From the NCBI RefSeq assembly GCF_001194135.2, contig NC_068985.1, positions 102,425,702 through 102,489,701 on the forward strand: a stretch of 64,000 nucleotides of DNA, written 5' to 3'. The position numbers and the translations under genes were made by a program. Of this stretch, positions 1 through 64,000 are shown one piece after another (within the stretch, counting starts at the first letter, position 1; each line of letters starts with the position of its first letter). The notes below the pieces were generated by a model, which saw only the letters and a program-made list of their open reading frames with translations, ran no database searches and was not told the origin of the DNA. This DNA comes from Octopus bimaculoides (taxonomy: Eukaryota).

Positions 1-46
1 ATATATAAATAAATAAATAAATATATATTTACGTACGTATATTTAC

Positions 47-80
<34 letters not shown>

Positions 81-1466
81 GTTTGCATTATATATTGATA
101 GATATATACATATACACGCACACATAAGCATGTGTGTATGTGTGTGTGTGTGTACATATGCACATATATATATATATGCATATATTCACATATAATTAGA
201 CCCGGGCGAGAGACAGTATGTTACAGTTAAACTGATATACACAAAATGATTTAGACCTGACACTTTCACCTCATTTAAGTAGACCTTGTGAACTGTCAAT
301 TTTGGTAATATGGCGGACTTTTATGCAAGGAAATAACCGATGCGCAGAATATGTTTATCATTATTAAATTTTCTCATTTTGTTTATAAACATAATTGTAT
401 AAGAAAGATATTCATTGTTTGGAAATAGTACTCTTCGTAATTCTAATCTAGTTACAACCGGATATACCATTGTTTGTGCACTACTGTAATTTATTTCACG
501 AAAGTCATTACAATTTGTACATATAATAAGAGAATTTGTGTTCGCCCAGCTACAAAACTCCCTCAGGCACAAAGAAGAGAATACAAATATGATTTAGTTG
601 ATGGGGTTAATTTGGATGATGGTAAATAGTAGTTTAAATAATACGTGATACTAAAGAAAAATGTAATGTTTAGTGTTAACATGTACAAGTAATTTATACT
701 TAATTTGATTCAAAAAGTTTTATAAGATTAACCGATAACAACTTCTTTGGAATAATATTCTTTAGCCTAGAAGCTAGTCGCTAATCTTAAACTATTTTGA
801 CTCGATTGAAATTGTTACATTCAGAAATTTCACGATATTATATCTACTTTAATAAGAGTTACGCAGCATATCTATTTAAAGATCATTGAGCAATGCCAAA
901 AGATTTGTTTATGGAAGAATACTCCGATTAAAAGTACAAGTTATTGCCAAATGAATAAGATTATAGTACATTCAATGATGAAGTTGTCAGCGATACCAAC
1001 TAGTCACAGCGTATATCAAAATGCTTTGTGGCGTCAGCGATCAGGCGTTACAGGGTCGTAAGCACTTGAACGACAGCTATCTCGACTCTATTCTACACGC
1101 TGCTAAGTTTATAATGGTGAACTGAAAGAATGCATAGCTTAAGAGTAAATATATTTAAAGCATTGATAAATAATCAACAAAATGAATGTTGTGTTTCTCA
1201 AAAGCAATGGTTATCTTCAGAGGTTTAACATATACATATACAAATGCGCGCACGCATCCACAAACTGTGCACCGACAGATGAGTGGTACACAGTTTACTA
1301 ATCAATCATATAGTTCAGGTTTCAGTCTTATTGTGAGGCAACTTAAGTAAACGTCAGGCCTACCGAAACTTTGTGAGTAGAACTGGTAGACTGAAACTGA
1401 AAAGAGCCTGTTTTGTCTCTGAGCAGTTGAAACCTGTCACAAACATATTTTAACAAACCTAAATTT

Positions 1467-1507
<41 letters not shown>

Positions 1508-1508
1508 A

Positions 1509-1556
<48 letters not shown>

Positions 1557-1955
1557 CATATATACATATATATATACAACCGGCTCTTTTCATTTATAAA
1601 TGTGTATCTGTGTGTGTATCCTTGTACACATGCATCTATATGTGAGTGTGTAAGTATATATCTATCTGTCTATTTATCTATGTGAGTCACTGTTTATGCA
1701 TGCAATACGTTTCAAGCGGAAACTACATGAAACCTATAAGATAATTTCTCGGTTCACCCTTCTTCTGTTTAGCTAGGTCCTTCTGGTGTGCGTTCAACTT
1801 TCATTGTAGAGAAACTCGATCTCGTTCTGCATAAGGTCCTGTGAATTACTGGAGTTCATATAAGTGACACTATTCTCCCCGAAAATGCCCAGACTAAACG
1901 AGACGCCATTAGAAATACTTATAGTTACGATTTAATTTTCAACTGTCTTATGTTT

Positions 1956-2165
1956 GCTAGCCGGCAGAATCGGTATAGCACCGATAAAAATTGGCCTTGT
2001 GCTATTCTTCTGCATCTTTACATTATGGGCTCCCAAAGCACCGAGATCAATTTTATCCTTTGTTACACAGAGTCTGGAGTTCAATGCATATGTTGAGAGA
2101 CGTAGTGTCCAGAGATGATCGGAATGACTCTAGTTAAAATTATAAGGCAAGAATTATACCGAATA
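1956..2165 (+). mobile_element. Highly degenerate family-D SINE copy
   Basis: Begins gctagccggcagaatcggtatagcaccgataaaa, colinear with the D head (ggcgagctggcagaaacgttagcacgccgggcgaaa) seen at 49237 and 61732; the rest is only loosely colinear. Confidence 0.45.
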
Positions 2166-2239
2166 ACATTTCTATCTGTTTTCGGTTTTTGTGTAATGAT
2201 GCCAATTACTGGCGATTTTTGCTCGCATTAGATAATATT

Positions 2240-2297
2240 GACGGTCACGGTGATGTAGACATTGATAATGATGATTACGACGACGATGATGATGATA

Positions 2298-2357
<60 letters not shown>

Positions 2358-2710
2358 GTGGTCGTGGTCGTGGTGGTGGTGGTGATGATGATGATGATGA
2401 TGATGACGATGACGACGACGACGGTAGTGATGGTGATTCCATAAAGTATGATTTTGGCGGTGATAACGACGATGAGGAGGTGGAGGATGCGGTTGGGGTG
2501 GAGGTGGGGTTGTTTATAGTGATAATGTCGTTCCTGCTGATAATGATGATGATGATGATGATGATGATGTTCATGATGACGATAATGATGATAACGATGG
2601 CGACAACGACGATGATGATGACGATGATGATGATGAAGATAATTGGATGAAGATTTTGATGATATTCGTGGCAGTGGTGGCAGTGTCGATGGTGGTAATG
2701 GTAACGATGT
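2240..2710. repeat. Compound degenerate (GAT)n/(GAC)n/(GGT)n trinucleotide tract
   Basis: Direct reading; explains the poly-D/M/H ORFs at 2189-2790. Confidence 0.95.
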
Positions 2711-5060
2711 ATTCGAAGTAAGCGATGTTCTGTATCTGAAAATCGTATGTATTCGTTGGCTGATTGCAAACATTCTGATACTCTAGTCATCCTTAATTTT
2801 ACTTACTTTTTTGTCCATTTTCACTTTCGTTCTTGTTTTTTAATTAATCCTGCACTATATCATTCACCTCCATTTCCCTACCGCTTTCAATTATAAACAT
2901 GGTGTGCATACATACATACATGTATATATACATATATATATAGATCNNNNNNNNNNNNNNNNNNNNNNNNNNNNNNNNNNNNNNNNNNNNNNNNNNNNNN
3001 NNNNNNNNNNNNNNNNNNNNNNNNNNNNNNNNNNNNNNNNNNATATATATATATATATATATATATATACCAAATATATAATTGAAAGTGCTAGGAAAAT
3101 GGTGGTGAATAACATACATTCATATATGCATAGATATACGTACATACATATATGTATATGTATATACATACATATATATTATATATGTATACATATATAC
3201 ACATATATATGCATATATACATATATATATATATATATATAAACATATTATATATATATATATATAAACATATTAATACAGACATACATACATATATTAT
3301 ACTACATATAAACATATACGTGTACACAAATAATGACTTATTTATTTACTTATTTGATTTTTACTTCTTTAAGTAGATTTTCAATCTTCTCTTTCAACAA
3401 AATGTATGTTGTGGCGAATAATTGAGGTTGTGCGAATAAGAAAAGTTAGAAGAAGTACACACATATCAAATGGATATACTTTGTTATTCGTGTTAACATG
3501 ATTATGAGGCCTCGGGTGAAAATGATTTACAGGTATGACATTTGTGTTCCAATCTGCGCAGTAAATAGAGTGTATGTCACGATGTAAATCTACATATAAA
3601 GAGATGTATCAGAACACATGGGTATGTACGTATATACATATATATATATNNNNNNNNNNNNNNNNNNNNNNNNNNNNNNNNNNNNNNNNNNNNNNNNNNN
3701 NNNNNNNNNNNNNNNNNNNNNNNNNNNNNNNNNNNNNNNNNNNNNNNNNNNNNNNNNNNNNNNNNNNNNNNNNNNNNNNNNNNNNNNNNNNNNNNNNNNN
3801 NNNNNNNNNNNNNNNNNNNNNNNNNNNNNNNNNNNNNNNNNNNNNNNNNNNNNNNNNNNNNNNNNNNNNNNNNNNNNNNNNNNNNNNNNNNNNNNNNNNN
3901 NNNNNNNNNNNNNNNNNNNNNNNNNNNNNNNNNNNNNNNNNNNNNNNNNNNNNNNNNNNNNNNNNNNNNNNNNNNNNNNNNNNNNNNNNNNNNNNNNNNN
4001 NNNNNNNNNNNNNNNNNNNNNNNNNNNNNNNNNNNNNNNNNNNNNNNNNNNNNNNNNNNNNNNNNNNNNNNNNNNNNNNNNNNNNNNNNNNNNNNNNNNN
4101 NNNNNNNNNNNNNNNNNNNNNNNNNNNNNNNNNNNNNNNNNNNNNNNNNNNNNNNNNNNNNNNNNNNNNNNNNNNNNNNNNNNNNNNNNNNNNNNNNNNN
4201 NNNNNNNNNNNNNNNNNNNNNNNNNNNNNNNNNNNNNNNNNNNNNNNNNNNNNNNNNNNNNNNNNNNNNNNNNNNNNNNNNNNNNNNNNNNNNNNNNNNN
4301 NNNNNNNNNNNNNNNNNNNNNNNNNNNNNNNNNNNNNNNNNNNNNNNNNNNNNNNNNNNNNNNNNNNNNNNNNNNNNNNNNNNNNNNNNNNNNNNNNNNN
4401 NNNNNNNNNNNNNNNNNNNNNNNNNNNNNNNNNNNNNNNNNNNNNNNNNNNNNNNNNNNNNNNNNNNNNNNNNNNNNNNNNNNNNNNNNNNNNNNNNNNN
4501 NNNNNNNNNNNNNNNNNNNNNNNNNNNNNNNNNNNNNNNNNTATATGTATACAAAGATTCGTGAGTGGATGAGCTCATCTACATACGTATAGGACTGCCA
4601 AACATACATGGGTGTGCATGTGTGTATGTAATTATCTTATTTATATCGGCATCATTATATATATGCGTACATAAACATATCCTTGTTTTCTGTACGAATG
4701 TGTTTATGGGCATCTGTGTATTTGCATTCTACTCACTGCAAGCAAAACTGCATCGTTTTATGTATGCATACATCTCCAATACTTACTCTTTAGTATACGT
4801 ACATACATGTGCATGTATGTATATAAGTGTGCATCTATGAATACGTAAAGATATATTTCTAATATACATCCGCTTTCGCGTCACAGATAGCTAAATATGT
4901 ATACTCAAGTAAAAGAAACATGGCCGTAGGAAAGAAAAGAATACATCGTTTTTTTTTTCTTGTAAGTATTTCTTGAATGCAACTAATGATATAATTGTAT
5001 ATACGGGTGTGTATGTGTGTATGTATCTATGTGTGCGAGTGAATGCACGTATGTATGTAT

Positions 5061-5389
5061 GGAGGTGCAATGGCCCAGTGGTTAAGGTAGCGGACTCGTA
5101 GTCGTGGGATCGCGGTTCAGATTCCCACACCGAGCGGCATTGCGATATTCGTTGAGCTATAACACCGAAAGCTCCACGAGGCTCAGCAGGCGGTGGTGAC
5201 GAACTCAGCTATACTGGGTTTCACAACAACATTCTCTCACGCTTTCTTACTGCTTTTGTTCTACTTGCATTTCAAAGGGACAGTCTTGTCACAGGCTGTG
5301 TCACGCTGAATCTCCCCGAGAACTATGTGAATGGTACACGTGTCTGTGGAGTGCTCAACCCTCATCGTCGTAACCGACGGAGTGCCACG

Positions 5390-5393
<4 letters not shown>
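5061..5393 (+). mobile_element. Family-A tRNA-derived SINE (octopus OR1/OR2-like), internally deleted
   Basis: A box TGGCCCAGTGG and B box GGTTCAGATTCC, then a body matching 29981-30371 and 20895-21224. About 50 nt near the 3' end present in those copies is missing. Ends GACGGAGTGCCAC. Confidence 0.9.
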
Positions 5394-5436
<43 letters not shown>

Positions 5437-5840
5437 AGAGAGAGAAAGAGAAAGCGAGAGAGGGGATTTACTGTTCCATTCAGGTAAGATCAAATAAGTA
5501 TTGTTTGCAATGAGAGGTAAATATCATTGAATATACACGCAATTAAAACATGAGCAACTGATAGTTTCTCGAGATTAAGACACGTGGAGACACATGGTAT
5601 ATAAACATCTATTTAGTCTGCATCTCAATGGTAAGAAACTATATAATAGCATTATTTACTAGAAGGTGTTTTAATTTATATACACCTATACATGATTTTT
5701 ACTCTCGCTAGACCACTGGTGGTAAATAAAATTTCAAAAAATTTTTTTGCTGCCCTATAATTTATTAATATATATATATATATAGCGAGAGATATATAGA
5801 TAGACAGACAGCCAGACGAACAGCTAGATAGCTAGCTACC

Positions 5841-5841
<1 letters not shown>

Positions 5842-5903
<62 letters not shown>
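5842..5903. repeat. (GATA)n microsatellite, one of ten long same-orientation arrays (others start near 11617, 14563, 15027, 31130, 35505, 39090, 45923, 56362, 62780)
   Basis: Direct reading. Confidence 0.95.
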
Positions 5904-5904
<1 letters not shown>

Positions 5905-7171
5905 GGTAAATTACATGCATGCATTATCCTCTCTCGGTCACAAGAAAGTCACTAAAAGAGAAATTGAACAGCTATAATTTGATGTTGGTAGGCAGAATAA
6001 TCTAGGTTATGCATATAACTGGTCCCATAATGATCGATGTTGATCCGCCTAATATTTCACTTGTCATGACTGTCGATAGGTGGCAACACATTACTGCTTT
6101 TACGCTGGAGTTGAAGATACATCAGTTTTCGCTCATTTGGCCTAATAAGCGTAAAGAAACGAAAAAGTTGGATAAAAGTTTACAATTGTCTCCCATCGCA
6201 CGCGATCATCCGTTTCTAAAAGGTATCATTTGTGTCTGCGTACGTTTTTCATTCTCTAGTCCGAAAAACGTGTGAACATGTTTTGAAAGGGAATCTTCCA
6301 TCACGAGAGCAGCGATTAAATATTTCGATTTTTTTAAAGTTAAGTATGTCTCTCGCATCGGGTAAGCATTTTGCAATTATTTTCCATTCGGTGAAGCAGA
6401 TCCTTAACCGAATTGTTTTGTTCAAGTTTGGCCTATGTTGAGCAAATTTCAGATGATTTTGCACGGCGTCACTTACTTGTTCAATGTTCAGATATTGCTG
6501 TAACGTTGTGCCTGTCTTTACAGAGTCCCACCAAATAGCCCCCCCCCCCACACACACACACAGACACACACGTGCGTGTGTACATAATTTCAACTGTTTT
6601 CTTTTTCATATTACCCGCTGGTTACTGAACAGTGTTTTGTGGCTTATAATGTATAAAGTTACATATCTATAAATTTTAGACCAATACTTTATGTAAGACG
6701 AGATGTCTAAACCTATACATTCGATAAATTCAGTAGAGACCTTGTTTTCTTATATATATATCTGTTCTGACACACNNNNNNNNNNNNNNNNNNNNNNNNN
6801 NNNNNNNNNNNNNNNNNNNNNNNNNNNNNNNNNNNNNNNNNNNNNNNNNNNNNNNNNNNNNNNNNNNNNNNNNNNNNNNNNNNNNNNNNNNNNNNNNNNN
6901 NNNNNNNNNNNNNNNNNNNNNNNNNNNNNNNNNNNNNNNNNNNNNNNNNNNNNNNNNNNNNNNNNNNNNNNNNNNNNNNNNNNNNNNNNNNNNNNNNNNN
7001 NNNNNNNNNNNNNNNNNNNNNNNNNNNNNNNNNNNNNNNNNNNNNNNNNNNNNNNNNNNNNNNNNNNNNNNNNNNNNNNNNNNNNNNNNNNNNNNNNNNN
7101 NNNNNNNNNNNNNNNNNNNNNNNNNNNNNNNNNNNNNNNNNNNNNNNNNNNNNNNNNNNNNNNNNNNNNNN

Positions 7172-7222
<51 letters not shown>

Positions 7223-7946
7223 GTGTGTGTGTATTTGCAAATTTCGTACGCATGCTTGTGTCAATATCTAGAAGGCGTGAGTGACAAGTTTTCCAAATTT
7301 AATTAACGTTTCACCCATTAAAAAGTACTGCAAAACTGTTTGCCGCTAGCACTTTTTCGAAGCTGCCAGGATTTATTTCCCTATTACAATGTTAATCTTG
7401 ATTCTTATTTAATAATACCTATGTTTCTGAGGTGTATGTTGTGTGTAACGCAGTCTCATATACTGGTATGTATTCGGAGTTTTTTTATCTATACATGTTT
7501 TTTTTTTTTCTCTATGCATACTTCAATGTTTATGCAATGCATTTTTAAGTATTCATGTATGCTTGAAAAGCTTTCTCTTGGTTTCCTATTTCCATGTACA
7601 AATAAATTTATCAGACTTCTACTAACTATTCAACATACAGATACCCAAAACTGCTTTCTGAAATTCTCAGGTTTCCTACGAAAGTACCATATACATATAT
7701 ACTCATATATATGCATATATACATATATATACATATATAATACACACTGTAATGCCATTATTATTTCTATTTGTAATTACGGTATCTACTACAGGCCTGT
7801 ACTTCTAGTATAGTCTTATTAGTAGTAATACGTGAAAAGCAGACAACTAAGTATTATTTTAAATTTTCGTTACGGACACAAACTTCATGAAATGCCGAAG
7901 TAAAGTATTGAACATACAAAATTTTTATGAAACACATTATATTGAG

Positions 7947-8035
<89 letters not shown>

Positions 8036-8628
8036 TATTAGGGACGAAAACAGTATTATTGCCCAAAGGAAATGTTTATATTCAGCTTAAAATGGATATC
8101 TCGCTAGAACGCCGGATATTGCGGCATTATCCTTGAGATGCCTTTCAGTCATACACTGGGTACATAAAAGCACAGACCTATAGCTTAGCATCTATTATTG
8201 GTTCCTGATTGCGTAGATCACGAGATTTCTAGATACTGAATTTCAGTATATTGGACTTCGTCAGTGGTGGAGGACAGGTCACTGCATAGAAGCCAAATTT
8301 TGCTGGCATGACCTGGAGAGTTTCAGTGACATTCCAGTCATTGATGTTGCAAATAGCCTTCTTGCTATTAGGGATGTATAAAATAATTGTTAGAGACGGG
8401 AGCAGTATTCTGACAGCTAAGTTGTGTTTTTATGTAGCATGCGTCATGTTAGAAAACCTCTTCAGACTAATACCGCAGTATCGGCGTTCTAACAAGTCAT
8501 CAACGTTAAATCGATGTACACATACACACACACGCACACACAAACACACACACACACACACACACATAACACATATACATGCATGCATACATACATACAT
8601 ACATATATACATGCATATACTTGCATAC

Positions 8629-8663
<35 letters not shown>

Positions 8664-10389
8664 NNNNNNNNNNNNNNNNNNNNNNNNNNNNNNNNNNNNN
8701 NNNNNNNNNNNNNNNNNNNNNNNNNNNNNNNNNNNNNNNNNNNNNNNNNNNNNNNNNNNNNNNNNNNNNNNNNNNNNNNNNNNNNNNNNNNNNNNNNNNN
8801 NNNNNNNNNNNNNNNNNNNNNNNNNNNNNNNNNNNNNNNNNNNNNNNNNNNNNNNNNNNNNNNNNNNNNNNNNNNNNNNNNNNNNNNNNNNNNNNNNNNN
8901 NNNNNNNNNNNNNNNNNNNNNNNNNNNNNNNNNNNNNNNNNNNNNNNNNNNNNNNNNNNNNNNNNNNNNNNNNNNNNNNNNATATATATATATATATATA
9001 ACCAGCCGAAACTGGAACGCGACTGACGAAAGAAAACTCGGAATGACTCGTCCTTGTTTTCGTATCCCCTATCACTTTTTGTATCCCCTAACTGTCTGGA
9101 TGTCTTGTTATCGCCTGTTGCCTTCTTGTCCCATTTTTGTATTATTTTATGTGTGTGTATATATATATATGCATGTAGACAGAGGGAAAGAGACAGACAA
9201 ATATATACACACATAGATTAGATTGATTGACTGATTGACTGATTGATTGATATTCGTATGTTTTTGAACGCGTGTGTACGATTGTATGCAATGATGCGTG
9301 TTGAGAGACACTCGTACTCGAAGTCATATAGATATACCCTGTCACATGCACATGTAAATCTCTGTACAACCATATGCTCATACATACTCACTTGCATTAT
9401 TTTTTAGAGATATTCATTTTAACATTTTTCTTAATTTTTAGTGACTGAAACCCACAAATAGACATAATTCTATCCTAATAACAAACTTTAATTTAGTTAC
9501 GATGTAGCCATTAACTCCAGGAATAAAACATTTGATACACTTGCGCATCTCATCGATATACGCTACACAGTGTTTACCGGCAGTTAAGTGAAAACTGAAA
9601 TTGCTGGATGGACAATTTATTCTTTTCCTTTCATTAAGTTACTACTTGTGGGGAAATTCTTCATAATTACAATTCCAGTCTGTAACTCGCAGGTTATTTT
9701 CTCTTGGACAACGTATGAATACAAATGAGTTTATAATCGATTAATGACAATTGAGTATTTCGTTCGAGATAGCAATCCACAGTCCAAAAACTTCTCGTTT
9801 CAAAAGCACTTTTGGCTGTGTTTAGATGCTGTCTAAGAATCTAAACAGTTAGAAATGTTTTAATGCTATGCAGCTCCTAACAGAAATATGTCTTGTGTGA
9901 AAAAATAAGCAGCAAAATATACAGAATCTACATTTCCATTTTTGTTACATGCAACATGTAAAAACAATTACAAAGTAGCGGTTTTGTAGGCATTATATAC
10001 GCTAAGTGATTCTCGTGCACAATATTACAGATAGATAGAGAGAGAGAGAGGGGGAAGATGTGATTGTGAGTATTCGTCGATGCATGTACATCTTTTTATG
10101 TGTATACATACATATATGAAAGCATATGTATAAATGTGTGCGCATGTAGGCACATATATATATATACAAAGATGTGTTCCGGAAATTTTATTTCCTGAAA
10201 AGTGCAATTGTTTAGTTTTTTGTTCTTTTTTTATATAGACTATAAAACACACGTGCAGGCAAAGTTAACAACGCTAGTGTGGTTTAACCAATTATTCACG
10301 CTACCTACCTATGTCAACGTGATCAAAGAAAAAGAAAAAAAAACACCACAATCTTTTTCAGATAACATCACATTGTCGTCTTAAAAGTG

Positions 10390-10720
10390 AAAAGGAACAA
10401 TGAACAATGTGTTTACTGAAGACGCGAGGATTTAAACGAAGAAATATGAACACGACTTGAATACTTTGATCGTGGTTTTATTCAAGTAGTGTTCATCTGA
10501 GACTAAACAGCACCAACACTAACACGCTTTGGGAGAATAGTATTGTAACTGGGGTGGGGCGAAGTAGTGCGTGTGGGGGATTCCTGGCCGATGTTTTTAT
10601 GTGTACGGCCCGTTTTTTAACCTGTTGTGTAGGGATGCGAGGATGGCGACTACAGCAAGGGATAGCATGGGCGGCGCGCAGTCTGGCTAAGCCACTCTAC
10701 GCGAACATATAATCAGTGAT
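10390..10720. promoter_or_regulatory. Candidate promoter/enhancer-like GC- and CpG-rich patch
   Basis: Non-repetitive and GC-rich against the AT background. Contains GGGGTGGGGC (10551-10560) and GGGCGGCGCGC; AACAATG twice plus TGTTTAC at about 10396-10418. Confidence 0.25.
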
Positions 10721-11632
10721 CCTGGAGTTTAATGAAAGTAACAGTTTCCCAGGACTCAACTCAGTGTATCAAAGTCTCTTAGCTTCTATACATACGTGAT
10801 CCTTTCTCATAATTCCGTTTTGAAGCAGATAGCTCGACTCGAAATATTTGCCTACATTTCTTTATTTTCTTGATATTAAAAGTTCGTGACCAAAAGAATC
10901 ACATTTATTTAGTTCTATGCATATACCTCTACGACATGCATTTTCATTTGTTCTTTCTTTTTTACTGTTTTTCTGTGTCTGTAGACGTTCACATCTTAGA
11001 TGACATAGTTGCCAGACTAATTAGTGACTAGCATGATAGAAACTTTACAACTGAGCTGTTCTGTTAAAGATTTCGGCTTTTGACTGCGTTTATGCTGGAA
11101 TACTAACTTCGAGTTTTAACCGATAATAACAGCTTTATCCGATAATATTGATCTTTATTTTTAGTTAAGTCTGATAATTACTGTATTGCAATTTATTTGA
11201 TGAATCGTTATATAAGGAGACATAAAGGTGCTACATATTGCTAAACCATCGATTTTAACCGGTGTAAATATATATATATATATAGTGCAAAAGAGTTAGG
11301 GGTGAGGATCCAATCCACTAAGGGATAGTATCTATTCAATATACTGCTGGGAGGGTACCCAATTATTGTTACACTAGTGTTATAACCAAGTGTAATAAGT
11401 GGATGCGGGTAAAAGGGGGTTATTTTACCCTAAATTTTTATAGCAATAAGAACATGGAGGAGAATATGCGGTATCCATCGACTTGCAGACAGTGTATTCC
11501 ATTGAATTAATTTATTTATTTTGTAACTAAAAGAAGGTGGACAGGTGTGAAGAGAGGAAATATGTGTCAGAGGAAGAAAGGAGAGGAGCGGTGGATAAGA
11601 GTGAAGAGAGTAAATAGGTAGATAGATAGATT

Positions 11633-11689
<57 letters not shown>

Positions 11690-11716
11690 ATAGATCGATA
11701 CAAGAGAGGGATACAA

Positions 11717-11747
<31 letters not shown>

Positions 11748-12267
11748 GGCGGGACAGAAAGACTGAGAGAAAGAGAAACAGGAGAAGATTCTGCGCAAGT
11801 TTCGCGAAACACGTTACACTGGCGTGGTCAACCCACGATATGGGGCAGAACATAAAGCAACATGGTAACGGAATGAACTCCTTAGCCACACTGATACGCT
11901 TGCTACTATTGGTTAACTTTCATATTGTCCAATATATTCCAATGTACTTTAATATATAAAGTCATATGTGTGACCCCATATTCGTCATGCTTTTAACCCC
12001 TTCATATACGTTTCAACTCTTAGCTATTGGTTTTTAGAAATTTTCCTTAGAGTAACTCAATCTTGCTACAATCACTACCAAATTGCACACATGTGGTAAG
12101 TATAGCAACAAAATTATAGATCAATAAATGCCAAAAGGTATATATTATGCATGGCAAACAAAATGCTGACCTCTATAACTGAAGAGTATTAGCGAAACTT
12201 TCGAAGCAAATTGTAAAGAAATCCTTTGAAGCACACTTGACATTAATTCTTCAAAGTGGAACTCCCA

Positions 12268-12604
12268 CTAAAACGAATAGAGGAGATTTTGACATTGACA
12301 GCTCATTATTAACCGTTCACATCATTTGCTTCTAGTTGTTGTTTATCAAACTATTGATGTTTTTTTTATTGGTATTACTACCTTAGTCGTGAGTGTTGGA
12401 CTTATTTCTACTCTCGTAACTGTTGCTAAATGTGTTCTTCTTGTAGGTCGTTGCTATCACTATAGTTATATAAGGATTTTGTCATTGTATTGTTTGTACA
12501 GAGAGTATGCTTTAATATTGCACTTGTAATTGTTGTTGTGTTTCACTGTTGGATTTTGTAGTTGTTTTAGTATCGATTTTATTATTTATGTGAAGACACG
12601 CATG

Positions 12605-12661
<57 letters not shown>

Positions 12662-13208
12662 TTTCTCACACACATACATACACACACGTAAACACACACA
12701 CATAGATATAAACATATATATATATATATATTGGTTTCAGATTTTGGCACAAGGCCAGCAATTTCGGTGGAGTGGGCAAGTCGACCCTAGTGCTTAAATT
12801 GTACTTAATTTATCATGAAAATATAAAAGGTAAAGTCGACCTCTGTGGAATTTGAACTCAGAACAGAAAGATGGATGAAATGCCGCTCAGCGGTTTGCCC
12901 GGTGTGCTGACAATTCTATGAGATCTCTGCTAAAACGAATAGAGGAGATTTTGACATTGACAGCTCATTATTAACCGTTCACATCATTTGCTTCTAGCTG
13001 TTGTTTATCAAACTATTGATGTTTTTTTTATTGGTATTACTACCTTAGTCGTGAGTGTTGGACTTATTTCTACTCTCGTAACTGTTGCTAAATGTGTTCT
13101 TCTTGTAGGTCGTTGCTATCACTATAGTTATATAAGGATTTTGTCATTGTATTGTTTGTACAGAGAGTATGCTTTAATATTGCACTTGCAATTGTTGTTG
13201 TGTTTCAC
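12268..13208 (+). repeat. Direct duplication of a 279-bp unique segment (12268-12546 and 12930-13208)
   Basis: Offset 662 nt with two substitutions seen (tagTtgttg/tagCtgttg, cttgTaatt/cttgCaatt); the second copy runs into an N-gap. Confidence 0.92.
12731..12917 (-). mobile_element. Family-D tRNA-like SINE
   Basis: Reverse complement contains GAGTTCAAATTCC (B box), GGTCGACTTTACCTTT and the tail TTGCTGGCCTTGTGCCAAAATCTGAAACCAA. Confidence 0.85.
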
Positions 13209-13394
13209 NNNNNNNNNNNNNNNNNNNNNNNNNNNNNNNNNNNNNNNNNNNNNNNNNNNNNNNNNNNNNNNNNNNNNNNNNNNNNNNNNNNNNNNNNNNN
13301 NNNNNNNNNNNNNNNNNNNNNNNNNNNNNNNNNNNNNNNNNNNNNNNNNNNNNNNNNNNNNNNNNNNNNNNNNNNNNNNNNNNNNNNNNNNNNN

Positions 13395-13427
<33 letters not shown>

Positions 13428-13639
13428 TTATATATATATATATATATATTTATAAATATATATATTTCGGGAATAAATGATGGATTTTTTTCCCTTATGA
13501 GGTTTTTTCACGCTAGCCACTTGATAACCTCTTGTAAAAGAATTCGTCCTATTATTGAATTTATATATATATGTATATATACAGATGTGTATTGTGGGGT
13601 GCGTCCTTGTTTCTGTGATTATCACCTAAAATTGCTTGG

Positions 13640-13826
13640 TAATGGACGTTGCTGTTTTTACGCTCTCGAAATCTTGTGGTTCGGCAAAGTGTACCGATTT
13701 AATAAGTACTAGGCTTACAAAGAATAACTCCTTGAGTCGAATTCTGTGACTAAAAATCTGTTAAAGCAGTGCTCTAGCATTGCCGCATTGATATGACTGA
13801 AGCAAGTAAAAAATAACAGAATAAAA
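13640..13826 (+). mobile_element. 3' half of a family-C SINE
   Basis: ggttcggcaaag..accga..aataagtactaggcttacaaagaataa..cagtgctctagcattgccgca..tgactgaagcaagtaaaa matches the 3' part of 14651-15023 and the tail at 52950-53010. Confidence 0.8.
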
Positions 13827-14561
13827 GTATAGTATATTATTTATAAAATCCGATGCCCATAAAGTGCCAAAGCGCCTGAAGATAGCAAGTGGTCAGAAGT
13901 TTACTTTCCGTTATCTTACTTATTTTTGTTTTTGCTAAAAGCTATTTGACTGCCATGATTTGCATGACCAGTGCAATTTAATGTTTATAGATGAATTGTA
14001 CTAAGTGAGGAATAACATCTTTGCATTGTTGACATTCACTAAAGACATAATTTGATTTATTATACCTTTATATTTAAAACTATTCAACATCCCGCAAGGC
14101 AATATAGAAATAGTACATCGTTTTATTGGAAGTGTATTTTATTTAAGATATAAATATATCTAGTCTTGTTTCACGTTTCCATTAGTCTCACAAATTTCAA
14201 CATACTGAGATAAGGAAAACGTACTTATACATAAATATATATCTGTGTGTGTATGTGTGTGTTAACTTGAATGTGTGCATTTGTGTGCATGTGTGTGCAT
14301 TCGTGTCTGTCTCTATGTGTTTAAAAACACACAGAGACATATATATATNNNNNNNNNNNNNNNNNNNNNNNNNNNNNNNNNNNNNNNNNNNNNNNNNNNN
14401 NNNNNNNNNNNNNNNNNNNNNNNNNNNNNNNNNNNNNNNNNNNNNNNNNNNNNNNNNNNNNNNNNNNNNNNNNNNNNNNNNNNNNNNNNNNNNNNNNNNN
14501 NNNNNNNNNNNNNNNNNNNNNNNNNNNNNNNNNNNNNNTATATATATATATATATATATAT

Positions 14562-14648
<87 letters not shown>

Positions 14649-14650
14649 TA

Positions 14651-15023
14651 GGATGTGGCTGTGTGGTAACAAGCTTGCTTCCCAACCACATGGTTCCCGG
14701 TTCAGATCCACTGCATGGTAATGCACCTTGGTCAAGTGCCTTTTACTATAACCTCGGGCCGACTAAAAGCTTATGAATGGATTTGGTAGCCGGTAACTAA
14801 AAGATGTATGCAGATATTCATGTGCCTTTTTCTTTGTGTCTGTGTTTGTCACTCCCGGCACTCCATCGCTTGATAGCCGCTGTTGATGTGTTCACTCCCC
14901 CGTAACTTAGCGGTTCGGCAAAAGAACCGATAGAATATGTACTAGGCTTTAACAAAAAAAAAATCCTGGGAGTCGATTTGTTTCACTAAAACCATTCAAG
15001 GCGGTGCTCTAGCATGGCCGCAG
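14651..15023 (+). mobile_element. Near full-length family-C tRNA-derived SINE, flanked by (GATA)n on both sides
   Basis: A-box-like TGGCTGTGTGG, B-box-like GGTTCAGATCC, CORE-like caccttggtcaagtgcc, and 3' module gcggtgctctagcatggccgcag. Confidence 0.88.
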
Positions 15024-15049
15024 AAATAGATAGATAGATAGATAGATAT

Positions 15050-15096
<47 letters not shown>

Positions 15097-15174
15097 CTGA
15101 ATCAGTAATATATATACCAATATTCTATTGCATAAGCATGGAATTTATTAAATAATATAATTCTCAGTTAACTA

Positions 15175-15387
15175 ATATTGATTTCAAATTTTGGCACAAC
15201 GCCAGCAATTTCAGAGGATTGTCGATTACTACTACTCCAGTATTCAACTAATACTTATTTTATCGACCCCCAGAAAATGGAAAGTTAACTTGACCTCAAC
15301 GGGATTTGAACTCTGAACACGAAAACAGACGAAATGCCACTAAGCAGTTTGTCTGACGTGCTCACGATTCAACGACTTCGTCGCCTT
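15175..15387 (-). mobile_element. Family-D SINE
   Basis: Colinear with 61499-61732 (atttgaactc, gacgaaatgccactaagca, tcgcc) and carries the gccagcaattt/ttttggcaca tail. Confidence 0.82.
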
Positions 15388-15921
15388 TACTCACTTAATA
15401 AAGAGTGTGGAAAACTGAAATGGTTAAGAACTCAATTTATAACCAACATAAGTTATGCTCAAAACGCGACTGAAAGAGACGTAGCAAGACATTTAAAAGA
15501 TGCATCATTATATTACAAGAACATAACTGTCGAATATTTCCAATTAAATTATACAATAGATTTTTTCAATATATATGCAACAGTTGTTCTCATACGCACA
15601 TCATTTTTCATAAACGTAGAGCAATATTTTCAATAATAATTTAAACCGCTCCCTTTCCCCCATTTCTTTTCATTTAATACCGAACCTCATCTGTGCTTCA
15701 GTCGCATTTCTTTTGTGAAAATTTTCTGTTCAATTCGAAAAACTGCAAAAATAATTAAATATTTAAATATATCGTTAACATTTCAAAGATATGATTAGCT
15801 CGATTTGAAGTTCACTTCAAAATCTGAATGATTAGTGTCATCATAAATAGGAGCAGGGATGGTAATAAATAGAGAAGTTATTATTAAAACGGAATTCCAG
15901 TCAAATGTTTGACCAACTTAT

Positions 15922-16143
15922 TATTGGTTTCAAATTTCTTTCACGAGGCCAGCAATTCCGAGGGTTGGCTAAGTTGATTAAATCACCCACACCCTCGTTC
16001 TAAACTGGATTTTATTTTATCAACGCCAAGAGAATGAAAGATAAAGTCAACTATCGCGTCATTCGAACACACAACATACAGACGGACAATATGCCGCTAG
16101 GCGTTTTGTCCCGCGTGCTAAGGATTCTGCTTGCTCACCACCT
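15922..16143 (-). mobile_element. Family-D SINE
   Basis: ttggtttcaaa..gccagcaatt..gaatgaaagataaagtcaac..cgtgctaaggattctgcttgctcaccacc. Confidence 0.78.
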
Positions 16144-18534
16144 TTCACCATGTGTACTCCTCACGTAGACCAAATAAGCGTAACAGTGCAACATGAGTGG
16201 ACCTTAAAATCACATGTATAATCTATGCAAAAAGAGAGGCATAAAACGAGAATGAGAATGTTTTTCAACACTATTTTCGTTCAACATTTAACGACCTTGA
16301 AAGGAACAAAATCCGTAATAAACACCGTCAGTCTTACTCTCCGGTGTTATAATGCTTCTGCTGTTTTGTCGCATTGCCTTCAATATAAATACAACTTGGA
16401 TCATCATTGGTTGCAACTATACCACAAGCAACCATAAACCCGGATTTTTCTTTCTCCTCATATTAAAGAAAACAGATAAATGTGTTGAATTTTCAGTCCT
16501 TATAGTATTACATGACAGAAAGACAAAATAAACACAATTTTCTTTGCTCATGAGATGTCTTGTAGGTTACTATTTCATACTAAATTTATGACATCAAGTT
16601 ATTTTGAGATACTGTTTGACTGATTAAAGTAACCATATATCTAGATTATCTGGTACTGATCCCGAAGAGCGGCAGAAATAAAGAATCTTTTCTCGTTTAA
16701 TAAATATACGGAAAACTCTGAGGCCAATTGAATTCTTTACATTATAGCTTTATGCCTTTTATGTTGTCGATTAGTCTTCCATTCAATTTATAAAATGCCA
16801 TATTCTAAGAGAATATTCTAAACCTATCATGTGGGAGCCAGTGCAATAATTGCTTCTCACACAGGTGTAAAATCAAGAATTTTATTAGAGGAAAGGGAAA
16901 TTAGAAAATGGAATATTATTTTAATTCCAAAGAACGTTAATATCGCAAGGCATGTTTAATGGTTGCAATATTAAGGAATAAACCGGAGTTAAACTAAACT
17001 GAATAGAAGCCATCTCTTTTATTTTATTTTGCTTGCTGAGATTGGGGTAAAATGATATGAAATATCTAGCGCTAATACTTACTCATATGTTTTACTGAAT
17101 ACAGTAAATCCATCATCTGGGAGGCGGGTAGGTAAGGGATCATGATTTCTGCATCGCTGTAATACACATAAACCTCTTCTCCATACATGCGAAATATGCA
17201 CGATTTATTGCAGTTACTGGTCTCTACTTTGTGTCGTTAAACAAGTTTAGAATATCAGGGATTTAATACCTCGTTTTCGGTGTGTCAACAGCCATAGTTT
17301 TTACTTGCGTGGGCTTAAAACACTTCACAGTTAGTAAAAAGTATGAAGAGATATAGGCTGCACATTAATGTATGATTCATTTCTTTATAACCTGTTCAAT
17401 ACTAAATCATTAAAAACATTGGACACACACACACATATGCATATGTATGATATGTATGCATGTGTGTATATATGTGTGTGTGCTTGTATGTGTGTGTGTG
17501 TGTGTGTGTGTGCATGTGTATACGATTAAATAGTTAATTGTATTAGTCAAGACATTTCAAATAAGAACGTCAGTTGATGCAACAAAATATTGTGCATTCA
17601 TGATATGTATTACGAAGAACTTATCGGTCTACTGCTGTATTCACCATCTCAGAAAACATGTGACTCTTGTTTTTCTCTACTCCGAAGTCAGAGTTCTGAT
17701 GGATAGGAACTATGAATATGTACGATCCAGCAATGACCATGTCGTCTTTTTGCAATAAGATGGATTTTACTATGCAATGCATCCATCTTAATTCAACACT
17801 TCAAGGTGATGTCTAAGGAAAATTTAGCAACTAGTTTGAATGTGGCTAGCGGCAGTCTAGACTATCCAGTGGTGACTAAAATCAAATCTTCCAAGATGTA
17901 TAAGGTGCAATCCTGATAATAAAAGGGTTGGTCACTCATTGATGGATGAACTATTATCGATTAGAAAATTAATCAAGCAATTGACTCTATTTATATATCA
18001 GTTATGTGCGATAATTAAATATTGATCACGGCTGTCTTCTGCATACAATTTTGCATATACGCATTGATTGAGAGAGAACGATATATAGCTGATTCGTAAA
18101 TGCTAATCATGTTGAAATGTAATGAAAAAAACACGATTTGCTAGTTCTGTGAATGCTAATCAGAATGTAATTAGTATCGTTCAATGCTCATTTTTATCTT
18201 GGACTTCTTCGAATTGGTTCATCATATTCTATAGATAACTCTGTTCTGGTAATTTCCTGCTTATTGGGCTGACGAAGAAATCATTCTGAACGCTTTAATC
18301 GCATGCCTTTCTTAAAATGAATTCCAATATTATACTTGAACTATTTTGGGAACAAAATGGAGAAAACACCGCAAATGTTTGAAATTACTCTGTTGTTAGC
18401 ATGAAATAAAAGAACTAATGGCGGTATTATGTATTTGTGTGGTTTTTTTTCTTTTTGTAATGAACGAAAGACCGAGACGTAAAGAACAAAACTAATTATG
18501 CTAGTAATGATGACACTCATTTAGATCACGATCA

Positions 18535-18557
18535 TCATCATCATCATATCCTCACCC

Positions 18558-18588
<31 letters not shown>

Positions 18589-18605
18589 CGCATCGCCATC
18601 ATCAT

Positions 18606-18659
<54 letters not shown>

Positions 18660-18670
18660 CAGCATCATTA
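18535..18670. repeat. (CAT)n-(CAG)n compound microsatellite
   Basis: Direct reading. Confidence 0.95.
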
Positions 18671-19207
18671 TTGTTACATCAATCTCATTGTTATCATCTG
18701 TCATCATCAAAACCAGAATTCCTTATTGTACAAACGTGTCCATACACACAATGTTGAAAAACCGTTGCACCGAAAGAGAGTTCGAAAATGTATGTATTTC
18801 TGCTTGCGCACGCGCGTGTGTGTATGCGTGTGCGCGCATGCGTGCATGTGTGTGCATGCATGTGTGTGTTTATACATGTATGTATATAATAAATAGAAGC
18901 GCGGCGAGAACCATTGTGCATGTTTTATGGGCGGCCATACATTTGATGCACAAGACGATTGCAAATACGGCCAACCACGCACACAATTATGAGCTTATTA
19001 GAGTTCATCTATATACATGAGTTTTTAATTTCCTTAGATACCCCCACCTGCTTATTATTACATATTTTTGTATATTTCTATACTTTTAATGCTTCCATCC
19101 TCTCTACCTATCAACCAAATTTATTACACGTTCACTTATGATCGCTTTTAAAATTTCTTCTTTTCTGTATTCCTGTCCTTCATCCTGTCTGTGGCAGTGT
19201 TACCCCA

Positions 19208-19250
<43 letters not shown>

Positions 19251-19280
19251 TATATATAGTTTATTATTTCCGAAGGCGAC

Positions 19281-19281
19281 G

Positions 19282-19363
<82 letters not shown>

Positions 19364-19462
19364 CGGTGGTGGACGTGGTGGACGCGGTGGACGTGGTGGA
19401 TGTGGTGGAGGTGGTGGTGGTGATGGTGGTTGTGGTGGTGGTGGTGGTATTAGTAGTAGTAT

Positions 19463-19493
<31 letters not shown>

Positions 19494-19641
19494 GGTGGTC
19501 GTAGTAGTAGTAGTAGTAGTAGTAGTAGCGGTGGTGGACGTGGTGGACGTGGTGGACGTGGTGGATGTGGTGGAGGTGGTGGTAATGATGGTGGTTGTGG
19601 TGGTGGTGGTGGTAGTAGTAGTAGTAATAGTAGTAGTAGTA

Positions 19642-19691
<50 letters not shown>

Positions 19692-19692
19692 T
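19281..19692. repeat. (GTA)n/(GTG)n compound array with an internal 165-nt-period duplication
   Basis: Unit gcggtggtggacgtggtggac... starts at both 19363 and 19528. Confidence 0.93.
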
Positions 19693-20374
19693 TTCATAAA
19701 TAAGACAAAATGATGAGATCATTGATAATAATAATAATAACGAATCAATAGAGCAAAAATTGATACTGTAGCTAATATTTCCTAATTGTTATAATTATTA
19801 TAGCCACGCTTTTTTGTTACCTTTTTTTTTTTTCTATTTTCAATTGTTTCATTCCGGTTAAAAATCGTGATGTGCATCTTAAAAAAGCGATGTTCTAACT
19901 TTTCGAGACAAAAGTACTGCTCGTATAACTTTCTGCAGACCATTATTTTCAGATAATTCAATAAACAGTGGAATTATTATTGAATTTCCATTTTTTTTTT
20001 TTAACAACGGCGAATTTCAGCATGACTTGTTATATAACATCAGATGTATTATTATGTTTCTGTGTATATAGAACCAGTAAAAAGCAGAGGCTGAGGTCGC
20101 TACTCATGGTCTTTGTCGGCAGAATTCATTGTTTAGTGTTTGATATTTGGAAATAATCGTTCAAAGACCGTATTTAGAAATGAAATGTCATTTACTATGG
20201 TTTAGAGTAGCACCTGTAGGGCAGCTTGTTTAAAATATTTCAAGTAAGCGATAGAAACTTCTCAACAATTTCTTGCGTATCCACGAACTCACGAACGACA
20301 CCTCCCGACCTCCAGCAAATTTTTGCACCGAACAAGATCTTAGCTCGAGCCGTCTAAAATCTCATATATATTTA

Positions 20375-20550
20375 ATTCTTTTACTTATTTCAGCCTGGTG
20401 CCATGCTGGGACATTGCCTTGAATAGTTTAATCGAACAAGTAGATTCCAGTGCTTGGTCTTTTGTTTTATTAGTTTCTTTTACCGAAACGTTAATTTAGT
20501 GGAACGCAAACAAACCAAAACCACTTGTCAAGCGGTAGACGGAGACAAGC
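20375..20550 (-). mobile_element. 3' half of a family-C SINE
   Basis: Reverse complement matches the C body and tail (gtgcttgtctccgtctaccgcttgacaag..gcaatgtcccagcatggcac..aaataagtaaaaga). Confidence 0.7.
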
Positions 20551-20894
20551 ACAAATAGAATCACACACACACACACACACTCTCTCTATCTCTCTCTCTC
20601 TCTCTCTCTCACAAACACATTAAGACACATATATACATGATGAGCTTTGACACAGATACCGTCTACCAAATTCACTCACAAGACATTGGTAGTCCCAAGC
20701 TATTATAGAAATTCTCTCATGATGCTGTTTAACGGAAATGAACGGGAAATCACGTGGTTACGAAGCAGGCATCTTAGTCACACTGTTGCGTCTGCGCTTG
20801 AAATTAGGCGTCATCGAGCTTCGAACGCGCAACATGCTGCATATTAAGAAGTGATAATCGCTACAGAGAATTTGAATTTATCTTAATTATGAAA

Positions 20895-21224
20895 TTGTTG
20901 TTGTTGGCACTGCGTCGCTCACGACGTCGAGAGTTCCAGTTGATCCGATCAAGGGAAAAGCCTGCTCGTGAAATTAACGTGCAAGTGGCTGAGCACTCCA
21001 CAGGCACGTGTACCCTTAACGTAGTTCTCGGGGATATTCAGTGTGACAACGCTGACCCTTTGAATTACAGATACGACAAAAACAGGAAGTAAGAGAAGAT
21101 GAAAGATTACAGCAGATGTAGGTGTTTTCGCTCAATAAACACTCACAACGCCCGGTCTGGGAATCGAAACCGCGATCCTATGACTGCGAGTCCGCTGCCC
21201 TAACCACTGGGCCATTACGGCTCC
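20895..21224 (-). mobile_element. Full-length family-A SINE with a 10-bp target-site duplication
   Basis: A box TGGCCCAGTGG, B box GGTTTCGATTCC, (AAC)n tail; TTATGAAATT at both 20887-20896 and 21229-21238. Confidence 0.92.
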
Positions 21225-21304
21225 ACAGTTATGAAATTATAACATGCTTAAATCTGTTTCAATGAAAGCGTTCGCTTTATGCTTGCCATTTTGCTTATAT
21301 TTTA

Positions 21305-21410
21305 CTGTAAACTGCCCACACTGTCCAGGTGGGGAATTAATACGCCATGAAACCAAGAAACCGACGCTTATGAGTCGACATGACTCGAGAAGGTAACTTT
21401 ACCTTTCTAT
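21305..21410 (+). mobile_element. 3' fragment related to the family-B SINE tail
   Basis: gtccaggtgggg..tacgccatgaaaccaagaaaccgacgcttatgag resembles the B tail gtccaactagaggaacacacacgccatagaaaccgtggaaccgggcccatgag (63210-63262). Confidence 0.5.
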
Positions 21411-22983
21411 ACAATAACATAAATACTCTATCTAAAACCATAAAATAACCTTAAAGAATATAAGACAAATTTCGCACCGAAATTTTGTCGTTGGTTATGG
21501 AATTCTGAAATATCAAATATTGTTTGCTTTGCATTGTAATCATGATTTCTATCCTCTTTAACTGTAATGCTATATCACACGAATAATAAAAAGCTTGTTC
21601 TTTAGTTTCTGATGCGGAGTTATTACAGATTCCCATAAGTATAATAATCATTTCATATCCATCATTTAACTTTTTTTTTAGAAATACAGTAGAAATAACA
21701 ACACCGGAAAATAAATAAATAAATGATTTTTCTCTTCTAAATGAGATCACTCTGGTCTCCTGTGATCATTACGTCATTAAATTTTAACTTTTATTGCCGT
21801 CATGGGATAAATAAATTGAGTGTTTGGCAGCGATTTATTGTTGTGGTTGTTATTAAAACTTGATCAATCTAGTTACTGTTATCTTTTTGATTCGTGTTGT
21901 TGGTGTGGTGTATGTAATGAAATATTTGTTCTTGTTATTGTTGTTGTTGCTACTGACGATGATATTTATTTTTTTTATTTTTTATTTTGTATTGTTGATT
22001 TTATAGTCATTGATCTTCAGGCTGTCAATAATGACTTTCTGCAACATTTTAAATAGAACTACAATTGATAACATTCTGTTTTAGGTTATTATAGTTGTTG
22101 TTATTTTGACTTTTGTTGTCGTTATTGTTTAGCTCCCATGTCAGTTCTCATCGAGCAGATCTATGATCAAAAGCGTTTCTCTCATGGACACACATTTTTT
22201 TATACAAACAGATTGTGTCTAAGACGATAGGATATGGTTTCAGAGAGATTTATGATATATTTTTTGCATAAAATCACACGTCACCTGGGTTTTACTCTTG
22301 TTCTTATTGATTAAGCCTAATCTATTAACCTCTCATCAATACATTATAACCATTGCCCTCCCGACTTTTCCTTCAGGTCAAACTTACCCAATATAAGAAC
22401 GCTTTTTCAGGAATATAGAGTGTAATTCGATTAAGATTCAGCTGCTATTTTTAGCATGTCGAGTTTCCACATAAAAGTTGCTTGTATACGCAATGATATC
22501 AACGTTGATGAAGTTGATTATAGTGATAATTCCAAATAATGTTGTCTCATGGCCTTTGTTTATTACCTTAAATGTGCTTACCACTTGTGCATGTAAACGT
22601 ACAATCTATTCACCCCTAACTACAGACTTGGAATCATTCTTCTTGAATTCACTCTAGTCGGTATCAATATATGAAAAAATTCTCGTTTGGAAAGTTTAGG
22701 TTTGGTAGAGCTTCTCAAATTCGTATGATCACTGCAAAACATTTTCCATGGCCTAACATGTATGCAACAGCGTTTGTACGATTTGATTTTTATTCGTTAT
22801 GTGCTTACAAGCCGCACTCAGTGCGAACTTTTTGCTAATTCCAGCGGAGGGCTAAATGGGACTGCGACACAAAACTTAGACGGAAATAATTGTAAAGCAT
22901 TTATTGTCATCCTGCCATCTCAGATTTATATCACAGAGTATCACATTTGGAGAATTTTGTATCACTGTGGAATTTGGATATCA

Positions 22984-23217
22984 CTATAAAGTAGCAGCAT
23001 AAACAATATTCTTGGTTTTACTGTTTGATGTGAGTATGAAGATATTGTTACCATTTCCAATTCTAGAACAACCAATATAGAGCTGACTATGAGAAAAGTA
23101 CTGTTGCATGAAGTGAAGTCCAGCAATGTTCAATGATTGTCCTTGGCTCTTGTTAATTGACGTTGCAAAACTAACTCTTACTGGAAATTGAAGTCTCTTG
23201 AAGTCTCTTCCAAAAGG
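22984..23217 (-). mobile_element. Helitron Rep/Helicase C-terminal remnant (PIF1-like SF1 helicase motifs V-VI)
   Basis: Translation PF..FKRLQFPVRVSFATSINKSQGQSL..AGL....YFSHSQLYIGCSRIG....IFIL.....TKNIVY matches the Helitron signature FKRxQFPVRLAFAMTINKSQGQSL...FSHGQLYVAxSRV...TKNIVY; homology is lost upstream. Confidence 0.88.
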
Positions 23218-23330
23218 GCATAATATGTCTATGTAGAGCAAATGTAGGTGGAGATGCAGGGGTCCCAGGTGGAGAGATAGAATTTCGCCTTTATTAATTG
23301 TCTATGGGTTTATTCTTAAAACCTCCGATT

Positions 23331-23518
23331 GAAGGTGGCAAGCTGGTAGGTCCATTAGGATAAAATGCTTAGCATTCTGTGTTCAAATTTCGCGAGGTCG
23401 ACTTTGTCTTTAAATCTTTCAGGATCGATAAAATAAATCTCAGTTGAACACTGGGGACAATGTAATCGACTTTTTGCTCCCCTGAATTTGCAGGATTTTG
23501 CCAAAATTTGAAACCAAT
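23331..23518 (+). mobile_element. Family-D SINE
   Basis: aaggtggcaagctgg..gttcaaatttcgcgaggtcgactttgtcttt..atcgataaaataa..ctgggg..tgtaatcgac..gccaaaatttgaaaccaat. Confidence 0.85.
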
Positions 23519-23685
23519 ACTGAACATTCGGAGGACAATATGGTTTACTACTTTGTTAAATATGTCACTCAGGTAACATTTATCGCTGATATTTCAGTAA
23601 CTTTATATAGTCCTTCTCGAGAGACTAGTAATAATATCCTGTTGCTGTTTAATAAATATTGCTGCTTCTGCCACCTTGCTTATGT

Positions 23686-23716
<31 letters not shown>

Positions 23717-24619
23717 TTATTTATTTATTTATTTATTATAGCTCTACGTCAGCTTTTACCGCTGTATAGAGAATTCAATAAATAATGACATATCTAAATG
23801 AGTTGTGTCATATAGACGATAATTTTGCTGTTACGTTTAGTTGTTCTAAATATAAATACAAAACATACTTTAATATTTCTAAACCTAATCCTTGTTATTA
23901 GAACTTCGCTTTCCCGACGATGATCTATTTCTGGCATTTCTCAACATCATAATTAACGATGGTACACGCCTCCTTGCGAGTTATAAAGGTAATGAGCTAC
24001 ATTAATAACGGCCTTCACTGCTGTTTTTGTTGCTAGTCCTCGGATACTTTCTCGTCTTAGAATGTGCTGTCGTTGGATGTAAAAATGCTGTGTAGCATGT
24101 GGCTTACTTTCAATCGTTCTCTGATGCTTACAGTCTATATTTATTGAGAGTGTATAATACTTTAATTCAATACAATTCCATAGGCAATGTGTACTTTCAA
24201 AGAGATTTTACGAGTTTTTGTTTTAAATATACATCTAGCTTCATTCACACAGCTCTCATAATTTCGACTTCACACTTAGCTATAGAGAAATACATAAGAA
24301 ATGCAGAATTATTCGTGTCTTGTATTTTCCCGTTCGTGCTATTCCAAACCATCTGTTGACTTGCAACTTGAGTTCTTGTATCGTGAATTTCTTATTATTT
24401 CTCTTTGATTTTTTTCATCGTCAAATTCACTTGCATGCCTTCGTTATAATACTGCAGAAAGTCAGTATAGTAAAACAATTGTTTTATTTGGACTTTAATC
24501 ATTTATGCTCAATGCGTAATTATATTCATTTTTATGTCTAGTCTTGCTAATTGATATCCCTTTCCGTCAAGGATATTTTACCTATAACTTATTGCAAAAA
24601 TATAGAGTATAGGTATGTG

Positions 24620-24871
24620 TTATGTTATCTTGTCTTTAATTCTCTTTTTAATCTTTCTCATCTGTGTATTTTGTAGTTTGCTTAATACATCGATTTCTAA
24701 GTACTTGTAAATCAGTTTCTCCAAAATTCTGTTATCCTTGGCAGTGAAGTTATCTACTTTCATATCGGAGTCCTTCGTCCATTTTGCTCTCTTTAGATTT
24801 GGGAAACGCCTTATATCAATTACTTTCATAGATGTGTCATGCCTGAAACAGTGTTTATAGCTATTTACCAC
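24620..24871 (-). CDS. Candidate terminal coding exon, product unknown (83 codons to stop)
   Basis: Non-repetitive open frame preceded on the minus strand by the acceptor-like ttttattctgcag. Charged, protein-like composition (VVNSYKHCFRHDTSMKVIDIRRFPNLKRAKW...), but no recognised domain and no partner exons. Confidence 0.25.
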   Translation of the reverse strand: MVNSYKHCFRHDTSMKVIDIRRFPNLKRAKWTKDSDMKVDNFTAKDNRILEKLIYKYLEIDVLSKLQNTQMRKIKKRIKDKIT

Positions 24872-26549
24872 CTGCAGAATAAAATTCGATCGCGTCTATA
24901 TAAAATTATAGTTTATTGTTCCACCTTAGTATTTGTACCCTAGTACAGTCTCATTTAACCTGTCAGTTAAAGTTAGACATACATAGAAAGGGAGAAGCAA
25001 GAGAGCGTCGCCTCGCATTACAGTTCTTTATGTATCCGCAAGATTGTTTAACTTTTTGCAATGACTAGTTTAATGCATCTTTATTATTCATGCGGCTATG
25101 GGTCATGTTTCTAGAATTTATGTGCGAGGAACAGTCAAAAGTCTTCTAGTAGGAAATCTATATTATGCTAAGCTCTGCCTTTCGCGTTTTCTATTCGAAT
25201 AGACTGTTTTGTTTTCAATTATATTATTATTATTCTAATAATTTTGGTTGAACTATCATACCATAGTCTCGAAATCACATTAAGAAAGCAAATATATTTT
25301 TATGGTCCACCAAATCACTTTAGATCGGTTACTGAAATGCTGAATGCATGTGATAATGTTAATGCTTATTTTATGAGCATATATCTGATAGCATTTGCAA
25401 TTTATTACATTTCAGTATTTGAATGTTCAATATTTTGCATATTACCCCTTCGGGATTGATGCGAATTATCCTTTGTAAAACATAACTTAAAGATCTTAGA
25501 GAAACTATGGCGGGGCAATGTATGGCATATTGTGAAAGCTTTCTAGCTGATAACATTAATATATCTGTTAGGTAGATGAATGGGATAGAGACCCTCAGAG
25601 ACACATACACGCACACACTCTTATTGCCTGATATAAAGAAGATACTGTCTCCTCACAAAATTAAGTTACCATTCTCTATTCTCTCGTCCCTTTATTTTGT
25701 AGATTATTTCTTATTCTGAAAATAATATTATCGGTATACAGAAATACATACATAGGGAGAACAAGTTACAACCTGGTGAAAAATAATAAACCGAACGCCA
25801 TTTTCAAGATAAGAGGCGAGAAGAGTTTATTAATAAACGACTTACCAGATGTCATTACTATAGTATAGAAGTGAGCTGTCAAATATAAATAATTTTAGTG
25901 ATATTACCGTTAACTTACAGTAAAATGGAAGCTTAAAAAGTCATGTCATTTATAATTGCTACATAAGAAATTGTGCAATATCCTTTCTGTTCACCCTTTA
26001 ACTTCGAAAATAATTTCATGCTTGTTCCAGTTATGAAGTTAACTATCTCCCAAAAACAGAATTCGTATCTTCTGCAAGTCACGTTGCCTCGGTAAACTTG
26101 ACATATGCCAGCAATAAATAGTTTCTCACATGACATTACTCAACAAAGACAGATTGTTATATAAAACTGACTTCTGCAGTGAAGACTACTGAAATTTTAA
26201 GTGTATCTCATTACGCAGTAAAAGGGGTTAAAGATTTGACAATGTGTTTCAGAAAACTTACAAATATGTCCCATTAAATGGCAATGCTGTCTTCATCTCC
26301 TTTTAATGCGGGACGGCTATACTCATAACACCTTTCAGGAACGGTAAGAGATAAAAAGAGAACGCTATACTCAAAACATGTAACTAGTATGAATATTTCG
26401 GGAGGGAAGATTCTGCCAATACACCCAGAGAAATGGTAGAGATTTTAAATTCGCTGAAAAAAAGAAATCGGAAACCTAAATAGACCTTCAGGAGAATTGA
26501 ACTAGAACGAATAGAACAAATGAGGCTTCCCAGAATCGTCATTCCACAC

Positions 26550-26686
26550 CCTAACAGTGTACTTTATTTATCGACCTTTCACTGAATAAAGCAAAATCTT
26601 CCTCAGTAAGGTTTGAATTCTGATCGCCCAGAGCAAGAAAATATACTTCAAAATATCTCGTACGATTCTCTGACTAGCCACACTTA
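26550..26686 (-). mobile_element. Degenerate family-D SINE
   Basis: tactttatttatcgacc..aaagcaaaatcttcctcag..tttgaattctga..ttctctgactagcca. Confidence 0.55.
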
Positions 26687-26997
26687 ACTGAGGTCACGCA
26701 GTGATGTTAAAGAAGTTTGCTAATTTATGCAGTCTTCAATATCTGTTTTAACATTGACATTTTATTTGTCATAACAATCCGATATTTGTATCATTTCACA
26801 AAGCCTGAACAATAACTAATTTCCTTAATTCAGGCACAAATTAATAATTTTCATGAGACATTATTCAACTGCAATACTTGATTGCAAAATGATGAAAGCA
26901 GCCGTTGAATTTGACATGATTTGAAATCTAGAAAGAAAACAGCCGCACAATTATTGGTAAAAAAGTTTTCCATTATTGTAACTGACACTTTAATATA

Positions 26998-27219
26998 ATA
27001 TTGGTTTCCTATTTAGGAATAAGGCCAAAACGTTTGATAGGAAGGAGTAGCCGATTCCACCGAGCAGTAATTCTTTGGTATTTTATATTGTCAATCTCAG
27101 AAAGATGTTCTGTAACGTTAATGTCAGCCGGATTTGAACGGAGACCGTAAGGAACCGAAACTATTGCTAAAAAGCATTATTTTTCAACGTCCTAAAGATT
27201 CTATCAACTCACCGTCCTT
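26998..27219 (-). mobile_element. Degenerate family-D SINE
   Basis: attggtttcctatttaggaataaggcc tail; ggatttgaac B box; ends ttctatcaactcaccgtcctt. Confidence 0.7.
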
Positions 27220-27249
27220 AATGATAAAAATAATAACGGTATTAGAAAA

Positions 27250-27470
27250 TAATTACTTCAAGGCACGTAATTTTTAGTGGTGTGAAGTTAGTCGAGTACA
27301 TCGACCCCATTGCTCAACTTGTACTTAGCTTATCGACCGTGAAATGTTGAAAGACAAAGTTCATCTTGAGAGAATTTACTAATAATTGCAATTAACATAA
27401 AGTGCCGGCAGAAATACAGCTAAGCTTTTTGGCTGAAACGCTATCACTTCTATAAGGGAGTCAACTTAGA
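27250..27470 (-). mobile_element. Degenerate family-D SINE, head-to-tail with the previous copy
   Basis: ttagtcgagtacatcgaccccattgctcaacttgtacttagcttatcgaccgtgaaatgttgaaagacaaagt. Confidence 0.72.
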
Positions 27471-28095
27471 ACTGGAAAAATGACAAAGTGCCTTAATAAA
27501 TGCAACTTCATTTTTTAGTTTCCACGTGCTTATTTCTAAACATATTTATTTCAGGTCATACTACAACCCAACAGCTTATACTTTACCTACTGTTATTCAT
27601 TTTATAACAAGTTAATATTTTTCTCACTTTCTTCACCTTTCTTTTTATACTTATATACCTTTATATCTATCTATCTATCTCTCTATCTATTTATATATGT
27701 ATTTACCTACCTACCTACCTACCTACCTACCTACCTATACATTTGCCTCTATCATTCTCTTACTTCTTATTTTCGTCTCTTACACCTTCAATCCACCTTA
27801 TTTTCTCTCTCCAAATAAAACAGTATCAATATTATAATGTCTGTAACAGAATTACTTATTGTTTTCCACTTCTACATTTTAAACTTTGTTTCTGTGAAAA
27901 ATGCTATATTTATTTCAATGATACAAGTCATTGTCTATGCAAACTATTTGCATGAATTATGCTCGGATATATAATATTTACATATACATGCGTACCACAC
28001 ATATACGTATTTATTTTGCAGCGTATCTACTGGCATACATTTCTCTCACACACACTCTCTCTCTCTCCATCCTCTCTTTTCTCCATCTACACACA

Positions 28096-28187
<92 letters not shown>

Positions 28188-28478
28188 TTTATATGCGCTG
28201 TGTTTGTGTGCACGCGTATGTATATGCGGAGACGCTGGGAGATGTGTATGCCATGTGTCACTCAATATTCTTTAAAAGCAATATTTGCATAAATTACGCA
28301 TATGAAGCACGTGCTTATAATTTTCGGATACAAGATGAATTTCTATGCATATATAATAGGATATTTACATTATTTTCATAAATCAATACAGACACATACG
28401 GACCAAACTAGAGAATGTATACGCATATACATAATCAATAATATCGATTTTATACATGTATATATATATATATATATA

Positions 28479-28509
<31 letters not shown>

Positions 28510-28571
28510 CAGGGACAGAGAGAGTGTGTATGTTTATGTGTTTGTGTTTACATAAATGTATGCATGTTTAC

Positions 28572-28609
<38 letters not shown>

Positions 28610-29459
28610 GTAAACATGCATACATTTATGTAAACACAAACACATAAACATACACACTCTCTCTGTCCCTCTCTCTCTCTCACACACACACATATTGATT
28701 TGAATATACTGGTGAGAAAAGCAAGCTATTCTAGTGTGTATTAAATATATAATTAAAATTTATAATACATAGATATATATTTGGCATGTATGTCTGTGTG
28801 TGTGTGTGTGATGACATATATTAAATATATAATACATATATATGGGTGTATTTAACATAAATGCATAATACATTTCAATTATATATTTCAATACTACAGT
28901 TACACGCGATGTACATTTAAACAGACACTCACACACGTACAAAACACTAATGCACAGATATAGATATCAAAGAACGCATCTATGTTTACTTACATACCTA
29001 CACACACGTGTATATTTACACGTACATACATACATACATGCATACACTCACACAAATATATATCTGTATGTGTGTATGCATATTTGTGAATTAAAGCTAT
29101 CATTGGTTTCATGTCAAGAAAAGTAGGAAATTATCCTAGTATCATAACAATTTTTCAAGCTGATCACATAGAGAAAGTTGTTCGTCTCCATTCTGGAAAA
29201 CACAGATTGTGCTTTTAGCGATGAGCTGTTTTTCACAGCTCATCGATGACAGTCATGTTTTAGTATTACTCCAACCAAGCCTAATTCAAACTAATGACAG
29301 AGGAAAATTCTTCTTCGCAGAATATCATATTTATACACCCTGCAAAGATCGTACCAATAATACATAAATCGTTGCATACAGTTTTCGACAGTATATCAAC
29401 CAGTATTCGATAGTCAATAGATATTCAAATCTAAAACCTCCCTCCAGTTTACTAGTATT

Positions 29460-29507
<48 letters not shown>

Positions 29508-29881
29508 TGTGTGTGAAAGTGAGTGAATGTGTTTGTGCGTGAGATTTTTATGTTTCATGTTTGTGTTATGTTTAGTAGTGGTTCTTGGAATTAATATTAG
29601 TAAAAAGAATGCCAAACCTATACAAATTGGAGTTCATAAGATCCTTTATTACGGTGCCACACCATGACTGTTATTAAATACATGCAGCCAATGAAAGAGT
29701 TAAATGATTATATAGGTAGATAAATATATACTCAGTTTTATCTGTCCGAACATGATGAAATACATAATGGATCGCAGGATGATTTGAACTCAGTACCTTA
29801 AGAGTAGAAATAGATATCGTAAAATATTCTGCTTGACACTCAAATGATTTTGCTAATCCACTGCAACAGAATATTTCAAAA

Positions 29882-30503
29882 ATTGGTTTCAAATTTTGGC
29901 ACAAGGTTAGCAATTTCGGTAGAGATTGTTACTCGAATACATCAACCACATTGTAAAACTGATATTTTAATGTATCATGCGGAGGTGCAATGGCCCAGTG
30001 GTTTGGGCAGCGGACTCGCGGTCATAGGATCGCAGTTTCGATTCCCAAACCGGGCGTTGTGAGTGTTTATTGAGTGAAAATACCTAAAGCCCCACAAGGT
30101 TCCGGCAGGGGATTGTGGCGAACCCTGCTGTACTCTTCCACCACAACTTTCTCTCACACTTACTTCCTGTTTCTGTTGTGCCTGTAATTCAAAGGGTCAG
30201 CCTTGTCACACTGTGTCACACTGAATATCCCCGAGAACTACGTTAAGGGTACACGTGTCTGTGGAGTGCTCAGCCATTAGCACGTTAATTTCACGAGCAG
30301 GTAGTTCCGTTGATCGGATCAACTGTAACCTTCGATGTCGTAAGTGACGGAGTGCCAACAACAACAACAACTTTAATTTATCGACGCCGAAAGAATGAAA
30401 GGCAAAGTAGACCTCGGTGAAATTTGAACTCAGTGCTTAAGGATAGGTGAAATTTCGTTAAGCATTTTGCTCAGCTTACCGACGCTTCTCAGAGTTCGCC
30501 GCC
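29882..30503 (-). mobile_element. Family-D SINE interrupted by a family-A insertion
   Basis: D tail at 29882-29980; D body and head resume at 30372 (tttatcgacgccgaaagaatgaaaggcaaagtagacctcgg..atttgaactc..agttcgccgcc). Confidence 0.85.
29981..30371 (+). mobile_element. Full-length family-A SINE nested in a D SINE
   Basis: A box and B box, CORE-like gttgtgagtgtttattgagtgaaaatacctaaagc, (AAC)n tail; degenerate TSD tttaatgtatcatgc / tttaatttatcgacgc. Confidence 0.93.
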
Positions 30504-31129
30504 TCAGAATATTCCAAAATTAAAAATTATAAACGCTAGTAATTATCATGTAAACAACTTTTCTTGCGTTGACATTTACTAGTCAACAAGAGAAGAGAAC
30601 AGACGAATGCATAAAAATGTACCTATGCATGTATGGATGGATGAATGAATCTTTGTCTGTATGTATGTATGTATGATTGTATTAATGTATGTATGTATGT
30701 ATGTATGTATGTATGTATGTATGTATGTATGGGAGATGAAAAAAGAGAAAGAGTAAGTGTGAGATTAACAGCAAGTTAGCGTAAATATATTTGAAAATTC
30801 TGAATCTATTTTATTTTAATGTTTTCATAACTTATCAACGATATGCAGTTTTAATTTGACGCTCTGACACACGGAATTTTCATAATGCAATATTTAATTA
30901 TATATAATACATGTGACCTTCCTATTTACGAATATTTTTTTCTAAATTGAATTACAATTAATCTTTCGCACCTGTTTCAATATATTTCGCAGAACACTAA
31001 TATGGTAAACAACAGCTTGCCAAAGAAAGTTTTGCATATTTTCTATTACAAATAACATACATAAATATACAAATGCATACGTCTATATGTGTGTACGTAC
31101 GTACGTACGTACGTACGTACGTACATGAT

Positions 31130-31241
<112 letters not shown>

Positions 31242-32508
31242 GTAGGTAGGTAGGTAGGTAGATAGATAAAAGCTGTAGTGGCTGTATCCGGTTCTAAAAC
31301 TAGAACCACCAGGCAATGTAGCACCCTAGAACTTGCAGATTATCAATAGTATTTAAATGTGTATTCACAAACATATTCATATAATTATGCATACAATCAC
31401 ACACACAAACACTCACATAATTTCACGCGTAAGCACACATGCATGCGCATTCATACACACACACACAAATGCCAGGGAAAGTCTAATAAGATATTAATTG
31501 AATATTTATTTTAATAAATACAAATATAATTCTGTTGGTTGCCACTATATTTGAATAAATAACACATATTTAAATAGCTCACTTATAGGTTTTCCTCTGA
31601 ATACTCTATATAAAATCCTGTTTATATATAGGAAACGAAGAAGTAGGCTGATTAAATTGTAAGTACAACCCACGCATTTATTTTATCAAACCATTTCGTT
31701 TCATTTGTCAAGAGAATCACAATATATCCTTTCGTCATTTACTATGAAGGTTACATTTCTATGAATTATTATACACGGTGTAAAGATGTACTTAATATTT
31801 CTCTTTCCTCTATAATGATAAATACACTAAAACCCGCGAAATGCTAATCTATGAAGTATGGTTAAAGCATTGTCTTAAAAGCCACACACAAATCAATGCA
31901 GCCCAGGCACTTTTAGTTGTAGAGTGTCCATACAGATTTAATTAAATATTTTTCCACATCTACTAGTCTGCAAGCTGTTAGTATATAAGAGATCATTGCC
32001 TCCAATATTCTAACTTATAATAGGACAATTATTGTGTTCTCTATGTTTGTTGATAAAACGAGAAAGGCAATTTAAATTTACACTGTTTCTGAATCTAAGT
32101 CTCGGTTTTAAAAGCCTATATCGTAATAAACATATGGTCCTCACGAAGAGCTGAAAACGAAGTATATCTGTGAGTATGATGTCGAAATCAACTTCGAAGA
32201 AGTGCCAATTTCCTGATGCACCGAGAATGTCAACATGCTTTTGTAATTTCTGTATAAATTCACTTCAGCAAATGTTTGAATGTCACAACAAGCTATTAAA
32301 TATATTCCACCACAAACAAAATATTAAGCATTATTTGCGAATCTCTGCTAGGTGTTTGCTGCCTTTATTCACCTTTATATATTTTCTTTTAACTACTTCC
32401 TTTTAATTGTATCAAAATAACATGAGTTAATATTGTTTTTATTGAAACAAGTTTAATATGATTTAATATACAACAACATTGAAATAATAATAATAAACCA
32501 GAAAATAA

Positions 32509-32546
<38 letters not shown>

Positions 32547-32680
32547 CAAATGCGTGTACGAAACGACGAAAAGGGATTCTATCTATTAATAGTTAAATTT
32601 TATCTCTGAAAACATACAAGAAAAGAAGAGAAAACACATTAATCCGGACGAAAGCTAACATTAACAACAAACTATAAATT

Positions 32681-32752
32681 AAAAATCTCTTCATCAGTAA
32701 CAAATAAAAATCTTCTCATCGGTAACAAATTAGAAATCTTCTCATTAATAAA
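32681..32752. repeat. About 26-bp minisatellite, roughly 2.7 copies
   Basis: aaaatctcttcatcagtaacaaat / aaaaatcttctcatcggtaacaaat / tagaaatcttctcattaataaa. Confidence 0.75.
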
Positions 32753-33410
32753 CGACTTTCTTGTAAGCCGCTGAACAAACTGGAAATGATTAATGTAATA
32801 TGATAAATCCTAAGTAAACATGGCAAGCTGTTTTAACTTGATGAATTTAATTAGTGCATTGGAGATACGAGTTATGCAATACCTTGCAGGCTATCGATGT
32901 AGCTTCTACACGGCGTTGTTGCAATACATTAAATTTCACAAGAATGGAAATAGTCACAAACTCATATATTCGTTATATAACATATTCATACATGTGAGCA
33001 CGCGCGGCCACACACACATTCACACACACATACACACATTTACAAACTTGTACATATACATAAATACTTATATGAATGTATACATACACGCACACACAAA
33101 GTAACGGCTTAAATATTGTCAATGTTCTCGTAAATGATATGACGATGAGCGAGATTGATTTAACTTCAAAAATGTCCCACCCTTCCCTGATAGCTAATAT
33201 AAATATATCTGATCACATACGCTTACATTTTTACATACACGTATGCACACACTCATATATAGACGTACGCATGTATGTCCGTATTCCTGTATACATATAA
33301 GTACGTAAATAAACGTTTAATAATAACTATATGTCAATTCATCATTAGATATGCACACAAAAATCCACCGAATTGACAAAATTAATAAAGCGTTGGCAGT
33401 CAGTAACGCT

Positions 33411-33696
33411 GCGCAATGGCCCAGTGGTGAGGGCAGCGGATTCCTGGTCGGAGGATCGCGGTTTCGATTCCCAGACCGGGCGTTGTGTGTGTTTATTGAG
33501 CGAAAACACCTAAAGCTGCGCGAGGCTCCGGCAGAGGGTGATGGCAACCCCTGTTGTATTCTTTCACCCCAACTTCCTCTTAATCTTTCTTCCTGTTTCT
33601 TGAGTAAAGTTGCGATGGACTGGCGTCCCGACCAGCTGGGGGGGATACACATACGCCCCAAAAAAACAAACAGGAAATCAGGCCCATGAGTCTGGC
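33411..33696 (+). mobile_element. Family-B SINE (same head as A, different 3' half)
   Basis: TGGCCCAGTGG..GGTTTCGATTCC head matches A; after cttcctgtttct it continues tgagtaaagttgcgatggactggcgtccc as in 62991-63290. Confidence 0.9.
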
Positions 33697-33734
33697 CGCA
33701 TAAATAATAAATAAAAGGTAGTAACAATACTTTA

Positions 33735-33810
33735 TATTCTAAGTTCACGTCCGACCTAAATCAAATTTGCTTTTCACACATTCGGTGTCGATAAAATAAA
33801 GTATAATTAC
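33735..33810 (+). mobile_element. Family-D central fragment
   Basis: ttctaagttcacgtccgacctaaatcaaatttgcttttcacacattcggtgtcgataaaataaagta. Confidence 0.55.
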
Positions 33811-33974
33811 TGGCGGGTTGGAAGATTCTGTTCATTTACACCCTCTCTTCAGTATTGAAGGTCTCCTGTCTAAATTTGAACAGTTATACATACTGGTATC
33901 CATTCATTTATTCACCTATACATCAGTCAATTTGTACACATCTTTACATTCATATATGCATAAGAGATACATAC

Positions 33975-34025
33975 AAGGTGGTGCTCCAGCATGATCACAG
34001 CCGCATGGTTGAAACGAGTAAAATA
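33975..34025 (+). mobile_element. Isolated family-C 3' terminus
   Basis: aaggtggtgctccagcatgatcacagccgcatggttgaaacgagtaaaatag. Confidence 0.65.
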
Positions 34026-35380
34026 GTATACATGCATACATACATACTTGCATAAATACATTCACACATATACACATAGACACATGCATACATACATACA
34101 TACATACGTACATACATACATTCCAGATACGCATTTACAAAATTTTCAAATAATGAAATTTTCCAAACTAAACCACAGGGGGAAAGATACAAGAAAATAG
34201 GTAAAACGTTTGGAGAAAAATCAATACATTCGCCAAGCAATGGAATATTACAAAAAAGGCATTAACAATACTCATTGTATATAAAAAAAAGAAACATACT
34301 CTATAAAAACACATAACCAACAGCCAAATCAGGGAACATTGCAAACCACAAACAAGATATTTCCGGCAACAAAATCGGCTAATGCGCAATGAATATATAT
34401 AACAATACTAAATTTATAATAAACAATATAATGACGACGTAAAGCAACTTCAATTAAAACGTCAACATATGCCAATAATTGTACAAAAATCAATACAGCG
34501 ATACAACAACCACAAAAGCTACCAATAAGCATTAAAAAAGTGACACTTCATAATCATTATTATCCTGTCACCCTTACGTTGTCTTCCTTTCCCTCATCGC
34601 TCTATTTAATTTCTAAATGTGGCTTCATTGTTCTCATTATCTAATTCATTATTGCATTGTATTACACTGAATTATACTTTACTTACATTGACTTCTTCCA
34701 ATTTTTTTCCTTCATTTCTCCCCCCGAATCATTCCTTTTTCCATTATTTCAACTCCTTGACCTTTCGACTTTATTCTTACTTTACTTTCATTCATTGAAT
34801 GCGTATATTTTTATGCTTCTTAATTCATTTTTGCTTTATTTATCTCATCAGAAATGCCTTCTGCTTAGAAGTAGAAAGTAGAAAGTATAGAGGTTCATCG
34901 TTTTTCTCTGTATTAACTGCATTAGGCGAGTAATTAAAGTGTACGCGAGTTGAGCCTATATTTGTTTTAACTACGTATTAGATGTTCGATGCAGTTTACT
35001 GTGAATGAAGCTTTTGATATTGTGCTCTCACTATAATCTACTATGACTGGTTTTGCTTTTTTTTTCAGGCACAAGGCCAAATACACTAGTGGAAGGTTAT
35101 TAGTCTATTTAATCAACAGAAAGTAATTACTAAATTAATTAATCAACTAAAGTTGATTAATACACGCGCGCGCGCGCGAGCGAGAGTATATGTGCGTGCA
35201 CGTGCCCGTGTATACGTTGGTGTGCACGTGTGTGTGTGTGCGTACATGTGTGTCTATGTGGAGGGGTCTTGTGTGTATGTAAGTGTCTGCATATGTTCAT
35301 GTTGGTATATAACTTATCGGACGAGGACACTGTGGGACTGAATTTCATTGTAAGATTATGTTTATATATATATATATATG

Positions 35381-35432
<52 letters not shown>

Positions 35433-35503
35433 CATATGTGTCTGCATATATGTTCGTGTATGCTTGTACTTACACAAATACATATATATTAAGAAAGTGC
35501 TTC

Positions 35504-35579
<76 letters not shown>

Positions 35580-35600
35580 GAGAGAGAGAGGGGCAGGGAG

Positions 35601-35640
<40 letters not shown>

Positions 35641-37133
35641 TCATGGAGCCTTTGATACAATCCACATGCAGTTCTAATGCCAGATTTTCACAAAGGGGTA
35701 GGGAAGATTATTGAATATAATGGTAGAATGAAACCTCTTTGTGTTCTTTACATGTCGTTACATGTTTTCCTTTTCTTTCTGCTTGAATGTTTTTCTCCAA
35801 TTTCTACTTTCACTTTCTATATTTACTTTCATTTTTCCTCACATAATCTTTCCTGTTTGGCTTACAATATGGCTTCCATTTTCTTGCCGTTAATTTTTCC
35901 ACTAAACCCATATACTTTCCATTTTACTTTCATTTATTAGTTGAATATTTCTCTCTTGTTCTTCCGATTCTTATTTTTCGCCTTATTTTCCTCCAATTTC
36001 CTTCACTGCGCTTGCAACAGTTTGAAACTGAACGTCTTAATTGAAACGCTGATCTGTCAATAAATTGAAAAGCGAATTTATTTATTTATTTATTCTTAAC
36101 TCTTTCTTCAACCATTTATTTTTCTCTCTTGTTTAGGAAATTAAAGCAATTGCCATGTTAATTAGAAAACAAAACGGTTTTCTTTGTCATTGTTGTTGCT
36201 GTAATTTTACTTGTTGCTGTAATTTTACTTATTGCTGTTTGTTATCTCTTCTTTTTCCTCGCATCATTCAGCTTTATGTTGTTTATTTTCGGTTTCTTTA
36301 GGCTTTTTTATTTCATTTGTTTTATGGAGATCAAACATGTGTTGATTTGTTTACAAGATGTGGTTTTATTTTAATTTTCCTTTATTTGTTGCATTTGTTA
36401 ATGATGCCAAAGCCAATGTATTTATTGTTTCTTGTATATATTAAAGTTCTGTTTAACTTCGGACTAGTAATTTTTTTTTCTTTCATCATGAATTTTAGCA
36501 CAGAATATTAAGAAATAATATTTACAGAATTAACAAATTATTGATATAACATCATGATGTTATATTGTCTGGTGAACCTCCAAAATACGGAGGATCAGAC
36601 GGCGGAAGGCGACGGGGACAGTAACAACGACAAACACGACGATAAGGATGATGATGAGAACGGCAAAGACTACGGTGATACTGAGGAGGAGAAAGAGAAA
36701 GATAAGCAGGAGTAAGATGTGATGAAGAGGAGGGGGAGGACAAGGAGGACGAGGTAATGTCAGTGGTGGTGGTGGTGGTGGTGGCCGTCGTTCTGGTGGT
36801 AATCATCATTACCAACATCATAAACAACATTGGCAATATCATCTCCATCGTTATTATTAGCATGATTATTTCCACTATAATAACCATCACGATCATAATC
36901 ATCACCATTGTATTGATAAACATATTAATGACAAACATATTAACGACGATCAAGTTGATGACTACGAACAGAATTAGGAAATGACTGTAATACAAGAAAT
37001 ACATACAGCAAAGTTCGGCAGGAAATTCTGTCCCTCAATTCAAACTATCCACGAACTAATATAAATTTTTGACCTCTCTAGTTACGTTGATGGCATTCAG
37101 AAACACATAACTACATCCTAACAAATTCCATTG

Positions 37134-37288
37134 ATTATTTACATTATTTACATTGGACGGATATGTGTCGTTATCTGTTTGTTGTTACCACATCCTTTCG
37201 GCTGATTTACTCTCCAACCTTCATCAGGTGTCCTGGAAGAATTTTGATCTCCACCCTGATTTCTCAGTCCTAAGGTATTTTTTGCTGA

Positions 37289-37352
<64 letters not shown>

Positions 37353-37437
37353 TATTCAAAGCACTGCTAGGAATTGAACTCGAAATCTTAGCGTCAGTAG
37401 TCTGCACTCTTAACCATTACGCTATATGCTCGTGGGC
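37134..37437 (-). mobile_element. Family-H SINE: tRNA head + (AAT)n + body with a degenerate hammerhead ribozyme motif
   Basis: Minus strand: A box TAGCGTAATGGTT (37424-37412), B box GAGTTCAATTCCT (37381-37369), (AAT)n, then GGACAC-CTGATGA-A-GGTTGG/AGAGTAAA/TCAGCC-GAAA-GGAT-GTGGT. Confidence 0.8.
37187..37233 (-). ncRNA. Degenerate minimal type-I hammerhead ribozyme motif
   Basis: CUGAUGA (37227-37221), 6-bp stem II including G-U pairs, GAAA (37199-37196), stem I acac/gtgg with one mismatch. Reads GAAAGGAU where GAAAC-GUH is expected, so this copy is probably inactive. Confidence 0.55.
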
Positions 37438-37446
37438 ATAATAATG

Positions 37447-37501
<55 letters not shown>

Positions 37502-37690
37502 CAACAACAACAACATCAGCAAAAAATACCTTAATAATGAGAACCCAGGGTTGGGTTCAAAATTCTTCCAGGACACCTGATGAAACTTGTTAAAAGTCGA
37601 AACTTTCAGGTAGCAACAAATAAGGTGAGAACACATACCGGTCTAATGTAAATAATGTACAGAATTCCTCATCTCAAAAATATAAAATAG
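37438..37690 (+). mobile_element. Headless inverted second copy of the family-H body
   Basis: (AAT)n(AAC)n-catcagcaaaaaatacctta..aaaattcttccaggacacCTGATGAaacttgttaaaagtcGAAACtttcagg..aatgtaaataatgt is the reverse complement of 37134-37350. Confidence 0.85.
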
Positions 37691-37884
37691 ATTCCACAGT
37701 TGACTGAAGTAGAAGGCATAAATGATGAAAAATAAAACATGACAACCGTTTAGTGCGTCGAAAAAAGGCTTTCTGGTTTTAGACCTGCCACGTTACATTC
37801 TGAATACGTCATTGCTTTCATGGTTTCGGGGCGGGGTCGGTATAATCAATACTATATGAGTACCGGGAGACAGGGTCCATGCAG

Positions 37885-38098
37885 AGAACCAGTAGGGTCG
37901 TTAGAGCACCGGAGAAAAGATTAACGGTAATCTGTCCGACATCATGGACTGAGGTCAAATTCGGTTGAGGTCGATTTTACCTCTCACAATTTCGGTGTCG
38001 ATGATATTAAGGGCCAGTTGAACGCAAATGTCGAAATAATGGACTTACCCACCTCCCAACGTAATTGTTGGACTCGTGTCAAATTCTGAAACCATTAT
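37885..38098 (+). mobile_element. Degenerate family-D SINE
   Basis: gaggtcaaattcggttgaggtcgattttacctctcacaatttcggtgtcgatgatattaag..gtgtcaaattctgaaaccatt. Confidence 0.72.
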
Positions 38099-38099
38099 T

Positions 38100-38146
<47 letters not shown>

Positions 38147-38608
38147 TGTTGTTGTTGTTGTTATAGTGATAGTAGTAGAAGCGGCAGCAGCCGCCGTTGT
38201 TGAAACAATACTGCTATAATAAATAATTCAAATCAATTGTTTGATGTTTTGTTCTGGACAAATCTAAACCCAGTGCATGTCCAGTCTACGACAGGTTCAT
38301 GATTAGCTTCGTCATTCACATTTCATATTCATTCTGATTTTCAATAATTCAAGAAAAAAGCATTACCATCACACTTCTTTCTTTCTTTCTTTCTGTATGT
38401 ATGTATGTATGTATGTATGTATGTATGTATGTACGTACGCTTGTGTGTATGTTTTTATGCATGTCTGTATGTATATTTGTTTATGTATGTATCTATGTAT
38501 GTGTACATGTATGTATGTGTGTATATATATTATGTTTGTATGTAAGTGTGTTTGTGTGTGTGTGTGTGTGCGTGCGTGCCCGTGTGTGTGTTTGCGTGTG
38601 TGTGTAAG

Positions 38609-38995
38609 TGACGTACGTGACCTGGAGTATAGGATGATGCACTCAGGAGTCCCAGGTCGTGATTTTATGATTTAAATTGCTGGACCTGGTGATGCGTTGT
38701 GTTCTTGGGCAAAACACTTCGTCACGTGTTGCCCTGCAATCAAAGTGATATCTGACGTATGTGTGCTGAAAGATTCCTGGCTTTAAGGGTGTCGCAAGAA
38801 ACCTGGATAGAGGATCAACTTTCCAAGTTCTTTTATAGGACTTTGATACACTGAAGGACTGCTGCAATACGTCTGTGAATCTGAGAGTGGTATAACCAAA
38901 GAACTAGGATGTAAGCGGTTCAACACAAGAGACCGATAGAATACGTGCCAGGCTTACAAAGAGTAAGTCTTGGGGCGAATCATTCGACTAAAATG
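38609..38995 (+). mobile_element. Degenerate SINE (family E) with a CORE-like segment and a C-type 3' module
   Basis: gcgttgtgttcttgggcaaaacactt is CORE-like; the 3' end agcggttcaacacaagagaccgatagaatacgtgccaggcttacaaagagtaagtcttgggg matches C. Confidence 0.65.
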
Positions 38996-39120
38996 CGGGC
39001 GGGCGGGCGGATGGATGGATGGGTGGGTGGATGGGTGGATGGATGGGTGGATCGGTTTTTGGGTGTTTAGGTAAGTAGGTAGGTAGTTAGGTAGATAGAT
39101 AGATAGATAGATAGATAGAC

Positions 39121-39190
<70 letters not shown>

Positions 39191-40019
39191 ACATGTACAT
39201 ACACGCATGCATATTTAAATATTTGTGCGTCCGAGTGCGTGTGTATGTGTGTGTTTGCGTGTTCGTGTGTGTATGTAGCTTAAGCATAATGATGTTGTTA
39301 TTGTTCAATGCTAGTGTTAGCTGGAACATTTATGACAGTTACCAAGCCGAAATCCTTTGTGCTTTTTATGTTATTGTGTTACTGTGATATGTATTTGCTA
39401 TGACTGTGTAGTTACTTTGGTGATGACGATGACGATGTTTGTGGCGAAGAATCTCACAGTGATTTTCAATTTGAATGTATTTATGGAGAGACAATCAATC
39501 TGAAATTTATCAAGACGTCATAATGTCAATAGAAGTATTGTAAAAGATGGATGTCGTATTGTGATTGGAAATAATAACAGGCACATCATAAACACATACA
39601 TATATCACCAACATTTACATACACAAATGCATATGCACGCCCAAACATGTCCAAACACACAAGCACAGACAAATATATTCTGCATATATGTATGTGTATA
39701 CACACACACAGGCACACATGTCTATAAATATATATATATATAGANNNNNNNNNNNNNNNNNNNNNNNNNNNNNNNNNNNNNNNNNNNNNNNNNNNNNNNN
39801 NNNNNNNNNNNNNNNNNNNNNNNNNNNNNNNNNNNNNNNNNNNNNNNNNNNNNNNNNNNNNNNNNNNNNNNNNNNNNNNNNNNNNNNNNNNNNNNNNNNN
39901 NNNNNNNNNNNNNNNNNNNNNNNNNNNNNNNNNNNNNNNNNNNNNNNNNNNNNNNNNNNNNNNNNNNNNNNNNNNNNNNNNNNNNNNNNNNNNNNNNNNN
40001 NNNNNNNNNNNNNNNNNNN

Positions 40020-40061
<42 letters not shown>

Positions 40062-42179
40062 GTGTGTGTGTGCGTATGTGTGTGTGTGTGTGTGTGTGTG
40101 TATAGTGTAATATTTCTATATTCGTATAACCATACTTATATTCTTATACAAAAAGTGTGTCCGTAAGCACGTGTGTGTATCTGCGTGTATTCATGATTTG
40201 TGCCTGTGTGAGATAATGAGTCTTCTGTGTGTGTGTACGTGTGTCTGTACGTTTGTGTGTGTGTGTGTGTGTGTGTGCGTGTGCGTGTGTGCGTGTGTGT
40301 GTGTGTGTGTTGTACCAGCTTTTGCTTCCACAATGTCAAATCCATCTTTCTCCATTTTCTACTGACATTATGGCGTCTTGATAAATTTCAGATTGATAGA
40401 CTTTCCACAACTACTCTCGACTACAGTAATGCTCCACCACAAATATCTTCAGTTTCATCAAATCGACAACAACAGCTCCACCATGACAGCTATTATTTAT
40501 AGTAAAAAAAATAATAACAGCAATTACACCAAATAACAACATCATAACGATACTAAGCACCGGTGCCATTAGCTCTAACTACAACACAATACGTAAGAAT
40601 AGCACATGTAATAATGGTTTCTAAACAGTAATAGCATTACTAATAACAGAAGTATAATCGCTACTGTTCATTGCCATCATAAAAATAATAATTTTCATCA
40701 TACATCTAACATCGGAGTCCTTATTACTGTTAGTAATGCCACTAGCGACAAAAATAAAAGCAATAAAACCAGCCACTACTAAGGGAAATATATTAATAAA
40801 AACGATAAGCATTATTACAGCTTTTAATAGCTGCAATAAGAACTTCAGTCTCGACAACACGAATTGTGTCACTTGGAAACAGTGACGACCATTCACTTGA
40901 ACCATCACTAAACATAACCATAACTACCTTAAAACCAGAACAACAACAACAGCTAGAAAAACTTCTTTCATAGACACTTGCTCGTATTTGACGAATGAAA
41001 ATGTGATTCAGGAGAAATAATTTTGACCAGTTTGTAACTCAGTTAATTTAGCAGCAAATGTCATTTCATTGCGTCGCGGTATTAGAAAAAAAAATTTCCC
41101 TCTTTACAATTATTCTGTCATAGATTGATTATAGTTGACCGACACTCATTGACAGTGTGGTAAGATATAAAAATTATGTAAAGTGTGTGAAAGGAGAACA
41201 AATTTGAAGACTTTTTTTTATCTTACTACCATGTTGACAAATTTATTTGAGCTTTTTTTAGATGCAGCCACGCAGTTTATTTTCCGTTTATTATGTTTTG
41301 TAAATAAGTTATTCATCTACTGGAAAAGTGCCCCATCAACTTTCCGAAATATCCCAAAGTAAAGAGAGGAGATAATAACAATTCATGAAGTGTTATGAGA
41401 TTGAAAATGAGTCCTGTAAGTTTGCGACGAATGGCTTCAGTTCAAATCATCGTGCAACCGAAGGTTCGTCGTGTCAAATCGGGCAACTCATAAAGTCAAC
41501 CAACCAACTAATTTTAGCATTCATTACTAGGAATTTTCTCGGACTTTCGTGTATTCAGTTTAACTCAGAAGATTTTAGTTGATTTTAGGCTCTTTTGAAC
41601 GAAGCTGACCAAAATTGCCGTGCAATAGCATCGAGCTGGGAAACTCTTGATTGCAAATGAGTCTCCTTAGACACAACGCTAAGCTTCTGCACATGTTTTA
41701 CCATTATGGAGCTGTGCATAGAAAAGAGAAGCTTTAGTATAATTCGTACATTATCAAATTCCTATAAATTTCTAGCTTTGAGCTTGGCTATGAAATCAAT
41801 AAGCAATCTCTTTAGAGTACAGTTATCTTAGAAGCTAATTCTAAAACCCAATTTCCAGGCCTAGTTTTATTCCTTCAAATTCATTTTATCGCTAGTTTTC
41901 TTTTAAAATAATCACGGAAGTCGCATAATCTAATTTCCTTAGATTATCTCCCTACATTAGCAAGAGACCTATTACCTTATCATATCTGAGGCGAGAGTAC
42001 TGAATCAAATAATGAGTAGCTAGAGGGATGATACTCGTAGAATAATTGTACTCTTAAGTAATCGCATATTGGTTTTTATGATTAGACTTAAATTACTCAT
42101 TCATAGCATTTTGATACAGTTGGAACTTACAGCACTTCCCACGACATTGTTTTATTAATGACATAATTATGAATACAGG

Positions 42180-42255
42180 CTAAGTTTTGTTGTTAAGAAG
42201 TTCGCTTCGCAATCACATGGGCTCGGTTTCGATCCCATGGCAACAATGGCGAGCC
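42180..42255 (+). mobile_element. Isolated family-C tRNA head
   Basis: ttgttaagaagttcgcttcgcaatcacatgggctcggtttcgatccca aligns to 14660-14710. Confidence 0.55.
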
Positions 42256-44242
42256 TTTAACTAAAATATTATTCTTTATTTCTGTGGATTTATGCAATAT
42301 TGACAGAGTGATTAGAAATTAAATTCGCTTCTCTTTTGAAATGTACTGTTATTTCTTTGAATCTGCACTATTGTTGAAATAGGGCTAAAACACTGAAGTA
42401 TGACAACCTTGAAATATTGCATTGTGACTTTTTATAGTCATAGATTATACCAAGTAGAAGCATTTACGAGTCTCTTAATCAATTCCAATGCGTTCACATT
42501 CTTAATCTCCGTCAGGCATTTTCCACTGGAAATATCCCTTTCTCGCATAGATCTAGAAATATCACAAGACCACTGTTGCTTTAATTTCCTTTCAAAAGCG
42601 CACATAAAATTTCATATCGCTCCATTTACCTGCAAAAAAATTCAGCGCGTCTTTAATAGCCAAAGAGGGAGAGGAAGACGAGGCTGGAATTAGAGATGAG
42701 AGAGAAAAAATCATTTGACGTTATATTATCAGAGTCTGTAAAATTGTATGATTAACTCCAGCGCGTTATTTGTAGAAAATTGAATTCGCTTCCAGCAACA
42801 CACAATTCATTGGAAAAGATAATGAGTATCTTAACCCATTGGGTCTAAAGGGGAGTCAACCGAAGACTAATGTATCTAGGAGAAGTCAACTTGGCGGGGA
42901 TTACAATCCTTTCCATCAGCAGTTGGGTTAGCACTTCAATACATAAAAACAAGCTAATGAAATATCCGTCAGATTTGCAAGTAACTGAATGTTTATAATA
43001 GGGAGTCGTACCATGTTAGCTATTTACGACCGAGAAAAACATGCCCCTTTGAAGTTGGTAACCATGGATACCTCATTATGACGGTGACGTAATACAAACT
43101 GTGAATGAATCATTTGGTTTATCAATTCCACACCCACCAGCCTTGCCATTTGCAGCTCTCAGAATATTTAAACAGATCCGAATGTACCTCCATGCTTCTA
43201 AATATAACGAACTGAGAAGTAGGCTATTGATGTTTTGCTTTCTAATCTTTTTTTGTAAATTTAGTTGTAAGTTTTTGTTACTTTTCCATATATTTCGAGA
43301 GGGTGTGTGAGTTGAGAAAAAAAATGGAAAATTTTACTGCTGTAGTTTAAAGATTTTCTATTGAAAAACCTAACTCTTTAATGTATCAAAGTGTCCTGGA
43401 AGTATTTAAGAAACAATTGCCCTTCAATCTTCACTACGCCACACTATTTTTCATGTGTTCAAAGCAAACAAGAATTAAATGGGTTGATAAATATCGATTT
43501 CTTCTTTCCTTCTTCCACTACTTGCCACCATTTTTTTTATATCTTTGTTTTTATTTTAAATGTGAAATCTTGCCGCAACGGTTCCTCTGTTGCTTTGTTA
43601 CTGGTGCTGAAGCCTATGGTATTTTAATCGCTGTTGTTGTTGTTGTTGCTCCATACAGTTATTGATTCTGTCCAACATTTACGTTGCTCATTCAGTTCTT
43701 CTTGTCGGCTTGTGGTGATTGTTGTCGGTGTGGTTGTTGTTGTTGCTGTTGCTGTTCTAGTTGTTGTTATTCTTATTATAGCTGGGTTCTTTTTCAAAAC
43801 TGTTCCGATGGTGTTGTGTTACATGACTGCGCTGTTCTCATGTTCATACTGATGTCAATACCACTGACGCAATTATTGTTCTGACTGCACATATGGCTGT
43901 TACTCTAGATGCTGTTGCTGCTGGTGCACTTGTGGTTGCAACTGCTCTTTCTGCAACTGCTGCTGCTGTTTACCCTAAAGAACATATTGAATGTTCATAT
44001 TCCAGACGTCCAACTCCTCAGTCTACATTTTATACCAGTTTATGGTATTACATTTATATTTACTTGTTATACTATTAATATTTTTACCTATGGTTATTTT
44101 GATTATTATAATCATATTCTTATTTATTTATTTGTTTATTGTTATTCTTCTTATGGATATTTTTTGTCATAATTCTTTATCTTTATTCATAATATTCTTT
44201 TTAGTTACAACTCCAGTACGTTGAGCCTATGTGACTAAAAAT

Positions 44243-44285
44243 TATGTAGAAACTTCTATGTAGAAACTTCTATGTAGAAACTTCT
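44243..44285. repeat. 14-bp minisatellite TATGTAGAAACTTC x3
   Basis: Perfect copies at 44243, 44257 and 44271. Confidence 0.95.
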
Positions 44286-44519
44286 GTGTTGCTGTTTATT
44301 AATGCTTTGCACTACTTCTTTACTTCTTTTTCCATTTTCTTCTTCTTTTTCTTCTTTATTTCTCCTTTCGTTATTACTCTCATCATCACCACCGTTATCA
44401 TCATCGTCATCAGCATTAGCAGCACCACCACCGCCACCACAACCACAACCACCACCACCACCACCATCAACATTATCATTATTGCATTTTATTACTATTA
44501 TACGTTATCATTTCCAAAG

Positions 44520-44876
<357 letters not shown>

Positions 44877-45922
44877 CTTTTATTATTAGTTTCCCCAGCG
44901 TTCCTTACTGTTATTATTAACGTTATAATCGTCGTCGTCGTCGTCTTTCATGCTAGAAGTGGCTTTAGATGCTTTACAAATTACTTTATTTTGGCTTTGT
45001 TGTGTTACTTAATATGGAGATAAATTCAATAAACCTTTACAATTCCTTTTAAGCTGTGTATGGAGAGACTGTGTAATGATATTTTCATGGCTAGGCTGGC
45101 ACGGAGTGGCGGAGAGCATTGTGGACAAAGCGAGCAAAGGGGAAAATAACGTGCAAGATAAGAATCGGAAAGATAAAGCGATAAGAAGGAGGGATAAAAG
45201 AACGCAAAAGAGAAAACATGTGGTTTGTAGTAGTAGTGGTGGTGGTGATGGTGGTGGTNNNNNNNNNNNNNNNNNNNNNNNNNNNNNNNNNNNNNNNNNN
45301 NNNNNNNNNNNNNNNNNNNNNNNNNNNNNNNNNNNNNNNNNNNNNNNNNNNNNNNNNNNNNNNNNNNNNNNNNNNNNNNNNNNNNNNNNNNNNNNNNNNN
45401 NNNNNNNNNNNNNNNNNNNNNNNNNNNNNNNNNNNNNNNNNNNNNNNNNNNNNNNNNNNNNNNNNNNNNNNNNNNNNNNNNNNNNNNNNNNNNNNNNNNN
45501 NNNNNNNNNNNNNNNNNNNNNNNNNNNNNNNNNNNNNNNNNNNNNNNNNNNNNNNNNNNNNNNNNNNNNNNNNNNNNNNNNNNNNNNNNNNNNNNNNNNN
45601 NNNNNNNNNNNNNNNNNNNNNNNNNNNNNNNNNNNNNNNNNNNNNNNNNNNNNNNNNNNNNNNNNNNNNNNNNNNNNNNNNNNNNNNNNNNNNNNNNNNN
45701 NNNNNNNNNNNNNNNNNNNNNNNNNNNNNNNNNNNNNNNNNNNNNNNNNNNNNNNNNNNNNNNNNNNNNNNNNNNNNNNNNNNNNNNNNNNNNNNNNNNN
45801 NNNNNNNNNNNNNNNNNNNNNNNNNNNNNNNNNNNNNNNNNNNNNNNNNNNNNNNNNNNNNNNNNNNNNNNNNNNNNNNTATATATATATATATACATTT
45901 ATATATATGTATGCTTATAGGT

Positions 45923-45985
<63 letters not shown>

Positions 45986-48753
45986 TGTACAGAGAGAGAG
46001 AAAAGGAAAGAAAGAAAGAGAGATGGAGAGAGAGGGAGAGTGATGTGAAAAGTGCAATAGAGAAATAAACTGACACACAACGAGAAAGGGAGACTGACAA
46101 AGGAAGGGAGATGCGAGAGAAAAGCGATGGAGGTTATCAGAGTCTGATAGAGAAATACGTCTGTAAAGGCATTAAAATGTTATGAAATATGAAAACAAAC
46201 TTTAGGAAAGACAAAAGAGAAACACAGAAGGACTGAGAATGGGCGAGGATGTTTTGTGTGAAATGGCGTATGGAAAGAAAGTGAAAGGCTTTATTGCAAG
46301 AGTGTGTGAGGAAAATTGGGTGTTTGTGTACGTTTGAGGGTATGCTTCTATGTCACTGTTTGTGTGTGTGTGTGTTTATGTGTATGCGCGTGAATGCATG
46401 TTGTGTAGGGAGAAACTGTGTATAGAAGAAAGAGATCCATACAGATAAAAGAAACGGAGATAGAATTAGGATGTGAGAGGGTCAGAGAATATAGAAATGA
46501 AATGAAGATAGGAATAGAGAAAGAGAAATCTAGAATACATTAAAGACAAAATGAAATGAATGAATGAATGAATGAATGAGTGAATGAGTGAATGAATGAA
46601 TGAATGAATGAATGAAAGGATTAGAATGAAAGAGAGCGCAGGCGTTTGATTTAATTGATTCGTTAATTACTTTTTGAATAGAGCGAGAAATGTGCCCTCT
46701 TATGGGAAATGCATTATTGAATATTTCGCTCAAGGACCTTACTTCATCTTTGACTTTATATCTCGTAATCCCTTTCTTTCTTCAGTTTCTTTCTCTTCTT
46801 CCCCCCCTCTCTCTCTCTCTCATTCTTACTTTTTCTTTCTTTATCTCTTCTCCCATCCATCTCTCTATTTATCTTTCTTATTCTCCCTTTTGTTCTATTT
46901 CTCTTGATGGTTTATCATCTCTTCAGAACATTCGCTTCTACTTTCTTTGCAAAGCTTCAACATCTTTCCCTGAATTCCAAATCCCTCTTCCTCTCCCTTT
47001 CTCCCCATATGCTTTTCTCCCATTCTCTTCTATCTCCCCTATATTCTATCTACCATTATTTGTCTGTCTCTCTATCTTTCTCCCCCTCTCCCTTTCTGTC
47101 TTTATCCATCTATGATTCTTTTACTCTCTCCCAATCTCTTTCATTCTTCCTCAGTGTTATATTCACCATTAAAATCTCTAAAAAAAAAAAACCTAACCAC
47201 TCCCTTCATTATCGAGCTTATCTGAAGGATGGCAGGTTATTCCGTCATTCTCAACTTCCACGTCATTTTTACTTTTAATCATATTCCATACATGTCACAG
47301 TTAATTTTTCTAACGTGCTCTGTTCCAACACCATGTCTTTAACTTGACTTTTTCACACCACTTCCCTTACGTGAGGCTTACACCTTCATACATTGCCTAT
47401 TATTCTAATATAATATATTATATATTATCTAATTTGATTTTACATCAATCGCAACAATCGAAATGACTGAGTGCTATGCACCATTCCACTGTTATTCATT
47501 TCATTGATGTTGATTTTGTTGCTCTTGTTGTTGGTAGTGATGACGCTGATCATGATCGTGGTCATGATGATGATGCCTCATATCAACTCTGATTCAATTA
47601 GACCAGTTTTTTTCTCAAACTATTTTTGACTACTTCCTCCTTGTCTTTTATTAACACTTTTATTTCATTGTTCCCGTGCTATTATTAAATTCTTCCCACT
47701 ACCACGACAATTTAATGCACATACACTTAATATCAGTGTATTAGTTTGATGACGGCGATTTCTTACCAATGTCCTCCCTCCTACTACAAGCGAATATTTG
47801 AGTTGACCACGATTGAACCGATTTACTGATCTAACCTTTAGCATGCGACTTCAAACAACCTCGTTCAGGTATTCATAGTGATTCTTGCATACATACTCAA
47901 ATACACACCCACACTCACCCACGCATACATACGTCCACTCATCCATCCATCCATCCATACATACATACATACATACATGCATACACACATACATATATGT
48001 ATGCATTTATGTATGAAATTTATTTGAAGATTAAGAAGGATACCATTGGTTTCATGCATTGAATTCTCAGCAATTACCGTGCCAATATTTTGCCATTAGC
48101 TCGCAGATGAAATTTAAATTTAGAGGTCAATTTACAGTAGTTAATATTGCTATCTTCGTTCTTGCAATTGTCTTTAACAAGCAGTTGTCATAATATTACA
48201 TATATGTTAAAATAAATATTTAATCAATGAACAAAATTGATAAAATTACAATGATTACTGCCTTCAGGCAGATTCAATCCGCTTCAGCAACCTTCAGTCT
48301 CCTTCAGATTCCTTAGTCTTTAGTATCACCGAAAGATTTCCAGCACCCACGATAATTGTAACTGAATAAAACCTAAAACCAAGAGCCTTCAGTCAACGAA
48401 TATCAAGCTATTTTTTTCTGAATCAGACTATCCAATATATTTACATTTATGACGGTAGAGTGAGATTCCAGTGAAGCTTTTCTGCTTTATTTTGCAAGAT
48501 ATGGAAAGACATTAACGCAGCGATGTTAGATCGTTGCCGTTTCGTTGTGAATTGCAGTTTCTGTAATTGTGGAGCGAAAAGACACCATTTTTCTTGTTGA
48601 TTCTGTTGTCGTGACAGGGAGAAATATTTGCTGTCATCCTAGCCAAATAAAGATTTATCATTAAATTTCATTAAGCAGTAACTTTCTTTCAGTAAGTATG
48701 AGCTTTAAGATGCTACGAAATAAGTAGAAGTAGGAGAAGGGGAAGAAGAAGTA

Positions 48754-48876
48754 GAAGAAGAAGAAGAAGAAGAAGAAGAAGAAGAAGAAGAAGAAGAAGA
48801 AGAAGAAGAAGAAGAAGAAGAAGAAGAAGAAGAAGAAGAAGAAGAAGAAGAAGAAGAAGAAGAAGAAGAAGAAGAA
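48754..48876. repeat. Perfect (GAA)41
   Basis: 123 nt of uninterrupted GAA. Confidence 0.95.
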
Positions 48877-49071
48877 ATGATTGTTGAAATATAAAGGGAA
48901 CGATAATGTACTAAATAAACGTTATACTCCCTGTGTTTGATCGCGCAGTTCTAAATCTTCATGCTGTTTTCTTTCGTGTTGTTTCTCCTGCGGCAGTGAG
49001 AAGACAAGACTCAAGTGGTCTTTCCTCCCACATGTTTAACAACAGGTCTCCCATCCACATGATTTTCTCTT

Positions 49072-49125
49072 CTACGGTTTTGTGGTTTTAGATTATTTTC
49101 CTACGGTTTTGTGGTTCGAGATTAT
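49072..49125. repeat. 29-nt-period tandem duplication
   Basis: ctacggttttgtggtt(tt/cg)agattat at 49072 and 49101. Confidence 0.85.
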
Positions 49126-49236
49126 CACCTATCGTATATCATGATAATAGTACTCACTTACTTACCCATTACTGTTCCAAGAGAATTGATGACGACTAAC
49201 CAAGCTTGAACGCATTTCCAATATTTTCTAACTTGA

Positions 49237-49630
49237 AAGGCGGCGAGCTGGCAGGAAAGTTATCATGCCGGACGAAATGCTTAGCGGTATTTCGTCTGTC
49301 TTTACATCCTGAGTTCAAATTCCGCCGAGGTTGAATTTGCCTTTCATCCTTTCGGGGTCGATTAAATAAGTGCCTGTTACACACTGGGATCGATGTAATC
49401 GACTTAATTCCTTGTTTGTCCATTCTATGTTTAGCCCCCTGCGGGCAATAGCAAAAAAGGTATTTAGTCTGGTTTTACGTCTTGAGTTCAAATTCCGCGG
49501 AGGTGGACTTAGCCTTTCATACTTTCAGTGTCGATAAATTATTACGTACCAGTTGCGAACTAGAGTCGATCTAATCGACTGACCCCCTCCTCCAAAATTT
49601 CGGGCGTTGTGCCTTGAGTAGAACAGAATA
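49237..49630 (+). mobile_element. Family-D SINE dimer: full copy followed by a headless copy with a different tail
   Basis: ggtatttcgtctgtctttac..gagttcaaattccgcc recurs at about 49459 as ggtatttagtctggttttac..gagttcaaattccgcg. Confidence 0.9.
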
Positions 49631-50600
49631 TGTATTTCCTTGACCCACGTCACTTTAAATACTGCGTTGCAAATTTATGACGATTCATATATAAACGCTG
49701 TATAGTCTGTATGCGTGATTTTGTCCTCATTTCATAAATCTACTCTTACGGAGAGATACGTTTGCATCGATTAATTGCGATAATACGCTTCCACGCTTTC
49801 ACTTGTACTATGTTTAATTTTTGGTACAATACCCATATATATCAGTCTCTCTGATGATAGATTTATAGATTTATATATTTGTGTGTATTGTGTAGAAGAT
49901 TTTCTGTTCCCGTCCTGACTCTCAGTTTCAGGGAGCATAACACCTTTGCTCACTACACCATGCACCTGTGCTACTTACCCTTCTAGTTGATAATTAAATT
50001 AAGCTTAATTTTTTTTTATTCGTCTCCCGCCGTTAACGGATGAAGTGTTAATGTTTTTCTCGGTAAAATGTTTGTGTTCATGATTTTACAAATATTGTGG
50101 ATTTTTGGCTCCTTGTCAATTTTTTTCTCTTTCTTGTATATCAACAAATTAATCTTTGATTTTCAATTTTCTTTGTCACAAACATTCGTCTGGTGAAACA
50201 TCTTTTTGCCATTTTTGTCGTTTTGCAAGTTGTGTAAGGCCAAAATTTTACTTATATCCGAAAAGAAAATTGCAACGTTCCAAACAAAAAGGTCTTGAGA
50301 GGATTACTTCAGTATCTAAACTCCCTTAGCTTTAAATATTCCTTGATTTCCACGTAAGCCAAAAGTATTCAAAATCCTTCGTTCCAATTTGATAAATTGA
50401 AAATATTTCGCAGCACGATAATATACATCTATCCATCGAAAATATAGTGACAAGCAAGACTTCGAACAAAGACACTGCGAATCGTTTGCATACACTTGTA
50501 GACAGAAAGAAATATATAAATACATATATATATATACTAATATATGTGGTGGGATGTAGGTGAGAATGTATGTTAAGTACACGTACTAAAGGTTAGAGAT

Positions 50601-50647
<47 letters not shown>

Positions 50648-51567
50648 TATGTGCCTGCGCGTATGTATATATATATATATGCGTGTGTGTATATCTATTA
50701 TATGTGTATATATGTGTGTGTGTGTATTTGTATGTGTGTGTGTGCATATATAAAAATATATAGGCATGTACTCACGTCCACGCACACATATATATATATT
50801 CATTACTTTTTTGTTTGTAGGCTAATAACACAGCGTCTCAATAACAACAAAAATGTTAACTATGACCATATATATTACCTTCCATATACGCATCGTTACT
50901 TATAATTTATTTTGGCCACCATCTTGACTTCTATTTGCGGAGCTGTGTGATGACAGCAATAATATATCAATAATTCAATTCCGACATGTTTATGAGCTTG
51001 TATTTTCTTTCGGTTTACAGAAATTCCTTTTTGAAGTTTCACTGACTGTTTTTAGTATAGACTGCTGCAGTTATATTATGTAACAGATCAATAGATTTAA
51101 GGAAATATTACTCTTAGGTATGATATTGTTGTAGATTTTAGTAATATGATTATTATTATTATTCATATACACTTAAAAGATTAGACTACTAGAAAACAAA
51201 AGATTCCTAACTTCAGGCTACAAGTAGCCTTACATGCCAAGAACCCTCCTAAGTATCCTAGCTGTCCCTAATAACATTGATTTCTGCAGCTGTATTAAAC
51301 TGGGTTTTATGCGTATTTCCTCTATCCATCTCTTCAGATTTTTAAGTATAGTTTCCAATGCATCTGTAACTTATAACTACTGGAATACATTTTACCCGCA
51401 TTTTTCATACTCTCTCTAATTCAATGGTTAGATCTTGGTACATTGCTATTTTCACTCGACTTCTCATATTAATTTCCTCATTATTTGGGACTGTGAAGTC
51501 AATTATCTGACTATTTCTATTCTCTTAATCTACTACTACCAAATCAGGCCTTCTAGCTTATATTAGT

Positions 51568-51626
<59 letters not shown>

Positions 51627-52028
51627 AATAATAATAATTATATTAATAATAATAACGNNNNNNNNNNNNNNNNNNNNNNNNNNNNNNNNNNNNNNNNNNN
51701 NNNNNNNNNNNNNNNNNNNNNNNNNNNNNNNNNNNNNNNNNNNNNNNNNNNNNNNNNNNNNNNNNNNNNNNNNNNNNNNNNNNNNNNNNNNNNNNNNNNN
51801 NNNNNNNNNNNNNNNNNNNNNNNNNNNNNNNNNNNNNNNNNNNNNNNNNNNNNNNNNNNNNNNNNNNNNNNNNNNNNNNNNNNNNNNNNNNNNNNNNNNN
51901 NNNNNNNNNNNNNNNNNNNNNNNNNNNNNNNNNNNNNNNNNNNNNNNNNNNNNNNNNNNNNNNNNNNNNNNNNNNNNNNNNNNNNNNNNNNNNNNNNNNN
52001 NNNNNNNNNNNNNNNNNNNNNNNNNNNN

Positions 52029-52071
<43 letters not shown>

Positions 52072-52771
52072 GTTGTTGTTGTCATGTGGTTTAGGGTTTT
52101 GACACACTGAGATCAAAATCTGACGGGGAACAATTTTCCGTTTCTTGTTTTCGAAGTCGATTTATAAAATACTAGTTTTGTACTGAAGACCTCTTTTCTT
52201 CTCTCCTCTTTGTCTCAAACATCCCCTCTCACCCTCTCTTTCTATTTATCCCTCACAATTTCTTCCTCTTTTATTGTCTCTTTTGTAACTGAATTGTATT
52301 TCCAAAGCACTATCTCAGTCATTTTGTTTCACGTTTCCACATAATTTCATGAAGAGGAAATCAGTAGATTAAAGAGTTGAATTGACATCGTCGAGAGTGA
52401 CGGAGCATCCCACGAATTAAAAGGGTGAATCGTTTTTATTGTGATTTCGTAGGTTTTACATTTCTTACATGTTGCAATATTTACATATTTTATGAGTGTT
52501 TCACATTGTCTGTAAGGCATCAGTTTTTGCTGACATTTAGTTTCTCTTTTCACAAGGGACAATCGATTGGTGATATGATTCTTATTAAGTACTATATGAA
52601 CATGTTCTAATGTATCACTGGGAAATATTAAGAGATAGGGAAACTATCTCCTTTCTCTTTTCTCTTTTCAACTTACTTCATTTCGAGTATTACTAAATTT
52701 CAGTTGACCTTTAATTTTTCCACGAATTAGAGAGCATTTATATGTTATGTGATGATTGAACCGAGGAGGTC

Positions 52772-53010
52772 ACGTCGTAGCTAGCAGAAACGTCAGCACG
52801 CCGGGCGAAATGCTTAGCGGTATTTCGTCTGCCGTTACGTTCTGAGTTCAAATTCCGTCGAAGTCGACTTTGCCCTTCATCCTTTCGGGGTCGATACATT
52901 AAGTACCAGTCACGTACTGGGGTCGATGTAATCGACTTAATAAAAAAAAAGTCGGTGCTCCAGCATGGCTACAGTCAAATGACTGAAACAAGTAAAGGAG
53001 TAAAGGAGTA
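52772..53010 (+). mobile_element. Chimeric SINE: family-D head and body with a family-C 3' tail
   Basis: D sequence through gtcgatgtaatcgacttaa (about 52940), an A-run, then gtcggtgctccagcatggctacagtcaaatgactgaaacaagtaaagg. Confidence 0.9.
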
Positions 53011-53106
53011 ATGCTCTATTAAACACATACATTAAAACCCGTATCAAACGACAGTAGCAACAACAGCCGCAGCAGCAGCAGCAGCAGCAGCAGAAGAAGA
53101 AGCAGC

Positions 53107-53165
<59 letters not shown>

Positions 53166-53340
53166 TAGTAGTAGTAGTAATGCTGATGATGATGATTGAC
53201 AGATGATCTCTAGAACCATACTTTGTACAAATCCCAAAACATGGCAGTTATCAACCACCCAAGTCATCATACCGACTTGAACTTCTGGCTTGTCTCTTGA
53301 GGTCTCAAAACATAATCACCCAAACATATAACAATAACAG

Positions 53341-53515
53341 TCTCTGATTTAGGCAGAGGGCTTCTAATTTTGAGGAAAGGTGGTTAGTCAATATTACGCT
53401 GTTGTCCTAGACTGGCACTTTATTTTATTGTTCCCCAAATGATGAATGGCAAAGTTAGCTCCATCGAGATCGAGTTTATTCTTCGTTATCTATACAGAAC
53501 GTAAAAAGTGATGTT
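53341..53515 (-). mobile_element. Degenerate family-D SINE
   Basis: gatttaggcagagggc..ttagtcaatattac..gatgaatggcaaagttagctccatcgagat..cagaacgtaaa. Confidence 0.6.
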
Positions 53516-53618
53516 AAAATTCGTATATGAATTTAACGTAAAGTAGTACATGGATAATGAATATATGCAATATTTGTGCCTGCGTGTGTATGCATATACA
53601 TAAATGTGTGTATGTATG

Positions 53619-53652
<34 letters not shown>

Positions 53653-53671
53653 CATACATATACGCATATAT

Positions 53672-53830
53672 TCCTTTATTCTTTTACCTGTGTCAGTCAA
53701 CAGACTGCAGCCACGCTGGGCCCTTGAAGAATTTTAGTCGAACGAGTTGATACCAGTACACATTTAGTCAAAGCCTGGTACTTATTCTAACGGCCATTTT
53801 TACTGGACCGCTAAGTTACGGCGACGTGAC
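53672..53830 (-). mobile_element. 3' half of a family-C SINE
   Basis: ttattcttttacctgtgtcagtca..actgcagccacgctgg..tttagtcga..gcctggtacttattcta..accgctaagttacgg. Confidence 0.8.
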
Positions 53831-54722
53831 TCGCCGTTCAAAACATTGCATATGAATGTGAAAAGTTTTGGTCTACTCATTCACACACACTAGACAGAAG
53901 CTATGTGCATGCCAGGCTAGGATTATCCAACATAATTGCTTAATGTCCCTTTAAATTCCTAAATCCTTGAGAGGTCTGTAAGCCGTCTGTTCACAGCTCA
54001 AGAACAATTGTCAATTGAAAGTTGATATGCCTCGCACTAGATGTCACAACCTTCCAGTGGTCTCTACATTACATTGAATTCTTCACAACGCAATAATGAC
54101 TCATTGTCATTTTTCTGACTTTGCTTAGAAAGTTGATAACGTCATCGCTGCAGTTTTTAGTTGTCCGGCCTTCTTGGCTCCGGAAGGAGAGCCAATCTTA
54201 AATTCTTCGGTATATTGTCCTACTTGTTTTTCTTTCTCTACGTTTTTTGTATCGTATCTTACACTGTGTCACCCCTATCCACTCTTCATGTCTTCGTAAT
54301 TATTACAGAGTCGTAAAAGATTGCAAAAAGACACATCAGCACTCAATCTATGAAAGGAAAGCATTACGGTTTACAGAAGTTCGTGGCACTGTAGCTCAGT
54401 TACGTATTGTGCAATAGTAAGATACAAACATGAAACAAAACAGTGCTCATAATTCAGTCTAATAGATCTGTCGTTATTTTTCTTGTAATGCAAAGCCGCA
54501 ATTACAAAAATAGAACTATTGAAATAACAATCAATTTTTTTTAATAATTATAAAGGTGTCTTATATACAACATTACCAAAATTTATTTTTCTAAACAACC
54601 CGTTTCTGTTATACATATTGTCAATTGTACACGGTTGTGTTCCGTATTTAATTAATTTTTTCATTTAAGATATACATCACTATTATTCTTCAGAAAAGTA
54701 TGAAATTTTAAAATTTAAATTG

Positions 54723-54883
54723 TTTTTTTTTTCTTTGTAGGTAAGTGGCTCTCCCGCGTCTACTTCCGCGCCAAACTCTACAATTAACATGCATCATTGG
54801 AGCATGGCACACGCCTACAGGTGACCGAAAGTCCCTTCATATTTACATACATCGCCGCTGACACTGTCTTTTAGGAGGTAAGT
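54723..54883 (+). other. Candidate recursive splice site (AG|GT) with a downstream 137-nt cryptic exon
   Basis: 14-nt pure pyrimidine tract + GTAG (54723-54740) immediately followed by GTAAGT (54741-54746); second donor GAG|GTAAGT at 54878. Confidence 0.55.
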
Positions 54884-55051
54884 CACATCTTAATGGCAAA
54901 CAAGGACTCCAAATGTCGCACGCGTCCTTTTTATAATTTTTGCTTACCTGTGCCTACGTTTTTCTTTGTAATTATAAGCAAAAGGAATGCGAGTTTGTGC
55001 GTGCGTGCGTATCTGTGCGTATTATTGTTCTTGTTGTTAATTATAAAAATA

Positions 55052-55272
55052 ATGGTGGCGAGCTAGCAAATTAATTACGGAATCCAAATAGATGCCTTGC
55101 AAAAATTTATGCCGGTCCTCTACGTTCAGAGTTGGAACTCCATCAAGGTCAACCTTACCTTTCATACTCTCAGAATCGATAAAATAAAGTAAAATTCGAG
55201 TACGCGATTCACTAACTCCCACTAATCCCTCCCATCAATATCCCTAGACTTGTGCCTGAATTAGAAATAATT
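55052..55272 (+). mobile_element. Degenerate family-D SINE
   Basis: ggtggcgagctagcaaa..ctacgttcagagttggaactcc..ggtcaaccttacctttcatactctcagaatcgataaaataaagta..gacttgtgcctgaattagaaa. Confidence 0.78.
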
Positions 55273-55287
55273 AGTATTCTGAGAAGT

Positions 55288-55322
<35 letters not shown>

Positions 55323-57284
55323 NNNNNNNNNNNNNNNNNNNNNNNNNNNNNNNNNNNNNNNNNNNNNNNNNNNNNNNNNNNNNNNNNNNNNNNNNNNNNN
55401 NNNNNNNNNNNNNNNNNNNNNNNNNNNNNNNNNNNNNNNNNNNNNNNTATATACAGGTTTGGCCAAACGTCACCTGGCAGTAAATCAAAAGATTTACTTA
55501 TGTTTAACAACTTAATGAAATTAATAAAAGCATCTAAATATGAAATATCATGAAAATTGTTCAAACTGAAGTCCTTCTTGAGCGACACATTTTCCCATTC
55601 GAGTCAATACATAATTACAGGTAATATTTATGGAATTTTTATTTATTTTCGTGTGACTTTAGCCAAAAGCTGTAGCAGGAATTTTTCCTTATGCAAAGGA
55701 CCCAATGATGTAGGCAATGTTCAGAGATTAGAATATATGCGTGTGTATATATGCTCGTGTTTCTTGCATAAACGAAATAACATTTATATGAATGTTGCGT
55801 TCATCAAAATGTATATATATATATATATATGTGTGTGTGTACGTGTGTGTGTGTGTGTGTGTGTGTACGTATGTATGTATAAATATATGTATGTATGTAC
55901 AGACATTCTCTTTCTCTCTCACACACACACACATACATACACGCATTATTGTAGCACATGGATACTGGTTTCAGAGGAACGTAAATACGAAATTATATTT
56001 ACACATCCACACATTTCCTAGATGTTGAAGTGAAACATTACATAGTATTACCGTTTCTGTATCATTTTTTTAAAACCAGAACCCTCCAAAACCAGCAGGA
56101 GTTTCAAGAAAATTCAATGTTTTCATTCTATGAGAACTGTGTAAATTTGAAAGAGATTCACCTTCAGAATCCAAATAACAATAATCTCAGAGGGGAGCTC
56201 TGAAATTATAGATAGAAACTTGCTATAGTAATGACAACATGATATATAATATGTTTAAATTATCTTTATGCTCTGTATATTGAGTATTCTCGACTTTCTA
56301 ATTTGATTTGATCGTGATAAGTACGTATGCATATATATATATATATATATGCGTGTGCGTGTAGATAGATAGATAGATAGATAGATAGACTGACAGACAT
56401 TTGTGTGTATTAGCAGTGTTGTGAAATATGCTACAGTATTGATTTGTACATGATTATAAATACATCCAGAAACGCACTCACATTCCTGTTTGGGCAGGCA
56501 AACACACGTCCATACATCCATTTATAAACCTAACATTTAATTATGAATACGTATAAGTACTCAGATACACGTGTCGCTCAGATAAAGAAAGTGCACCTAT
56601 AAATACATAATTAACTGTTTGTTCATTGAGCTAGAATTCACAGAGATTAGAGAATAAGATGTGGGGGGGGGGAATGTGGAATTGCCCTGGGGGGTCTACG
56701 CAAAGATTCTATAGCAGACGTTGTTAGCAAGCTAATTCTTTTTCATTCACAACTGTCTTTTGAAAATGGAAAATTGGAACTAATAAGATGCGCCAACATA
56801 TTACGAATTGAGAGAAAGATGGTAAGTGTCCGGAGGCAAAAGATAGGTGAGCAACAAGAATCGTTGCCAGCTATAGTCAGTTGCCAATTTGGCATTACTG
56901 CATTCCAAGATTTCAACTCAGTGTGATAGGTCTATTGAAAATTTAATGAAGGGCTTGCTTTTTCAAATATCAGAAAATTAGGATTTGCAGTTTAGTGTCG
57001 GATGTGGTAATTTATAGGAGTGAATGTTTATATAGCTCAATAGCTGTTTCGCTTTCATTTGGATTGATATTTCTTACATGTTTAGGAATGATGACGAATT
57101 TTATGGAAGCAAAATTAGAAAAATGTGCTGTAAAGTATTATCGACTTTAGATGAATGATGTTTCCTAGTGAAGGAAGCCATGACATAAACGTGGTGTGTC
57201 AAATTTTCGCTACTTGCTGATGATAGTAATGAATACTTTTAACACAGGTTTAAGTTCACCAATTCTCTCCTTTTTTTTTTGTGT

Positions 57285-57440
57285 CTTATGCAGGAAAGAG
57301 TCGATTATATTGATCCAGTAAATTGACAGATATTTTATTTTATCAATTTTATCGACCGCAAAAGGATTTGTAAATCAGAACTTAAGTGAACGTAACGAAA
57401 TTCTGAAAGGTTCTAAAGCCATTTTTGCTAGTCTAACGTT
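57285..57440 (-). mobile_element. Degenerate, internally deleted family-D SINE
   Basis: gagtcgattatattgatccagtaa..ttttatcgaccgcaaaagga..tcagaact. Confidence 0.55.
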
Positions 57441-57640
57441 TTTTTTTTTCAATCTATAATGATGTGTAACACGGTAGCAATAGCTCAAGTTCATTAAAAA
57501 GATGTTGATATAGTCGATGAAAAATACTGAATGCATACAAATTGAAATGGAATCAGGATTATTTCACCTTCCTCGTTCATCTTATCCTACTCTACCGATT
57601 ATTTCGCTATTATATGACAATAATAGATTATTTCTATTAG

Positions 57641-57703
57641 GCACTCAAGTTGTAGAATGCATGAAAAAAGGGAAAATATATGCAGATGTTCATTTCTTTG
57701 CAA
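57641..57703 (+). CDS. Candidate 63-nt frame-preserving cassette exon
   Basis: ttatttctattag acceptor, CAA|gtgagt donor; two frames open (TQVVECMKKGKIYADVHFFA or HSSCRMHEKRENICRCSFLC); no recognised homology. Confidence 0.2.
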
Positions 57704-58654
57704 GTGAGTATATCTGATTCTTACAGAGATTTGAAACCGCTTCACTACTTCAGCTTTCTCATAACCTAAAGCGTTTGCTGTATTAATAAAATTGCTTTTA
57801 GCTTGCGCATTTATAAGACATAGAAATGAATTTCACTTATATTGCTCCTTTTATCAAAGGCATTGACAATCTATGGTTGTAGATCTTAATTTTATAAAAG
57901 GTTCCTTGGAGGATATTATCAGCACCTACCGAAAATAGGTAATCTTTGATAATTAACTTCGATATTGGGAACTCCTTGCATGGTGATACTCATAGAAATA
58001 ATTACAAGCAGAAAAGAGTGGATAAATGAAGTGCCATATAGCAAGGGAATATGTAAGTATCTATGTATGTCTATAAGCGTCTTGGTCGCAACGACTTCTG
58101 TAAGCGAATATGTATTTAAGTATGTATGTGTGTGTTTGTGTGTGTAAATACATCAGTTATATATGCATGGAAGGAGGGAGGGAAGAAGAGAGGGATGCAT
58201 GGGTGGATGGATGCGTGTGTACTGTGTAGAAAGTGTCTATTTTTGATCGTGTGATTCGTAAAATTTCGTTAAGGCACATGATATGAGTGTGTAATTTTCA
58301 GTAAAAAAAGGATAGAAAAAAAGTGGGAATAATTAAATGGAATTCATATTTGTTTGTTTTCCTTTCTAAAACTTTATAAAATATCGTTTTTAATGATTAT
58401 CTGACAGCAAGGTTAGATGTTTCTTTTTCGTACGAACTGAAATGTATTAATTATTTTCAAGAAATACAAATTATAATTTTGGAAGCTATTTTGATTTATA
58501 CAACTGTGGCCAAGTGTTTCCGAAAAGCATTTTTTATATAATTGAAATGTAGGTCATTCCGTAATGAATAATGTATGGATCAAAATAAATAGTACATGGA
58601 TAATTTCTTCGTATATCTACACATACATAAATGTTTTAATGTTCGTGATGTCTA

Positions 58655-58915
58655 GAAGTTAGTGTATCCGCTTCACATTCATAAAGTCTTGGGTTCAATT
58701 CCTGTTCATGACCAAAAAACATTCATCTCACTTTGCTCCCGTTTTCTCTCGTGAAATTGAATCGCAGCTAAATCCAGAGCGCTAGTAGAACCCTCTCCAC
58801 CACTCTCCAAAGAGAAAGAGAAAGAGAGAAAGAGACAGAGGTGGGCATGTTTCTCCAGGTGTCACATGTTCGATGATTTGCTGGGTCGACAATCAGGGTG
58901 TGTATGTCCGCCTAC
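58655..58915 (+). mobile_element. Very degenerate tRNA-headed SINE remnant
   Basis: B-box-like gggttcaattcctg followed by catctcactttgctcc..gtgaaattga. Confidence 0.4.
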
Positions 58916-59734
58916 GATTTCGTAAGAGAAAAATAATTAGCTAGCAAGTCTTGAATACGAAAAGCAATAACGAAATACTAAAATATAATTATAACAGTAG
59001 TTATCTTTCTCACATGCCGAAGAACACTCTCTCACTCTCACTTTTTCTCTTTCTGTCTCCTTTACTCTCTTTCTCTTATGTTAGTTGCAATATTTAGTAA
59101 TAGCGTTGTTGAAGGACGTACCATAGAAAATCTATTATATCCGATTCAATTGTGAGTTGAATTCGTTTAATTGCTGTTGCAGTTGTTGTTAAACTCTGCT
59201 TTCCTCTCTTGAAACATATGCAGACACCACTCACTCATGACATTTACTTCTATCCACCCTCTGTTTTAGAAATGTCTTACGTTATAGGAATATAATAAGT
59301 TGTAAAAATGTTCTGTTAATAATGAACATTTTATTAATATTTTTAATGTTCAACACTGTGTATCCGCTTGTGCAGTAATTAACAATTAAGTTTTACTGCA
59401 GATATTTCTTATCCTTGAACAGCACAGAACTACGATCATCATGCTATCATAGGAGATTATCATACAATTCTACAATACACACTTTCTATTTATCTCTGAA
59501 TTCAATACATACTCACAGCTAAATACGCGTACACATTCAGAGTCCCAGACACACAGACACAAACTCATACATGCATATATATGTGCACGCACGCACACAC
59601 ACACACACACACGCACGCACGCACACACACACACACACACACACATACACACACACATACACACACNNNNNNNNNNNNNNNNNNNNNNNNNNNNNNNNNN
59701 NNNNNNNNNNNNNNNNNNNNNNNNNNNNNNNNNN

Positions 59735-59770
<36 letters not shown>

Positions 59771-60290
59771 AAATGAAAGACGAATGATGAAATATACGAG
59801 AATTTATTTTTAATCATGACAATTGTTTCGACACATCTACCATCAATCACGAAAGTGATATGGTCCCGGTGGGTTTTACTATCTTCAACCCTTCATTATA
59901 GGTCGGTTACTTATTTGTTAACCCTAACATATAGCAGCTTATGAGTTTTGTATTCACACACTCCGAGCAAATTTTGTTCGGATTTCCATTACTGTTTAAT
60001 CTTTGGCTGTTTTGAATGATTGCTAGAATTCTGTTCAAACCAATTTAGTTTCATGTGAGTGTATGCATGACATAAAAACAGAGAATCCCTTGTCCATATT
60101 TAGCCATTCCTGTTACATAGTAGTTCGGCAAGTTGTTTCCCATTCCGATAGAATTGTTATTGGGCTCTTTATCGAGATTGGCATTCGTTTGTTTGACGAA
60201 CACCTTCAAGCTGAACTCCAGTGACTAAAGTCCATAAAAGTAAGACTACACACACCAAGAGACACACACGCTTACATACATGCATATATT

Positions 60291-60417
60291 CAGGGTGTCC
60301 ACAAAGTCTGGGGACATGGGGATTAACACATACGTCAAGAAATTATTATTTCTTATATTTAATTGTTTATGTTATGATTATTTTTACTCCATGTACCCAG
60401 ACCTTGTGGACACCGTG
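60291..60417. mobile_element. 127-bp Tc1/mariner-type MITE
   Basis: 29-bp terminal inverted repeats CAGGGTGTCCACAAAGTCTGGGGACATGG / CCATGTACCCAGACCTTGTGGACACCGTG (3 mismatches), AT-rich interior, TA-rich flanks. Confidence 0.88.
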
Positions 60418-60419
60418 TG

Positions 60420-60468
<49 letters not shown>

Positions 60469-61449
60469 ACACATTCACTTATATACATTCATTAGGTTAA
60501 ATTAGCTTCAAAATCAACTGGCGGTGATCTTGCTGGGGTTAGACTAGTAGTAACATTCATATGTCACTTTGATGTGACTACTCACTTTACTGTTTAGTAT
60601 ACGTTACTACTCAATCTCTTCTTGAGATTTTTAAACTAATTATTGTAATAATTGCAATTTAATCTTCTTAGACTTAATTGAAACAGCTGGAAGGGACTAT
60701 GTTTGATTTTTGCAGATAATAAATTCTAATTAAATGGTATATCTCCATTGTCTTACTATCTTTTGAATGATTATAAACCATGGAATATATATATAGTTTA
60801 ATGTTCCATTATAGGTTGGAACTACAGAGAAGAACTCGATCTAGTGAGAGATAAATATCACTTAATGCATTTAATGTCCGCAATATCAAAATAAGAGTTA
60901 CTAATAGTTTCATGCCAAGTTTTCTCGTACATCAGCGTCCTGGTTTTAAATTAGGCCTAACCACGCGCACTGAGCTTGAATGATAGCTTGAAGATAGAAG
61001 GCACATTATATTATCTGCCAGATTACCGTGTCTCCAGGTGTGCATTATAAGAAACTGTTAGTAGCTCTTCTTTTAATACTGTGTACATTGCAAGGTATGC
61101 ATGTGTGTGCGTGCATGTGTGACTGTGTATGTGCGCGTGCGAGTGTATGTGTGTAGCACATATGTATGGATACATTGATTAATTAATTAATTTAATTAAT
61201 TAATATAAGTTACTTATATGGTGTAGTAGAGGCAACATGTTCTTTGTCTATCCCCTTAACTTCTTAGAGATGTTAGGTATAATTATACTAATGTGTCCAT
61301 CTGTTCTAATTCAATTAAATTGTATGTCTTTGTGCAGCTGAAGTTTGCTCTGCATTTTAAATTGATGTAATGATTGCATTGTTCAATTAAATGGGGTTGC
61401 AAAAACGATCGTACTGCATTACCTCTGAACATCCTTGTTTATTTTGATC

Positions 61450-61488
<39 letters not shown>

Positions 61489-61498
61489 CGTGTGTGTG

Positions 61499-61731
61499 TT
61501 ATTTCTTTACTACCCACAAGAGGCTACACACAGAGGGGACAAACAAGGAGAGACAAACGGATTAAGTCGATTAAACCGACCCCAGTGCGTAACTGGTACT
61601 TATTTAATCGACCCCGAAAGGATGAAAGGCAACGTCGACCTCGGCAGAATTTGATTTCAGAACGTAGCGGCAGACGAAATACCGCTAAGCATTTCGCCCG
61701 GCGTGCTAACGTTTATGCCAGCTCGCCGACT

Positions 61732-61732
<1 letters not shown>
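61499..61732 (-). mobile_element. Well-preserved full-length family-D SINE between two (TG)n tracts
   Basis: Reverse complement: gtcggcgagctggcataaacgttagcacgccgggcgaaatgcttagcggtatttcgtctg..gcctttcatcctttcggggtcgattaaataagtaccag..gtgggtagtaaagaaat. Confidence 0.93.
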
Positions 61733-61817
<85 letters not shown>

Positions 61818-62806
61818 TATCTATGTATTTATATATACAGAACCTATGTATATAAATATATATTAATGTATGTATATATAGGTGTGTGTGGAGGGGTGTA
61901 AATCCATTTCTTATTTTCCATTCGCTTAATATAGTTCTCTCATTCTTTCCCCTTTTTCCTTGTTTTTTCTTCCATTTTCGCTATCTGCATTTGCCCTTTT
62001 TCTATCACAAACTTCTAGTTACTTGTGTATATCTCATTCTCTTTCTGGTTTCCATTTCCCAATTTCACTGCAATTTTGAACTTCGTAGAAGCCTACAGTG
62101 TTAAGTACAATCAAATTTCTGACAATGATGGAGTACTCAGTCAAGCGGAAGTTAAGGGCACTCGTATTATTCTTGCGAAAATTTATCCGAAATCCTAATT
62201 TATTTCCAGTTAACTTCCAAGAAGATTTGTTTGCGGCTCGCTTTCTCTGATTATTTCCACAGAACCTTGGCTTCTTTTCTTGATGCAATTCCTGTCCTTC
62301 TTCTATTGCATAATATGTGTTTTCCTATAGCCAGATATCTTTACCGATATTATAGACAAGCAATCATAAAGCGATGAGCCAGCTAGATTCTTTTCTATAT
62401 ATTTGTCTGTATATTTCATTCACTAAATCTCTCCAAAACAAATCACGTACGTGCCAATATATATATTAGTACGTCTAAAATTAATTCTTATGATATAAAA
62501 TATACTACACACATTTATACGGACAATTGTTATATAATAAAATAATTGTAATACATTTAGTTATTTATTTCGGGATTTGTAAAATTAAAGACAAATATTT
62601 GACTTTTGATTACGGCAAAGTAGTTTGAATTAAGTTACCACCACTTCTCATAGTTTGTGTATCAATAACTAATTTTCTCCGTTATCCTCTAAATAATAAC
62701 ATTCATATCATATATGGTCCTTGCGGACATTAATACAAACGTACACATAAACAGACACATGACTACACAAATAGGTATATATCTATATATTTACAGATAG
62801 GTAAGC

Positions 62807-62865
<59 letters not shown>

Positions 62866-62866
62866 C

Positions 62867-62923
<57 letters not shown>

Positions 62924-62990
62924 TGAATATAAACGAGATGACGTTATTCACCCGCAACAGATTTCATCATATAAATACATTCCGCATAGT

Positions 62991-63290
62991 GGAGGCGCAG
63001 TGGTCCAGCGGTTAGGGCAGCGGACTCACGGTCGTGGGATCATGGTTTCGATTCCCAGACCGGGCGTTGTGAGTGTTTATTAAGCGAAAACACCTAAGCT
63101 CCACGAGGCTCCGGCAGGGGGGGGCGACCCCTGTTGTACTCTTTCGCCCCAACTTTCGCTTACTCTTTCTTCCTGTTTCTTGAGTAACGCTGCGATGGAC
63201 CGGCGTCCCGTCCAACTAGAGGAACACACACGCCATAGAAACCGTGGAACCGGGCCCATGAGCCTGGATAGGCTTTGAAAGGGCGACGTT
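62991..63290 (+). mobile_element. Full-length family-B SINE
   Basis: ggaggcgcagtggtccagcggttagggcagcggactc..ggtttcgattcccagaccggg head; B tail tgagtaacgctgcgatggaccggcgtcccgtcc..gggcccatgagcctgg. Confidence 0.92.
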
Positions 63291-63966
63291 TATCGTTTCA
63301 TATTCCATTACCAACAGAGATATGACTTTGTTGACATATCATCCGATGATAGGAAACACAGCGAGAAGTTTTAACTACTTTAAGTAAAGAAAATGTAGCT
63401 AGAACTAAATTACTATAAGTAGTGTGGGCGTGTGCGAGTGTGTGTGTGTCCGCGTGCGTATGTGTGTGTATACACAGAAGAGTGAAGGAGGAATAGCTGA
63501 ACAAACGGATAAAAGCAAATTCTCTTTAGTTTATTTCGTTTATATTCTATTCAGTGTTTATTTGTATGTATGCGTTTGCCTATAATTCACATTTGAAGCA
63601 TTACAAATGATCTTACCGTCACCGCCATACTGACTAAATCAGCCTAGCATCATATGAATAAATATAATCGTTTCTTGCCAAAGGTTTCTACAGCAAGATT
63701 TCCAAAGTAGCGTTCTGCCCTGATAAGTAACCTGAGTTCAACCGTCGCGAAAACAAACTGCATTATCGTTAACTCTTTACCCAAATCCTATTATACTTAT
63801 CGTTACAGTCTGGTGAATACAGCATGACCTCTGTTTAAGCTGCCTAGACTGATAGAGACAAAGTTTCGTAACAAGCTCATATATTTAGTCACATATAGAT
63901 CTCGCTTTTTCTTTCTCCTTCTCTCTCAATCTATGTATTTATGGATATAGATATGTGTATATGTGC

Positions 63967-64000
<34 letters not shown>

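What the first reader, a model, noticed from the sequence alone, without database searches (positions are those of the whole stretch)
54723..54883. Textbook recursive splice site (zero-length exon) with a downstream poison exon
Seen: TTTTTTTTTTCTTTGTAG|GTAAGT, a strong acceptor fused to a perfect donor. A second perfect donor (GAG|GTAAGT, 54878) defines a 137-nt exon with stops in all three frames (TGA, TAA, TAA), in unique and locally CpG-rich sequence. Established: this AG|GT plus cryptic-exon layout is how recursive splicing sites look in long Drosophila and vertebrate neuronal introns. AGGTAAGT alone is expected about once per strand by chance (rough estimate); the 14-nt pyrimidine tract and paired donor make chance much less likely. 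Inference: recursive splicing in a very long plus-strand cephalopod intron, which I am not aware has been described. Alternative: a 5' UTR or first coding exon (ATGCATCATTGGAGCATGGCA..., possible donor CAG|GTGACC at 54821).
Basis: partly seen in the sequence, partly recalled or inferred. Interest (0 to 1): 0.72.

Follow-up and report, generated by a model that had tools for sequence, protein, structure and literature searches.

The report
Candidate recursive-splice exon, unproven
A 137-base stretch on the plus strand has the strongest splice-acceptor and splice-donor signals in the window and begins with a perfect donor, so it looks like a known type of recursive-splicing exon, but no host gene, RNA evidence or conservation could be checked here.

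Summary
The sequence observation is real and is not a chance-level motif. A 14-nt pyrimidine tract (54723-54736) plus GTAG (ending at 54740) abuts GTAAGT (54741-54746). A second GAG|GTAAGT follows at 54878, bounding 137 nt with stops in all three frames. Of 280 AGGT sites on both strands, this one scores 14.9 bits as a fused acceptor/donor; the next best scores 4.3. The unit 54741-54877 is the best exon-like unit on either strand. GC jumps from 0.16-0.18 just upstream to 0.50-0.54 inside it.

It therefore meets the sequence-level definition of a putative RS-exon or ratchet point, including TT at -5/-6.

What makes a site recursive could not be tested. I found no host gene or upstream exon, and the tools hold no transcript data and no orthologous DNA. 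A consistent T>A skew gives only a weak hint that the plus strand is transcribed.

Two points cut against the "textbook" label. The downstream donor is as strong as the ratchet donor, and published competition data show the stronger donor wins, so skipping is not predicted. The "CpG-rich" claim only reflects GC content.

Verdict: a good, testable candidate of a known kind, with about 0.4 probability of real recursive use.

The parts
54698..54738 (+). AG-free zone upstream of the acceptor, with candidate branch adenosines (TnA) at 54710 and 54717, 30 and 23 nt from the 3' splice site
   Evidence: the only AG dinucleotides in the 100 nt upstream are at 54668, 54692, 54697 and the acceptor at 54739. 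The TnA list is in the same call. Branch-point use is inferred.
54723..54736 (+). 14-nt polypyrimidine tract (T10 C T3); T at -5 and -6 relative to the acceptor
   Evidence: TT at -5/-6 was found in 196 of 197 Drosophila ratchet points (10.1101/006163).
54738..54740 (+). TAG 3' splice acceptor, the highest-scoring acceptor in the window on either strand
   Evidence: acceptor PWM score 15.9 bits. Only 4 (+) and 2 (-) acceptors in the window reach 12 bits.
54741..54746 (+). GTAAGT directly abutting the acceptor; this is the ratchet (RS) 5' splice site that would be regenerated after ligation to an upstream exon
   Evidence: fused AG|GT score 14.9, against 4.3 for the next best of 280 AGGT sites (mean -9.5, sd 6.0).
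54741..54877 (+). Putative RS-exon: 137 nt, GC 0.496, stops in all three frames, unique in the window
   Evidence: top exon-like unit on either strand (27.5 bits; next best 22.1 when the 80-nt variant of this same unit, 24.8 bits, is set aside). GC profile and stop positions; no other copy in the window.
54821..54826 (+). Alternative weaker donor CAG|GTGACC, giving an 80-nt version of the exon (54741-54820) that is open in frame 1
   Evidence: donor 8.9 bits; translation VSGSPASTSAPNSTINMHHWSMAHAY.
54878..54883 (+). Downstream consensus donor GAG|GTAAGT that closes the 137-nt unit
   Evidence: donor 11.6 bits; 11 plus-strand donors in the window reach 10 bits.

Best explanation
The unit 54741-54877 is a plus-strand exon-definition unit of the RS-exon type.

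Shown: it has the best acceptor in the window, a sharp AT-to-GC step at that acceptor, a consensus donor 137 nt downstream, and GTAAGT as its first six bases.

Inferred mechanism, taken from the fly and vertebrate model:
1. The spliceosome defines the unit across its acceptor and the 54878 donor (or the weaker 54821 donor).
2. An upstream exon of a long plus-strand transcript is ligated to 54741. This recreates a 5' splice site (exon end + GTAAGT) at the junction.
3. A second splicing reaction then uses one of two donors. If it uses the regenerated site, the 137 nt and the rest of the intron are removed (the 'zero-length exon' outcome). If it uses the 54878 donor, a stop-laden exon is kept.

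The intronic halves of the two donors are identical, so the sequence predicts competition, not obligatory skipping. An included exon would act as a poison exon only if the host intron interrupts a coding region. In a 5' UTR or a non-coding RNA it would be harmless.
For: - Sequence as described.
- The fused acceptor/donor is an extreme outlier: 14.9 bits against 4.3 for the next best of 280 AGGT sites.
- Y10NYAG|GTAAGT was found once, against 0 of 100 shuffles. Markov expectation is at most 0.0014 per strand.
- It is the best exon-like unit on either strand.
- GC is 0.16-0.18 immediately upstream and 0.50-0.54 inside. Only 3% of 137-nt windows are this GC-rich.
- TT at -5/-6 and the prominent Y-tract match 196 of 197 fly ratchet points.
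- There is an AG-free zone and TnA candidates 23-30 nt upstream.
- Stops in all frames fit the description of cryptic RS-exons as 'generally out of frame' (PMC8605326).
- Hints of plus-strand transcription: T>A on + in all eight 8-kb bins, strongest at 40-56 kb, where C>G also holds; T10 runs are 14 on + and 4 on -. The direction agrees with coding-strand skews reported for introns (PMC5786239).
- It is not a structured RNA and is not repeated in the window.
Against: - No host gene, upstream exon or downstream exon was identified.
- No RNA evidence and no cross-species comparison were possible.
- The downstream donor (11.6 bits, GAG|GTAAGT) is not weaker than the ratchet donor. In characterised cryptic RS-exons the ratchet donor is the stronger one, and the stronger donor is the one used.
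- 137 nt is longer than the roughly 50 nt typical in Drosophila.
- The GC-rich body suggests an expressed exon more than a cryptic one.
- My rough extrapolation gives about 100 chance Y10NYAG|GTAAGT sites in a genome of 2-3 Gb, about 20 of them with a decent donor within 300 nt. A single hit is therefore not proof.
- Genome-wide copy number of the unit is unknown.
Confidence: 0.4

Rival explanations
1. It is an ordinary expressed non-coding exon (an internal 5' UTR exon, a lncRNA exon or a regulated cassette) that merely happens to start with GTAAGT. It is included using the 54878 donor, and the regenerated donor is little used.
For: - Both splice sites are strong and the unit has a typical exon length.
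- The GC step sits exactly at the acceptor.
- The downstream donor is at least as strong as the ratchet donor, and the stronger donor is the one used in vivo.
- GT is the commonest dinucleotide at exon starts, and hundreds of annotated exons reconstitute a 5' splice site yet are still included (PMC6224609).
Against: - A full GTAAGT at an exon start is rare: my estimate is under 1e-3 of exons.
- Repression of regenerated donors by the exon junction complex was not seen in Drosophila, the only protostome tested. In a protostome a perfect regenerated donor would therefore be expected to compete.
- Stops in all frames restrict this reading to the minority of exons that are non-coding.
Confidence: 0.2
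2. It is a chance juxtaposition in untranscribed or antisense DNA, with no splicing function.
For: - The window is AT-rich and full of T-runs and microsatellites.
- AGGTAAGT alone is at chance level.
- No gene was found around it.
- The site was picked post hoc by a reader looking for motifs.
- Tens of similar configurations are expected by chance across a multi-gigabase genome (my extrapolation).
Against: - The joint configuration is expected only about 1e-5 to 5e-4 times per window. It comprises the best acceptor in the window, GTAAGT directly after it, and a consensus donor 137 nt away.
- The GC step coincides with the acceptor, which chance does not predict.
- The site stands 10.6 bits clear of the next AGGT.
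Confidence: 0.27
3. The acceptor comes from the poly(A) tail of an old retroposon inserted antisense, so that the tail reads as poly-T on the plus strand, as in Alu exonisation. The unit would then be repeat-derived and either unused or only sporadically exonised.
For: - A T10CTTT tract directly precedes a GC-richer body.
- T10 runs are 14 on + and 4 on -, which fits antisense retroposon tails in this region.
- SINE copies are abundant in the window.
Against: - No target-site duplication of 8 nt or more was found.
- There is no second copy of the body in 64 kb.
- The body does not match the two repeat families seen in the window.
- This origin would not exclude present-day use as an RS-exon.
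Confidence: 0.08
4. It is an 80-nt coding exon, or an exon carrying the start codon (54741-54820, donor CAG|GTGACC, ATG at 54789), of an unannotated plus-strand gene.
For: Frame 1 is open across the 80 nt. The donor at 54821 scores 8.9 bits.
Against: - The peptide VSGSPASTSAPNSTINMHHWSMAHAY has no database match. That test is weak for 26 residues.
- A much stronger donor lies 57 nt further on.
- No other coding exon is detectable in 64 kb.
Confidence: 0.05

Closest known systems
Drosophila intronic ratchet points with cryptic RS-exons (Ubx, kuz, Bx; Burnette 2005, Duff 2015, Joseph 2018/2021)
   Same: - Fused (Y)n-AG|GTAAGT.
- TT at -5/-6.
- Prominent pyrimidine tract.
- A downstream donor that can define a short exon.
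- Exon content with stops.
- A setting compatible with a very long intron: at least 54 kb upstream without a detectable exon.
   Different: - The exon's own donor is not weaker than the ratchet donor.
- The unit is 137 nt (or 80 nt), against about 50 nt in flies.
- The body is GC-rich.
- Conservation, a sawtooth read profile, ratchet junctions and lariats have not been examined.
- The host lineage is different.
Vertebrate RS-exons (cryptic ones in long neuronal genes, Sibley 2015; annotated ones repressed by the exon junction complex, Blazquez 2018)
   Same: It fits the operational definition: an exon whose start reconstitutes a 5' splice site after ligation to the preceding exon. The outcome is decided by competition between that site and the exon's own donor. 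Inclusion would introduce stop codons.
   Different: The RS-5'ss score cannot be computed because the upstream exon end is unknown. Whether the exon junction complex represses such sites in this lineage is unknown.
Poison or cassette exons and internal 5' UTR exons
   Same: Strong splice sites, typical exon length, stops in every frame.
   Different: These exons do not need GTAAGT at their first base. That feature is what singles out this unit.
Exonisation of antisense retroposons (Alu type)
   Same: A poly-T tract supplies the pyrimidine tract of an acceptor inside an intron.
   Different: No repeat identity, no target-site duplication and no additional copies were found.

Membership tests
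Intronic ratchet point / zero-nucleotide recursive splice site (Drosophila type) | [quoted passage not shown] | tested here: met
   TTTTTTTTTTCTTTGTAG|GTAAGT. Fused score is 14.9 bits against 4.3 for the next best of 280 AGGT sites. It appears in 0 of 100 shuffles.
Intronic ratchet point / zero-nucleotide recursive splice site (Drosophila type) | Prominent pyrimidine tract with TT at -5/-6 (196 of 197 fly ratchet points) | tested here: met
   positions 54735-54736 are TT, within a 14-nt Y tract. The criterion comes from 10.1101/006163.
Intronic ratchet point / zero-nucleotide recursive splice site (Drosophila type) | Lies on the sense strand inside a long intron (over about 10 kb) of an expressed gene | tested here: inconclusive
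   No exon or gene was detected on either strand. The positive control for the packed protein searches (a Helitron-like relic) also failed, so that negative result is weak. T>A skew on + in all 8 bins, and C>G at 40-56 kb, hint at plus-strand transcription.
Intronic ratchet point / zero-nucleotide recursive splice site (Drosophila type) | Short cryptic RS-exon closed by a downstream donor that is weaker than the ratchet donor | tested here: inconclusive
   Downstream donors exist at +80 (8.9 bits, weaker) and +137 (11.6 bits, GAG|GTAAGT, not weaker). The exonic half of the ratchet donor depends on the unknown upstream exon. The criterion comes from PMC8605326.
Intronic ratchet point / zero-nucleotide recursive splice site (Drosophila type) | The SA|SD core is much more conserved than its flanks and than the exon body | not testable with these tools
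   No related eukaryotic DNA was reachable: all returned nothing.
Intronic ratchet point / zero-nucleotide recursive splice site (Drosophila type) | RNA evidence: exon-to-ratchet junction reads, sawtooth coverage, recursive lariats | not testable with these tools
ORF look-ups in assembled runs returned nothing.
Putative RS-exon (Sibley 2015 / Blazquez 2018 definition) | An exon, bounded by an acceptor and a donor, whose first bases supply the intronic half of a 5' splice site | tested here: met
   Met at sequence level only. Whether it is actually spliced as an exon has not been tested.
Putative RS-exon (Sibley 2015 / Blazquez 2018 definition) | The 5' splice site reconstituted at the exon-exon junction scores above the species threshold | not testable with these tools
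   The upstream exon end is unknown, and no species-specific splice-site model is available. The intronic half is a perfect GTAAGT.
Poison exon | Inclusion introduces a premature stop in a coding transcript | tested here: inconclusive
   Stops are present in all three frames. Whether the host intron interrupts a coding sequence is unknown.
Structured non-coding RNA (snoRNA, miRNA and the like) | Match to a known RNA family, or folding energy beyond shuffles | tested here: not met
   No Rfam match at gathering score or at E<=1. Folding z-score is +0.41.
Dispersed repeat / antisense retroposon | Further copies, target-site duplication | tested here: inconclusive
   No other copy in the window and no TSD. 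Genome-wide copy number could not be examined.

The most novel reading that the evidence does not exclude
Recursive splicing operates in long introns of a cephalopod (lophotrochozoan) gene, and this is one of its sites. It would be built like a fly ratchet point but paired with an equally strong downstream donor, so the same unit toggles between traceless removal and inclusion of a stop-laden exon. That would extend recursive splicing beyond insects and vertebrates. It would also offer a natural test of donor competition in a lineage where repression by the exon junction complex is uncharacterised.
Probability: 0.35. Interest if true: 0.55.

Novelty: new member of a known kind. Interest (0 to 1): 0.36.

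Why it matters
According to the papers read here, recursive splicing has been documented in Drosophila and in vertebrates. In the searchable library only one paper mentions both recursive splicing and cephalopods, and it is off-topic.

Cephalopods combine very long introns with large nervous systems (my own knowledge, not tested here). That is the setting where recursive splicing matters most in other animals.

A validated site would show the mechanism in a third major animal lineage. It would also give a concrete locus for asking how a cell chooses between two equal donors. As it stands, this is a single sequence-only candidate, and its value is that it can be tested directly with existing kinds of data.

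Tried and rejected
1. Orthologous or transcript sequence. I translated all local ORFs (54129-55063, both strands, plus the three exon frames) and searched the 5.8-billion-protein set: no hit. Exact-product look-ups for four window ORFs found nothing on record. Exact DNA scans of metagenome (two), prokaryote-genome and viral collections gave 0 hits.

2. Host gene.
- Pfam on all six-frame ORFs of 50 aa or more: nothing.
- The Helitron-like relic in the minus-strand pack should have served as a positive control and also gave nothing, so these negatives are weak.
- A splice-site-plus-open-frame scan found no convincing coding exon on either strand.

3. Third AGGTAAGT at 39069 as a second site: rejected, because it lies in a GGTA/GATA microsatellite.

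4. Structured RNA: rejected.

5. Antisense retroposon origin: no target-site duplication and no extra copy. Not excluded genome-wide.

6. Poly(A)-signal asymmetry as evidence for the sense strand. AATAAA is 69 on + and 120 on -, but the T>A skew predicts about 78 on +. This is not independent evidence.

7. A Markov simulation timed out and was replaced by an analytic calculation.

8. CpG-island idea: rejected. CpG observed/expected is 0.99 locally and 0.90 window-wide.

Full report
**The observation**

A 14-nt pyrimidine tract, T10CT3, occupies 54723-54736. It is followed by G and then TAG, ending at 54740. GTAAGT follows immediately at 54741-54746. A second consensus donor, GAG|GTAAGT, has its GT at 54878, so the two donors bound a 137-nt interval (54741-54877).

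Every frame of that interval is closed: frame 1 by TGA at 54822; frame 2 by TAA at 54742 and TGA at 54859; frame 3 by TAA at 54785 and TAG at 54872. The alternative donor CAG|GTGACC (GT at 54821) is also present. It gives an 80-nt version that is open in frame 1.

**Is it more than chance?**

The octamer AGGTAAGT alone is not. It occurs three times on the plus strand and never on the minus strand, and dinucleotide shuffles expect 1.9 for both strands together. The third copy, at 39069, sits inside a GGTA/GATA microsatellite and carries no information.

The full configuration is a different matter:
- Y10-N-Y-AG|GTAAGT occurs once, and in none of 100 shuffles.
- Markov models of order 1-4 expect 0.0002-0.0014 copies per strand.
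- An empirical estimate gives about 0.0025 per window: seven Y10NYAG sites on both strands times the observed GTAAGT frequency of about 3e-4 per position.

I scored all 280 AGGT tetranucleotides of the window as fused acceptor/donor sites, using a generic metazoan weight matrix against the window's own base composition. This site scores 14.9 bits and the next best scores 4.3; the mean is -9.5 and the standard deviation 6.0.

In a scan for acceptor-donor pairs 30-500 nt apart, 54741-54877 is the best exon-like unit on either strand. It scores 27.5 bits; the only nearer score, 24.8, belongs to its own 80-nt variant, and the best unrelated pair scores 22.1. Its acceptor, at 15.9 bits, is the best in the window.

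A further AGGTAAGT within 30-300 nt has a probability of at most about 0.005. A donor of 8 bits or more within that range has a probability of about 0.2. Extrapolating to a genome of 2-3 Gb (a size I assume from general knowledge of octopus genomes, not from a tool), I estimate:
- about 100 chance copies of the fused motif;
- about 20 of these with a decent downstream donor;
- fewer than one with a second perfect octamer.

The site is therefore unlikely to be chance, but a single hit is not proof.

**Exon-like composition**

GC content is 0.16-0.18 in the 100 nt before the acceptor. It is 0.50-0.54 in the first 100 nt of the unit, 0.42 at its end, and 0.38-0.42 beyond it. Only 3% of 137-nt windows in the 64 kb reach the unit's GC of 0.496. 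A sharp AT-to-GC step exactly at the acceptor is what real exons show in AT-rich genomes, and chance does not predict it.

CpG observed/expected is 0.99 in the unit and 0.90 in the whole window.

Upstream of the acceptor there is a 41-nt AG-free zone. It contains TnA candidates 23 and 30 nt from the splice site, so a branch point is plausible.

**Alternatives that were checked**

- The unit is not repeated in the window.
- It has no Rfam match, even at E<=1.
- It does not fold better than shuffled sequence (z = +0.41).
- An origin of the T-tract as the tail of an antisense retroposon remains possible. It has no support from a target-site duplication or from extra copies.

**Surroundings**

The window is 32% GC and has eleven assembly gaps. 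It is dense in microsatellites and in two interspersed repeat families. No tool here confirmed the organism.

I found no gene on either strand:
- Pfam on all six-frame ORFs of 50 aa or more gave nothing.
- Packed ORF sets of each strand against the large protein database gave nothing.
- A scan for open-frame exon candidates found nothing convincing.

The database negatives are weak. A Helitron-type helicase relic at 22987-23301 (minus strand) was in the minus-strand pack and should have acted as a positive control, yet it produced no hit there. On its own it scores only E = 0.011 against a Pfam helicase model.

The window therefore looks like deep intron or intergenic DNA, and I cannot say which.

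The only evidence on strand is compositional:
- After masking simple repeats, T exceeds A on the plus strand in all eight 8-kb bins, with skew from -0.015 to -0.081.
- The skew is strongest between 40 and 56 kb, where C also exceeds G.
- T10 runs number 14 on the plus strand and 4 on the minus strand.

One paper states that T generally exceeds A on the coding strand of introns and that C exceeds G in invertebrates (PMC5786239). The direction therefore fits a plus-strand transcription unit. It is a hint and no more.

The AATAAA asymmetry (69 on the plus strand, 120 on the minus strand) is largely explained by the same skew. I do not count it as independent evidence.

**Comparison with what is known**

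Recursive sites are defined as tandem acceptor-donor pairs (PMC8605326; PMC6110457). In Drosophila:
- they lie in introns of 11-133 kb;
- they are far better conserved than other AG|GT sites in the same introns (10.1101/006163).

They work through a cryptic RS-exon, short and of variable length (about 50 nt), closed by a downstream donor. [quoted passage not shown] In flies and in mammals the ratchet donor is generally the stronger of the two. In vivo mutagenesis shows that the outcome follows whichever donor is stronger. Efficient recursive splicing of cryptic RS-exons likewise requires a strong regenerated site that outcompetes the exon's own donor (PMC6224609). The same paper defines any exon that reconstitutes a 5' splice site at its upstream junction as a putative RS-exon. 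It finds cryptic ones prevalent in Drosophila and included, EJC-protected ones prevalent in deuterostomes.

The present unit meets every sequence-level criterion: the fused motif, the Y-tract, TT at -5/-6 (54735-54736), a downstream donor, and stops in all frames.

It departs in one respect that matters. The 54878 donor (GAG|GTAAGT, 11.6 bits) is not weaker than the ratchet donor, whose intronic half is identical and whose exonic half depends on an unknown upstream exon. Only the 54821 donor (8.9 bits) fits the "weaker donor" pattern. By the published competition rule, the sequence does not predict traceless removal. It predicts a contest, and hence at least partial inclusion of the 137 nt.

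The 137-nt length and the GC-rich body point the same way, towards a unit that is sometimes or always an expressed exon.

**Mechanism and probabilities**

I commit to the RS-exon reading.
1. The unit is defined as an exon on a long plus-strand transcript.
2. An upstream exon is ligated to 54741, which regenerates a donor.
3. A second reaction uses either that donor (the zero-length outcome) or the 54878 donor (inclusion).

Inclusion would be poisonous only if the host intron interrupts a coding sequence. What is shown is the sequence anatomy and its statistical exceptionality. Transcription, both splicing steps and the outcome are all inferred.

My probabilities:
- about 0.6 that this is a genuinely spliced plus-strand unit;
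- about 0.4 that the regenerated donor is really used there (the best explanation);
- about 0.2 that it is simply an included non-coding exon;
- about 0.27 that it is a non-functional chance motif;
- smaller shares for a repeat-derived acceptor (0.08) and for an 80-nt coding exon (0.05).

**Novelty and verdict**

If true, this is a new member of a known kind: recursive splicing in a lineage where the searchable literature has no report. Only one paper contains both "recursive splicing" and "cephalopod", and it is off-topic. A specialist would find it plausible and not startling.

"Textbook" is too strong because of the equal donors.

The decisive tests are ordinary. They are to place the window in its annotated assembly, inspect total-RNA and long-read data for junctions at 54740/54741 and 54877/54878, compare the region with other cephalopod genomes, and count the motif on the sense and antisense strands of long introns.

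Noticed in passing
window 22987-23301 (-): A 105-aa ORF carries a PIF1/Helitron-type helicase C-terminal motif (FPVRVSFATSINKSQGQSL...SHSQLYIGCSR). It has a weak Pfam Herpes_Helicase match (E = 0.011). This is probably a Helitron relic.
   Followed up: partly
window 28489-28692: A 204-nt near-perfect (98%) palindrome centred on a (TA)n run and flanked by TG/GA and CA/TC microsatellites.
   Followed up: no
window 37134-37665: A foldback element of about 530 nt. Its arms are about 75% complementary, and inner (TTA)n and (TAA)n runs flank a tRNA-like core. This could be a MITE or foldback transposon.
   Followed up: no
window 12268-12546 and 12930-13208: Two 279-nt copies are 99.3% identical, and the second ends at the assembly gap 13209-13394. 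This is either an assembly duplication or a very recent local duplication.
   Followed up: no
window 5060-5360, 20895-21258, 29981-30367, 33411-33695, 62956-63267; and 12728-12917, 15175-15370, 23373-23519, 30373-30504, 49237-49613, 52779-52941, 55146-55196, 61513-61732: Two interspersed repeat families (SINE-like, 70-90% identity, both orientations). One member's tail lies about 270 nt downstream of the finding.
   Followed up: partly
window 39069-39076: The only other AGGTAAGT in the window lies inside a GGTA/GATA tetranucleotide microsatellite, next to a SINE-like segment at about 38620-38980. It is not a splice signal.
   Followed up: yes
window 54943-54951 (-): A good minus-strand donor-like site (CAG|GTAAGC on the minus strand) lies about 70 nt downstream of the unit. 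It did not pair with any strong minus-strand acceptor.
   Followed up: partly
whole window: T exceeds A on the plus strand in all eight 8-kb bins. T10 runs are 14 on + and 4 on -. AATAAA is 69 on + and 120 on -. This long-range strand asymmetry is compatible with one plus-strand transcription unit or with orientation-biased retroposon tails.
   Followed up: partly
window 2189-2790, 19200-19713, 44286-45023, 53040-53174: Long trinucleotide-repeat tracts produce spurious homopolymeric ORFs (D-, T-, V- and Q/stop-rich). Together with eleven N gaps they mark this as a repeat-dense draft assembly.
   Followed up: no
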